Below, piece after piece: positions 1-64,000 of a DNA stretch of 64,000 bases (position 1 is its first letter; every line of letters starts with the position of its first letter). Both the position numbers and the translations under genes were made by a program. The DNA comes from Podarcis pityusensis. Taxonomy: Eukaryota. The stretch lies in the NCBI GenBank assembly GCA_964106645.2, contig OZ067043.1. One strand, written 5' to 3'. Below the pieces are notes generated by a model, which ran no database searches, had not been told where the DNA came from, and worked only from the letters and a program-made list of their open reading frames with translations.

Positions 1-588
1 TGGTTCAATCCCTTCTTTTCCTCTCTTTCTGAAGAAATCACATCCACAATTCTCCCCCCTTTTCCCTCAATTTAGAAAGGGAAAAGTCCAGGTTGGATGA
101 TTGGATTAAAGTCCGCTAAAATGTACTTTTCAATTGCTTCCGCTTTCAAGTTCAATGCTTTATTTTATCTACAAAGAAAGAGGTTGACTTCCTTTTTAAA
201 CCTCTTTCCGTTTTCGGCCAAATTCCAGTTTTGTACAGTTCCAATTTAGATTGTATCCTACTCACGGATCGTTGATTTTCAGGTCCGGATTTTAAGGAAG
301 AAAGGCAGCGCTCTCCGATCAACAGCTTGCGGCTTCACACCACGAACGAGCAGACAGCCCACAGCACAGCGCTCTCCCCGCTCCGCTTCTAAGCCCGTTG
401 CCGGGCTTCTTACCGGATTGGGGGGGCGCCAAATGTGCCCGCTGGGTTCCAGGCTCACAGGCTTCTCCCGCCTGTGATTTTTGGGGGTCCCCCGCTACGC
501 CGAAAGCGGGATCCAACCCTTAATTCGCGGTGAGATTTCCTCCGGTGGAGGAAATCCGCCATTAATCGCTGGCGCCGCCTCCGGAAGT
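1..588 (-). mobile_element. 5' UTR of an L1/Tx1-clade LINE (rest lies outside the window)
   Basis: Minus strand starts ACTTCCGG...ATGGCGG (ETS and YY1-like motifs typical of non-mammalian L1 5' ends). CpG-rich segment with a sharp boundary at 588. No ORF visible inside the window. Confidence 0.6.
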
Positions 589-792
589 AAGAGACTTGAT
601 GTTTTCATCCCCAAAAAAGTTTTTGAGTTTCTGCTGAAATGAGGCTGCATTTTAATGTTGTATTTTAACCCTGTTTTTAAGTTGTATTTCAATCAACTTG
701 TTTTATATTTGGTGTTAGCCGCCTTGAGCCTGGTCTTGGCTGGGGAGGGCGGGGTATAAATAAAATCTATTATTATTATTATTATTATTATT
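589..792 (+). mobile_element. L2 LINE 3' end with (TTA)n tail
   Basis: gttagccgccttgag...gggcggggtataaataaa followed by (TTA)n, the squamate L2 terminus. Confidence 0.75.
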
Positions 793-985
793 GAGATCAA
801 TGCAGGAAATACATGTTTTGTTGCAGTTGGGGCAGATGAAGGCACCTGGTTGTGCTGCTGCCTTTGCACCATGGCATTTCTTCCCTCTGCACTCCTCCCA
901 GTGGTCATTCCTCCTCTGGTCACTGCCATCAATGCACAACCTGACTGTCTCCAAGCACTGTAATTGCCTACAAGGTTTTCCCCTT
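793..985 (-). mobile_element. RTE-clade LINE fragment (C-terminal zinc-finger region)
   Basis: Minus frame ...DQRRNDHWEE.R.KK.....AFICPNCNKTCISCIDL matches the RTE C-terminal F.CP.C.R.C.SRIGL motif. Confidence 0.65.
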
Positions 986-1179
986 TTCATATTGCTTCTA
1001 ATGGTGGCTGCACAGTGATGGCCATGTAAGATGTGTGGTAAATGAAGACTCACGGGTTGCAGGGGAACCACCGGCTCAGAAATCTTATTAAATTACAACG
1101 TACGGCCATTTTAGCTTTGTTTTAAAAGTCTCTCTCACAAAAATGTCCCAAGTCTGCCACTATCAAGGAAGCCCAGAGT

Positions 1180-1415
1180 AGGAGGTTTTCCTGTTCTGCT
1201 GACTGTTTATTCTGCTCTCTTTCTGACTCCCATAGTTGTTTATCTTCAAGAGCAGAGTGGTCATGCAAAGGTCCTTCTAATCTCCTACTTATGAATACTA
1301 AAATTCAAGACAGACTTTGAGGACTATCTGTTCTTTTGATAAACAAGACCATCCGGTGGGTATTCCAAGAATCATTGATGACTTTGCTCATCTCAAAGGT
1401 AAGGAGGAAGGTACA
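1180..1415 (+). pseudogene. Decayed hAT transposase, C-terminal dimerisation domain
   Basis: Translation across frameshifts gives FPVLLTVYSALFLTPIVV / SSRAEWS...QDRL*GLSVLLI / IIDDFAHLK, colinear with the hAT FP....FLTLPVT.ASAERSFS...QDRL..L.L..I...IIDDFA consensus. Confidence 0.55.
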
Positions 1416-1985
1416 AGGGCACTCAAGCTGAAAAGCTGTGAATTTTGTTAGAGAAGGTTTGAAGTTATTTATCTTTAATAATAATAATAATTTATTCTAA
1501 TAAAACTTTGTCATGTCAGTTAATACCTTAAATAAAGATGCATCTGTAATGTATATCCATTCTGAAGATATGTACTTCATCTTTATTTAAATTTCTTCTT
1601 CTCATAATCATGTTTCACCTCCAGTCAGAATGCATGTCATTGGATACTTGGTGTATAATCAAACTAAATTGGGAGGCTCCCTCCATGAAGCACCACTGCA
1701 AAGCATGTCCACCGCTGCTGCTACAGCATTTGCACAGCACAGTTGGCATCCTGTACTTACTTGGTCATCCTTCCCTGATCTATTTGGACTGTGAGCTTAG
1801 TACAATGTGTTTGGGTCATATCCTGTGGTCACAATGCTGGAGTACAAAATAGGAGTGAGGAGACGTTTGACACAGCTGTCCATATACTCAGTGCCTTGCT
1901 CCCAGCAGCAGACAGCGTGGTGGGGCTGCACTGCTTGCCTGACCTCTGGCTGCTTCTGCCATTGCAGCAGAGATGGAGGGGCACG

Positions 1986-2112
1986 TGGAATGGACTCCCT
2001 CAGAAGGTGGTGGACTTTCCTTCCTTGCAGGTTTTTAAACAGAGTTTGGATGGACACCTGTCATTGCTGCTTTAGTTGAGATTCCTGCAATGGAGGATTC
2101 TGCAGTTCTATT
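1986..2112 (+). mobile_element. CR1 LINE 3' fragment
   Basis: Encodes WNGLPQKVVDFPSLQVFKQSLDGHL (CR1 ORF2 C-terminus), followed by the gattcctgca 3' UTR motif. Confidence 0.8.
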
Positions 2113-2572
2113 ATTCCTGCTGGTGCATTTGCACTGTGCCAGTCTCTCTGCTGTTGCCACACCCTCACCTTTTCTATCCAGGTGTGCTGCAGTGACTCAG
2201 TTGGTTTGAGGTCAGGTGAGCCCCAGAGCCCCATCATGTTGTCCACTGCTGGTTGCTCTCTGTCTTCAATTTCCCCCAGCTCTTCTTCGACTATCTCTCC
2301 AAGGCTTTCCATTTTGCAATTGCAGAGTGGAATTTGTTGCATCAGTACACTGCCTTGAATGTTTTGCTCTACTAGTGATCTGACTGTTTATTAAAACAAA
2401 TCCCAGTCTCAGTGTTAGGTAACATACTCCATTAAGCCATTAAGAAGGTGGGGTGGAGCCGATGGGTGTGATCAGCCCTTGAGGACAACCAGTCTCCTTC
2501 TCCAAGCTGGTGGAAGATGATCGATGGCTTTTAGCCCATTAAGAGACGTTTGTGCCACATTATCTGTGAGAC

Positions 2573-2800
2573 AACCAGCATGTTCAGAGACTAGTTATAC
2601 TAGACTAGGACTGGGAAAACCAGAGTTTGAATGCAGCCATGAAGCTCACTGGGTGACCTTTGACCAGGTACTCTTGTTCATCCTAACATACCTCAATGGG
2701 CTTGCAGTGAGATTAAAGTGGCGGTGTGGTTCAGGAGAGGGACCGTGTATGGTTCTGTGAACATCTTGAAGGCAGGTTAAGATATAAATGAAATAAATAC
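2573..2800 (+). mobile_element. Old MIR/CORE-type SINE
   Basis: Core agccatgaagctcactgggtgacctt...cctaacatacctca and an L2-like gatataaatgaaataaata tail. Confidence 0.6.
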
Positions 2801-5800
2801 ATAACTATTAATGCTTTGGATTTGCTACCTAAATCTACTTGGAGTCAATTTAGAAACATGCAAAGGATAAATGTTTTAATAAATATTTCAATGTATTCCT
2901 TTCCTTTCAGTACTGGCAGATGTGGAATTGCAATAGCCACTAACCCTAGCAGGCTCATTCCTCTGTTCCCCACAATATGGAGCAGAAAGTTCCACAGAGA
3001 ACTTGAGCGGACAAGAATGTAATTTGATGCAGGGAGCTGACAGAGAACAAGGGTGTTCTGGTTGTGGAAACAGATGGGAGGGGATACTTTTGTTAAGCAT
3101 CTACTGTCTGTTTCCCGTGCTTGTGGGATAGACTTTTCTCCCTCGTTATCTGTGTAGTGTCCTCGTTGTGACACTCAGAAGAGCCCAGATGGCTGAGTCT
3201 GATTAATCAGAGCTTTAGTTTTAATCTGTAATCAAACTATAAATCGGTCCATCAGTCAGATGAATCGATTTTAAAGCCTTCTGCTGTAGTAAGGGTTTGT
3301 TTGTTTTCTGCTGTCTATTCTTTGGTGGTCATCAACGGTGTAGCAAAGGGATCCTGTTTTGCATGAAGTGCCCCAGTTTTAATGGGGAGGGGAATGTGAC
3401 GATGGGTGTGACTGATGTGATGGTGTCTCAGGTCGGAACAGGTATTACCATACGTCAGTGGCACGGGGAGAGCCCACAGGGGTGGTTGAGCCAGGTGCAA
3501 AATTGTTAGGGGGCACAAAATTTCAACACCCGGTACTGCCTCAATACAGCTGTGCACTTCTGTCAGTGGGCTGCACTGAAAACAGCTTCTCCATGTGAGC
3601 CAGAAAGTGACCTCTTCAGACAATGAAATGACTCTTCTTTTCTTATCTCTGCAGCTGAGATCTTCTGGGTGACATGGACACCGTTAGGCAGTTGAATGTG
3701 CATGCATACTGTGATCTTGCACAGTGCCCCAAAATGTGCATTTTGGGGTGCTGTTCCCCCTCCCAAAAAAGTGTTTTGGGTGCTGCAACTTTGTATGGGT
3801 CATGTGACTCACAAAGGAATGTGGCCTTGGAAGATGGTGTCCCAGACTTGGGCCGGGTCATCTTGGAAGGTATGCTATTACATCCAGACAGATCGGAGCA
3901 ATGTTTCTGTATGACACACACTTTCCTCCCTGTGCTGGATGAAATGGAAAATTTAAAGGTCGAATTTCCTTCTTGCTGACCCATAGCTAAGAGATATTCT
4001 TGATTTCTACTATTGCTACCCTTCTGTAGGAAGAACCCCAGGAAATTAACACTGGCAGTACTCAGTTAATGATGGGTAACTCTACCTGAGGAGATTGAAC
4101 TTGTTTTGGAAGCCATGTTGGCACTGAATGATCCGTTACTCATTACTGTAATAGAAAAGATTCTCTGTTTCATATTCCCAAATTAATGAAAAATAAAATA
4201 TTAAAGATGACCTTTCTAAAGATTGTATTGAGTGGCAGATTTATTTATTGCCATACGTGAGATAAATTGTACATTTATACATCCTCAAAAGGCACAAATA
4301 CTTATTTATCTATTTATTTAGAAAATGTCTGAATCACTTTACATTCAAAAGAATGTCAAAGCAATGTAAACATGCAAGTGTATTTACTGTAAATCTAATC
4401 ATTTGTTAGGGCTTGTTCTCAGCTGGGTCATTGCCGAATATGTTAGCCGCTAGGTGCCAGCGTTGAATTTGACCTGAATTGACATCTGTTTAGTTACCTC
4501 CAATTCTTCTAATCTTCTGCTGCTCTATTATCTGCGCTCTACCTTCAGAAGCCTCAGGGCACCGGGCATGGCACAATCCCCTAAAATGAATCATTTGAGC
4601 TTCTGTATATTTCCTGGCTGGAAATTTTCCTAGTTGGAAAAAAATTCCACTGTATCAAGCTGAAATATTTGGCTGTGTTGCGTGCCTTTGAACTGTGTGT
4701 AATTTAATTGCCTTTGCCCATATGCCAGACTGTTTTGTAAACCAGCTACAATAAAATCTCACAATAAAATCTCACAACTCTTTGTTTCACAAAACCCTCA
4801 GCTTAGCTGGGCAAACATCAAGCTTCTAGTTTGACCTATTCCCCACCAGTAGCCTGATGTTAAACGTGTATATAGTATTTACGAAAAAGTCATGCACTGA
4901 CTTCAGTGGGACTTACTGCATTTAAGATCAGTCACACTGCTTTTGCAACTTGCTTTTATCTTTTTTTGGCCATTTGTTGCTCAAATAAAAAGGTGTTTTC
5001 TCACTCGCCTCTTCTCTCTGTCATCTTGTGGATCCAATGTAGCTGCTGAAACTTCTGACTTTAAATGGCATGTCCTTTAATTTATATAAAGCCATTCTCA
5101 ACTTGGAGCTCTTTTCTTGGTGCTGTCAAGCAGCACCAAACAGGAAGAAGGAGTCATCTATTTTAGTTTGTTGATGTCCTTGGGTCAACTGCTGGCTAGA
5201 CACACATGCTTGTGTAATCCTATGGTGCGGGGGGAGAAGGGAGGAGAGAGGCTGTAAATCACAGCCGTAATATTGGACACCAGGATAGCTATAAATGTCT
5301 TGGTGTGTGTGTAGAAGAGAGCTAGGGGACACTAAAGTCCTCTCCTAATCCTCCAAGATTCCTAGCCTTGGTGTAGATCTTGCCTTGCATGTTATGCGTC
5401 TCACACATACCATCTGTGAATATCTGAAATACGAAGAATATCAACATTGACATGGGAATGTTGAGAATCCCAGGTAAGTTTTGTGAAAGTCTCAAAAACT
5501 CCATTGACACACCAGTGAATATCTACTAAAAACGATTGTCAGCATCTACTCATGTACATCTGAAAAATGGGGCAACATCTCTGTCTTTGGATAGTCACAA
5601 AATGCACCTGGGATTGTCAGCATTCACATGCGCATGTCGGCACCCACCAAATTTCAAAGATTCACATGCATGCATTTTCGTAGGGTACCAGGCACTAACA
5701 GGAGGCACTAACAGTGCAATGGGGCTTACTTCAAGGTAAGCTGGTAGAGGATTGCAGCCTAAAAGCTGCCTCCATTTGAACTGATATGTCTGTGGCAGGA

Positions 5801-6616
5801 AGGGGTAGCAATGATTAACACAATCTGATGAAAATGAGCTTGGGAGGGTTACCAGTCATACCACAGACATTCCCAGACTCTCATAAAAATACCAAAACCT
5901 GTATAATTTAAAAGCAAAACCCTCAGTTTTGTCCTGCTAATTATCAAACCTAAAAGGTAGATATCATATTCTTTCTCTTCTCTGTGGCCTTCTAGATGTT
6001 TTTGGCTTACAGTTTTCATCATCCCTGACCACTGGCTGCAGCTGATGTGAGCTGGACTCTTGTTACACCTGTAATCAGTTTTAAAAGGAAAGAAAAAAGG
6101 AAAGGGGGAAAGATACGGAACGGAGAAAAGAAGAGAAAGAGGATACAAGGCCCTCTATCACAATTACTGTATAACTTCAACACACAGAAGAGTGAACCCT
6201 CTCAGTTAAAGTTCATATAAAAGTAAGGTTAAAAAAGAAATATAAGGAAATAAGAAGGGCTTCCCATTCTCTGCCAATTATGCATATGGCAATTATAAAA
6301 ATTATTCAATGTATGCATTCCAGGATAACATCTAGCTGTATTATTCTTCAGCTGTTTCTCAGTTCTGCTGGACTCCTGCTTCTTTCCCTGTGGTCAGTGA
6401 TCTTCAGTCTGATAACATCTGACCAAAAATGATACCTAGGGATGAGGAATCAGCCCTTTTGTAGTGGAGAGAGTTTCATCAACTGAATTTCTGCTTGTTG
6501 TTCAGTTGTTAAAAGCACAAGAGCCCTGCCACAGAAACAACGGGAACCTCAGGTGGGAGAAAAACCCCATGTCTGCCTCTTAGGGGTCCGGGTGCTCTCA
6601 GTGTGACAAAATGCTT

Positions 6617-6862
6617 CAGGGCCAGTCCTATCATTAGGCAAACTGAGGTGACTGCCCTCAGGCAGCAGCAGCCCTCTGTAAGTTTCTCCTAAGTCCATTG
6701 GCCATTTTCCTCTGATGAAAGACAAGAGCTGTGAACGCTGCACAGCCTGTCCTCCCCCCTGTAGTGTGCTATAATAGATTCAGTCAGCAGTCTTATCCTG
6801 CCTGGAGATAGGGTGCCATCTTGCCCTTTGCCTCAGGCAGCAAAATGTCTTGAACTGCTCTA
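6617..6862 (+). mobile_element. Non-autonomous hAT-like element
   Basis: Starts cagggccagtcct...attaggca..tgagg and ends gcctcaggcagcaaaatgtctt. Same family as 44100-44323. Confidence 0.55.
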
Positions 6863-7920
6863 TGCTTTGAGGAGTTATAGAGTGAAAGGCAAAAAGATGA
6901 TATGGTGGGAATTCAAATCTCAGAGAGGGGAAGGGGAGCTGGAAGACTCCAAAGGAGAGCTTTCACACGTCCAAACATCCATCTGAAGGACCCTCTCCCC
7001 GCACTGAATAGATTCCAGTGGGAAGTGTGTGCATTGATGTAGGCCTGTGCTTTAAAATTAATAATCTGGCCTTTTGCAATAAAAGGCCTATTTCTGTTTC
7101 TACCTGTCTGAACACTCACCCTAGGCGGTTATTCATCCCAGCTGGCTGTACTTGCGAAGGTCACAGATACGTTTTCTAAAATGTGGCCTATAAATAGTTT
7201 ACCAGTTAACATGGAGTGAAATGCTGACTAAATTAGGGCAAGCTGTGGGTCAAACTGGCCTCAGAGGGCACTGACCAAGCATTCCTCAGCCTTTTTTCTA
7301 AGGGGAACATATGATGCTGACTTGAGTTGCATTCACATGTCAGTCTATTGCATTTTCCTGACATTCCCCTAGGTGTTCCTTTCCACATTCTATTCCACAT
7401 TCTATTATATTCCACACAACGTAAAAGCTACTTGCAGAAATATAGTAAAATATAACACAAGTTTAGCATGCTATTTGCATCCCCCCCCCCCCCGGAAGCA
7501 AGTAACATGCAAATGAGCACTAAATTTGCATTATATTCCACTGTATTTCCACAACTAGCTTTTCCGTGATGTCAAAGTTCAAATATATAATGCAGAAATT
7601 AACAGTTAAGGAAATGTCTAGAAAATGAAATAAACTGAGAGAGCAACTGTAAAAGCCACTTACAGAAATATACCAGAATATAATGCAAAACGGCATTCAC
7701 ATGACATGTTTATTCTACTTTACCGACTTCTGTGTCATGTGAAAGCTCAAATACAATGTGGAGATTATCAGGAAATTGTTGAGAAAGCAGGATAAACGGC
7801 TGTGAGAATGCAGTCTTGCACAATATTCCAGGAAGTCTCGTTTATGTAATGTGAAAGCTCAGATAGAATACAGAAATGAACAGTTAGGGAAATGTGTGGA
7901 AGATGGAATAAACTGCCATT

Positions 7921-8085
7921 AAAAAGCAGCCTTATACCAGGTCAGACTATTTCTCCATCTAGCTTAGTAATGTCTACTCTGACTGGCAGTAGTTCACCAG
8001 GGTTTTGGACAGACGCCTCTCGCATCACCTGAAACCTTATCCTTTTAAACGGAGATACAATGTGTGTGCTCTACCACTGTGCTAC
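7921..8085 (-). mobile_element. tRNA-derived SINE (Anolis SINE2-like), decayed
   Basis: Reverse complement resembles the 47940-48118 copy, including a tagcacagtggtagagca head and gctagatgg...tataaggc tail. Confidence 0.55.
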
Positions 8086-8913
8086 ACATCTGATCCAGCT
8101 GTCCAAAGAATTCATAGTCAAGATGTGTGTCTTTGCATGTTGAAAATCATGTCTGAAACACATCCAAACTGCTGCAGTTAAATCTATTAATAAATGGCTA
8201 CAAACCATCTATGAAGATGTGATTCTTTACTGGGCAGAGATGGTGACTAGAGAATAAATAAGTATCTGTTCCCATTAGAGACGCCGCATGCCTGCCTTGT
8301 AAAGCTTGCCTTCCAATGTGTACAGAGTTATGATGCACCCGCAAGTTCCTCTCTGGCTCTCATTCAAATACAAGCTGGAGAAGAGCCCTGACTCTCAGCT
8401 TAATTGGCCTCATAACAGGAGCCACTGGAGCCCCAAGAGAGGCCTTCATCCCTGGTTCCTTCATCACAGCCACACAGTTGTGTCCCAGATGCTAGCAACA
8501 TTGGGAAATGTAGTTTTTGAAGGGCACTCCAGTTCTTTGGATAAATGTCAGACTATTTATTTATTTACGCCCCAACGTAAGCATAAAAATAAATGAGGGA
8601 GACCAGGAGGTCTCTGTGGAGTCTGTGCTTCTATCACCACCAGACCAGGAAAAAGAGAGCAGGACAGGCTATAGGAACTCTCTGGGGCTCATGAGAGGTT
8701 TGGGAAGGTGTTTGGATCCTGTTATGCTCCCAATGTCAGTGGGAGCATGAAGAGTCCCAATTTGACCCAGAATGAACAAATCTATTTTTTTGTTTTGTTT
8801 CATAAGGTAATAGCTGAGTTTGCAAAACCTAATTTTGAGCCAGGTGTGTGGGATTTTACAGTCTTTTAATTTGCATTTTGAACTCTCTACTTTTGTTGTT
8901 TTGTGCTGTTTTC

Positions 8914-8949
<36 letters not shown>

Positions 8950-9878
8950 GGTGGTGTTGGCATTGCATTGAAGTTTATGTATACATAAATAAATTTGCCC
9001 ATCAACTCAACTGCGTGGTGAATCTCTCATGGATGTCTGGGATGCATCTCTGCTAATAAACATATGATAGAAGTACTAAATACTCAACTACGTTTCAGAA
9101 AAATGTGGACATTTCACAAGTGGAAGAGGAGTCTGTTTGATCCCCTGCTCTCAACTGGTTGCCACAATTTACTGTCAGCATCCTACAAAGTTGTGGCAGC
9201 AAAGTGCCTCTTTTTGGGGTCTGTTTTGTGCCTCGCTGAGTTTTAAAGGATTGCTTTCTGCTAACTGAAGGGCTGCTGCTTTACAAGGCTGTCCTCCACA
9301 GATAGGAACTTCACCTGCTGCCTCATGAATGCATTCCCAACCGGGACACCGACATACAGAGGGATTGAGTATCCCCCACAAGCCAGCACTTGCTTGCTGT
9401 GTATCATTTATCTCAGCTGTTTGTCTCACTGATCCAGTACACAAATTGGTATGTAGATAGGCCCTGGGTTGGAAAATTAATCTAACGATCCTGGAGAAAA
9501 GAGGAGGAGGTGGATAAATTTAGCATCTGTCTGAGTTATTCTGGGTCCTGGAAAAAAAGAGAAAAAGAAAAGTCAAGGTGAAAGGGATTTCAAAGAGTTA
9601 TTGGTACTGCTGACAGAAACTCTACACTCCCACAGTGCTTTCCTTTGTGATTTCAAAGCAGAACTGCAATGTAATTTAGGCCCCTGAATCCCAGAGGTTA
9701 CACAAAAGAGGCCATAACTGTATAAAGACAAAATATTTCCTCTTCCTCACATAGTCCCATACTTATAGCAGCAGGCTGCTCAGAGTTGAGTGAGCATGTG
9801 CAAAAACTAGTAAGCCCTAGGACATTTGCAGGAGGGTGCCGCCATCTCAGTGCTTGGTAACCAAACTTCATGAAACTT

Positions 9879-10024
9879 CACAGAATCACAAAATGGTAGA
9901 ATTTGAAGGGACCGTGAGGATCATCTAGTCCAACCTTCTGCAGTGCAGGAATCTTTCACCCAGCATGAGACTTGAACCCATGACTCTGAGAATAAGAGTC
10001 TTGTGCTCTACCAACTGAGCTATC
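9879..10024 (-). mobile_element. tRNA-Lys(CTT)-derived SINE with CR1 tail
   Basis: Head gatagctcagttggtagagcacaagactcttattctcag...ggttcaagt (A and B boxes, CTT anticodon) fused to CR1 3' end gattcctgca...ggttggactagatgatcc. Confidence 0.75.
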
Positions 10025-10126
10025 TCTGTGTTCAAAAGGTAATGACAGCAGTGGTGGTGAAGTATGGAACCTGGTATGATGATTGGCACAAGGATCTCCT
10101 CATCTTCTCCTGTGGTAAGCCAGAAT

Positions 10127-10162
10127 AGGTAAAGGTAAAGGGACCCCTGACCATTAGGTCCA
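10127..10162 (-). mobile_element. Sauria SINE 3' tip
   Basis: aggtaaaggtaaagggacccctgaccattaggtcca matches the tail of the longer copies in this window. Confidence 0.8.
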
Positions 10163-10990
10163 AAACAGCCATTGAAAAACGGTCTCGTTCCCATTTGTAG
10201 CAGTGTGTGAGAAAGGTATGGCAAGCATGTTTTGCATCTCATAGCTTCCAGTTACTCCCAGGATTGAAAAAAGGGAGAGATAAGAAGAGAGGAGGAAGCA
10301 GGGTTGTGTGCTTTGCTAGCTGGGAAGCTTGAGAGTCTGCTCCAACTGATCTGGCAAACTCTGCTCCCAAAAATAGAAAAAGGCCAGGCATGGGAATGAA
10401 ATTATCAGCACACAGAATTTGATAACCACCAGTGCATAAACATGATTTGCACACAGTCACACACTGTGTCCCTGTTAAATACTCAGCATAGGCTATTGCA
10501 GTTTAGAATCCATGTTTTGGATTTACGGTACAAGCTTTCTGAATACTTTGGGATTAAAGGGAAAATTGGGTGATGTTTTGAGAGGAAAAGTTGTTTGTGG
10601 CTACTTCCTGAACAGTATTATCTCCTTGTTTCTAGGCATCGCACAATAATTTATCTACAAGGACCAACTTTAGGATGTAACCCTGTGGAGGTATCATAAC
10701 AAGCAGATTTGCTTAAGCGTGCCAAGTAACATGTAGATTTGCTTCGGGAGTGCCTTGTCATGCAGTGAAGCTCCGTTCATTAGCTAAAGTATGTGCATGT
10801 AAGTTTATTACATTAAATATTTCCCATTATTGATGTTAAATCCAAAAAGCATCTGAACTCCCATGTAGGAACATCTGCTATCTAAATCATTCCTGGGGAA
10901 ACAGAATTCCCCATGGAGGAAAACTTGTGGAAAGTGTTCACTGGAAAGACAAACAAATCCACATGGATTAATTATTTTTTTACTTCAATT

Positions 10991-11378
10991 TAGGGATGAA
11001 TGACTCTGTCAGGTTTAATTTCTCTCAGTTTCTATTTTTTTCCAGTGCTAAATTCAGTTGTGCACACTTCCTCATCAGTTTGCTCTTTTATTTTGGGGGG
11101 GGGGGGGAAACTCCTCATGGAAATTCACCAGCATATTTTTGTATGCAGTTTCTCCAAATATATACATTTTTGCAAACTGATTCCCCTAATATAATTGGTT
11201 TGTTATATAATTCTCACCAATGTGTGCGTTTTCCAGTGCACATACATCTTGTTTTGATTGAAGAACTGTGGAGAAGTGCAAAATTCAGAGAATAGCTGTG
11301 GTGTTTCAGTTTGCGGAGTGCAAATTTGGTAGGTTCGCTTTAAAATGCAAACCAAACTGAATTTCTCCCTTATCCTTG
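10991..11378. mobile_element. Non-autonomous DNA transposon (hAT-like, TAGGGATG termini)
   Basis: Degenerate terminal inverted repeats tagggatg...tatccttg; subterminal gaatttctccc motif. Confidence 0.45.
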
Positions 11379-11512
11379 CTCCAGATAGTGTTTCCTTCTT
11401 GAATGGACTGCCAAACACCTAATTAGTTATGGTAAACATGACTATATATTCGTAAAGCAGTTTGATTGGAATACTAACACCGGACGAAAACAGCAGAGAT
11501 GGCAGCACATAA

Positions 11513-11513
<1 letters not shown>

Positions 11514-11550
<37 letters not shown>

Positions 11551-14500
11551 TTATTATTTATACCCCGCCCAGCTGGCTGGGCCTCCCCAGCCACTCTGGG
11601 CGGCTTCCATAGAAACCAAAAATACAGTAAAATATCACACGTTAAAAACTTCCCTGAACAGGGCTGCCTTAAGATGTCTTCTGAATGTCAGGTAGTTGTT
11701 TATCGCTTTGACATCTGCTGGAAGGGCGTTCCACAGGGCGGGCGCCACTACCGAGAAGGCCCTCTGCCTGGTTCCCTGTAGCTTTGCTTCTCACAATGAG
11801 GGAACCGCCAGAAGGCCCTCGGCGCTGGACCTCAGCGTCCGGGCAGAACGATGGGGGTGGAGACGCTCCTTCAGGTATACTGGCCCGAGGCCGTTTAGGG
11901 CTTTAAAGGTCAGCACCAACACTTTGAATTCTGCTCGGAAACGTACTGGGAGCCAATGTAGGTCTTTCAAGACCGGTGTTATATGGTCTCAGCAGCCACC
12001 CCCAGTCACCAGTCTAGCTGCCGCATTCTGGATTAGTTGTAGTTTCCGAGTCACCTTCAAAGGTAGCCCCACGTAGAGTGCATTGCAGTAGTCCAAGCGG
12101 GAGATAACCAGAGCATGCACCACTCTGGCGAGACAGTCCGCAGGCAGATAGGGTCTCAGCCTACGTACCAGATGGAGCTGGTAAACAGCTGCCCTGGACA
12201 CAGATTTGGCCTGTGACTCCATGGACAGCTGTGAGTCCAAAATGACTCCCAGGCTGCGCACCTGGTCCTTCAGGGGCACAGTTACCCCATTCAGGACCAG
12301 GGAATCCTCCACACCTGCCCGCCTCCTGTCCCCCAAAAACAGTACTTCTGTCTTGTCAGGATTCAACCTCAATCTGTTAGCTGCCATCCATCCTCCAACC
12401 GCCTCCAGACACTCACACAGGACCTTCACCGCCTTCACTGGTTCTGATTTAAAAGAGAGGTAGAGCTGGGTATCATCCGCATACTGATGAACACCCAGCC
12501 CAAACCTCCTGATGATCTCTCGCAGCGGCTGCATGTAAATGTTGAAAAGCATGGGGGCACCCCACAAGTGAGAGCCCAGGGGTCTGAACACTCATCCCCC
12601 ACCACCACTTTCTGAACATGGCCCAGGAGGAAAGAGCGGAACCACTGTATGACAGTGCCCCCAGCTCCCAGCCCCTCAAGACGGTCTAGAAGGATGTTAT
12701 GGTCGATTGTATCAAACGCCGCTGAGAGATCCAGCAGAACTAGGAAACAGCTCTCACCCTTGTCCCTAGCCCGCCGGAGATCATCAACCAGTGCGACTAA
12801 GGCAGTTTCAGTCCCATGATGAGGCTTGAATCCCAACTGGAAGGGATCCAAATGGTCTGCTTCTTCCAGGCGTGCCTGGAGTTGTTCAGCAACCGCTCGC
12901 TCAATCACCTTGCCCAAGAATGGAAGATTTGAGACTGGGTGATAGTTGGCCATCGTGGCCGCATCTAAAGATGGTTTTTTAAGAAGCAGTTTAATAACCG
13001 CCTCTTTCAGTGGGTCTGGGAAGGCTCCCTCACGGAGGGAAGCATTCACCACCCCACGAAGCCCATCGCCCAGTCCTTCCAGGCTAGCTTTTATAAGCCA
13101 GGATGGGCAAGGATCCAGGAGACAGGTGGTTGGTTTCACTCGTCCAAGCAGCCTGTCCACATCCTCGGAGGTAACAGATTGGAATTGATCCCACGCAACT
13201 TGACTAGACAAAACTCTAGCACTCTCCCGCCCCGGCCCTGCTCCCACGGTGGAGTCTACTTCTTCCCGAATCTGAGCGATTTTATCTGCAAAAAAATTTT
13301 GCAAAATCATTGCAGGAGAACATGTGGCCCATACTGGACTCCGATGTTGCAGGTGGTTCCGCTAAATTGTGAACCACCTGAAAAAGTCTTCTGCTGCTGT
13401 TTTCTGCAGATGCAATAGAGGCGGTGAAGAAATTCTTCTTCGCCGTCACTATCGCCACTTGGTAGGCTCGACATTGAGCTCTAACCTGTGTCCGGTCAGA
13501 TTCGGAATGAGTTATCCGCCACCGGTGCTCTAGCCATCTCAACGATTGTTTCATTGTCCTCAGATCCGTGGAAAACCACAGGGCTGTCCGCGCTCCATGC
13601 AATCGGAGAGGGCGCTTCGGAGCCAAACAGTCAATAGCCCTGGTTAACTCCACATTCCAGCGGGCCACCAGGGAATCAGCTGAAAGGCCATCAACATGGG
13701 ATAAAGCATCCCCTACCACTCTCTGGAAACCATTTGGATCCATTAAGTGGCGGGGGTGGACCATCCGAATTGGTCCCACCTCCCTGCAGAGGGGATGGGT
13801 CGCAGAGAAGTCCAGTTGCACCAGGAAGTGATCTGACCATGGCACTTCTTTCGTTTCGCTTTTACTTAGTGTCAGATCACCAACATCCATAGAGGTAAAC
13901 ACCAGGTCCAAGGCATGTCCGCGGCTATGGGTTGGGCCAGACTTATTCAGGGACAGCCCCATGGAGGCCATGCTTTCCACGAAGTCCTGAGCGGCCCCTT
14001 GTAAGGTCGTGTCGGCATGGATGTTAAAATCCCCTAGGACGACCAAGCTAGGTGTCTCCAGGAGAACATCCGCCATGACCTGAAGCAGCTCGGGCAGGGA
14101 ATCCTTGGTGCACCGGGGAGGTCGGTACACCAAAAGGAAACCTGTACTGCCCCTATTGCCCAACTTCCAGAACATGCACTCGGAAAACTGGGTCTTCCCA
14201 ATAGGACGCCTGGTGCAAACTAATGACTTCCTAAAAATCACTGCAACCCCCCCTCCCCGCCCACATGACCTGGGTTGCTGTGCGTAAGAGAAACCTGGTG
14301 GACAAGCAGCGGCAAGGACAGGCCCATCTGCTTCATCCAACCATGTCTCTGTTACACATGCCAGGTCAAGTCCTCCATCCATGATCAAGTCATGGATGGC
14401 AGTGGTCTTATGAATCATTGACCTGGCATTGCACAGCAGCACCTTCAGGTCATGTGGGTATCCCTTGCTGATTCTAGTATCCATCCGGTCAGGACCAGAC

Positions 14501-15133
14501 CCGGAGGCAGGAATAGTCCTCAGACAACGACTAAACCTGCCCTCTCTGTAATGACATGGTCTAGTCTTAGCGTAACTCCTCCTCCTACCCGTGATCACTG
14601 AGATCAGTTGTCCCAGTGCATCCCCCCCTGTGGAACATGCCCCAGCCATTTTGTGGGCTGGGGCCCACTCCCCGGCAGCCCTGACCCCTCCCCTTAAGAA
14701 CAAAATAACACCTTAAACAAACAAACAAACAAACAAACAAACAAACAAAACCAATAAAACAATACAAACAAAAAACTGTAACAATTACAAAAACATCAAA
14801 ATCAAAAAAATTCCCCAAGCCCAACCAAACATCCATCCCACCCCCACATACAAAAAATCCAAAAGAAAAATTTAAAAACATTTTAAAAACACTCTGTGCC
14901 CCTCCAGCAGTAACAGCAACTGTCCTAGTGAGGCCTGTCAGGCCCCGCCCTGGTCCAGGTGGTAAGTGGCAAGAGCAGGGCCCTCAGGCACTCACTCAGG
15001 GGAGTCCTCCCGGGCAGCAGGCAGCAAGCAGCAAGCAGTCCTTGTGAGGCTTCAGGCCCCCCCCCCAGGCCAGATGGTAAGTGGCAGGAAGGAGCAGGGC
15101 CCTCAGGCACTCACTCAGGGGGGTCCTCCCTGG
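11514..15133 (-). mobile_element. Near full-length L2 LINE: APE endonuclease + reverse transcriptase, inactivated
   Basis: ORF pieces 13282-14703 (NARS, ETW, YRPP, GDFN, LDL, SDH endonuclease motifs), 12435-13310 and 11989-12591 (LLDLSAAFDT, YADD, SRLDYCN), then HITPVL..LHWLP (L2 signature). (TTA)n tail at 11514-11550. Lesions: +1 in the A7 run at 13290-13296, deletion of QGS.LS near 12555, in-frame TGA at 11989-11991. Confidence 0.93.
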
Positions 15134-15744
15134 CAAAGTGAAAAAATAAAAGTGCTTAAAATCTGCATGAAGTGGATATTTATCCATTCCCAGCAGGAGC
15201 GCCCAATCCGTTTGGACATGCCGGGCTAATGACTTCACATCAAAGGATTCAACACTTGACTTCTGCTCTTTCCAGGAAATAGTTATTTAAAAGTAGGGAA
15301 CAGGACGGAAAACATGAAAACATTTTACTCATTTTATTTATTTATTTAAAGACACTGCTAAACAGCTTCATAAAAAATATATCCAAGCCGTGTATACTGC
15401 ATGCAATATAAAAGCAACGGGTGGAATCCATTGTCGTACTAACTCGCTCTTTCCATTTGCACAAAGAATTTCCACTTGTGCAATGGAACCTCTGCTGCCC
15501 CTCCTCTCCCTGGGTGGCCCCTAAATGGGTTCTGGGTTTCTCCCCAACCCTCGTGATTAGATTTGGGGAGGGTTTGGTGCACACATGTGAGAAGACAGGA
15601 TAGAGTTCCATTGCACAAGTGGAAATCCTTGTGCTGACAGAATGAGGGAGTTGGAGGCAGCTAGATGTGACATCTGTTAAAACAGGACAAAACAATACAA
15701 CCTCACAGACTTTTGCTTTTCTCTTAAGGGTGGGTGCACAGCAC

Positions 15745-16005
15745 CATACCCAAGAACAGGCTCAGTCCCTGGCATCTCCTAGTACTGATGAAAAAGAATC
15801 CTCTCTGAAACCTAGGAGAGTTGCTGGCAAGTCTGTGTGGAGCAGTTTCCCTCAGACTTGGGTTCCATAGTGTTGATGGACCACATGTCCCATCATCCCT
15901 GACGGGAGTTGGAGTCCAACAATATCTTGGGACCCAAGGTTGGGGTCTGGTGTAGACAGTACCGAACTATGGACCAATGGACTGGCTTGGTATAAGGCAA
16001 CTATT
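15745..16005 (+). mobile_element. Anolis SINE2-like SINE interrupted by a hAT MITE (15843-15949)
   Basis: SINE body ccctggcatctcc...ctgaaacc..ggagag and tail tggaccaatgg...tataaggca are split by a palindromic MITE with imperfect 8-bp TSD gtgtggag/gtgtagac. Confidence 0.6.
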
Positions 16006-16249
16006 TCTTTGTTTGTATCATTTATATACCACTTAATATAGCAACATCTCTAAGCAGTTCACAGAAATTAGAAACATTAAATCACAAGCAACTACACAAC
16101 ATCAAAATGCAATGAAAATCCAATAAAATGTTAAGCAAAACATGAAAGTATAAATACTGAGTGGCGTAGTACGGAAATTAAGTGTCAGGGGAAGCCTGAC
16201 AAAGCAAGCAAATGTTCAGTTTAAATTGCACCACAGTGACTGCCTACAG

Positions 16250-16462
16250 CAGTGGTGTCCAAAGTTTTTCCAAAGAGGGCCAGATTTGATGAAGTAAAGG
16301 GCCGTGAGGGCCAACCAAAGGGCCAACCAAAGTTGTTCTTTAGGATTTAAGTTGTGGAGGTTTTTGTAGGATTTTACCCCAAGAAATAAACTGCCACAGG
16401 GACCAGACTAAACCGACTGGCAGGCTGGATTAGGCCCCCGAAACGGACTTTGGACATGCCTG
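16250..16462. mobile_element. hAT MITE
   Basis: TIRs cagtggtgtccaaa / tttggacatgcctg; perfect 8-bp TSD gcctacag at 16242-16249 and 16463-16470. Confidence 0.85.
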
Positions 16463-17470
16463 GCCTACAGTATCTGCCAATGAGGCAGTCCATGATCCTT
16501 ACAATGGTATTTCTATAGAAAGTCACTTGTTGAAATCGTGCCGGTTCAAGGACTATTTGCTTAAAAAAAGAAATGGGGATAGAAATTTTTTGGAAGCCAG
16601 ATAATTCTTCCAAGAATTTTGGTATGCAGTTCTTATGAATTTACAATTCTTCTGCTTGTGATTATCCTGTTTAGAATGGCATCACCAAGGAAACAATCTT
16701 TTGATGTGAAATGTGTGTTGTGTGAATGAGCTCAGTGTCAATAATATACTTCTCAGTACTAGCTTTAAAGGTGCCCAGCATAAGAAAAATAAAAGAACTG
16801 GCGTTATTCCCTGGTATGCTTAATGACGTAGAAGGGAACCAGAAATAGCTGAGCTAAGAGCATGCAAGCAGGATTCTTTTGTCAATCATTTCCTCTATTT
16901 TGAAGCTCATAGGTGAATGTTGATTCTTAAGCAGCCAAAATAGAATCAACCACACATAAAAAAGAAGGCGGCGTCAGCCAGTTGGAGGGAACCCCAAGGT
17001 TTGCGGAAGTACCATTGTTCTGTAGGGGGAGCTAAGTGGACAGACTTCCCAAAACAGAAAATTGAGGACTGAGAGAAATCAAGGGCCACAGAATGCTGCC
17101 TGACCATTGTAGATAAATGGAGGGGTGAATGAAAAACTGAGTAGGAAAGGCAAGGGAATGCAGTATTCAGCAAGGGGTCATGGCTGGCTGACTAGGGCAG
17201 AGAACAGGAGCAATCCACCCTGTAACATCTGTTTCAGGTCAGACTTTTGTCATTGTTCCAAAAGAATATGAAAGACAGCTTTTCACTAAAAACACACAGC
17301 AATTTGTGCATAATTTATTATGTTCCTGCTAGTCATGGGAATGGGAAAAGAAACCATATCCAGTCACTGACCACTAAGAATATTCAGCAGTGAGCAATTC
17401 TGGCAAGGCAGATTACACCATGTTCATGAAAACAACTTTGCAACCATAAGGAGTGGAAACATGCCAAAAG

Positions 17471-17533
17471 GAAGAGAAGAGAAGAGAAGAGAAGAGAAGA
17501 GAAGAGAAGAGAAGAGAAGAGAAGAGAAGAGAA
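17471..17533 (+). repeat. (GAAGA)n microsatellite
   Basis: Directly visible pentamer run. Confidence 0.95.
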
Positions 17534-17707
17534 AATCCACAAACACCTCAGATTCCCTGGGAGTAATTTCTACACCTCATGCTAGGCATCATGTTTGCAT
17601 GGAATCATAGCCCTGTCTGTAACTGAGTGTGCAGAAACAACACATGAGCATGGAGGAATTTTGGAATAATTTTGACAGATAATACGCTACTTCAGACTTC
17701 AATTTCT

Positions 17708-17740
<33 letters not shown>

Positions 17741-18145
17741 CTGGCATCAGGTGCTGGAGTTCCCAGGAGAGGTCCTGCTGCCAAATCCTAGAAATTCCCC
17801 GCTCTGCTTCTCATTTGCTGCCTGATCACTTCTGAAAGAAAGAGGTAGTGACAGCAGTGTCCATTTACACCTCTGCCTTTCCATTTGGATGGTGGAGCAG
17901 ACTGGGCCCAGAGGAAGGACACAAATGAATAGGAGTGGAGATAGCAGCATGAAGAAGGAGGTCCAAAGAGGGCATCTTATCCAATAACTACCCAAACCCT
18001 ATTGTCAGTGCTAACAAGACCTTCTCAGATAAGTGTTATTGCCTGCTTTAATATGCTGTTGTACTTTATTATTGTGAAATATCGTAGTGGTTGACATTCA
18101 TTATTTTTGTGTGATGCATTTCTGTCCTGGGACCATATGGTAAAG

Positions 18146-18647
18146 CCATGGCTTTCAGCCATTGTGCTGTGGCACTCTGGGGTGCCTTGAACGATGGTGA
18201 GGGGTGCTGTGGGCAACACTGGCCTCTGTCCGTCTTTCCTTCCCTTCCTCCTTTGATGCCCTCGCACGTCTCTGCCTCCCAAAGGCTTGTGTGGCTGTTT
18301 GTTGCAGCAGCCCTGGCTACGTACAAGCTCCCCAGGTGAATGGTGCCTCTAGGGCTGGCCAGGGAGTGCTTCCCAGGCCCCTGTGGGGCAGTGTGAAGAG
18401 GCACCTCCCTTTGGGGCAGGGGGGGGCAGTTCTGAGACCGGGGGGGCAGTAGTGGCTTCCCAGAGGACTCCCAAGGAGAGGGGAGAGGAGAGGAGGCTGA
18501 GGGAACACTCCACAAGGGAGGGTGTTCGAAAAGGGGTGAGGGGCTGCCAGCTCTGTGGGCAAGGGGTTCCTGAGTCCCACAGGGGTGCCACCGAAAGAAT
18601 GTAGTTGGTCAAGGGAGCCATGGACTCAAAAAGGTTAAAAACCTCTG
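18146..18647. mobile_element. hAT non-autonomous element, GC-rich
   Basis: Perfect 8-bp TSD tggtaaag at 18138-18145 and 18648-18655; degenerate TIRs ccatggctttcagcc / ggttaaaaacctctg. Confidence 0.8.
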
Positions 18648-19318
18648 TGGTAAAGGGTGGCTTATAAATGAGTTAGATAGCTAAGACGCATTAAATAAAA
18701 CAACAACCAGCACCGTTGCTTATTTGTGCATTTTAAAGAGCTGCCATCACTCCCCACAATCTTATATATCCACAACAAGATGCTTGTTTATGTCTAAGCA
18801 CAAGAGGCCTACTTAAGCCAGTGTAACTATAGAGCTATAGAAGATCTTGGCTTCCTGAAAAATGCACTAAATATAGACAACAGAATTGGACTTTGTGCTG
18901 CTGCAACACTTATGAGCTCTCCTTTCTTTCCTCACTCAAGTTGCTAAATGTCACTTGCAAGCAGACCTCAACCCTCCTGCATTCTTTATGCACACAGAGA
19001 GTTATAAAAGGGTTGGCTCAGCAGTTCAGCAAAAGGCTAGCATATATTTTTATCATCAAAGGGCCCCAGGACACTGTAAATGATAAGCTGCGAATGCAAA
19101 TGAGATAGGAGCTGGTGCCATATCACAAAGGCCTCCTGCTCAGACAATAACCTTAATTGGCAAGAGATGGAGCAATTCCATTGTCGAGCTTCGTTAGTGT
19201 GCACCGGAGGTCATATGTGGAGCCAATAGAATTTCCCGTTAAACTCAACCATGCTAAATGGGTCCCACTCTACATCATAACAGCTATGTCCCATGATTTA
19301 CGATTTCCTCAAGGAATG

Positions 19319-19579
19319 GGAGAGCCAGTGTGGTGTAGTGGTTAAGAGCGGTAGTCTCCTAATCTGGGGAACCGGGTTCGCGTCTCCGCTCTTCCACATG
19401 CAGCTGCTGGGTGACCTTGGGCCAGTCACACTTCTTTGAAGTCTCTCAGCCCCACTCACCTCACAGAGTGTTTGTTGTGGGGGAGGAAGGGAAAGGAGAA
19501 TGTTAGCCGCTTTGAGACTCCTGAAGGGGAGTGAAAGGCGGGATATCAAATCCAAACTCTTCTTCTTCTTCTTCTTTTT
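19319..19579 (+). mobile_element. Squam3-type tRNA/CORE SINE with L2-derived tail
   Basis: tggtgtagtgg A box, gggttcgcgtc B box, CORE ctgggtgaccttgggccagtcac, tail gttagccgctttgag...(TTC)n. Near-identical to 61303-61576. Confidence 0.85.
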
Positions 19580-20109
19580 GCTGTGAGTAGTATGTCCTTG
19601 GGTCACATAATACATGCCACTCTCTGTACAACACTGTGTAAGTATCTTGATACATTCTCAATAATTAAAGTCACCATTAGGGAGGTTTCCAGGTTACTTC
19701 TTGCTGCTATTTTGTTTCCAACTCTCCTTTTAGTTTCTGTATGTGGTTTCTTCTCTGGAATTGTCAACTTTTGTCCCAGCAGAGCTCTTTAGGATTCCCC
19801 CAAAGTGCTATTTTGGAGTGCCATTTTTAAACGAGGTTTTAGGGGTGAGTTGTTACCCCAATCCTTCAGAAGGAGTTTCAAGTCTGTGTGGCTGCTAAAC
19901 CCTATTTTAGCTGAAGTGCCTTGAAGGCTTAAACATTATTTTAGAGGCGAACTGCAATCCGTCTCATCCCCAACCAATTGTAAGGAATGGATTTCAAGTC
20001 TCCCTGACCTTCTGTGTGGTTCCTAAACCCAGATGTTGAAGGGAGGAACGTAAGTTTGTTTCGTCACATTGTGGCAACCATCTACATGACTGGCTCAGTG
20101 CCCTCAGTC

Positions 20110-20226
20110 CTATGGAATTCAGTATTGGGATGGTTTTTATGTATGGAATGGTTTTGTCTTATTTACATGATGTTGGCCGCTCTGAGCCCAACTTTGGCAG
20201 GGGAGGGGGGATACAAATAAATTATA

Positions 20227-20266
<40 letters not shown>
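20110..20266 (+). mobile_element. L2 3' end with (TTA)n tail
   Basis: gttggccgctctgagccc...gggatacaaataaa + (TTA)n. Confidence 0.65.
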
Positions 20267-20649
20267 GGCTCTGGAAAATCAGTGTGTCTCAAATGTGTCA
20301 TCTCTACCAGCCTGCCCTTACCCATGTGCTTGTTGACATCTCAAAAAGATTTCCTCAGCAAGGCTTGCTTATTTATATGTTTAATCATTGTGGTTTTAAT
20401 AATGTGCTCAGCCAATTTACTCAGGAGAGACATTAAGTTAAACAGTGTGTTATTTTCTTGTCTCCCCATCCCCCACACAATCCCTTCAGTGTTTCCTTGG
20501 CTATCTTCCAGTCCTCCAGCAAAGAGGCTGATCATAATGACAAGATGCATATTTCTGCCAGGAGGTCAGCAGTTTTGCATTTGAAGGCCTTCAGAACTCT
20601 TGGGTGTATAATTAACTTGCTAATTTCCAAATTCCAATTAGCCACAGAG

Positions 20650-20784
20650 CAGAAGTGGGGAGCAAGTGGCCTTCCAGGCATTGCTGGACTATGGCTCCCA
20701 TCATCACTGACCACTGGCCATGCTGGCCGGGGCTGGTGGGAGTTGGAGTCCAACATCTGGAGGGCCACATGTTTCCCATCCATG
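20650..20784. mobile_element. Palindromic hAT MITE (related copies near 5990, 25520, 27165, 28395, 42830, 55685, 58495)
   Basis: Internal ggact..ctcccatca...gggagttggagtccaac palindrome; imperfect TSD ccacagag/ccctagag. Confidence 0.7.
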
Positions 20785-21025
20785 CCCTAGAGCTTCATCG
20801 CTTGTCCTCTCAATTTAATTTATTTCTTAAGACAGCTCTTTCCCAAGAATCCAGGTGTCTGTGCAACATCTCCCACAGTTAAAACCAATGCAAATAATTA
20901 ATTCAATGTCTGTACAATTTCCCTTTCTTTCTACAGCAGCCCTTTCGTACCACCACTACCACCCCTTGTTAGTTTCATACTCTGAATGTATTTAAAGATT
21001 TTTTTATTTGCTGCTTTGTCAATGC

Positions 21026-21068
<43 letters not shown>

Positions 21069-21069
<1 letters not shown>

Positions 21070-21580
21070 CCTTACTGTCAGTTTCCAGGTTTTTTGTGTG
21101 TTTTTTCTTGTTTTCTTCACTTGGGCAAGACTTCCATTTTTCAGAGGAACCACTCTTGCCTTTTTTTAGCTTCATTGACTCTCTTTGTTAGCTGTAATTG
21201 CATACTCTTGGAATTATTTGTACTTGTACCTTCCCTAATCTGTAGTATACATTCTGTCTAAGCTTCTATTATCTTATCATGGTTTTAAATGACCTCCAGA
21301 CATCCTGAAGGGATTTGACCTTCTTGGATCTCCCTTTCAACCTCCTTTTAATTAACCACCTCAGTTTGAAGGAGTTTCCCCTTTTGAAATTAAAGATGAC
21401 TTCCTGGGCAACTTGTCACTTAAGTATAAGTTACATTCAATGTCACTTTGATCACTCTTCCTGATCAGTTAAACAAGAATTATATTTTGTGCCAGATCAT
21501 GGGCACCGTACAGGATTAATTCCAAGATCGCCGTACTTGTAGTTAATTCCATGACCAACTCTTCCAAGGCATGGCCATAA
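21069..21580 (-). mobile_element. Old CR1 ORF2 fragment (end of endonuclease and tether region)
   Basis: Minus translation TAILELIL...KSDQ..IE...FNFKRGN...SLQDVWRSFKT resembles CR1 ORF2 (AILDLIL, SDH, NFRKGN, AW..FK); many stops and frameshifts. Confidence 0.6.
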
Positions 21581-21796
21581 TATGCAGAAAGTTAGTCTCT
21601 CTGTTGCAACCTGAACAATCATTTTCCAAGTGAATGGGGCTATAGCTAGTATCCCCGGCGTACAAACAAGAAAGAAAGAAAGAAAGAAAGAAAGGAAAGG
21701 AGCAGCTTACACCACAGAACCATTGGAAAAGTAGTCATTTGGGGCCCAAATGATCACTTAGTACATCTATGTTATGAAAGCAAAGATCTATGGGCC

Positions 21797-21837
<41 letters not shown>

Positions 21838-21880
21838 GCTGTTTAGTCGTTTAGTTATGTCCGACTCTTTGTGACCCCAT
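21797..21880 (-). mobile_element. BovB LINE 3' tip with (CAA)n tail
   Basis: (TTG)n then gtttagtcgtttagttatgtccgactctttgtgaccccat, matching the BovB end at 51154. Confidence 0.8.
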
Positions 21881-22653
21881 AGACATGCAAATAGAAAAAG
21901 CATCACTGTAAGGTTTAAAAAAAATATTTCAAACACCTAGCCCGGATGTCACAGGGACTAAATCTACAGATGGGCTCTCCGTACATGCACATATAGCCCT
22001 GAGCATTTAGGATCAGCACCCACACTTTATGTAGAGGAGGGAGTCTCGAAACCTGCTTCATCAGATCAGCAGCAATGGGACAATCACATACATAGGTCAC
22101 ACAGTACCCTAAAAGAAACTTTTTATAAATAAGATCAAATGCATATCAAATATATATTAAATGGTATATATTTACTTTATTTATACTTTTGGTAAAAATG
22201 GGGAGGGGTCACCTGTCACCTTTCTTATTACCAAAAGTAGTCACATTTGTCTTAGGACCCAAGGCAGCTCACAACATGAATTAAAAAGAGATGCAACTGA
22301 AAAACACACCAATCAATCCATCCTCTAGGCTTTTCACAAGGAAAAGTAAATAAGCACAGGTGTGAAAACAGCATTTTCAGTTAGGATTGTTCAATAAATA
22401 CCTTTTGATCTGCCTGTTTCAGTAAATGCCCTTTGGTTTATGGTTGTGGGGTGTACAATATTGCAAAGTGTTTGACCTTGGATCTTTCCCCTTGCTGAAT
22501 CAGGGGGAGGCAGTTTTGAATTTCTCTGGGTGTGTCTCAGGACTACAGGCAAAATGGTTAACAGCCTCACTGCAACTCACTGCCTAGGCCTCTGTTTGTA
22601 CAACGCTGGCCAGATTTGCTACTCTAGGTGTAAAAAAAAATTGAATACCATCA

Positions 22654-22829
22654 GTCTAAACCATTGAGCCTCTTGGGCTTGCCGATCATAAGGTCGGTGG
22701 TTCGAATTCCTGCCAAGGGGTGAGCTCCTGTTGCTCTGTCCCAGCTCTTGCCAACCTAGCAGTTCGAAAGCACACCAGTGCGAGTAGATAAATAGGTACC
22801 ACTGTGGCGGGAGGGTAAATGGCGTTTCC
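22654..22829 (+). mobile_element. Sauria SINE, 5' half
   Basis: aaggtcggtggttcgaattcc B box; gccaacctagcagttcgaaagc...gtagataaataggtacc body. Confidence 0.85.
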
Positions 22830-23868
22830 AACCCTACAGCCCCTGTGGAAGGGAGACACTTAAAGTCATGGTGTGGCCATGTCTCCTACTCCACAGAGGG
22901 CAGCCCTCCATATGAAAGGTTGTTTGTCTGAGATGAAAAAGCAGATTGCAGCACTGACAAAGCCAGTCCTGTCTTTAAGGAGCCCAGACAGAAACTGGAA
23001 TAAAATGAGGAAATAGATGGTTGAGAATTTGGCCATCTGGGTGTAGCACTCCCCTTTCTGTTACATGCTTGTGAGTTAGGGATCAGACAGATCTAGAAGT
23101 TCTGGAAGGTGCCAGGAGTACTAGGGCAAGTCTAGTTAACCCATGTTGATGCCACCAGGATCAGCAGGACACATTTAGAACCTGATATTACTCCTAGGAG
23201 TACTTTAAATTGTATGCACTTTGGGACCAGGTCCTGTCCTTTTTTGTTATAATTTCTAACAGGGACAGTCCTACATGTAGGCAGAGTGAGGCGTCCATCT
23301 CAGGCAGCAGTTTCTGGGGATAGGCAGCAGTGATGGCAGGCATGGGAAGATGTACCACACAGCTTCCTTGCACCCCCAAAGCTAGCCTGTTGCACTCATA
23401 TATATTGTCGAATGCTGTCCTGCCACCATTGTTGAAGAAAGATTCAACTGGAAACCTTGGTCAGCTTCTATACATGGCTTTGTGATGACACCATCTTATC
23501 TATTGCCTCAAGTAGCAAAATGCCTTAGTCGAGTCCTGAGTTTTTGCTTATGCTCTAAGTGTCATGTGCAGTGAGGATACACACTATGTACATAAAAACA
23601 ACAACAATGGCACCTTCATGGATCAAATCTGAAGGAAAATAAATGTTGAAAAGATTTCTTAGCTCTGTATTTTCCAAACTTTCAGTGTGCATCGGACGGC
23701 AGCCCTCCATTTTTAATACCTTGTCTCTTGCTGCAATAGTTGCCCTGCAATTCTTATTGAATAAAATGGTCACAAATGGCCAGGGGGGAAAGGGATCAGA
23801 ATTGCTAAACGGGCAGGGAATAGTTCTTCTGGATTTCTGTTGGGAATGTGTGAGTGTGATAGCAATTA

Positions 23869-24126
23869 CCGTATTTTTTGCTCTATAAGACTCACTTTTT
23901 CCCTCCTAAAAAGTAAGGGGAAATGTGTGTGCGTCTTATGGAGTGAATGCAGGCTGCGCAGCTATCACAGAAGCCAAAACAGCAAGAGGGATAGCTGCTT
24001 TCACTACACAGCGATCCCTCTTGCTGTTCTGGCTTCTGAGATTCAGAATATTTTTTTTCTTGTTTTCCTCCTCCAAAAACTAGGTGCGTCTTGTAGTCTG
24101 GTGCGTCTTAGAGAGCGAAAAATACG
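23869..24126 (+). mobile_element. Tc1/mariner-pogo MITE (CCGTATTTTTC termini) with internal hairpin
   Basis: TA-flanked TIRs ccgtattttttgctct / agagcgaaaaatacg; about 33-bp stem at 23965-24041. Confidence 0.85.
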
Positions 24127-24939
24127 TATATTAAAAAGAAGAAGAGTAAAGTCCATTTAAAACACAATTCTGGGAATGTTAATTCATAGTAAGCTGTCTT
24201 ACTAAGTTCAGTGGAACTCACACCCAGTTAAGTTTGCACAAAATTGAAGTGTCATTGACTAAGCATTAGATGGAACTTGCCAAGCATTCTTTTCAGAATT
24301 CCTATCTTTGTTCACACTACTAAGCGGCACATGAATCCATCGTTTCTGGAAGGCACAGTTATAGCATCATATTAGCCCTGGTGAAATGGAAAGCGCAAAT
24401 CCACCAAATGGATTCATTCTACTGAAATGAATTGAAGTTGCCTAGCAACAGGGGATAGGCCCACATACAACAACCTCTCAAGCCCCTAACTTCTCTTAAG
24501 AACGTCTTCCGCAATTTTGATTTGTTTGCTTCTGTCAGTAACAGCCATGACACAACTCTTCGCTTACACGATTGCCTCACAGGCATGACTTATTTTCCCC
24601 TTGTCAAAATCAGAGCACCCGGCAATTATAAGAGCCACAGCCGAGGAACATGATGGGGCTGTCAGGTGGTGTGAGTTGCTGAACAGGTTCCCATTGTTAC
24701 TGTAGGAGCTCACAGAGCCGCATTGTGTGTGGCTGAATTGTTGTCCCAAGTGAGCAAGGGTGAGACAGGGAGTTGGCAAATGGATAAAAAAGGCACGTGT
24801 GGTTAAGGGGAGGAACAGGCTGGGTAAGTGGGGTGGGGGAATAATCTCTTAATCACTTGAAAAATGAAGGGAAAACAGGATCTGTGAAGTAACCTACAAA
24901 TACTTTTTGGACAGGTTAACATTTGCCTTCTGGTGTCTG

Positions 24940-25093
24940 ACATATGACTTCCCCCAAAGAATCTCAGGAACTGTAGTTTGTTCAAGGTGCTGGGAATTGT
25001 AGCTCCGTGAGGGAAGGAAACTACAATTTCCAGGATTCTTTGGGGAAGTCACATGCTTTAAATGTGATTTACATGTAGGGTGTGTACACAGCC
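24940..25093. mobile_element. Palindromic MITE (ggctgcatacac family, possibly PIF/Harbinger)
   Basis: cttcccccaaagaatc..ggaactgtagttt / aaactacaatttccaggattctttggggaag inverted arms. Same family as 58244-58419. Confidence 0.6.
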
Positions 25094-26710
25094 TTTGACT
25101 TGAGTTCATTTTCTGTTATCCTGGTGCCCTGGGAAGTGGTGCAGGGAACTGCTGTTTCTCACGCTGTCTAGATAACTTGGAAAGCCCTAGCCCCTATCGA
25201 ATGAGCCCACACTTCACAGGGGACAGGAATTAGAAAACACCATTGTGAGATAGTTTGAAAACATGCCCACCTGTGTGTACAGACAGCACAGGTGGTAGCT
25301 GCTGCTTTAGATGACGTTATTGCATCAAAGTGTGTGCAATTACAAGCAGCAGAAAAGTGCACTGCAAAAAAAAAATGACCTCTACATGTTTCAAAGGCCA
25401 CATCTGTACAGAGCCTTTGATCACCTGTAAGTCAGGTTGGCTGGCATCTCACTGAAGACCACAAGAGCCTACTAATGTCACGGGAGTATTTGGAGGAGTA
25501 GCAAACATTTGCACCAGCGATGGAAAACCGCTGTGACCCTTCAGAAGATGTTGGACTCAAAGTCCCATCAGCTCCAGCCAGCAAATGCAGTGGTCAGAGT
25601 CGATGGGAGTTCTGGTCAAGGAATATTTTGAGGGCCACAGCTACCCCCACCCATGTTTTACACACTTTGAAAAGTTCTACATTTTTCTAATGGTATTATT
25701 ATCCTCATTTATCGGTTGTTACACAGGGATAAACAAGACACTTGATTGCAATCATTCACCAGTCTCTTTTCTTAATGAGCATTTAGCATAACTAGTAATT
25801 TGCCGATATCATAATTAATGGTGAGTCATAACAATTGGGAGTAAGCCCACTAAGCTTAGTGAGGCTTACTTCCAAGTAAAGTTGTTGTTAACAGAATACA
25901 CTGCTACTATGGTTAATGAAGTTGCAATATACTGCAGCACATTAGCAAAGTATGCGAGCCATACACACAACAGCTGTTTCAGAGTTCAGCAATCTCATAA
26001 ACTTCAATAGGGCTTTGCTGACATTAATACACAGGTGGTGGTGATTTGCTTTTTGCAACCATATATTTGAAGAGACAGGTGGATGAATTTGTTGTTGGGA
26101 AACCTACTCCAGGATTTAATTTTGACAATTGCAAGCCTGTTCTGTGTATCAGCTGGCATGTACAAAGCGGTCCATTCATTTATAAAGTCTGTACCTTTGC
26201 AAGCCTAGGCTGCATAAAAATGCATGAGTGAGGGTTAATGTGCCATTTTTACTTTAAAGATTTTCCAAAATCTCTTTGATTATGACCAACAGTGTTTGAG
26301 CCTGCCAGAACTCTTCATAAGGTTGAATGTTAACCAAAGTGGCCTTTGGGAGTGTGAATAATGCCGACTTGCATCGAAGCCATAATGTCTGCATTGGTCA
26401 ACTGCTTACTTTTGTTGCATAGTCTGGCACGAAACATGGCGATGAGGATCAGGTTATCGGGCTTGTCGTGAAGATCACTTGCACTTAAGAATTTGCCACC
26501 ACATCCCTACTGGAGTTTCTTCACCCCGGATGCAGAAAAGGTGCTGAGCTCTGCCCCAGCATCACCAAGGAGCTCTCCTCCTCTCCCAAACCTAGCCAGA
26601 ATTAATGATATCAAGAGTCAGGGATGCTAAGTAAGTCCCACTGAACTCAGCTGGATTTTAACATGCTTAGGATCAAGCAGTTGGAAATGCACATACTGTA
26701 CAAGTTACAG

Positions 26711-26937
26711 AAGATTCCAGCTAACATCAGGAAGAACTTTCTGACAGTAAGATCTGATCAACAGTGGAACGGTCTTCCTAGGAAGGTGGTGGACTCTCCT
26801 TCCTTGGAAGTTTTTAAGCAGAGGTTGGTTGGATGGCTGTCTGTCATGGATGCTCTAGTTGAGATTCCTGCATTGTAGGCTGTTGCACTAGATGACCCTT
26901 GGGGTCCCATCCAACTCTACAATTCTATGATTCTATG
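26711..26937 (+). mobile_element. CR1 LINE 3' end
   Basis: NIRKNFLTVR...WNGLPRKVVDSPSLEVFKQRL and a terminal (ATTCTATG)2 repeat. Confidence 0.9.
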
Positions 26938-29106
26938 CAAGATATAGGCTTAAGGATAACCAATGAAGTGCAGCCCATCTGGGAATGACTATCCATGAAT
27001 TTCAAATTGTGTGGCTTATGCAACAAGGTGATGCCATTGTGAACCATATCGGCATACAGTCAACAAGCTGGACCTTTAACATCTGCCTGAAGCAATGTAA
27101 GTTTTTGTTTGTTTTTAATTGCTATTAGCTTTAGGTGAGTCAAGTATGGGGGAACTAGAGCAGGGTAATCTGTAGTCCTCCAGTTGTTGCTAGAATCCCA
27201 TCACTTTCAGACAGTATAGCTAATCACCAGGGATGAGGGTTAAATACTTGTTATGTTTTTAACAATGTTGTTATTGATTCCTGTTATTGGCCTAGATGAC
27301 CCTCAAGGTCCCTTCCAGACCTACAGTTCCATGATTCTACTATCTAAACCTTTGGAATGGGGATGGCTACAAATGAAATTAAGAAAGCACATTGAATTCC
27401 TGTTGTTGGCAGTATGTTGCAAGATGGGTTAGTTAATTGGTTGGCTCAGGTTGTTGGAACAGGGCACCACTCCCTGCGGACTACACTTATTTAAAAGAGG
27501 GCTCCACACACCTACACTCTGCAGTCTTCTAGCCACTCACTGGGAAGTAACCCTTCACCTACTGCAGTTGCAGTCATGGGGAAATCAAACAGGTAATATG
27601 TATCAAGTGAAGAAATCCTCATCCCCTCTCTGGTGTGTACTGCAATGTGCAATGAGAACTTCATGAATAAGAGTTTGAGAGAGTTGCATGAGTAGGAAAA
27701 CCAAACAGGTAATGCAGATCAGGTGAAGACAGCCCTGCTTCTTCCCTGGTGTGTAGTGCAACACAGCAGTGGGGAATGACCTTGCTGCATTTTAAGTAGC
27801 TAATGTAAACATACCCTTTGTCTTAGCCTTTATGTAGCTTTCCTACCTCTGGAATAAGCAAAGCCCTTCTAGTCTCCCCAACTGACCTTTCTCTGCCTCT
27901 TTTTATCAGCCCACCCCCCACTGCCTTCCTCTTTGGAAATGACCCACTTCCTTCCTAACCATCCTGGCTGGTCACTTAACAAATCCACTTCTCAGTACCT
28001 CCAACAAGCAGCTCTCGCCATCTTCCTCCACCAGCCACCAATGTGTTTGTTTACATGCCATCCTCCAACTCAACTTCTCAAACTGGCAGGCTGTCAAAGG
28101 GCAAGAACCAGTTTCCAAACCAGTTGTGTAACATAATGGCATTTTGCACAAGCTCAGAATGTGGTAAGGGATCCTCGCCATGACCAGATGCCAACATATA
28201 TATTATTTATTGTGGTTAATTGCAGAAACTCTAGGTGGTAAAGGGACTTGCCTAGTGTAACAGAGTGACTAAGAAATTGAAACCCAGGACTTATTTCCAT
28301 AATATATGACTGCATTTGAACGTTTCAGCTTGGTTAGTCATGGGCAGAATATAAAATAATGTTTGAAGTTCATAGAAGCCTTCTGGGTTTTTAGGGCCTC
28401 TCCAGCAACGTGGTGCCCTCTAGATGTTGCGGACTCCAACATCCATCAGCCTCAGCCGGCATGCTAAATGGTCAGGGTTGATGAGTGATGTAGAAACTGG
28501 GAGGTTGACAGATTCATCCACCCACATCTTAAGTAAGACTCCCATTTGCCCTGTGACAAAATATTGTGGTTGTAGTGCTGGTAAACGGCAATATATGTGC
28601 AACTGATATGTTACCTTGAGAGAAGATCTCTGGGTGTTATGCAACAGACAAGCAACAACTGCACATTTATTGCACTACCTTTTGATGACCTAGAAAGGTT
28701 CCCCCCCTCTTAAGCAGTCACCAATTTTACATACAAAGAATTTGGCATAGAGCTGGATCTGTGTTATGTTGGTGGGTTACAAACATTCCTCTTCTTCCTC
28801 CCCCCGCCTCCGTGTTGTTGTTGTTTCCTATTCTTCTTCTTCCTGCTGATTTCTGGAAGCCTGCATGCATGCAGTTGATCTTGCTAAAGCCGTCCATAGG
28901 AACAGCTTATAACAGGGTGAGAGAAAGGGAAGGAAAGGGGGATGGTCAACATTCCCATATATGTTGTTGTTAATTAAATTTCTATACCGCCCTTCATCTG
29001 AAGATCACATGGGGGTTTACAATATAAAAGCAAAAGTATACTTACCATAATAACAAATAAATATAATAACTCCACCACCACACATACATACAAGATCCCA
29101 TACATA

Positions 29107-29352
29107 AAAGGTAAAGGGACCCCTGACCATTAGGTCCAGTTGTGACTGACTCTGGGGTTGCGGCGCTCATCTCGCTTTATTGGCCGAGGGAGCTGGCATA
29201 CAGCTTCTGGGTCGTGTGGCCAGCATGACTAAGCCGCTTCTGGGGAACCAGAGCAGCACACGGAAACGCCGTTTACCTTCCCGCCAGAGTGTTCCCTATT
29301 TACGGTATCTACTTGCACTTTGATGTGTTTTCAAATTGCTAGGTTGGCAGGA
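29107..29352 (-). mobile_element. Sauria SINE, 5'-truncated
   Basis: Matches the other copies; 12-bp TSD atcccatacata at 29095-29106 and 29353-29364. Confidence 0.9.
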
Positions 29353-29399
29353 ATCCCATACATATCTACTTGGAATTAATTCTCATTGCAGTTCATATT

Positions 29400-29401
29400 T
29401 A

Positions 29402-29443
<42 letters not shown>

Positions 29444-29656
29444 GCATTTTTTATCCTGCCTTTCCTCCAAGGAACTCAAGGAGGAATACATAGTTCTCTT
29501 CCTCCCCATTTTATCCTCACAACAACCTTGTGGGATAGGCTAGGCTGAGAGAGTGGTCCAAGGTCTCCCAGTGACTTTCATGGCTGAGCGGGGATTTGAA
29601 CCCTGTTCTCCCAAGTCCTAGTCCAACACTCTAACCACTGAACCACCCTGGCTCTC
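29400..29656 (-). mobile_element. MIR/Squam3-like SINE with (AAGT)n tail
   Basis: cattttatcctcacaacaacc...gggatttgaaccc...ctctaaccactg core and head motifs. Confidence 0.8.
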
Positions 29657-30953
29657 ATTCAATGATGCTTACCCCCAAGAAAATGGGTATTTACTCCATT
29701 TTTGAAGGAGCACCCAAGTGATGTAAAAACGAACTTCTATTGTCCAAGTTGGTGGCCCTTAGCTGTGAATTCTATAACTTAACTTTGTGCTGTATGAATT
29801 TCTTTTGTCTGTCCCAAATCTGTCAAGAATTGCTCACCACTGAGTTTCTCTACATAATTCTATACATTTATATCATGTCCCTCTTCCTTTTTTTTCTGTG
29901 CTAAAAGGGCTCAGTCTTTGTCACCTTTCTTCAATTAAAGTTTTACTCATCATTAAGTGGTGATTGTTTTCATAAGATGCCATGAAGGAGTCTACAGATG
30001 TACAGAGGTTAAAAACAGATCAGTAGAGCTGAAAGCTCAAAGTGACTGTGTCCTGCATATGAAACTTAACAAGAATCTATCACTGGGCAAGTTGCTGTGT
30101 TTATATGTTGTTCTTGTATTTACATGAAAACCAATAAAAATTATCTGGATTAGAAAGCTTAAAGTGAATCACTGGTGCCATTAAGCAGATTCATTAGCAT
30201 CTTATTAACAAAAAAATTAATTGGAGTTGCCAGAATTCAAGGTGTGTCAGTCAGGTCTGGCCTTACTAGGAATCAACATGACGTTATTGCTTCAGGCAGA
30301 AAAGGGTGCCATTTTTCTGCCTTTAGTCTCTACTTCTATGTCTCATTGAAAATAGTATTTAAATACAGCTGCACTCAGGAGCAGTAACACGAAGCTATTA
30401 TTTAATCCTTGTGTGACCAAAGCAAAAGTAATCTGATTGCCATAGATTTAATTACTGATTGTACTTTCAGTATCTGATAGGCATAAATTTTAGTACTGAT
30501 TGTACTTTAAATACATTTTCAAAATACACACACACAAAATTGTTTTCTGTAGTGGTCAGCTGCTGGACCACTGTAGTGGTCATGAATAAGAACATAAGAA
30601 CTCAAGAAGACCCATCTAGTCCAATATTCTGCTCTCATGATGGTCAACCAGATGCCTATGGGAAGCTGGCAGACAGGACCCGAGTGCAGGGGTGTACGAA
30701 GTGGGGGGCGGAGGGGGTGGGCCGCCCCAGGTGCCACTCTTGGGGGGGGTGCGCGTGCAGTCAGTATGGGTGCCGCTCTCTCGTGCTGTCCATACAGGCT
30801 GCTGCGCCTGCATACTCTGTACAGGATGCCGCACATGCACACTCCGTACGGACGTCACACGTGCATCACCAGTGCCAGAGAGGGTTCCTCTGCCACTGCC
30901 CAAGTGCAGCAGCACAAATATTCTTCAAACATTGCCTTTATTGAAATAGTGTG

Positions 30954-31553
30954 CAGTGATACCTTGGTTCTCAAACGCCTTGGTTCTCAAACGCTGAAAA
31001 CCCAGAAGTAAGTGTTCCAGTTTTCGAATGATTTTCGGAAGCCGAATGTCTGATGCGGCTGTCAGCTACTGTTCCCGGGGCATCTTGATTTTCGAACATT
31101 TCAGAAGTCAAACGGACTTCCAGAATGGATTAAGTTTTGCGCTTTTGTTTTTGAGGGTTTTTCAGTGAATTTGTTTTTGTGACTGTGTGGAACCCAGTTC
31201 AGCTACTGATTGATTGATTGTGTGATTGCAGAAATGGATAAAAGCTCCCCATCCAAACAATGACTATCATCAGTGCACGTAAGAAAAAAATTAATTTTAA
31301 TTTTTATCATCTACAATATTGTCTTATTTATTTTATAGTACAGTACATTGATTATTGCTTTCATTTTATGGATAATGGTCTCATTAGATAGTGAAATTCA
31401 TGTTAAATTGCTTTTTTTAGGGGTTGTTTTGAAACGGATTAATCCATTCTGGAACAGATTAATCCGTTTTGCATTACTTTCTATGGGAAAGCACACCTTG
31501 GTTTTGGAACGGACTTCCGGAACGGATTAAGCTTGAGAACCAAGGTACCAATG
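30954..31553. mobile_element. Tigger/pogo-like MITE, 600 bp
   Basis: TIRs cagtgataccttggttctcaa / ttgagaaccaaggtaccaatg; TA on the right flank. Confidence 0.8.
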
Positions 31554-33562
31554 TATATAACTAGCTAAATTAATCCATCCATTGTACAACATAACAGCAA
31601 GATAGTTAATTTACGTTACTAAGAAGCACTCAGCCATAGATAGGGCTTGAGGGACACAGGAAGATGCCACAGGAGACTTGAAAAGTGGAAGGCTTTAGGA
31701 ATGCTGAAGCTTTAGCCGAAGAAATAATAACGCTGATGCAAGGAGAAAAGTAACAGGACTTGTTTCTGGCCTCTGCGGTAGGAAAATGAAAAGTTATATT
31801 TCTTGCGGATGCAAAATTATTTGTTGTGCCGCTTTGTGGAACAATAAATGCAACTTGGTGCTGACATTTTTCAACACACTGAATTATTTTGCAGGGGGCT
31901 AAGAGGATTGGTTCAGTTTTGTCATTGCTGCTTCCTTCATGTCAACAATACAGAGCATTTTAATGAATATTTTACTTCCATGTGTTGCTGCAAATAATTG
32001 CAACGATTGCCTCTACAATGGATATTTAAGGAATTTGGGGATTTGCTTTTAATTGTCCATTATTTTCTTGACAATGGCTTCCAAACTATCCAGTATGTCA
32101 CTGAATAGGATTGCGCATTTCTAATTTAGTACATTTATTTTTAAAATTGGGTGGTGTATTAGACTTTAAGAATCCAGCCATTGTTCATTTTACCAAGGAA
32201 CTCTGGGAATGGAGATGAGCAAGGTACAAACATAGCACAGCTCTGACCTTTGCAAATAAAGAGGGCTGACCACAAGTGACTATTTGAATAACATTGCAAC
32301 AGAGACACAAACCACTCCCATACAGTCATGTGCAGTGAGCTGATGTGAAACTACCCTGAAGATTACCAAAAGAAACAACCCAGCCACAAAGTTAACCTGG
32401 CAGTCATAAGCACATGTCTGCATCACTTCTACTGAAACCAAGAGAACTTTAAATTCTTTATTTTGGTTGAATAACACCCAGTGCCTTGGAATTTAATGTA
32501 GCCTGATGGCCTGTGTACTTTTGATGTAATAAGCGTGGATCTGCACATTGTTTAGTCTACGCAAGGGAGAAATTTGACATGGAACTGAGCACTCTGTGAA
32601 TTCATTTTGCCACTTGCTGGAAACTGCAGGAGAAGAGAATGCTCTTATGCTTGGGCCCTGCTTGTGGGTTTCCGACAGGCATCTGTGAGAACAGGATACT
32701 AAACTAGATTGGCCTGATCCAGTAGCTGCTTCTTGTGTTCTTGCATGTTTAAAACTTTCAATCTCACAGGTAAACTGTTCCCAGCTTCTTCTGGCTTTAT
32801 ATACTAATAGTAACACGTTGAACTTGTCCCAGGTTCTGAAGATAGTTTTTATTACAAAGTTTGTGCTTAACATTGTCTGGATGATCATATATTATGAAAG
32901 AGATCCAACAGAAGCCCATGCACCTCCAGGAAGTTTAAGACTATTTAAGAGTCTTAAACCAATTGAACCAATTACCTCTGATTGCATGGTCAGCATATTT
33001 CCAGATGTTCCTGCCACACACATTCATTCTCCTGGCTCACACGATGGTTTCCTCATACATACCACATGATATTTTTCATGCATGGGGATACTATTCATGT
33101 AGCAAGAGAGGAAGCATATGTCATCATATGTGCGGTGAGAAGCATGTGGCTGTTTTGCTGTGAGAATGTGGAACAGGAAGCCAGACTCAACTTCCTTACC
33201 AATATGCCAGGGATGGAGAATCTGTGCCCTGCTCCCATGCTTGGACTACAACCTCTGGCAGTCCTACAGCTGGAGATCCAAGTTTGGGAAACCTTAGTGT
33301 AGACAATACAAAGCTAGATGGACCAATGGTCTGATTCAGCATAAGGAAACTTCCTGTGTTCCTATATTCCTAGTTTCTTCTTAAGTGCAAAAACAAAACC
33401 TACAGTTATTCAGATTCACCACAAGGGATCTCAGCAGCAAGCACAAATACCAATGTAGATACCAGCTGTCAGACTTGAGCAGATATATTGCCCAATGTAC
33501 AACCATCTGTCAACACAAGAAGGTCAGAGTTGAGGTTATGTGCAAAAGTGTGTCATCATCTT

Positions 33563-33900
33563 AAAGGTAAAGGGACCCCTGACCATTAGGTCCAGTCGTG
33601 ACCGACTCTGGGGTTGCGGCGCTCATCTCTCTTTATTGGCTGAGGGAGCCGGCGTACAGCTTCCGGGTCATGTGGCCAGCATGACTAAGCTGCTTCTGGC
33701 AAACCAGAGCAGCGCACAGAAACGCCCTTTACCTTCCCGCCGGAGTGGTACCTATTTATCTACTTGCACTTTGACGTGCTTTCGAACTGCTAGGTTGGCA
33801 GGAGCAGGGACCGAGTAACGGGAGCTCACCCCGTCGCGAGGATTCGAACCGCTGACCTTCTGATCGGCAAGCCCTGGGCTCTGTGGTTTAGACCACAGCG
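33563..33900 (-). mobile_element. Sauria SINE, near full length
   Basis: tRNA-related head (ggttcgaatcc B box) through to the BovB-related cccctttaccttta tail; most CpGs retained. Confidence 0.92.
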
Positions 33901-34349
33901 GCAAATAACGGGCATCCTGAGAGTTTTAACTTCGGGAAACAGAACGTTTAAATCAGCAACATTACATAAACAGCCAGCTTCATTGGTGTCCTTGATCATG
34001 GGCAGTGGGTGCCTTCATCGTCGTATAGCAGCAATAAGTCCTGTTCCACAACTGCACTAAGAGACAGCCAAGGTGGTCTCTGGCTTCTTCAGCAGCCTCA
34101 GCTTTTGCAGCTGGCGTCAATCAGGGCTCTGCCCTCCCAGGCCGTGTGGAAAAAGATCTGTAAGGCAGGGAGCAGGTCTTCCAGGACTCATGGCCAAGAT
34201 GTTCACACCATGGCTTGTCTCTTCAAACCTTGGTTTGCGTTCCAGCTGGTCTTGGCTTGTGCCTCTGCAATGTGGGAAGTGTCTGGGGTGGCCAAACAAA
34301 CCAGGTGCTATGAAGGCTGCATCCCTATACAGAGAGAGCAGACCTTGAC

Positions 34350-34790
34350 TTAGTTATCAATGCACTAGTGGCATCCAGACTAGATTATTGTAATGGGCTC
34401 TATGTGGACCTGTCTTTAAAATGGCTACAAAATGCCACCGCCTATTGGTTGGAGCCAGGCAGTCAGAGCAAATTACACCTTTATTGTACCAGCTGTAATG
34501 ACTGCCAGTGCATATCTGGGCCCTATTGAAAATGCTGGTTAGGACTTTTAAAACCCTAAATGGCTTGGATCTGGGTTACCTAAAGGACCACAGTCTTCTG
34601 TTCCATCTTGCCCATACCTTAATATCTGCCCTGAAGCCCTGCTTCCTAGCATGAAAGTTAGACTGACAAGCACTTGGATGAGGACATTTCCAATGGTGGT
34701 CTCACAACTGTAGAATACATTTCCATGGGACATCAGACAAGCCCCATCCCTTGCAGGTTTGAAAAGAGCCTCGAGGTGCCTCTTTACTGC
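34350..34790 (+). mobile_element. Decayed L2 ORF2 3' fragment
   Basis: VINALVASRLDYCNGLYV..L motif, then similarity to ITP.L and FKALNGLG. Confidence 0.7.
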
Positions 34791-34961
34791 AACGTGTAGC
34801 AAGTAATCTGATCAGAGCTGTAGAATTTGCATTTCCCTTTGATTTTGGTAGCAATTTCAGAGCTGAATGGGCACATCAGTGGGAGCACTGGGTTGGCTCT
34901 GGCGTTGCATCTGAGCAGCTGTGATCTTGCCATTACTGTACTCTGCCCCCACCTTGGTAAA

Positions 34962-35307
34962 TAAAGGTAAAGGGACCCCTGACTGTTAGATCCAGTCACG
35001 GACAACTCTGGGGTTGCGGCGCTCATCTTGCTTTACTGGCCGAGGGAGCTGGCATACAGCTTCCGGGTCATGTGGCCAGCATGACTAAGCCGCTTCTGGC
35101 GAACCAGAGCAGTGCATGGAAATGCCATTTACCTTCCCGCTGGAGCAGTACCTATTTATCTACTTGCACTTTTGACGTGCTTTCGAACTGCTAGGTTGGC
35201 AGGAGCAGGGACCGAGCAATGGGAGCTCACCCTGTTGTGGGGAGTCGAACCGCTGACCTTCTGATCAGCAAGCCCAAGAGGCTCAGTGGTTTAGACCACA
35301 GCGCCAC
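34962..35307 (-). mobile_element. Sauria SINE, essentially full length
   Basis: 19-bp TSD ctgcccccac(c/t)ttggtaaa at 34943-34961 and 35308-35326. Confidence 0.93.
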
Positions 35308-35398
35308 CTGCCCCCACTTTGGTAAACAACAGCAATGCCTCAATCAGGAGAGTGGGCATGTGTCACTGCACTAGCCACTTCTGCAGGTACATATTCAA

Positions 35399-35545
35399 NN
35401 NNNNNNNNNNNNNNNNNNNNNNNNNNNNNNNNNNNNNNNNNNNNNNNNNNNNNNNNNNNNNNNNNNNNNNNNNNNNNNNNNNNNNNNNNNNNNNNNNNNN
35501 NNNNNNNNNNNNNNNNNNNNNNNNNNNNNNNNNNNNNNNNNNNNN
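35399..35545. other. Assembly gap (147 N)
   Basis: Run of n. Confidence 1.
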
Positions 35546-36660
35546 GAACTGTAGCATAACAGTTGGAGTCCAACTGAAGAAGTAATGCTTCCTATGGGCA
35601 CTAGATGGTACCATTGCACAAAACTAATTTAAGACTTCCTTGTTGGGGCTCATATTTCACAAACCCCTGAATGATGTTGTGTATTTTGCTCCATTCTGAG
35701 GCTGCTTACACACTGTGTCTTCAAAACACATTCAAAGTACATTCTTTACTTCTTCTTTTTCCCCAATACTCAGTGCTTTACATTAAAGCAGTCCTGCTAA
35801 TAATGATCAGTAATATCAGTCAATTATAGCTTATAATATCCCTTTAAGTTTCAACAGTGTTTTAAAAGAAAGGTTGGAAGAGCATACTTAACCTGCAAAA
35901 CACAGTACGAATTCATTATGGAAAAAGAGCATGTTTTCGTTATTTTAAGGGTCACGCCTGCCAGTCCCCTCTGCAAGCAAACCCAGATATTTACATGTCC
36001 TGGATTAAGGTCCACATTTGGGTGTGCTGCTTTTCATATTTCGGAAGCTCTTCAAAAGTTTCTGAAATAGGAAAAACAGAACACGCAAATTTGGTACTCT
36101 TTCAATGCATCTATGCTTAAGCAATAAAGTACCCCATTGTGCCACACGGGGAAGAGCTGCTCTGTATCCGGGGGTGGGGGGCAGTATTTCAGGAACTTGG
36201 TGCAATGCCCGACCTTCAGCCAAATCTTTATTTCTTTACTGTACTTTGATATGGATCCATGCTTCCAAAGGTTCCTCTAGAAAATTTCAGTTATCCTATA
36301 AGCCCTATATTTGGAAATAGGTAAAGCCTTAATTAAAATCTTTTGTTTTGTTTTGTTTTCGTTTTGTTTGTTTAAAAAAAACCCCTGCTGTTTTAAGGCC
36401 AAAGTTAAGGCTTTCTCATACTGGCTCAAGCCCCACAAAGCCAGAAAACTGGAAACTAATGCTGATAGCTTAACAGGTATGCCCAGTAACGATTTGCAAT
36501 TATTTTGTACAATGACACAAATTGTACTTCCTTACAACTTACCCCCCCCACACCCACATTTCTCCTTGGTGTTTCAGGCCCAAATCTAGATGGAGAGCAT
36601 TTGGGCAGCGCTGGCAAAAAAAGATGTGCCACCTGTTTTATCTATCTGTACCTGTTTTGA

Positions 36661-36905
36661 TCCCAGCTCCTGCCAACCTAGCAGTTTGAAAGCACATCAA
36701 AGTGCAAGTAGATAAATAGGTACTGCTCCAGCGGGAAGGTAAATGGCGTTTCCGTGCTCTGCTCTGGTTCGCCAGAAGCGGCTTAGTCATGCTGGCCACA
36801 TGACCCAGAAGCTCTCTGGGCCAATAAAGCGAGATAAAAATAAAGCACCGCAACCCCAGAGTCGTCTGCGACTGGACCTAATGGTCAGGGGTACCTTTAC
36901 CTTTT
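36661..36905 (+). mobile_element. Sauria SINE, 5'-truncated
   Basis: Body and tail match; imperfect TSD cacctgttttatctatc (36630-36646) / cacctgtttttgtctatc (36906-36923). Confidence 0.9.
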
Positions 36906-37953
36906 CACCTGTTTTTGTCTATCGAATTGTGTTTATATATGAGTCAAACTGCATACAAACATCTTGGCATTTTACCTTTTCTTTCACTTTTGTGAGTAAA
37001 AGAAAATATGAAACACTTTTTCATCAAGCATCAAATTAATGTTATTCTTCAGTACTAGTGTACAGTACTTGCAGAAAAGTTAAGATCACCATGAATTTTC
37101 TGGACAGAAGGGTATTTATTTGCCTGCCGAGGAGGAAAGCAGGGAAGGGACCCTTGTGAAAGAGAGCGGGTATATGTACGCATGTGTGTCTGAGTGTACC
37201 AGTGAGGTAATGGGGAGGAGAGTGAAAACGGAGTGTACTAATGTTGCAACACTAAGGGTGGTGGAAGGCACACTGTACATGTTCAGAGGAGCATATTTTG
37301 GATGCAGGAAGCCTTGCAAGATGTCCTGGGCGGGGGGTTGCCTCATGGTAGCAAAATTAGTTGGATGTGGTGGCAAAAATATCCAAACTGCTCCTCCATG
37401 TTGAAATAATTGCATACCCCTGAATCAGTAAGGCAGAGCTGCTAACATAAGTCCATAACAAATGAGGGGGTTGGTTGAGTTGTGTGCTATTAGAACTGGT
37501 CCCCTCCTTGCAAAGCATTTTTAAAGGCTGACATTATGTCATGGCCTATTTTGGAACAGCCAGTATACCTCCTCCCTTTCCATTTCTTCCTCTTCCCACA
37601 CAAGTGAGAACATACTTCTGTGGGTTAATTTCATATTATATTCACTGAAACCGTGTTCTTTGTGAGCCACTGCTTTTGGTTGAAGAGTGAAAATAATGAA
37701 GCAGAAAAGAGAGTGGAGAGTTCCTCTATTGGACTCCTGACTGAATTACTGGTTTTGGTTCTTTACTATTATTTCTTATCACCCAACTCCCAAGGCCACT
37801 TTTTCGTGCAGTACTTTGAACTTCTATTTACCGTATTTCAGTGTGGTCTATTGTTTCCTTTTGTGTTCATTCTCAAGTTTGTGCAGGCCCTGCCTCCTCT
37901 TGCTCTCTTCATATGCCACTGGAATACAATAGTAACTATAAACTCCATTAATA

Positions 37954-38179
37954 CAGTGGTACCTCGAGTTACATACGCTTCAGGTTACAGACTCCGCTAA
38001 CCCAGAAATAGTACCTCGGGTTAAGAACTTTGCTTCAGGATGAGAACAGAAGTCGTGCTCTGGCGGTGCGGCGGCAGCAGAAGGCCCCATTAGCTAAAGT
38101 GGTGCTTCAGGTTAAGAACAGTTTCAGGTTAAGAATGGACCTCCAGAACGAATTAAGTACTTAATCTGAGGTACCACTG
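37954..38179 (+). mobile_element. Tigger/pogo-like MITE
   Basis: TIRs cagtggtacctc / gaggtaccactg with TA on the left. Same family as 42165-42406 and 52042-52277. Confidence 0.88.
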
Positions 38180-40904
38180 TGAATTTCATTTATAAGTCAA
38201 ATTCTAACTAAATGCCTGTCAGGGCCAGCCCAATACTACTACACTATAGATGGGGGTGGGTGTTAAATAATCCCCCCTTGCCCCCAAAAGGCAAAACTTT
38301 GCAAAGAAGCTTAGGCATGTATTCTGCAGTACATGCGCTAAAAGACATTCAATAAGAATTCACTGTCTCCTTACAGTACAGTGGTATACATGCCTCCTTC
38401 AGGTGTAAATCTCTTTGTGTTTAATGAATCTCACTCTCATGTTGTGTTACTCTGTCCCTATGGCAGCCATTTTGTGACTGGCACCCACAGAACTCTCTCA
38501 GAATTGGTCCAAAATGGTTGGTGAACCGTGTTGCAAGTATTGAGATTGTTGACAAACAAAGCAGGCATTTTCTCCAAGAGTACATCCCTCCGGCAACTGA
38601 AAAATGCCAGCATTGCAGAACATTTCCAGTTGCCTTCTGTATAATTACATAGCACATAAAAAATGCTTTTACACCATGGATATTGATTCAATGTCCTCTT
38701 TTTGACATGTCACAGAATGAAAATATAGCTCCTTCCTTCCAAAAAAACTCCAGCATCACACCAACAAAAAAAAACACCTCAGGCAGTGTTTGCATATTAT
38801 ATTAATCTAAACACAATGCATTTCATTGACGTATTCCAGCTCATCAGCTCATTAGATTCCTCATGTTCTAGCAGTGTTTTAAATGAAAGTATATAAAAAA
38901 ATAGATCACTAGCCTGCAAAATAGAAAGCAAATTAATTCTCATAATGTTTGTGGCTGTTATGACCTTTGCACAACAGCTTTTCAAAGTCATACCTATCGG
39001 ACTTTTCCATGGACAAAACCAAATATTTGCATGTCCTGAATAAAGGCCCAAATATGCACACACTCTCATATTTCAGACTCTGGTGTTCCTTGACTGCTGA
39101 AAGGTGAGGGAGAATTCAGGTGTTGGATTTCCTTTGAAACTCTTCCAACAGGTAACGTTTCGTTCCACCAGTTAGAGCTGACCACCTAGGGATCTCTTAG
39201 AAATTCAGACAAGCCAGACGTAAACTTAAAGAAATAAAACACAGTGGGTGGAAATCAGAGGTGCCCATCTGCCAGTAGAACAGACATAATGGGCAGAATG
39301 GATTTTTCACTTCTGATTATTCTGCAGAGGTTTTGGGGACCCCCCAGGAGGTGCATTGAGAGCCCCAGGGGAAAAGAAAAAGGGGAAATCCATTTACTGG
39401 ATATCACCCTTTTATTCCAATTTTACACAAGTTTGGCATATGCTTAGTTTGCTTTCGGCCATGCTTCAAATACACAGAGTGGAAAGAAACTTGCAGTATG
39501 TTTATCTACATTACCCAGACTTGTAACCCCAAGCAGAGACAGCCAGAAGACACAAGCAGGAATTACATCAGTAGCCAAAATTCAGTTGGCCTCATGGACT
39601 ATCTTCTATCTTGAGACTGGCGTCATTGCATGGAATTAACAACCCCATAGTCAGGAATTGTGTCACGTGCAACTTTGTGTTTAGAAAAGCCCAAAGAAGG
39701 GAATGCAGCATCTTTCAGTCACACTCGTGGAGCATCATTTTTGTGGAGTTTGGTTTTTGTATTGCAATTTGGCAATGTTCCATGTTGTTTTCAATGGCTC
39801 CTCTAGAAAATTGTTTATCCCAGAGTCTGCAGCACCTAGGAAAGACTTAGTCAGCATACAAGTCTGAGACTTACAAGCCAACCTCATGGCTACAGCTGCC
39901 CATTTTTTGTATCCCGCCCCCCATTTTTCTGTGTCCCACTCACCCTCTGCTTTGTGTAGCAATTTGCCCAACTGAGAATTATGGAGAACCCAGAAGCTTG
40001 CCACATTTTTGTTTTTGGTATTAATATTATTATTAGTCTAAAGGGTATTATTGAGATTTTAGTAAATACTGTCTGTTCTGTACAAATTACTACACCTTTG
40101 TTTTATCAGTTCAATATATAAGGAACTCTAGATGTCCTGGCAAAGCGCAACCCCTCCTTTGAGGCACCCTTCCCACAGATGTGGATTCCTACAGCTATTG
40201 AGCCAGCTGTCTGCAGGAATAACTGTAGGCAGGAGTGATCCTGTCCTCGTGGCCCAGGTATTGCCACCTGCTCTGCTCCCTGAATCTGGACTGGGGAGGT
40301 GAGGTCTTGCTCTCTTAGACACTGCTCTCTATTTCTCCATTGGTACCAAGGCTGTTTCCAGACTGCCAGTATTTTGTGGAAAGGATTTCAGTGCATACCG
40401 GAACTTTAGCTTTGTGCGATTAAAGTGGATAAAGTGCAGTGTCACCTTAGCACAACAAATCCCCCTTTTTTTGCGGTTTGGAAAGCAACAAGGAAATGCA
40501 TTGGAAAGTATGGAACGAACAAATGATTAATGGGAAGATGTGTAAATATCCCACAAGCAAACTGAGAAGAATGCTGATTATAGTATAAACTACCCTCTAA
40601 ACAAATCAGAACAATTGCTCAATAAAGGCAGGACATAGTCTAATCACCGTATAAGCTTTGTGCAAGCAAATCAAGAAGAATACTACAAATATTTATTGTT
40701 AAGCAAGAACCTCCCTGTCCTATAACTAATCGATTTATTGTGTTAGGCTGAAAGCTTCTATTTCACCCACTGCAATCTGTCACTCATGGCTTGTATGCTC
40801 TCCTCAATTGTTTTCTGTTCCTAGATTTTTTTGGCAGATACTGAAACAAAATGCAGTAAGGCAATCCAATTGCTGGAACAAGTCTTGGGTTGGGGCAACT
40901 GGCT

Positions 40905-41198
40905 AAAATGTTTTACAATGTTTTAATCAGTTCTGACTTTGGTTCCTCTTGTTTTTGTCGGGTTGGGGTCAGTTAAATGTTTAGTTGGGTTGGCGTTTAT
41001 TTTAAATTGGGTATAACTGTAAACTGTTATTATTGTTATTATTGGTTTTTATTGATTTATTGGTTTGTTTGTTGCCTGTATAGGATATTCTGGCTTTTTA
41101 ATGTTTGGTGTTTTGTTGTATTTTTATATATGCTATAAGCCACCCAGAGTGGCTGGGGAAACCCAGCCAGATGTGTGGGATATGATAATGATGATGAT
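40905..41198 (+). mobile_element. L2 3' UTR and tail (same family as the long L2)
   Basis: aagccacccagagtggctggggaaacccagccag matches the reverse complement of 11570-11606. Confidence 0.75.
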
Positions 41199-42164
41199 GT
41201 TTCCAACAAATGAATAAAAACCTCTTTCTAGATCTGTGTAGATTCCCCTCCCTTTTTCCATGGATTCGTAGAATTAGGAAGGGAACAGAGGTAATCTCAT
41301 CTGGCTACTTTCCAAACCACAATACACTGCAGGGTATTATGCAGAATATGCCAATGAATCCAAAATGGAACAACATGGAAAGATGCATAAATAAAAATGG
41401 CATCATGTCACTATTTCATCCGCATTACATTAGATGAAGACCATCCAAAATAATGTCACTTCTAAGCAGAGATTTTCAAGGCTCATTTAACAAACTCAAA
41501 AGGCTTCCAACATACATCAGACCCAAAATTAGGCTAGCCTCCTGCTTTACAGGAGGACAGGCCTCTATTTGAAGGACTAACAGAGGACAGTCTTCTAGTT
41601 GAAAGAGTTTCCTATTTGGGAGGCTTCCAGGCCAGTTTAAATAGAGCAGCTGAGGTCTTTGGAAGCTGCTCACCAGTAGCTGCACCTGAAAAGCAGACTG
41701 AATACATATCGATCTGACCACTTGACACAGGGCAATTTATTGTGGGCTCAGCGCTGCTCATTCACGCAAGCTTTTTGCAGCATTGACATGGTGCTGCAAA
41801 GGTAATGGGAAGGTAATGAATTAGCAGCAGCAACAACAACAACGGCATACTATTTCCCCACCCCGTTCAATACATGTTTACTATTTCCAAGTTTGCTTGT
41901 TTTTTAAAAACAAAAACTTACCATTTTCTGAAGAAATGGTAGCTCTGATTTAAATGAGAAAATTATATGGAACAGCAACCAGTTCTGCAAGTTTGCAACA
42001 AAAGCCATCTTTGCACAGCCCTGATTGGCTAGAACCAGTGATAGCACAATGCCACCACTCCTCCCCATACAAGCTGTGCTAAAAAAAAAACTTGAAGTAT
42101 GCAGGAGGGAAAAGACAAGTGAGTGAACCAGTATTCTAACTGCTGATTAGTTGCTTTCCAAATA

Positions 42165-42406
42165 CAGTGGAACCTTGGGTTATGTACCATCCTCCTTACA
42201 AATGCTTCGGGTAACAAGCTCTGCTAACCCAGAAGTAGATGCCCCTAGTTGCGAACTTTGCCCTGGGATGCGAGCAGAAGTCGCACAGCGGTGGCGCAGC
42301 AGCAGCAGCACGCCCCATTAGCAAAAGCATGCTTCATGTTAAGAATGGTTTCGGCTTAAGAACAGACCTCCGGAACAAATTAAGTTCGTAAGTGGTGGTA
42401 TCACTG
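42165..42406 (+). mobile_element. Tigger/pogo-like MITE
   Basis: TA-flanked cagtggaacc...ggtatcactg; internal sequence similar to 37954-38179. Confidence 0.8.
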
Positions 42407-44010
42407 TACAAGAGGAAATTGAACTGAATCTTGCAGAGAAACATGCATAGTGACACTTGTTTTTGGTACATCTGTATGCATCTAATTCACTATCTCGACC
42501 ACTGCAAACCAAGTTTAAGGAACGTTTAAGGCGATAGTTGCAGGATCCATTTCTGTTGCTTGTCAGATCACTGGAAATCTATGATTTTGGAATTATTATT
42601 ATTATTATTATTATTATTTTACTAATATACATATTGAGAAAGAATGACACCTAAGTCAATAACCAGCACAAACCAATGCCACTTCAAAACTTACAGAATC
42701 CAGGTAGCTCAGATAACAAGATATTGCTTTTGCCCAGTGTGTTTACAACTTAGCTGGAACAAAGCTGCTTTTCCTGAAGCTATCCCTTTCAGGGCTGACT
42801 ATTCAAGTGCTGCTGAAAATCAGAGACTGGACTGGGAACCTGTGGCCCTCCTTGACCATTGGACATGCTGGCTGGGGCTAATAGGAGTTGAGCCCAACAA
42901 CATCTGGGTGACCACAGGTTCTCCATCCCTGCCGTAAATGAACTCTGTGCATCTTTTCATTGAGGCAATGCTTTTAAAATGATTGTGCAAACAATATTTA
43001 TTCTTTTTGTAGCATTCTATTTAACCAAGGGAAATTCATCATTAATGAGTACATTCAGAATGGTGTATGTTATCAAGATAGCCTCATACAACAAATACTG
43101 CAGTTCTTTTAAAGCAGCCAAATAGGAAAAGAAGTCATAACAGAGGACTATACAGAGTGAGAGCCTTTGTAAACATCCACCAAGCCTTGTGAATGCCGGA
43201 TGAAAGGTCTATCAACAAAACAGTTGTTCTATCTATCACCTAATCATCTCCTTAATATTACATCACTGTCACGTATTACAACTTCCCATCTTTTCAACAT
43301 CAACATGTTGTTTTTTTTGTAACAGGAACCATGTAAAACAGATAAGCTGCCCCCAATCCACTTTAATAAATACTTCAACATATGATCAGGGTAATTGAAA
43401 CCTTATTCTTCTATACTGCTGAACACAAGTGGCACATTGCTTGCAAAACCTTCCAAGTTGGTAGTCTGGTAACTTTGCTTTATCAAGAAGTGCCAGCTTC
43501 CCATTCTTTCAGTGCCTAATTAAATATGACCATGTTAATTTTCAATAGTGATTCTGAGTACAAAACCATAAAGATAGTTGTTTTGATTTAATTAACCCAG
43601 AATAAAGGATGTTATCTTAAGTCTGTGCCAGCAGTGCTCCATATTTAAAAGTACAGTGTTCCTGGTTTTTGTAGAATGCGCACATTTAGAGTTTGAGTGA
43701 ATTTTATATGTTGCATGCTGAAATACCATAACCATATTTGTGATAATACAACAAGCAATAACTGCACCCAAGGGCCATTTTTGGTAATTGTGTTGTTGTT
43801 TTCCTTGGACTTGGATCTACAAAGGGCCATTTTCCAAGTTTGTACAGAGAAGAAATATTCTGCTCTGTAAATTTCTGTGTTCTGTTGGGTTTTTCCACCC
43901 CTTTTCCTCTGCTTATTTATGTAAACAGGAACCTGGTTAGAACAATGTTTGAGAGAGCAGCATGCTTCTGCACTCTGCATTATAATTCATGCCCATAAAT
44001 CCATGCTGCA

Positions 44011-44016
44011 TTTATT
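44011..44016 (-). terminator. Candidate polyadenylation signal for the GPCR mRNA
   Basis: First AATAAA I found on the minus strand after the stop codon, about 400 nt downstream. Usage unverified. Confidence 0.3.
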
Positions 44017-44099
44017 CTATGAAATCCAGGAGGTTACAGTCCAACGCATCCAAGCAAACATCTGGCGCTTCAAGAGAAGTGCTCATTTCTAAAAGATAA

Positions 44100-44323
44100 C
44101 AGGACCAGCTCCATCATTAGGAAGAGTGAGGTGGCCACTTCAGGCAGCAGATTCTGTGGGACAGGGGGTGACAGTGACACGTTGGAGGCAGAGATATGTA
44201 GGCTGTGTGATCCATCCTACACTTCTTAAACGAGCCAATGTCCAATTGTCAATTCCATACATGGAAATAAAGGGGCCATCTTGTCCTTTACCTCAGGCAG
44301 CAAAATATCTCTGGCCAGCCCTG
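44100..44323 (+). mobile_element. hAT-like non-autonomous element in the presumptive GPCR 3' UTR
   Basis: caggaccagctcc...cctcaggcagcaaaatatctctggccagccctg; same family as 6617-6862. Confidence 0.6.
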
Positions 44324-44412
44324 CCCACAAAGGAGCTTGAAGTGGAATACGATAAGGACTGCACATACCAACACAACAGCCACCCTAAACAAAATGGCAG
44401 ACACCAACTGTG

Positions 44413-45495
44413 CTATCGGTTGCTCTCTGGGCGGAACATCTTCTTGAGGACTGCCACACAGGCAGGGGCAGAGCTGTGCTCCTCCTGTGAGCAGGCGGCA
44501 TCCTGAGAGGTCGATATCAGCACCGGCTTGTTGAACAGCTCCCGAACCCCCTGACGGAACTTGGGATCCCAAACACTGTAGATGGCCACGTTCCAACAGC
44601 TGTTGGAAGTGAGGATCCAGAAGGCGTAAAAGGAGAACTTGCACCACTGGTATCCCACTACTGACCCCACAACAAATACCGCAATGGGGAGGAAGGAAAC
44701 GGAGAAAGCAAAAGTCAGAATGCCAATGGTCTTGGCCGCGGTAATGTCTGAGAAGGAGACCTGGTTGCTACCGCCCTGTGCCTCTTCTCCCAGTTGCTTC
44801 CGTTTCTTGCAGTATTGGTGGACGGCTGCAAAGGTGACGGCATTGATCGCAAAGGTCCCGCTCAAAACTGAGAAGTCAAAGACCGGGTACAGTAGCATGA
44901 TATTCCAATGGGATTCGGGCGGCTTGTCTGTTGGAAAGGCATAGTTGCACATCTTGCTGCAGGCATTGTACTGGAAGGTGATATCAGGGCTGGAGAGCAA
45001 GGGCACCACTGCCAAGCAGCAGCTCATGACCCAAGAGGCCACAATGAGCCAAATAGTTCTGCGCTTGGTGATCACTGCTTTCCTGTGCAGAGGTTTCAGC
45101 ACAGCTACACTCCTCTCGACCGAGAGCAGAAAGATGGTGCTGATCGAGACAAAGGTGCAGCCTGCAAAGATGGGCCCAGTGATGAAGCAGGCAGGCTTCT
45201 CATATTTATCCATCTCTGGTTCCATCCCCCAGGTCAACCTATTCACCTCCCTGTAAACGGAGTAAGGCACAACGATGAGCCCCACCGCCAAGTCAGCTAG
45301 GGCCAAGGAGGCCTTCAGGTAGCCTTGGGAGGTTCTGAATTGCCTGACACGGAAGAAAACCAGGAGGCTCACCAGATTGCCGAGGCTGATGACCACCACC
45401 AGGAGGACCATGAGGAACAGCTTGAAGACGTCCCCAGCAGAGGCCTGGCTCCAGTCTGTGCAATTGGGGCTCCTGCCACTGCTGTTTCCCAACAT
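44413..45495 (-). CDS. Orphan class A (rhodopsin-like) GPCR, 360 aa, single coding exon
   Basis: True ATG and uninterrupted ORF with seven hydrophobic segments. GN (N1.50), LALADL (D2.50), C3.25 plus ECL2 Cys, ERS (R3.50), W4.50, FLP (P6.50), NSCWNVAIY (N7.49/Y7.53), helix 8 KFRQGV, N-glycosylation sequons NSS and NCT. Confidence 0.95.
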   Translation of the reverse strand: MLGNSSGRSPNCTDWSQASAGDVFKLFLMVLLVVVISLGNLVSLLVFFRVRQFRTSQGYLKASLALADLAVGLIVVPYSVYREVNRLTWGMEPEMDKYEKPACFITGPIFAGCTFVSISTIFLLSVERSVAVLKPLHRKAVITKRRTIWLIVASWVMSCCLAVVPLLSSPDITFQYNACSKMCNYAFPTDKPPESHWNIMLLYPVFDFSVLSGTFAINAVTFAAVHQYCKKRKQLGEEAQGGSNQVSFSDITAAKTIGILTFAFSVSFLPIAVFVVGSVVGYQWCKFSFYAFWILTSNSCWNVAIYSVWDPKFRQGVRELFNKPVLISTSQDAACSQEEHSSAPACVAVLKKMFRPESNR

Positions 45496-46099
45496 TGACC
45501 AGGTTGTATTTCCTTCCTAAGACAAGCAGGGAGCTACAAAAGTTACAGGCTAAGGTTTCTTCACCTCTGAAATTCCATGGGAGGTGCTTCACAGGGTGCT
45601 TTCTCCATACTGAATTTCCAGAAGTGGAGTTTGCAAGAAATAGCAGCAAAAACAATTTGAGTGGAAGTCCGGGTCAAACTGCAGCCTATTCACAAATGTA
45701 GAATCGACTGCTGTGCCCACAAAGATGTGAAGTGCAGATCAACACAGGAACAAGCTTGAAGTGCCAATCAGGCTCCCACACAATCTACTGTAATGAGTTC
45801 CTTCTCTCCCTCCCCCCCCCCTCTCTCTCACACACACAGGAGTCTAACTATAGTAGTGCATAGTTCACACAAGCAAAGGATTATTCAAAGATCATCTGCA
45901 AATACTGTGATCTTGCATCACTTTGTTCAAAACACACGCATTGATACTGCAATGTCGCACAAACCCTCAGATTTTTGCAGAAGCATCTCTCAGGCACACC
46001 TTGCGCGCGCGCGCACACACACAAATATAATAACAGACCCGTCACCTCTTATATGAGAGCCCTTGAAGTATTCAAGTGGTATTTGCCCTGGGATAATAC

Positions 46100-47270
46100 T
46101 ATGAGAGGTAGGTTGCAGATATCCGACAGACTATCGCTTGCTTCTCCCTCTCTTGAAGAGGAGAACTTTCCGTGCCTAGATCTACGAGAGTTACAGCAGC
46201 CTCCAGCGTAGTAAAAGCAAGAAAAGGGCAAGTCTTAACATTCCGCCATAGATTCACATGCTGGCAATTTCTCGCATCGGTGAGAAGTCTTTACGCGGAT
46301 AATCTGCACAGTCTCCTCCTCAAAACAAAGCAAAAGAACAAAGCAATCCTCGGGCCCTTTCCTGGAGTTGCCATTCAGATGCGCTCCGAAGTGGCTCCGT
46401 TCTTCTGGAAGGAACGTGCGCTCGAAAAAACCAGCACAAACTGGGAGACCCATCAGCCTGTAAGGCTCCCTGTTCGCCCTCTCAAGCTTTGCGGCGCTGC
46501 GCGCAGCTCCGGACTGTTTTCATCCTCCACCTCTCCCCGCATCGCTAGCCCGGCGGCCGCCTCAAAGTTCAACGCACCCTTGGCGAGAATCCCTGCGCCA
46601 ACTCCGCTGCGGTCCCGTCCTGCGGCAAAGAAGCGGCGCTCCGAGGGTTGCTCTTGAGACCGGCGACACCCTTCCCGCGACAAATAGCCTCTCTTCTGCA
46701 ACCCGAAAATGTGGTTACCCGAAAATCCATGCAACAGGTTCCTGGAGTTTCCAAAAAGAGGATGCTGCTGGAAACATTCGCCACGCGCCTCCAGATTGAA
46801 TATGTCCAGCCCTCTCTGCTCTCCAGTCCTTCGGCTGCTCAACCAAAACTAACCCAGTTTCCAGGTCTTCTTGCGTAGCTTCTTTTGGCGACGCCTCCCG
46901 CCTCCGGGGACTGGGTTACGGACGGCTCTTGCCCCATCGGGCGCTCCCTGCTTTTCTCACCTAAGAGAGCAAAAGGCGAGGGGGACTGCAGACTGGAGAC
47001 GCGCGAAACAATACTGCCGAGATTCTGGGCGAGATTATTTGCAGTGCTGGGGGCGTTGCTTAGATTTCCCCCGCACTCGCCGGCTCCAGTTTGGGCAGAG
47101 GGGGGTGTGCGAGGGGAATGGGTGTTGCTCCACACATCAGGGTCAGATTCTTCTGGGAGCGCGTGCGTGCGTGCGTGTGCTCCTAAGGGCGTGCTCCACA
47201 TTGGCTGGCGGAACGCAATGTTGCCACAGGGGCGTTATGGAGGGTTGTCGCTCTCATCCTAGATCGATCA
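46100..47270 (-). promoter_or_regulatory. CpG island: promoter and probable non-coding first exon of the GPCR
   Basis: Only long non-repeat CpG-dense stretch outside the CDS. AGCCAAT box on the minus strand (CCAAT at 47200-47204); E-box gtcacgtg 47547-47554 and GC box 47558-47564 upstream; candidate donor at 46046/46045 and acceptor at 45517/45516. Confidence 0.75.
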
Positions 47271-47279
47271 CCTGTTTCC

Positions 47280-47280
<1 letters not shown>

Positions 47281-47328
<48 letters not shown>
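47281..47328 (+). repeat. (ATT)n microsatellite next to the promoter
   Basis: Directly visible. Confidence 0.95.
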
Positions 47329-47329
<1 letters not shown>

Positions 47330-47575
47330 TTCCCCATAACAATTCGTTGGACAAAAGAAATCTCTCGAAGACCAGTCGAATGGGCGTTTTCCCTGCACCG
47401 CTTTTTAATACCGGACCAGTTCCATACATTCGCGAAATTTATTGCTAATGCTAAACCCCTTTTGTCATAAACATTGCTACGTCTCTCCCTTCCTTCCCAA
47501 ATTGCCCTTCAGAGAGAACTTAAGAGACGTTTCTCCATACACAGTGGTCACGTGGGGGGGGCGGAATAGAGGGGC

Positions 47576-47676
47576 AGAATCCTAGAATCCTAGAATCGGA
47601 AGAGACCCCAAGGGTCATCTACTCCAACCCCCTGCGATGCAGGAATCTCAGCTGAAACATCCATGGCAGATGGGCC
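47576..47676 (-). mobile_element. CR1 3' tail
   Basis: (agaatcct)n terminal repeat and ggtcatctactccaacccc...gcaggaatctcagct. Confidence 0.8.
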
Positions 47677-47939
47677 AAGGTGCACATGTGAGTGCCTGTT
47701 TGTCCCATCCTCAGATTTCTAAGGAAAATTGATGATGTGGTGGCACCCCTGTGTCCAGCCTTCTCTTGGGTGGAGTCCTTTCTTTGAAGGGGTGTCCTGC
47801 ATGTGTTGTCTTGGTCTGTTCTCATGTAGAAATTCACTGCAAGGTGAGTTGGTGGTTAACGGATTTTATCTCCAATGTGGCCTGGGTGCCTGCATTGAGT
47901 AGAATCCAACCTCTCCTGCCAGGCCACATCTTTAAGCAA

Positions 47940-48118
47940 AGGATCATAACTCAGTGGTAGAGCAGCTGCTTGACATACAGAAGGTCCCAGGTTGAATTGC
48001 CAGCATCTCCTGGTAGGAATGAGAGAACCCTCTGCCTGAAACACTGGGGAGCTGCTGGATAATCACAGCAGGTAATCCTGAGCTAGTGAGCCAGTGTAAG
48101 TCAGTTTCCAGTGTTCTC
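47940..48118 (+). mobile_element. tRNA-derived SINE (Anolis SINE2-like)
   Basis: ataactcagtggtagagca A box, ccaggttgaatt B box, gcctgaaac..tggggagctgct body. Confidence 0.65.
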
Positions 48119-49369
48119 ATAGTCAGCTCTCCAGGAGCCAGCCTCCTGAGTCATAGCTGCTTCTCTCAAAGGAGCCACATGCCAGATATTTAGCTAATAA
48201 CACATACATTACATCCCCCCATCTACCAGTAAAACATGAAATGAAAATATCCCTAGATGTTTACAGCAAGGAAGCAGATACAGGGCTAAATCATTGCTTT
48301 CTACTGTGCAACACAGTCCTCCCATCCTTTGGGTTTGAATTTCCTTCCATACATTGAAGAAGTGTTGCTTTCACTTGCTGGTGCTTCTGGTCTACAAGCA
48401 CGTTTTTACCTCTGACATGAAAAGTGGAGGTGTTTTGGGTGGGTGGGTGGCAAGAGCGATGGGTGGGAGGGGTATATTTAACTTTTCCCCCAGTTGCTAG
48501 TTTTGCTCCTATTGAGGTAGCAAGAAAACTGCTTGCGTATTTGCAATTTGCAAAGTTAGGCAGGGTCTGGTATGGTGTCAAATAGTTTAAACAAGCCAGA
48601 AATTCCCAGAATGATAACAGACACTTCATATTAAAACTAAAAGTTCTCACTGTTTTTCACATTTCTCAACCAACAGAAGCTGTTTCAGTAAAAGATTAGT
48701 CCTTGTCCTCATTATGTCTCTCAAAGAAGTCTATTCATCTCCTGATGGTTAAAATGTGTTAATGATCTGCAGATCCTTCACAAATCCTTCTCTTATAATA
48801 TTGGCCATCCAGAGGTAAATAATCTCTCACAGTAAAAGGTAAGTTGCTCACTTTAGATTTCCAACAGAACTTGGTTAAGTGATCATCTATCAAGTGTTTG
48901 TGAGTCCTCTCCAAATCCTTCAGAAACAGGAAGTGCAAGCCATCCATTTGGACAGAGAACAGCATGAACTTCAGAGTAACTGACAAGCATGAAATAATAA
49001 TGTCACAGTACTTGGCATCATTTCATCCTGCCTAATTTTTTCACTCTATCCTTGGGGGCACCCTAAGGATGAAAAAGCCTGAGAAGATTTGTCCACTCTG
49101 CATTCCCAGCACTGTTATCAACCCTCACTGGAGCCTGAGAGAAGTGTAGTTGGTCTTGAATCAGGGATCTAGCTGTCTGGCTTTGGCCGGACATCCTATT
49201 CACTGTGCCTTTATGATGGCTTTTGCTCATGCTGCAGCTGTACATGACCCAGTTTTCCATACTGTTAGCAAAAGTGTTAGGGCAGTCACATTCTTTCATT
49301 TCCAATCAGTGCAAATCCTGCTTAAGTCCTATAATTATTTATGCCTCAAATGTTCTGGTTTGTTTTTGG

Positions 49370-49741
49370 TTTTTTTAAAAAAAATAATATTTATTGATTT
49401 TCCAACCATTTAAACACAATAAAACAGAAAGACAAAAAAGGAAAAGGAAAAGCAAAAGCAAAAAAAAAGGAAAGGAAAGAACATAAGATTAACAAAACAA
49501 GACACAAACCATTTAAAACACAAAACAATTTCGATATCTTAACTTTCATTCCCTTATTTCCACGACCTCCTCACACCTCCCTTTTTGTATTCCACTTCTA
49601 TTAATTGTTTCAGCAATTCCTTTCCATCTTCCTCTGTTTTCTATCCTATAATTATCTTAACATATTCTAATCTTATATTTCCCTTTAATACTCTATTAAT
49701 CTATTTATACTTAATTCCTTATAACATTTCTGGTTTGTTAG
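49370..49741 (-). mobile_element. L1-like LINE 3' UTR fragment
   Basis: AATAAA and A-rich end on the minus strand; 22-bp TSD aaatgttctggtttgtttttgg at 49348-49369 and 49742-49763. Confidence 0.75.
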
Positions 49742-50910
49742 AAATGTTCTGGTTTGTTTTTGGACCAGTTTCATTGCACTGTAGCCTCTCTAGATAGCAG
49801 TATTGTGATAGCAATGGAGAAGCACTGGACACCAGACTAAAGCAGAATAAATCCTCCACTACTATTATTGTGGGAAGGCCATGTTGCAGAGTACACTCAC
49901 AATAAAATAGCAACCTGTGGGGGGGCACAGGGGTGCAAATAGGCATAGCTGGTGGGAAGAGCCACTGTTGAAGGGGCAAAGTGTGAAAGCTTCCCTTCCC
50001 ATGCCATGGTTTTGGGGGACCCTATACCAGCCATTTTAAAAACTAATTGCTATGTGAGTGACATGTCATGTCCAATTTGACCCTTAGACTGTCCTTTGCC
50101 TTTATGTAACCATGGCTTCCCACTTCCACAATACCATACAAACTGAGAAAAAGTCACCTGAAGGACAAGAATTCCACTCCTGTTTTACTGGAAGTCAAAT
50201 ATATGGGCTGTTTACATGGGCATGCCTTAAAATAGTTCAGCAGCTGTTTTGAAAGATGTACAGACATAATTTTGGATGGTGGTTTCTCCTGGTAACGGAC
50301 CATTATCAAGGCTGGTATATATATAAAAAATAAATTCTCCCAAGATTGTTGATCCAGCCCTGCCAGACCTAAAGTAACATCGGAATCTTTAAATCCTAGA
50401 GCAGCCATGATGGAATGAAATGGATATAGTAGTGAAGGGCATGGGGGGAGGAAAATCCAACCTCCGAGAAAACAAGGAAAGCGCTTGTGAGTCAAAAGCG
50501 ACTCCTTTGAGGTACTTCTTGGGAGGTGGAAATGCTAATCTCCGGGCACAGCTCCTTATGTCACAAAGGCTGCTAGTCCTACTCAGAGTAGACCCAAGGA
50601 AATTAATGAATATGACTAACCTGGGTCCATTAATTTCAATGGTTATATAATCTGAGCAAAATGTAGCTGGTTACAACCCCTAGGCCTATTTCTGATCAAC
50701 ATAAGATGTAAATGTCCAGACATCCAAGTACTTCTTATATATCTTTCCTGTTGTTTTGCTTTCTCCACCTTCCTTCCTCTTCTTAAAAAAAAATATATCT
50801 GACAAATGAAGGCAAATAAAGATTTTGGATTGTTCTTCCACCTGCTGTCATGTGTTGCTTTATAATGATGTTTTCAGCCTTACTTAGGTTTCAAAATCTC
50901 TCACACAAAG

Positions 50911-50978
50911 TTGTTGTTGTTTAGTCATTTAGTCGTGTCCGACTCTTCGTGACCCCATGGACCAGAGCACGCCAGGCA
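50911..50978 (-). mobile_element. BovB 3' tip
   Basis: 11-bp TSD ctcacacaaag at 50900-50910 and 50979-50989; (CAA)n tail. Confidence 0.88.
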
Positions 50979-51153
50979 CTCACACAAAGACTATTCAAAT
51001 AATTCTAGCTATGTTCTCCTTTAGTTCTATATTTGAAACAGGAAATGTTTGGCTATTGTTTTTGAAACAAGTGTGTGCCCAGGAAAGCTTCTGTACAAGA
51101 CATCCAATAGGTGGAATGGGTAGACTAGAAAAGGAAAGTTCGTCTGGCTACCT

Positions 51154-51400
51154 TTGTTGTTGTTGTTTAGTCATTTAGTCGTTTCCAACTCTTCGTGACC
51201 CCATGGACCAGAGCACGCCAAGCACTCCTGTCTTCCACTGCCTCCCGCAGTTTGGTCAGACTCATGTTTGTAGCTTCGAGAACACTGTCCAACCATCTCA
51301 TCCTCTGTCGTCCCCTTCTCCTTGTGCCCTCCATCTTTCCCAACATCAGGGTCTTTTCCAGGGAGTCTTCTCTTCTCATGAGGTGGCCAAAGTATTGGAG
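51154..51400 (-). mobile_element. BovB LINE 3' fragment
   Basis: MRREDSLEKTLMLGKMEGTRRRGRQRMRWLD...WRALVHGVTKS is the BovB ORF C-terminus; TSD tggctacct at 51145-51153 and 51409-51417. Confidence 0.92.
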
Positions 51401-52041
51401 ACATAAATTGGCTACCTAGACATAAATTAATGGTTAGACATGTCCTTGCCATGACCCCAATGGAAAAATATCAGCCAGTGGGCATGGGATAGCTTCCCAG
51501 AATTCAGTGTGTTTTGAGAAAAAAGGGAATGAAGGGAAATCTTAATGTAAATTATCCTGAAAGGTATCCTGCATTAGGAAAGAAGCTGGTTAGCACAGAA
51601 GTTAGTACAGGATTATACTTTCAGCAGTCCTGCATTAAACCTTCTTCCTAAACATACATTCTAATGAAAGTGAGATTTAGTCAGTAGTCAAAGGGCTCAT
51701 ATCCATAGTACTTTTTAAAAGTGCCTAGTTTATTATTACAATTACCTTCCTCTGCTTATTTCAAACACGGTGGCTTTTAACTGTGGGAGCTAAGCACCAG
51801 CTTGCACAACCTGCTGTTCAAACCCACACCCACCCACTCACACTCCAGAGTCCTAATGAATCCAAATACACAGCCACCAAAAAAAAGCTTTTAATGGTGT
51901 TTGATGTTTTAAGGAGAAACGGATAGCACTGCAGCACAAATGGGAGGAAGAAAAGATTGGAAGACATGTGGAATGGAAAACCACACCTACAACGCTGAGG
52001 ACTTCTCCCAGAATTCATGCCATGCTGTTGGAAATACAGTA

Positions 52042-52277
52042 CAGTGGTACCTCAGGTTACAAACTTAATTCATTCTGGAGGTCTGTTCTTAACCCAAAAC
52101 CGTTCTTAACCTGAGGTGCGCTTTCGCTAATGGGGCCTCCCACTGCCGCCAGCGCACAATTTCCATTCTTCTCATCCTGGAGCAAAGTTCTCAACCCGAG
52201 GTACTACTTCCAGGTTAGCGGAGTTTGTAACCTGAAGTGTTTGTAACCCAAAGCATTTGTAACCCAGGGTACCACTG
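52042..52277 (-). mobile_element. Tigger/pogo-like MITE (inverted relative to the 37954 copy)
   Basis: TIRs cagtggtacc / ggtaccactg. Confidence 0.85.
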
Positions 52278-54529
52278 TGTCTGAAATCCAACAAAATGGT
52301 GCAATGGAGAGACCTGGTGGGGTTTTGTTCCAAAGAATCATAGCCTTTCCAGGATTAATGAAGCATTACCACATGCCCTAAGATGCCCTAAATTATTACA
52401 CAGAATTTATATGCTATAAGAGATGCACATGATATGGATAGCTTAGGGAATTTTCAGAAGGCGGTGGTTTGTCCTGGATCTTCAGCAAGTAAACTGAGGA
52501 AAAAAGCTCAACAAGTTAGGGGTCTCCCAGCCAAAAAACAAAAAAGATCAACAACTTTTTTGAACTTCGGCAACCCTAAGATAGATGGGTCTTTTGTTAT
52601 TAACTGAAACAAGGGCTGCTCTGTAGATGGTTCTATCTTGCATTTATACCTTGTTCTGGAAATTTGATTTAAAGAAAGCATATGCACCTGTCCATAATTA
52701 AATAATTAATGGTGCAATCCTATACTGAAGATCCATCAGCTGAGGGCCTATAGAAATCAGTGGAATGTCAACTGTGCCCCCCACCATGACAGAGAAAGTG
52801 GCCGAACACCTCAGATTTGCTGACAAACCCATTCTGCTTCTGAAGATACACTGATGGATCTAGCAATTATTTTTCACCCATTTGTTTTCCCTCTCCAGGC
52901 CAAGTACACCTTGATTACAGTAGCTTAGCTTCCATGTCATGTGAAGCCATGGTTTGTTTTAAAGCATGGCTTAATTGTGATGTGCCTCACCTCCCCTACC
53001 CCCAAACTGTGTTTTACTTGTTTAAAATAAACCACATGTGGTAAGCCAGTAATAAGACAAAGGACTTGTGCAGCAGAGCAGAAGGCATGTTCGTGATTAA
53101 GTCCAAGTTTGGCTTAGCAAGACATGCAAACAAGACATTCCATTGGCCTAGCAGCTGTGTGTCTCTGGTACTGGCATAATGTGAGAATAGGATTGCTCAC
53201 TCAGTTCATTAGGTCATATACAGTTTGGTTTATACAATCTTAAGGTTGCCTCCAGATTACTTGATTATTCAGAATTCATCCTGATTCATTCATAGAATTA
53301 TTTGCAGAGAAGTTAAACTATGGTGGTTATTTACTGAGAATTCATTCTGATTGTTAGGTGGGACTCTGCCAGAGAGGTTGCATCAAGCATTGTTCTTCCA
53401 TGCTTTCCAGTGTATATTCCTGTCATTTTCCTTATTGCAAAAAGTCTGGTTTGGAAGAGGGGCCTTGTGCTAGTGCACCAAATCAACTTTAATTGTGCAA
53501 CCTCAGTTTGGCAGTACAGTATGTAACTGAATCCACTTGAAAATAACAACAACCGGGAAGTGCCGTTATTGTGTGAGATTGCACAGTGGTAGAGTAGCAA
53601 TACTCGTTCTGAGCCACACATAGTCCCCTTATTAATAAAACACATCTCACCTAGGAAAAAGTTGCGAAGTTCGGAATAGGTTGCAGGTGCCTTTAAAAAA
53701 TCTTCTTGCTGAATTCCTTGTAAATTGTTTTCTGTTTTAAAACCTATTTAAAACCCACATGAGTCACACTTATTCAACATTGTTCCACTCACAACCCCAA
53801 CTCCCAGATGGAGCTGAACTCCCATATGTGAAATTATAGATCTGGTCTATGGTTTCCTATAATAACTTTATGAATCACTGCTATTCATGGCCTTGGAACC
53901 AAAGCACAACACTAACTCAGAAGCCAACCAATTACAGCACAATTTTTTAATATAAGAAATGCTGTGGCATTACAAAGAAAACTAACTTCACTTCTGCCAT
54001 AACTTTTGTTATATGTTGTTCAATAAAAATTACCCAGGGTAATGAATGGCATGGTAAACCTTTACCGACTCCACCTGCAGGTAAGGGCTGATTCATACCT
54101 ATGTAATGTCCCCATGAACGGACCTAGCCCCCATGAAGCTGAATAATATATATATGTTTAAAACAATCAATGGTGTTTAAGATTACGTGAGATGCTATTA
54201 AGGCTCAGCCTGTTGCTGTTTCATAGGTCGTTGTTTCACCTATGAAAGTCATCCTGTTGGACAATGAATTCATGCTGTGATGAGTTTGCTAGCTACATCA
54301 CAGAGAATCTTATTATTACTCAGAAAGAAAAGAAGACAAACAACTGCATTGTCGATTTGGAGTGAAAACGGAGAAGATTGCATGGGACACGGTAAGCAAT
54401 GACTTGCTACATCATTGAACTAGGACTGGGTGAGCACATGAGAAGTGTGTTGGCTGATCTAGAGCAACTGTGACACTGGAGGCAAAACATAGCCTCCATC
54501 GTGGCAAGTAGCAAACTTATCCTACATGG

Positions 54530-54600
54530 TCAAAACAAATAAATAAATTTATTTATTCATTTTGACTGCATCAGGCCAACATGGCTACCTACCTGAATCT
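54530..54600 (+). mobile_element. Penelope-like fold-back mini-insertion
   Basis: 14-bp TSD cttatcctacatgg; terminal ccaacatggctacctacctg motif shared with 56349-56496; AT-rich hairpin. Confidence 0.65.
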
Positions 54601-56348
54601 CTTATCCTACATGGATTTGTCTAATCTTCTTTTGAAGCCATCTTTTGAAGCCTCCTATAAGATCAAATTCCATCATATTTTCTTTTTATCTGTCCTGAAA
54701 TTTCCATCCTGCTTGTGTCGTTTTAGTCCATTCGTTTTAATATTTGCTCGCTTTGGCTTTTGGTTCTGTCTCTACAATGACCACACATATGCAGAAATAG
54801 ACTGCAACCTCCTGGATGTAAAGCATTGCCACCACTGAGCTACAGCTTGCACTACTAAGGTCTTGTTGCCCTTGACAGAAACTCATATAAAGAGACCTTC
54901 CAGCTTTCCTTGCTTTTAAGAGCTTGCTATCCTCTGTTTCATTATTCAGACCCATAGCTTTGATTTCTCTATTATTATATCCCCAGTTATTCAATTAGCA
55001 GGAAGACTTTTCCTTTGTGCTTCCAGTAGCAAAGAGAAAATAAATGGTATGCTCTGTATGAGGCATACACCACTTCTCTATAACATTAAAAGGAACAAAA
55101 AGCCAGTTGTTCTGAAGGTCTGTTAATGCAAGAGGACATCTCTTGCTAATGAAAAGCAGAAAGATGCAGTCCACTGTGTAGAATAAATCTGAGTCATCAA
55201 CGCTACTGGCTCTGGGTTTCCAGCAAGGGAGCGTTTAACGAACCAGTGCTTTTCTGTTTATGAGGTCATTTCCAAGACCTTGTGTTTGTATTGCATGCTT
55301 ACTGCAACACCTTTATGGTCTTATCTGTGATATACAGAATTTCAGTACTAAATGCAATGGTCAATCAACCACACTATGTATGATAAGCTACTGTTTTATA
55401 ATGGGTTTGCTATTGCAGAGGGCCTTCTTGGTAGTGGCATAATCTGTGCACAAAATGGAGATATCAGAAAACATGGAGGAACCTTGAGGTTTGCAGAAGT
55501 CCCCCCCCCTCCAGAAAAAAATCCTAATTGTGGCAGGGTAGAAACCCCAGAACAGGCAATGGAGGACTGAGCATGCTCAGTGGCCATGGAATGCTAGCTG
55601 GTGATGTGGAGGGACAGAAAAGCAGGTGAGAGGGGAATGGAATGAAGTATGCTTGGAAAGGGTGTGGCCATCTTGAACAGGAGCATGGGTGAACCATGCT
55701 CGGATCCAGCAAGGCAGGTTTGCAGTGATGCTGCTGGACTACAGTTACCATCATCCCTAATTATAGGCCATGTTGGGTGGACTGATGGGAGTTGGAGTTC
55801 AACAGTATTTGGGGGTCCACAGGTTCCCCACATCTATCTTAAGAGTTGATCACCCATTATAATGAAAATATTATCAGTCTTTAAACTTCCATTGATAGAT
55901 TTTAACCTTCTATTGTCTTCAGCATTTCAGAGAAGGTGATTCTACAAGAGGACAACTTGTTGCATAGCCCAACCATTTTTACAAGTGCTCCTCCATATCT
56001 CGCAAGCCTGTTTTGCCATTGTCCAAAGCTCATTTCTTAATGTTTCTGGTTTTCTTTTCTGCAGTCTTTCAGATTTTTGGGGGGAGAAAAACAGTTATCA
56101 TCATGCTATCCCCCCCCCCCCATCTCAGTTAAATACCAGCTGTAGATTCCCCATTCCACACATTTCATCATGGCGATATAAATTAAACAATCACATGGTT
56201 ACTTTCTTTCCCCCTGACAGTCCCATGTCTGGTTTAAATCATCTGCACACACTGTGCTGTTCTTGGCCACCAACCACTAGCTATCTCTCATGAACTCGAC
56301 CCTCAGCATTAGCCAGAATGCTTACATAGAGGATAAGGTAGAGGTGCC

Positions 56349-56496
56349 AAAACAAAACAAACCAAAAATTCCTTCCAGTAGCACCTTAGAGACCAACTAA
56401 GTTTGTTACTTAGTTGGTCTCTAAGGTGATATTGGAAGGAATTTTTCTGTTTGTTTGTTTCGACTATGGCAGACCAACACAGCTACCTACCTGTAA
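56349..56496 (+). mobile_element. Penelope-like fold-back mini-insertion
   Basis: 11-bp TSD gtagaggtgcc; about 50-bp inverted repeat containing gcaccttagagaccaactaagt, which I recognise as squamate Penelope pLTR sequence. Confidence 0.75.
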
Positions 56497-57239
56497 GTAG
56501 AGGTGCCGGTTAGGTTGGGGGACCAGTAATGTAAGCTATGGAGGTGCTGAACTCAGAACCAGGCCATGACACGGAGCTTGATCCACAGTCTGTAAACCAG
56601 AAGCCCTCTGAATCACAAGCCCCAAAACTGGGAACACCTCCTGAGCCATAGTCTCCTAGAGGGGAGCTTCTCCCCTCTATACCAGGGTCCTTGTGCTCCC
56701 TAGTGCCTTCTTGCCAGTGATGGCAATGCGCAAGGCAGGAGTTGGTGGTTATGGATCACAAGACTCCAGGCCAGAGGACTGCCCCTTTAAAACTTTCCAA
56801 TCTTCAAGGTGGAGGCGGAGCCTGGGAATGGTAGTTGGCCCCAAAGGCCTCCAATGGTGTTCCTGGTCTTGTTGAAAGTAGGTTGTCTGCCTGGAACTAT
56901 CCAAGGTCCTGTACACCAGCATGACCCTACAGTACTTGCTACAACAGACTACCGGTAAATCCCTTTCAGGTATCCATTGTGGTTTGTGTGTTCCTGTTAT
57001 GATCAAGACATTCATTCATTCAAAGAATTATGCTCTCACAAGGCAGTTTACAGAATGACTTTTTGAAAAACACTTTAATTTACAATACAATATATTTATT
57101 GTCATTGTCCCATACAGAACAATGAAACTGAACTCAACAAATGCAGCAAATCACATTAATTTAAAGCTAGCAGCAACTACAAAGTTACCATGTCAGAATC
57201 TTAGCTACCATTATTAACCAAGCATAGATTAAGATAAAA

Positions 57240-57680
57240 ATGTCTTCAGAGTTCCAAAAGGCCACCACTGAAAAGGCCTGTCCCCTGGTAACAGCCAATG
57301 TAACAGCTCTTACTGTCAGGCCAGTCAGATGCTGACCATAACAGGCAGGATCATATAGCTATAAGTATCCTTCAGATAACCCTGGTTCCACACAATTTAC
57401 ATCTTTAAAGGCCAAAGCCAGCACTTAATCTGGTTCTAAAAATAGGAAGTTGAATTGGTACCATAGGATCTGAACACCTAACTCCAACAGACATTCTTAC
57501 TGCTGCATTCTGTACTAATTTGCAATTTCCAAATCATGTTCAAGGGCAACCTATTGTACAGCACATTGTGTCAATCAAGACTGGATGTAGCCAAAGAATG
57601 TGCCACTGTTACTAGGCCAACTTTCTCTGGAAAGGCTGTGGAACTAGCCTGAGTTGGAATAAAGCACTCCAAGTCATCAG
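57240..57680 (-). mobile_element. Decayed L2 ORF2 3' fragment
   Basis: Minus strand HSLATSSLD*HNVLYNRLPL resembles HALVTSRLDYCNALYVGLP; also a tctttaaagg..a..ccagcac motif. Confidence 0.55.
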
Positions 57681-57799
57681 TGCCACATGAGCCTAGGACA
57701 AAATGTAGCATATCCCTGTATACATAGTGAGCACTGCCATGTCTGTTATCTGCATGGTGCATTTTGGTTTGCCAGTTCTGGGGAACTCCCACCTTTCCT

Positions 57800-57980
57800 G
57801 CAAGGAGTTCCAGGGGAAGCACACATTTTTCCTTGTCCTTTTTTATCCTTACAACAACCCTGTGCTGTAGAGATGGCTAAGAGATAATGGCTGGCCCAAA
57901 GTTAATTAGTGAGATTCATGGCTAAGTGTGGATTTGAGCCTGAGTCCCCAAACCCTAGTCTGATACCATAACCACCCTAA
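57800..57980 (-). mobile_element. Old MIR-like SINE
   Basis: ttttatccttacaacaaccctgtg...tggcccaa...ttcatggct...ggatttgagcc. Confidence 0.65.
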
Positions 57981-58243
57981 CCTCCATCACATTGGACCTA
58001 TGGAGAAATGTGTATATGTTTTTAAAGCAGATAAATATTAGTGACTCTCTCAGTGTTGGTCTTCAGGAAAACCCTAAATACTTCTCTCCACATTGCACTT
58101 TGTTGATTCTATGGTGCTGTGCTTCCATAATGGTTTTATCTGCCACTGTTAGCTTAACATTGCTTATTTTGTTATTAACTGTTTCAATAATTTTATATAG
58201 TATTCCACTGATCTTTTGATTAAAAACTATTTGACTACACTGT

Positions 58244-58419
58244 GGCTGCATACATGCCACAAATTTAAGGTTCATCATTAAAGCATTACCCCAAAGAATC
58301 CTGGGAATCCTGGTAGTTTGGTAAAGGCGCTGGGAATTGTAGCTGTGAGGGGCAAATGAAAGTTCCCAGAATTCTTTGGGAGAAGCCATGTGCTTTGAAT
58401 GTATGGTGCACATGCAGCC
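58244..58419. mobile_element. Palindromic MITE (possibly PIF/Harbinger)
   Basis: TIRs ggctgcat / atgcagcc; internal cccaaagaatcctgggaa / ttcccagaattctttggg. Confidence 0.65.
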
Positions 58420-61302
58420 TGTATCAAACCTTTACATGAATCCACCACAACCGTCAATTCATATGTTTTAAAATGTTATATATAAAATACCAGAGGTGAC
58501 TGACCTGTAGCCATCCAAGATGTTGTTGGACTACAACTTCCATCACCCCTGACCACTCACCATGTTGGCTGGGGATGATGGGAGTTGAAGTCTAACAACA
58601 TCTGGAGAGTCATGCTTTGTACCATTTTCTGGTATCATTGACACTGGGTGGGGAGACTCTTCAGGGGTTCAGGTTGGAGGTCTTCCCTAGCCCTGTTACA
58701 TGAGATTATGTATCTTAGGTGCTAGGGACTGAGTCTCAAACAAGGCATGTGCTCTGCTGCTGAGTTAAGAGCCTTCTCCTCTGAGCGTGGCCTTGTGTGG
58801 GAATTGTTGTCCAGCGCTTATCTTTGACTACTATGAAGCTACCTAGATGCAATGAAGTAACTCAACGGATGAAATTAACAGCAAGTGTATAACTCCACTG
58901 ATGCAAACTAAGTTCTGTTGATTTACACACATGTGTACATTCTCGTGCAATTAGTAGCAAGCCAATGCTCTTTTATAGTTGATGTTTGTGCCTTGGTTAT
59001 ATATATATCTCCATGAGAGAGTGGGGGAGAAGGAGAGCCTTGAATAATACATCTGTAAATAGTTCAGATATGTTTGCTCAACTAGAAATATTCATAACTG
59101 CTATTCATTGTGACAACTTAATCAGATTTATGAAATGGTTTGAAGGGTTTGAACAATCAGGGGAAATGAGAAGGAGGGAAAAAATCTTTCATATTTTTAT
59201 TGTTGTTAAAGGAAAGCGTTTCTGCTGTTGCGGGGACAATCACCGGGCTGCCACGGAAACACTTTTGCAATGACGACTGTATGTTTCAAAGCAACCCAAA
59301 AGCGTATGAATAGTGTATTCTAAGGTTCATGGTATCACATCCTTTCCTGATTTTTTCCCCCTGACCTGGTTATTCAGCAAGCAGGGAGCCCACAAAATAC
59401 GTAGGCCCAAGTGAAAATTTTTTTTGAAGTGATTCTTTGTACAACCAACCTCCCTAGGTTTACATGTCCGTAGGGCAAACTCATATGTAGGGGAAATTGT
59501 CAAAAAATAATGAATACACTTGTAATATTATTAAATTCTTGAACATGAGCAATGTCACATTTTGTGACTGAGGGTATTGGTGGGGAGGGAAAAGAAGCAG
59601 TGACGTACCCTTCCATTGTGCTTAGATCCAGCACCATGATCCACTGAATTACTGCTTTTCACACAGAGGCATGAAGGGATTTGGAGAGCAGAAAGCTGAG
59701 ATGGTTTAAACCAAGGACCACCAATCTTTTGAGGCCTGTGGGCACATTTTGAATTTTGAGCTTCTCTCTTCCTCCTCCCAGATCAAACTCTCCGCCCTGT
59801 TCCCAAGAGACAGAAAATAAAAAAGTGTACATGCACAAACACTTTGCTTTTGCAAAGGTTCTGGGTAAAAGTCAGATCAAGGAGAATTAATATGAGCCTT
59901 ATTCAGCATATGGAGCTGAAAGAGGTCGTGAGAAGGAGCAACACTCTATCAACTTCATCCGCCAACTCTATCTACTTTTCAACAGAGAAAAAGATAAGCA
60001 TCCTCACCACCTCATGTCCAAGCATTACATTCTGAGGGCTACTGAAAAGGAGGAGAAGGAAATCTTTCATCCTAAATGTCCAAGAAATCTTGCTGCCCTG
60101 CGCTGTTTCTCTCTGCCACGGAAGACAATAAAACGTGCTGAGCACATCAGTGCAAGGCTTTCATGAGCAATCTTCTTATAAATGAGTACAAATAAGGTAC
60201 ATTGGTTATAAAAACATTTATCATATGAATCAGCAGGCCACTGCTGGCTCTGTAGCAATGGTAATGGTGATAGCTTGAATAAACAAGCAGTGAAGTTGTA
60301 GCTGAAAGGTTGCTAAGATTTCAGGGGATGTAAGAAGTGCAGTAGAAATAGGCATTCTCTTGAAAGTTACAGAATCATAATACAGATTCATGTCTGTTAA
60401 CCAGTTTCCTCCACTGTATTTTTTTTGGCCAGTGTTTTAGAAAACAGATACCATTTTTGTAACCTTTTCAGTATCGTTTTTTTGTATATGCTGCAAATAC
60501 ATGTGAGAGAAACAGTTTGAATGAGACCAACAAAGGGTATTCTAAGAAATGCTATGCTTAGATGGTATGTTCATCATGTACAAATGTGGGACCAGAGATT
60601 ATAAATGCCATGGAGCCGGGTGGTGATTAATTCTTACAGTTATCCCATAAATATCTAAAAATAGCTGTTTCATTCTTTTCATCTCCTAAAATCAAAGGAA
60701 TAACATGGAATGAGGCTGTGTTTGCTCTTCTGAGGTCAAGGTTGGAAACGGAGCGGGGATCAGATTGTGTACATAATTGCTGTCCAAAGCCTGATTTATC
60801 TTTTTATTTTTGAGGGAATAAAATGTAGGCCTGGAAACTTTGCCACCTTCATTTCATGTGAAAAGTGGTGGTGGTGGGGATGTAAGAAGAAGAAGAAAAT
60901 CTATTGCAGTGACAATTTTGTCTTGTGACACTACTCTTTCTACAGACACACTTTCTTGACCAAGTGAGCAGCATTGGACACAACAAAATTTACTTCTGAA
61001 TAAACACGCTTAGTGTATATGTGAGATTAAGATTTTTATGCCCCAGTGTGCGTCACGTAACACTTGTTTACACTGAATTGCATTTGTGATTTTACTGCTC
61101 ATTCACTCACTTTTGAAGCTTTTCGCAGTCTCTTTCCTGTTAACCACCCTGAACAAAAGTGTTTCATTAAAACATTGTATTTTTAATTCTACAGTTATAA
61201 TTATAAAGCTATACAAGTTCTGCTGAAAACCTGTCATGGTAAAAGCCTCAGAAAGCGGGGGGGGGGGGGGGATAGGAAATGCAAAGGCTCCATTTTCACT
61301 GA

Positions 61303-61576
61303 GAGAAAGCCAGTGTGGTATAGTGGTTAAGAGCAGTAGACTCATAATCTGGTGAACCGGGTTCACTTCCCCGCTCCTCTACATATAGCTGCTGGGTGAC
61401 CTTGGGCTAGTCACACCTCTCTGAAGTCTCTCAGCCCCACTCACCTCACAGAGTGTTCGTTGTGGGGGAGGAAGGGAAAGGAGAATGTTAGCCGCTTTGA
61501 GACTCCTTAGGGTAGTGATAAAGCGGGATATCAAATCCAAACTCTTCTTCTTTTTCTTTTTCTTTTTCTTCTTCTC
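61303..61576 (+). mobile_element. Squam3-type SINE
   Basis: Near-identical to 19319-19579; pyrimidine tail. Confidence 0.85.
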
Positions 61577-62744
61577 TGGCATAGTTATACAGAGCTAACC
61601 TTAGCATGGGACAGGCACACTGCAAATGAGGCTTTGCCTTATCCAGCAACATTTTGGTTGTATATTTCTGTCTGCCAGGATGAACAAAAGGAAAAGGATG
61701 GAAAACTCAATGCATCCTTTAAGGTTAATGGAATACCCTCCCCAGGGAGACCTGCCCTAGCACCTACCTTTTTTGGGGGGGGAGTGCCAAGCAAAGTTGG
61801 CAAGAGTGCCAACATCTTGTCCCATTCAGCTGGCAGCAAGAGGGTTCTTTGAATTAACATCTCCAGCCTAAATGAATCACATATAGAGTTGAATATTATT
61901 CTGTCTGCTAAATGTTATCAGCCATGTGAATATGGATACCAACTATTTGACAGTGACGAAATCAATATGGGCTTCGTGTTCAAGGGCCTAGACAGATAAA
62001 TCCACCTATGGGTAAGATAATTTTTAAAAGTCAAATAAACATATTCAGACAGATGCATTACATGGCAGCAGATGTACAAACATATAAGAATATTATTAAT
62101 CACACTAGCATTTTAATAGCTGAAGAGAGATGTAGGATGGCACATATGTTGTATCCTATCACTGGCATGGTAACGTGGCTCTCTTCCTGGTGGAAAGCAG
62201 AAGGGGATTGATAGCAATATGGTTCATTGCTTTTTCATTAGCTGATATGCTCAATACATCCAGGTGTTTGAATTGTCTGCCTGTAGAACATTCATAATTG
62301 GAAAAATCTAGGACTGAACAGGTTCAAAATGTTGCTGCAGAGTAACAGTTGTATTTAACATTTCATCAAATTAATTACTAGCACTTTGGAGCTCTTTAGA
62401 AGGTCACATAAATCATAACTAGATAGGTCACTGGTGGCAAAATAACATTCCCAAGAATAATGGAAAAGGAGATTTATAGAAAATAAAGCACAACAGTTCT
62501 TGGGTTTGAACAAACTAACTTGAAACCACCACCATCCAGTATATATGAATAGCAGAATAGGGGAGCCTGAAGTTGCCTAAATCTGTGGCACCATCCATGC
62601 AAAAGAGGGGTAAACACTGGTAAACACGGGGAGAGGGAATAGAATGGCTGGCTGGTACCCTGAACAGGAATACTCCACACTGCAACATTTTGTTGCAGGA
62701 CTCTTTAGAATCAAGGAAATTGCATGATTGCTATTCTCCAACTA

Positions 62745-63271
62745 CCGTATTTTTCGTCCCATAGGACGCACCGGCCCATAGGACGCACCTAGTTTTTTTG
62801 GGGGGAAATAATTATTGGGTGGGAAATAAATTATTTCCCACCCAAAACCAGGTCGGGGAATCCAAACCAGGTCGGGGAACAGCGGTATGGCGGCGCTCCG
62901 CCTCCCCGCTGTCCCCCGAGCTTGTGGCGCTGCCCAATGTCTGCCCGAAGCGCGGGGCACTCTGCTTCAGCACGCCCCGCGCTCTGTGCAGCAGGCTGCT
63001 ATCCGCAGCCTAGGGAGCCCTGCGGGAACTCCCTCAGGGCTCCCCAGGCTGCGGATATCTGCCCGGCGCGCGGGGCGCTCTGCTTCAGGGCGACCCGCGC
63101 ACCGGGCAGCAGGCTGATATCCGCAACCTAGGGAGCCCTGCGGGAACTCCCATGGGCTCCCGAGGCTTGCTGATAGCTTCCTGAAGCCTGTATTCGCCCC
63201 ATAGGACGCACACAGATTTCCCCTTCATTTTTGGAGGGGAAAAAGTGTGTCCTATAGGGCGAAAAATACGG
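62745..63271 (-). mobile_element. Tc1/mariner-pogo MITE with a duplicated GC-rich hairpin cassette
   Basis: TA on both sides; TIRs ccgtatttttcg / cgaaaaatacgg; 118-bp tandem units at 62941-63058 and 63059-63176. Confidence 0.9.
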
Positions 63272-63881
63272 TATTTTATTGCCTTCAATGTTTGCCTACA
63301 GGCATTCTCTCCTTCCTCCTCCACAAGCCTCAAGTTTTCCTTGCTTAGAAAAAAAAATCCCTTAGGGATGCATTTTTAAGCTAGAGGTCAAATTAATTTG
63401 ATTTGCTTGGAAGATGTTTTTTTTTAAAAAAAAAACAAACCAGTTAGTAAGATGCTTAAGGGATATGCAAAAGCTTACTTGTGCATATATGATATATAGA
63501 TGCCTCACTAAAGTTGGATAAATAGGAATGCAAAGAAATTTCAAGGGTCCCATATATCGCAGCCTCTGTTGATGTGGGTTGCCACAAATACATTTGCCTG
63601 TGAAAATAAAGGACATTCATGTGAAACTCAGAAGCACTTATACTTTTTAGTCTTCTAATCTGCTGCTGCTTTGATTTTGCTGTCTTTGGCAGATTACGTT
63701 ATTTCAAACTGTTTCTGCTTTTGCTGTTTTACTGTTAAAGAGCCTTAGGACATTCGGTTTACACTGAAAAGTGATGTACCAATTTGAGAAATCAGGGTGT
63801 GTACTGTAAATGTGTGAAGGAGAGTGATTGCAGTCTCAGCCCAGCTTTCTGCTTGTGTGTAAACCCTGCATGTGAGTCATG

Positions 63882-63885
<4 letters not shown>

Positions 63886-63918
<33 letters not shown>
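63886..63918 (+). repeat. (TG)n microsatellite (other CA runs at 17709-17738 and 21031-21066)
   Basis: Directly visible. Confidence 0.95.
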
Positions 63919-63921
<3 letters not shown>

Positions 63922-64000
63922 TTGCTCACCTCCCTGAAACCCCATCCCACTCCAGCTTGTGGGAGGTGACAGTCTGAAGTAGGGAGCCTAATCTACCCAT

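What the first reader, a model, noticed from the sequence alone, without database searches (positions are those of the whole stretch)
44413..45495. Intact orphan GPCR with an amine-receptor scaffold but a rewired ligand pocket
Seen, by counting from anchor residues: C3.25 to R3.50 places Phe at 3.32, and Y7.53 places Thr at 7.43 and Trp at 7.40. Established: aminergic receptors and classical TAARs bind the amine through D3.32, supported by Y7.43 and W7.40, so this is not a classical amine receptor even though it resembles one. TM5 (LLYPVFDFSV) has a buried Asp, near 5.47 on my alignment, which is uncertain because P5.50 is missing. TM2 ends in an R-E pair. Inference: it may bind a cationic or polar ligand through TM5, as in non-classical D5.42 amine recognition by fish TAARs, or be self-liganded by ECL2 as GPR52 is. 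I cannot match it to a named human gene, so it may belong to an uncharacterised receptor lineage missing from mammals. This is the best candidate for an undescribed signalling system in the window.
Basis: partly seen in the sequence, partly recalled or inferred. Interest (0 to 1): 0.8.

Follow-up and report, generated by a model that had tools for sequence, protein, structure and literature searches.

The report
Unnamed orphan GPCR family, lizard member
This is an intact, selectively maintained lizard gene for a cell-surface receptor of an unnamed family found from sharks to reptiles but not seen in birds or mammals. It resembles amine receptors but lacks their amine-binding residue and carries a family-wide buried acidic residue in helix 5; its ligand is unknown.

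Summary
Window 44413-45495 (-) is an intact single-exon ORF of 360 aa, a class A GPCR (Pfam 7tm_1, 1.5e-28). My own counts give F at 3.32, W at 7.40 and T at 7.43.

It is 1-3 residues different from Podarcis proteins, so the window is from a lacertid lizard. It belongs to a tight family with only inconsistent automatic database names. Members share at least 50% identity from sharks to lizards. There are three ancient subfamilies; the lizard gene is in A. No bird, mammal or true cyclostome member appeared. Family members score 340-580 bits against the family profile; the next full-length proteins score about 100.

Pairwise dN/dS is 0.11-0.26. Thin, strictly one-stranded RNA-seq cover fits the gene's strand.

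The TM5 Asp (D207, most likely 5.47) is invariant in 36 sequences and lies at the centre of TM5's conserved face. None of 117 nearest non-family GPCRs has an acid there. ERS, N5.58, F6.48 and NVxxY are also fixed across the family. Canonical pocket positions are twice as conserved as the TM average.

It is not a classical amine, TAAR, TARL, adenosine or opsin receptor. The ligand and the role of the Asp remain inferred. The scan also flagged this same stretch once more (s1-734318).

The parts
44413..45495 (-). Single-exon coding sequence: 360 codons plus stop. It encodes a class A GPCR, subfamily A of an unnamed gnathostome orphan family.
   Evidence: ORF list; Pfam 7tm_1 1.5e-28; 1-3 residues different from Podarcis proteins; single-exon in Lacerta, Zootoca, Rhineura, Elgaria and Tiliqua; dN/dS 0.11-0.26.
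45166..45168 (-). F110 at position 3.32, where amine receptors carry their ligand-binding Asp.
   Evidence: Own count from C103 (3.25) to R128 (3.50); F in 33 and Y in 3 of 36 family members.
45109..45117 (-). E127-R128-S129: ERS in place of D/ERY at 3.49-3.51.
   Evidence: E and R are invariant; S in 31 of 36. Among 117 nearest non-family GPCRs, 3.51 is Y or F in 98 and never S.
45247..45249 (-). E83 (2.65), an invariant acidic residue at the extracellular end of TM2.
   Evidence: Invariant in 36 of 36; the neighbouring R82 is variable.
44935..44982 (-). Core of extracellular loop 2 (residues 172-187). It is a predicted beta hairpin holding two invariant cysteines, C179 and C183, and near-invariant Y176, S180, M182 and Y185.
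   Evidence: DSSP strands 173-177 and 182-186, block pLDDT 85-87; conservation.
44791..44913 (-). Transmembrane helix 5 (residues 195-235). It lacks P5.50 (V210) and has an invariant stripe P204, D207, L211, T214, N218.
   Evidence: Helix limits from the model; invariance; conservation moment.
44875..44877 (-). D207, the buried TM5 Asp. It is most likely 5.47 (5.48 or 5.53 in other alignments).
   Evidence: Invariant in 36 of 36. It lies 2 degrees from the centre of TM5's conserved face. None of 117 nearest non-family GPCRs has D or E at the aligned columns 206-208. The only difference seen in reads here is synonymous (44875 G>A on the + strand).
44842..44844 (-). N218, at the position of the activation-switch residue Y5.58.
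   Evidence: Invariant in 36 of 36; aligned with Y5.58 of TAAR9 and of the Ptychodera receptor.
44608..44619 (-). W293-I-L-T296, covering positions 7.40 to 7.43.
   Evidence: W293 is invariant; T in 30 and A in 6 of 36 at 7.43.
44578..44592 (-). N302-V-A-I-Y306: NVxxY in place of NPxxY.
   Evidence: N is invariant; V in 35 of 36; Y in 35 of 36.
44425..44460 (-). Conserved motif at the extreme C-terminus (residues 346-357, CVAVLKKMFRPE). It is specific to subfamily A.
   Evidence: Alignment A1: recognisable from sharks to lizards and absent in subfamilies B and C. The model has low confidence here.
42990..44412 (-). Probable 3' untranslated region.
   Evidence: 77-82% identical to Rhineura downstream of the stop codon. 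One-stranded RNA-seq cover reaches down to about 43585, and a 1905-nt contig from run X1 spans 43893-45793.
45496..46933 (-). Probable 5' untranslated region and promoter, at the edge of a GC-richer block.
   Evidence: Alignable with Rhineura up to 46878. One-stranded RNA-seq cover at 46146-46933, no splice joint seen at this depth. GC content is 0.51-0.52 at 44-48 kb.

Best explanation
The ORF is the working lizard copy of subfamily A of an unnamed orphan family of rhodopsin-like (class A) receptors. The family arose by the base of jawed vertebrates and split early into three paralogues. In amniotes, only subfamily A was found, and only in non-avian reptiles.

Shown: the gene is intact, under purifying selection, and transcribed at a low level from its own strand. 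The family is sharply set apart from every other GPCR. It has a fixed, unusual residue set: F3.32, an invariant Asp on the inward face of TM5, E2.65, ERS, N5.58, F6.48 and NVxxY. D2.50, S3.39, N7.45, S7.46, R3.50, D6.30 and Y7.53 are kept. Its canonical ligand-pocket positions are almost frozen across all three paralogues.

Inferred mechanism: the receptor is gated by a conserved endogenous small ligand, not by odorants. The ligand would enter a largely aromatic pocket, and its polar or cationic group would pair with the TM5 Asp deep between TM5 and TM6, at the level of the 6.48 switch. That would be a counter-ion moved from TM3 to TM5. Movement of TM5/TM6 would then be passed to a G protein through a rewired switch network (N5.58 and NVxxY instead of Y5.58 and NPxxY), with the R3.50-D6.30 lock retained.

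The identity part is near certain (about 0.95). The ligand-through-Asp part is a hypothesis. The stated confidence is for the whole statement.
For: Identity and family:
- Pfam 7tm_1.
- Orthologues at 50-88% identity in squamates, turtles, crocodilians, amphibians, lungfish, ray-finned fishes and sharks, with contradictory automatic names and no gene symbol in any source.
- A score cliff in a full HMMER scan of 1.84 billion representatives: full-length members score 340-580 bits, and the next full-length proteins about 100-108 bits.
- The tree shows a monophyletic family (SH-aLRT 96) with three subfamilies. B and C each clearly hold both cartilaginous and bony fishes; the shark A-type clade sits in an unresolved fork.

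Function retained:
- dN/dS is 0.11-0.26 in 15 pairwise comparisons.
- The coding sequence is better conserved than its flanks.
- Two stranded RNA-seq runs of a congener cover 43585-45751 and 46146-46933 almost only on the sense orientation.

Pocket and Asp:
- D207, E83, F268, N218, N302, E127, R128, C103, C179, C183 and C285 are invariant.
- Mean entropy of 30 canonical pocket positions is 0.51 bits against 1.02 for all 225 TM positions (permutation p = 0.00065), and D207 is 2 degrees off the centre of TM5's conserved face.
- None of 117 nearest non-family GPCRs has an acidic residue at the aligned columns.
- Low copy number and near one-to-one orthology argue against a chemosensory role.
- Precedent for a TM5 Asp replacing D3.32 as amine counter-ion: fish clade III TAARs, at 5.42 (PMC4695389).

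From established knowledge: position 5.47 lines the deep end of the orthosteric pocket in rhodopsin and aminergic receptors. An Asp inside an aromatic cage is the usual way class A receptors hold amines.
Against: - No coordinates of the AlphaFold model could be read, so whether the D207 side chain points into a cavity, to TM3/TM6 or to water or an ion is not shown.
- The helix register is not fully fixed (5.47, 5.48 or 5.53 in different alignments).
- The Asp lies deeper than any known amine counter-ion (3.32, 5.42), at the level of the connector region, where a purely structural or allosteric role is as natural.
- The pocket is so hydrophobic, and P5.50 is missing as in lipid receptors (CB1 is among the better profile matches), that a lipid-like ligand is possible.
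- The strong conservation of ECL2 and ECL3 also fits a built-in lid or agonist.
- Expression evidence is thin: depth 1-2.5 with about 12% of each run read, tissue unknown, from a sister species.
- Absence from birds and mammals rests on protein databases, not on genome searches.
Confidence: 0.4

Rival explanations
1. The receptor is self-activated or constitutively active. The covalently tethered ECL2 hairpin, possibly with ECL3, fills or caps the pocket as a built-in agonist, as in GPR52 and GPR21. The TM5 Asp is then part of the internal polar network that replaces P5.50 and Y5.58, not a ligand contact.
For: - The ECL2 core and ECL3 are unusually conserved (mean entropy 0.97 and 0.98 bits, against 3.0 for ECL1).
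- There are four invariant extracellular cysteines, enough to tie ECL2 both to TM3 and to the top of TM7.
- GPR21, GPR161 and GPR52 are among the top structural matches (Z 27.3, 26.4, 26.1), but they are tied with many others.
- Self-activation through ECL2 is established for GPR52 and GPR21 (PMC9839698, PMC10085714; titles and abstracts listed).
- Three canonical switches are altered family-wide.
Against: - Sequence similarity to GPR21 is weak (E 4.6e-10, no better than to dozens of receptors), and GPR21/52 are not among the best 60 profile matches.
- The retained R3.50-D6.30 pair and the Na+-site residues D2.50, S3.39, N7.45 and S7.46 are what one expects of a receptor held inactive until a ligand arrives.
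- The position of ECL2 relative to the pocket could not be inspected.
Confidence: 0.25
2. The receptor binds a hydrophobic or lipid-like endogenous ligand. The pocket holds an apolar ligand, and the TM5 Asp either hydrogen-bonds a single polar group or only shapes the helix.
For: - The canonical pocket positions are almost all aromatic or aliphatic: F3.32, A3.33, L5.42, F5.43, F5.46, F6.48, I6.51, A6.52, V6.55, F7.39, W7.40 and L7.42.
- P5.50 is missing, as in cannabinoid, lysophospholipid and melanocortin receptors (established knowledge).
- CB1 scores about 61 bits with the family profile, close to the amine receptors.
- The protein-language search put prostanoid and LPA receptor clusters among the nearest.
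Against: - An invariant unpaired carboxylate deep in an apolar pocket is costly unless it meets a charge or a strong donor.
- No basic residue that could hold a lipid head group is conserved at the pocket mouth; instead E2.65 is invariant there.
- Similarity to lipid receptors is no higher than to amine receptors.
Confidence: 0.2
3. It is what the databases call it: a beta-adrenergic, adenosine, histamine H2 or trace-amine receptor-like gene, that is, a classical amine or purine receptor or a TAAR/TARL family member.
For: Automatic names in NCBI and UniRef. The best solved relatives are TAAR9, beta1/2/3AR and A2A.
Against: - D3.32 is F. Positions 5.42, 5.43 and 5.46 are L, F/Y and F. N6.55 of adenosine receptors is V, and 7.43 is T.
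- The TAAR fingerprint in TM7/helix 8 is not met.
- Scores to all these receptors are only 55-75 bits, against at least 340 within the family.
- The names contradict each other from species to species.
- Zebrafish TARL1 (PMC8032801) has a different sequence, and its PCR primers do not match the Danio aesculapii locus of this family.
Confidence: 0.03
4. It is a decaying or functionless copy, for example a retrocopy drifting neutrally, whose odd motifs are damage.
For: The gene is intronless and isolated: no called gene lies within 10 kb in three related genomes. Canonical motifs are altered. RNA cover is thin.
Against: - The ORF is intact in every species examined.
- dN/dS is 0.11-0.26.
- The 'odd' residues are invariant from sharks to lizards, so they are ancestral features, not recent damage.
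- All family members looked at are single-exon.
- The 3' UTR is conserved to Rhineura.
Confidence: 0.02

Closest known systems
Classical biogenic-amine receptors (beta-adrenergic, histamine H2, dopamine, muscarinic)
   Same: They are the best-scoring solved structures with the family profile (beta2AR 75 bits, beta1AR 75 bits). Shared scaffold features are P2.59, C3.25 to ECL2 Cys, I3.40, F6.44, D/E6.30, an AAKT-type motif at the base of TM6, W7.40, N7.45-S7.46 and a PL motif in ICL2.
   Different: There is no D3.32 (F), no polar 5.42/5.43/5.46, F instead of W6.48, I-A instead of F-F at 6.51-6.52, and T instead of Y7.43. ERS, N5.58 and NVxxY replace the usual switches, and P5.50 is absent. Identity is at most 25%.
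Fish clade III TAARs with non-classical amine recognition through Asp5.42 (PMC4695389)
   Same: D3.32 is lost and an Asp is present in TM5. TAAR9 and TAAR13c/d/e are among the best sequence matches. The genes are single-exon.
   Different: The Asp is about five residues deeper (5.47, not 5.42). The TAAR fingerprint is absent. There is no gene expansion: copies are one to a few per genome and evolve slowly. Scores to TAARs are only about 55-63 bits.
TARL (taar-like) genes of jawed vertebrates (PMC8032801)
   Same: The evolutionary style is the same: mono-exonic, slowly evolving, an early duplication in jawed vertebrates, and most teleosts keeping only one copy.
   Different: It is a different gene family. 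The printed Dr-tarl1 sequence differs in TM1-TM2, and its primers do not match the Danio aesculapii locus L006 of this family. The helix-8 positions are D and K here, against N and S in TARL.
Self-activating orphans GPR52 and GPR21
   Same: They are of similar size, and their ECL2 plays a functional role. They are among the top structural matches (Z 27.3 and 26.1).
   Different: The Z values are tied with about 50 unrelated class A receptors. Sequence similarity is weak (E 4.6e-10). A role of ECL2 as agonist was not tested here.
Lipid receptors lacking P5.50 (CB1, LPA, S1P)
   Same: They lack P5.50 and have a hydrophobic pocket. CB1 scores about 61 bits with the family profile.
   Different: This family keeps the C3.25 to ECL2 disulfide cysteines, which CB1 lacks (established knowledge), has a buried TM5 Asp, and lacks NPxxY.

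Membership tests
Rhodopsin-like (class A) GPCRs | Match to Pfam 7tm_1 above the gathering score, and a seven-helix fold | tested here: met
   100.4 bits against a cut-off of 30.5, E 1.5e-28. The AlphaFold model has 7 TM helices plus helix 8, pLDDT 79.5, pTM 0.77. Z is 24-27 to many class A structures.
Rhodopsin-like (class A) GPCRs | Reference residues N1.50, D2.50, R3.50, W4.50, P6.50, N7.49 and Y7.53, and the C3.25 to ECL2 cysteine pair | tested here: met
   N40, D68, R128, W155, P270, N302, Y306, C103 and C183 are invariant or nearly so. P5.50 and P7.50 are missing (V210, V303).
Classical biogenic-amine receptors | Asp at 3.32 as counter-ion for the ligand amine | tested here: not met
   F110. 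The family has F in 33 and Y in 3 of 36.
Classical biogenic-amine receptors | Aromatic cluster W6.48 and F6.51/F6.52, with Y7.43 supporting D3.32 | tested here: not met
   F268, I271, A272 and T296. Only W7.40 is kept.
Trace amine-associated receptors (TAAR) | TAAR fingerprint NSxxNPxx[YH]xxx[YF]xWF in TM7/helix 8 (as described in PMC8032801) | tested here: not met
   The sequence is NSCWNVAIYSVWDPKF. P is replaced by V, the [YF] position is D, and the W position is K.
Trace amine-associated receptors (TAAR) | Asp3.32 and/or Asp5.42 (5.43) for amine contact (PMC4695389) | tested here: not met
   3.32 is F, 5.42 is L202 and 5.43 is Y203 (F in most members). The TM5 Asp is at 5.47.
TARL (taar-like) genes | Sequence identity with described tarl genes (zebrafish tarl1) | tested here: not met
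   Two Dr_tarl1 primers give 0 matches at up to 3 mismatches in the Danio aesculapii locus of this family. The printed Dr-tarl1 TM1-TM2 sequence differs.
Adenosine receptors | N6.55 hydrogen-bonding the adenine, with H7.43/S7.42 for the ribose (established knowledge) | tested here: not met
   V275 at 6.55 is invariant, with L295 at 7.42 and T296 at 7.43. A2A scores only 68 bits with the family profile.
Opsins | Lys at 7.43 for the retinal Schiff base | tested here: not met
   T296 (T30, A6 of 36), although some members are auto-named 'rhodopsin, GQ-coupled-like'.
GPR52/GPR21-type self-activating orphans | ECL2 folded into the orthosteric pocket as a built-in agonist, with high basal activity | not testable with these tools
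   Model coordinates are not readable and there is no functional assay. Only ECL2 conservation and a hairpin prediction are available.
Unnamed gnathostome orphan family (this report), subfamily A | Family signature: F/Y3.32, ERS, CSxMCNY in ECL2, PxFD in TM5, N5.58, F6.48, WC before TM7, NSCWNV in TM7. For subfamily A, also the C-terminal CVAVLK-type motif | tested here: met
   All are present in the window protein. It groups with Podarcis, Rhineura and other squamates inside subfamily A.

The most novel reading that the evidence does not exclude
The three paralogues (A, B, C) are the receptors of an undescribed vertebrate signalling system. It would use a conserved endogenous, probably cationic, small ligand read by a counter-ion relocated to deep TM5, with a rewired activation switch. 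The system would be kept in fishes, amphibians and non-avian reptiles and lost independently in birds and in mammals.
Probability: 0.3. Interest if true: 0.75.

Novelty: new variant of a known kind. Interest (0 to 1): 0.55.

Why it matters
Nearly all orphan-receptor work is centred on human genes, so a receptor family that mammals lack is invisible to it. This family is ancient, present in few copies and strongly constrained, and it occurs in standard model species (Xenopus, medaka, stickleback, gar, Anolis, the genus Danio).

Its ligand pocket is almost unchanged across about 450 million years. It has a unique invariant buried Asp, and three canonical activation switches are replaced. It is therefore both a candidate for an unknown endogenous ligand and a natural experiment on how class A receptors can activate without P5.50, Y5.58 and P7.50.

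The apparent absence from birds and mammals, if confirmed on genomes, poses a clear evolutionary question. It is also a practical warning for annotation: these proteins currently carry more than a dozen misleading names, some without even a '-like' suffix.

Tried and rejected
1. **A gene symbol or paper for the family.** Three cluster look-ups gave only automatic names. Full-text searches by phrases, auto-names and six RefSeq accessions found nothing relevant. The 2026 IUPHAR orphan review does not cover it.
2. **TARL identity.** Rejected.
3. **Invertebrate orthologues.** The nearest amphioxus and hemichordate proteins score about 100 bits to the family. They score just as well to beta1AR and TAAR13e and lack the family hallmarks. 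They are generic amine-like receptors, not orthologues.
4. **A cyclostome member.** The 'Lampetra planeri' hit is 89.6% identical to a percomorph protein, so it is contamination.
5. **Structure searches.** Foldseek and VIA-align give the generic class A fold with tied scores and no specific relative. The Atlas feature search was uninformative.
6. **Side-chain environment of D207 and the position of ECL2.** Not possible, because model coordinates are not exposed.
7. **Synteny.** No called gene lies within 10 kb in three related genomes. The only other large ORFs in the window are a broken LINE.
8. **Labelled phylogeny with human aminergic, adenosine, GPR21/52, GPR161 and GPR101 sequences.** Not done, because no referenced sequences of those were available. 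Profile-to-PDB scores were used as a proxy.
9. **Bacterial promoter/terminator scan.** Irrelevant to a vertebrate gene; ignored.
10. **hmmalign of outgroups.** It mis-registers TM5 in part of the rows, so only the 'no acidic residue at 206-208' count is used.
Full report
**What is there.** Window 44413..45495 on the minus strand is an uninterrupted ORF of 360 codons with an ATG start (DNA read). Pfam 7tm_1 matches residues 39-306 at 1.5e-28. An AlphaFold2 model built on a 36-sequence family alignment has seven helices plus helix 8, a beta-hairpin ECL2 (strands 173-177 and 182-186), mean pLDDT 79.5 and pTM 0.77.

- Counting from C103 (3.25) to R128 (3.50) puts F110 at 3.32.
- Counting back from Y306 (7.53) puts T296 at 7.43 and W293 at 7.40.

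**Position of the TM5 Asp.** D207 aligns to 5.47 in the phmmer alignment with TAAR9 and in a MAFFT alignment with the nearest invertebrate receptors. It aligns to 5.48 in the profile alignment with beta2AR. In 23 of 117 outgroup rows, hmmalign put P5.50 on the family's P204, which would give 5.53. The predicted helix limits of 195-235 and the hydrophobic centre near residue 212 favour V210 = 5.50, so D207 = 5.47 and N218 = 5.58.

**Whose gene it is.** The protein differs at 1-3 residues from the Podarcis muralis, P. raffonei and P. lilfordi proteins, and at 9 residues from those of Lacerta agilis and Zootoca. The window therefore comes from a Podarcis-like lacertid lizard.

- The word-based search found orthologues at 87% (Rhineura), 65-76% (other squamates), 69-74% (turtles, crocodilians), 60-66% (amphibians) and 51-58% (lungfish, gar, bowfin, sturgeon, some teleosts, sharks).
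- Their database names contradict one another: adenosine A1/A2a/A3-like, beta-1/2/3-adrenergic-like, TAAR-like, histamine H2-like, ghrelin-receptor-like, 'rhodopsin GQ-coupled-like', 'OPSD1', LPA receptor 3, olfactory receptor 4D9.
- No source gives a gene symbol, not even in Xenopus, medaka, stickleback or the genus Danio.
- Full-text searches by such names and by six accessions found no paper on the family.

**A discrete family.** A profile of the alignment was run with HMMER against 1.84 billion representative proteins. Full-length members score 340-580 bits and fragments score 100-300 bits. The best non-members score only 108-99 bits: an unnamed Logan protein, an amphioxus 'A1-like/GPR52-like' protein and a Ptychodera 'H2-like' protein.

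- These invertebrate proteins score equally well against beta1AR or TAAR13e and lack the family hallmarks, so they are not specific relatives.
- Against solved structures, the family profile scores at most 75 bits (beta2AR, beta1AR), 68 (A2A), 63 (TAAR13c) and 61 (CB1).
- Foldseek and VIA-align return only the generic class A fold, with tied scores.

**Family structure.** A maximum-likelihood tree of 74 rows gives a monophyletic family (SH-aLRT 96) with three subfamilies.

- Subfamily A has a long C-tail. It holds non-avian reptiles, amphibians, lungfish, non-teleost ray-fins and a few teleosts. A shark clade with the same C-tail type sits in an unresolved fork at the family base.
- Subfamily B holds chimaera and shark, coelacanth, lungfish, amphibians, and most teleosts including cyprinids.
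- Subfamily C holds sharks and chimaera, coelacanth, bichir, gar and bowfin.
- B and C each clearly hold both cartilaginous and bony fishes, so the splits predate the radiation of jawed vertebrates.
- Anolis sagrei and Hemicordylus carry extra, lineage-specific 328-aa copies.

**Taxonomic gaps.** No bird or mammal appears among the best 120 hits of either search, although their orthologues would be expected to rank with or above amphibians and fishes. None of the 117 nearest non-members carries the family's TM5 Asp, so no divergent hidden member was seen. The one 'lamprey' hit is 89.6% identical to a percomorph protein and is contamination. Absence rests on annotated proteins only; genomes could not be searched.

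**Is it working?** The gene is single-exon and intact in Lacerta, Zootoca, Rhineura, Elgaria and Tiliqua.

- Nei-Gojobori dN/dS is 0.11-0.16 among lacertids and Rhineura, and 0.22-0.26 to Elgaria and Tiliqua.
- The flanks are about 90% identical between lacertids, while the coding sequence has dS 0.07-0.10 and dN 0.011-0.013. About 1.4 kb downstream and 1.4 kb upstream remain alignable with Rhineura.
- In two stranded bulk RNA-seq runs of a congener, with about 12% of each run read, cover of depth 1-2.5 lies over 43585-45751 and 46146-46933. It is almost entirely on one orientation (first mate on +), which in the usual libraries means RNA from the minus strand, the gene's strand. No splice joint was seen.
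- A small run of another relative holds a 1905-nt contig spanning 43893-45793. Whether that run is RNA is only guessed by the tool.
- The gene is thus under purifying selection and transcribed at a low level in unknown tissue.

**The residue pattern.** Across 36 sequences spanning all three subfamilies:

- Invariant: N1.50, D2.50, P2.59, S2.61, E2.65, C3.25, G3.29, S3.39, T3.42, E3.49, R3.50, W4.50, P4.60, C179, C183, L5.41, P204, D207, L5.51, T5.54, N218 (5.58), F6.48, V6.55, G6.57, W284, C285, F7.39, W7.40, L7.42, S7.46, C7.47 and N7.49.
- Nearly invariant: F3.32 (33 F, 3 Y), A3.33, T3.36, I3.40, D6.30, F6.44, P6.50, A6.52, N7.45, V7.50 and Y7.53.
- The family therefore keeps the Na+-pocket residues, the R3.50-D6.30 pair and Y7.53. 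It has ERS for DRY, no P5.50, N for Y5.58, F for W6.48 and NVxxY for NPxxY.
- Because these changes are fixed from sharks to lizards, they are ancestral design, not decay. This agrees with the scan's other note on the same stretch (s1-734318).

**The pocket and the Asp.** Thirty canonical orthosteric-pocket positions have a mean entropy of 0.51 bits, against 1.02 for all 225 TM positions (permutation p = 0.00065). The ECL2 core and ECL3 are at 0.97-0.98, against 3.0 for ECL1.

- In TM5 the invariant residues P204, D207, L211, T214 and N218 form one helical stripe. D207 lies 2 degrees from the centre of the conserved face. It therefore faces the helix bundle, on the same face as the 5.58 position. 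This is an inference from periodicity, not from coordinates.
- From established structures, 5.47 lines the deep end of the orthosteric pocket next to 6.48 and 6.52.
- The surrounding pocket positions are aromatic or aliphatic.
- No conserved basic residue in the TM core could neutralise the Asp.

**Most likely mechanism and its rivals.**

- Best reading (0.4 as a whole): the family consists of receptors for a conserved endogenous small ligand. Its cationic or strongly polar group pairs with the TM5 Asp inside an aromatic cage, so the counter-ion has moved from TM3 to deep TM5. Signalling to G proteins would run through a rewired switch network. The precedent for moving the amine counter-ion to TM5 is the fish clade III TAARs, which use Asp5.42 (PMC4695389). 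Here the Asp is one and a half turns deeper, and the family is not chemosensory in style (few copies, slow evolution).
- Rival 1 (0.25): a self-activated receptor whose doubly tethered ECL2 acts as lid or agonist, as in GPR52 and GPR21 (PMC9839698, PMC10085714), with the Asp structural.
- Rival 2 (0.2): a lipid-like ligand in a hydrophobic pocket lacking P5.50.
- Effectively excluded: membership of the classical amine, TAAR, TARL, adenosine or opsin families, because a defining feature failed in each case. Zebrafish tarl1 primers do not match the Danio locus of this family and the printed sequence differs. Neutral decay is excluded as well.

**Verdict.** This is an intact orphan class A receptor with an amine-receptor-like scaffold and a rewired pocket, belonging to an unnamed lineage not seen in mammals or in birds. 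As far as the searchable literature shows, the definition of the family is new: three ancient paralogues, a fixed signature and an invariant deep TM5 Asp. The ligand, the coupling and the role of the Asp are unproven. I rate it a new variant of a known kind, with interest 0.55.

Noticed in passing
window 11989-14703 (-): Three overlapping broken ORFs carry an endonuclease domain (Exo_endo_phos) and reverse-transcriptase domains (RVT_1). This is a degraded LINE retrotransposon in a GC-richer block.
   Followed up: partly
window about 42797-42993 and 47525-47721: Interspersed repeats. They are very deep in all sequencing runs (up to 1116x summed contig depth in X1), reads continue into unlike sequence, and the RNA reads here lie mostly in the orientation opposite to that over the gene.
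   Followed up: no
window 44425-44460 (-), residues 346-357: A motif at the extreme C-terminus (CVAVLKKMFRPE) is conserved in subfamily A from sharks to lizards and absent in subfamilies B and C. It lies in a low-confidence, probably disordered tail. It may be a trafficking or partner-binding motif.
   Followed up: no
proteins P0041 (Hemicordylus) and P0042 (Anolis sagrei): Squamates carry lineage-specific extra copies of 328 aa that lack the C-tail but keep the TM5 Asp and the other hallmarks. Each groups with its own lineage in the tree. Whether the window's species has one is unknown.
   Followed up: partly
proteins P0318 and P0402, 'Lampetra planeri', on a 38-kb contig: This supposed lamprey member is 89.6% identical to a percomorph subfamily-B protein (P0320). 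It is most likely teleost contamination of that assembly.
   Followed up: partly
family alignment A1; window residues C103, C179, C183, C285: There are four invariant extracellular cysteines. Subfamily A typically has one more in the N-terminus, and B and C have four more. Two disulfides are possible in every member, one of which would tie ECL2 to the top of TM7. This is an inference only.
   Followed up: partly
window 46000-48000: A GC-richer block (0.52) lies upstream of the gene. It is partly alignable with Rhineura up to 46878 and carries sense-strand RNA cover at 46146-46933. It is probably the promoter and 5' UTR. The long ORFs there have no Pfam match.
   Followed up: partly
residue 309 (7.56), window 44569-44571 (-): Squamates, turtles and crocodilians have W at this position in the SVWDPKF stretch, where all other members have R (SVRDxKF). 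This is a reptile-specific change at the TM7/helix 8 junction.
   Followed up: no
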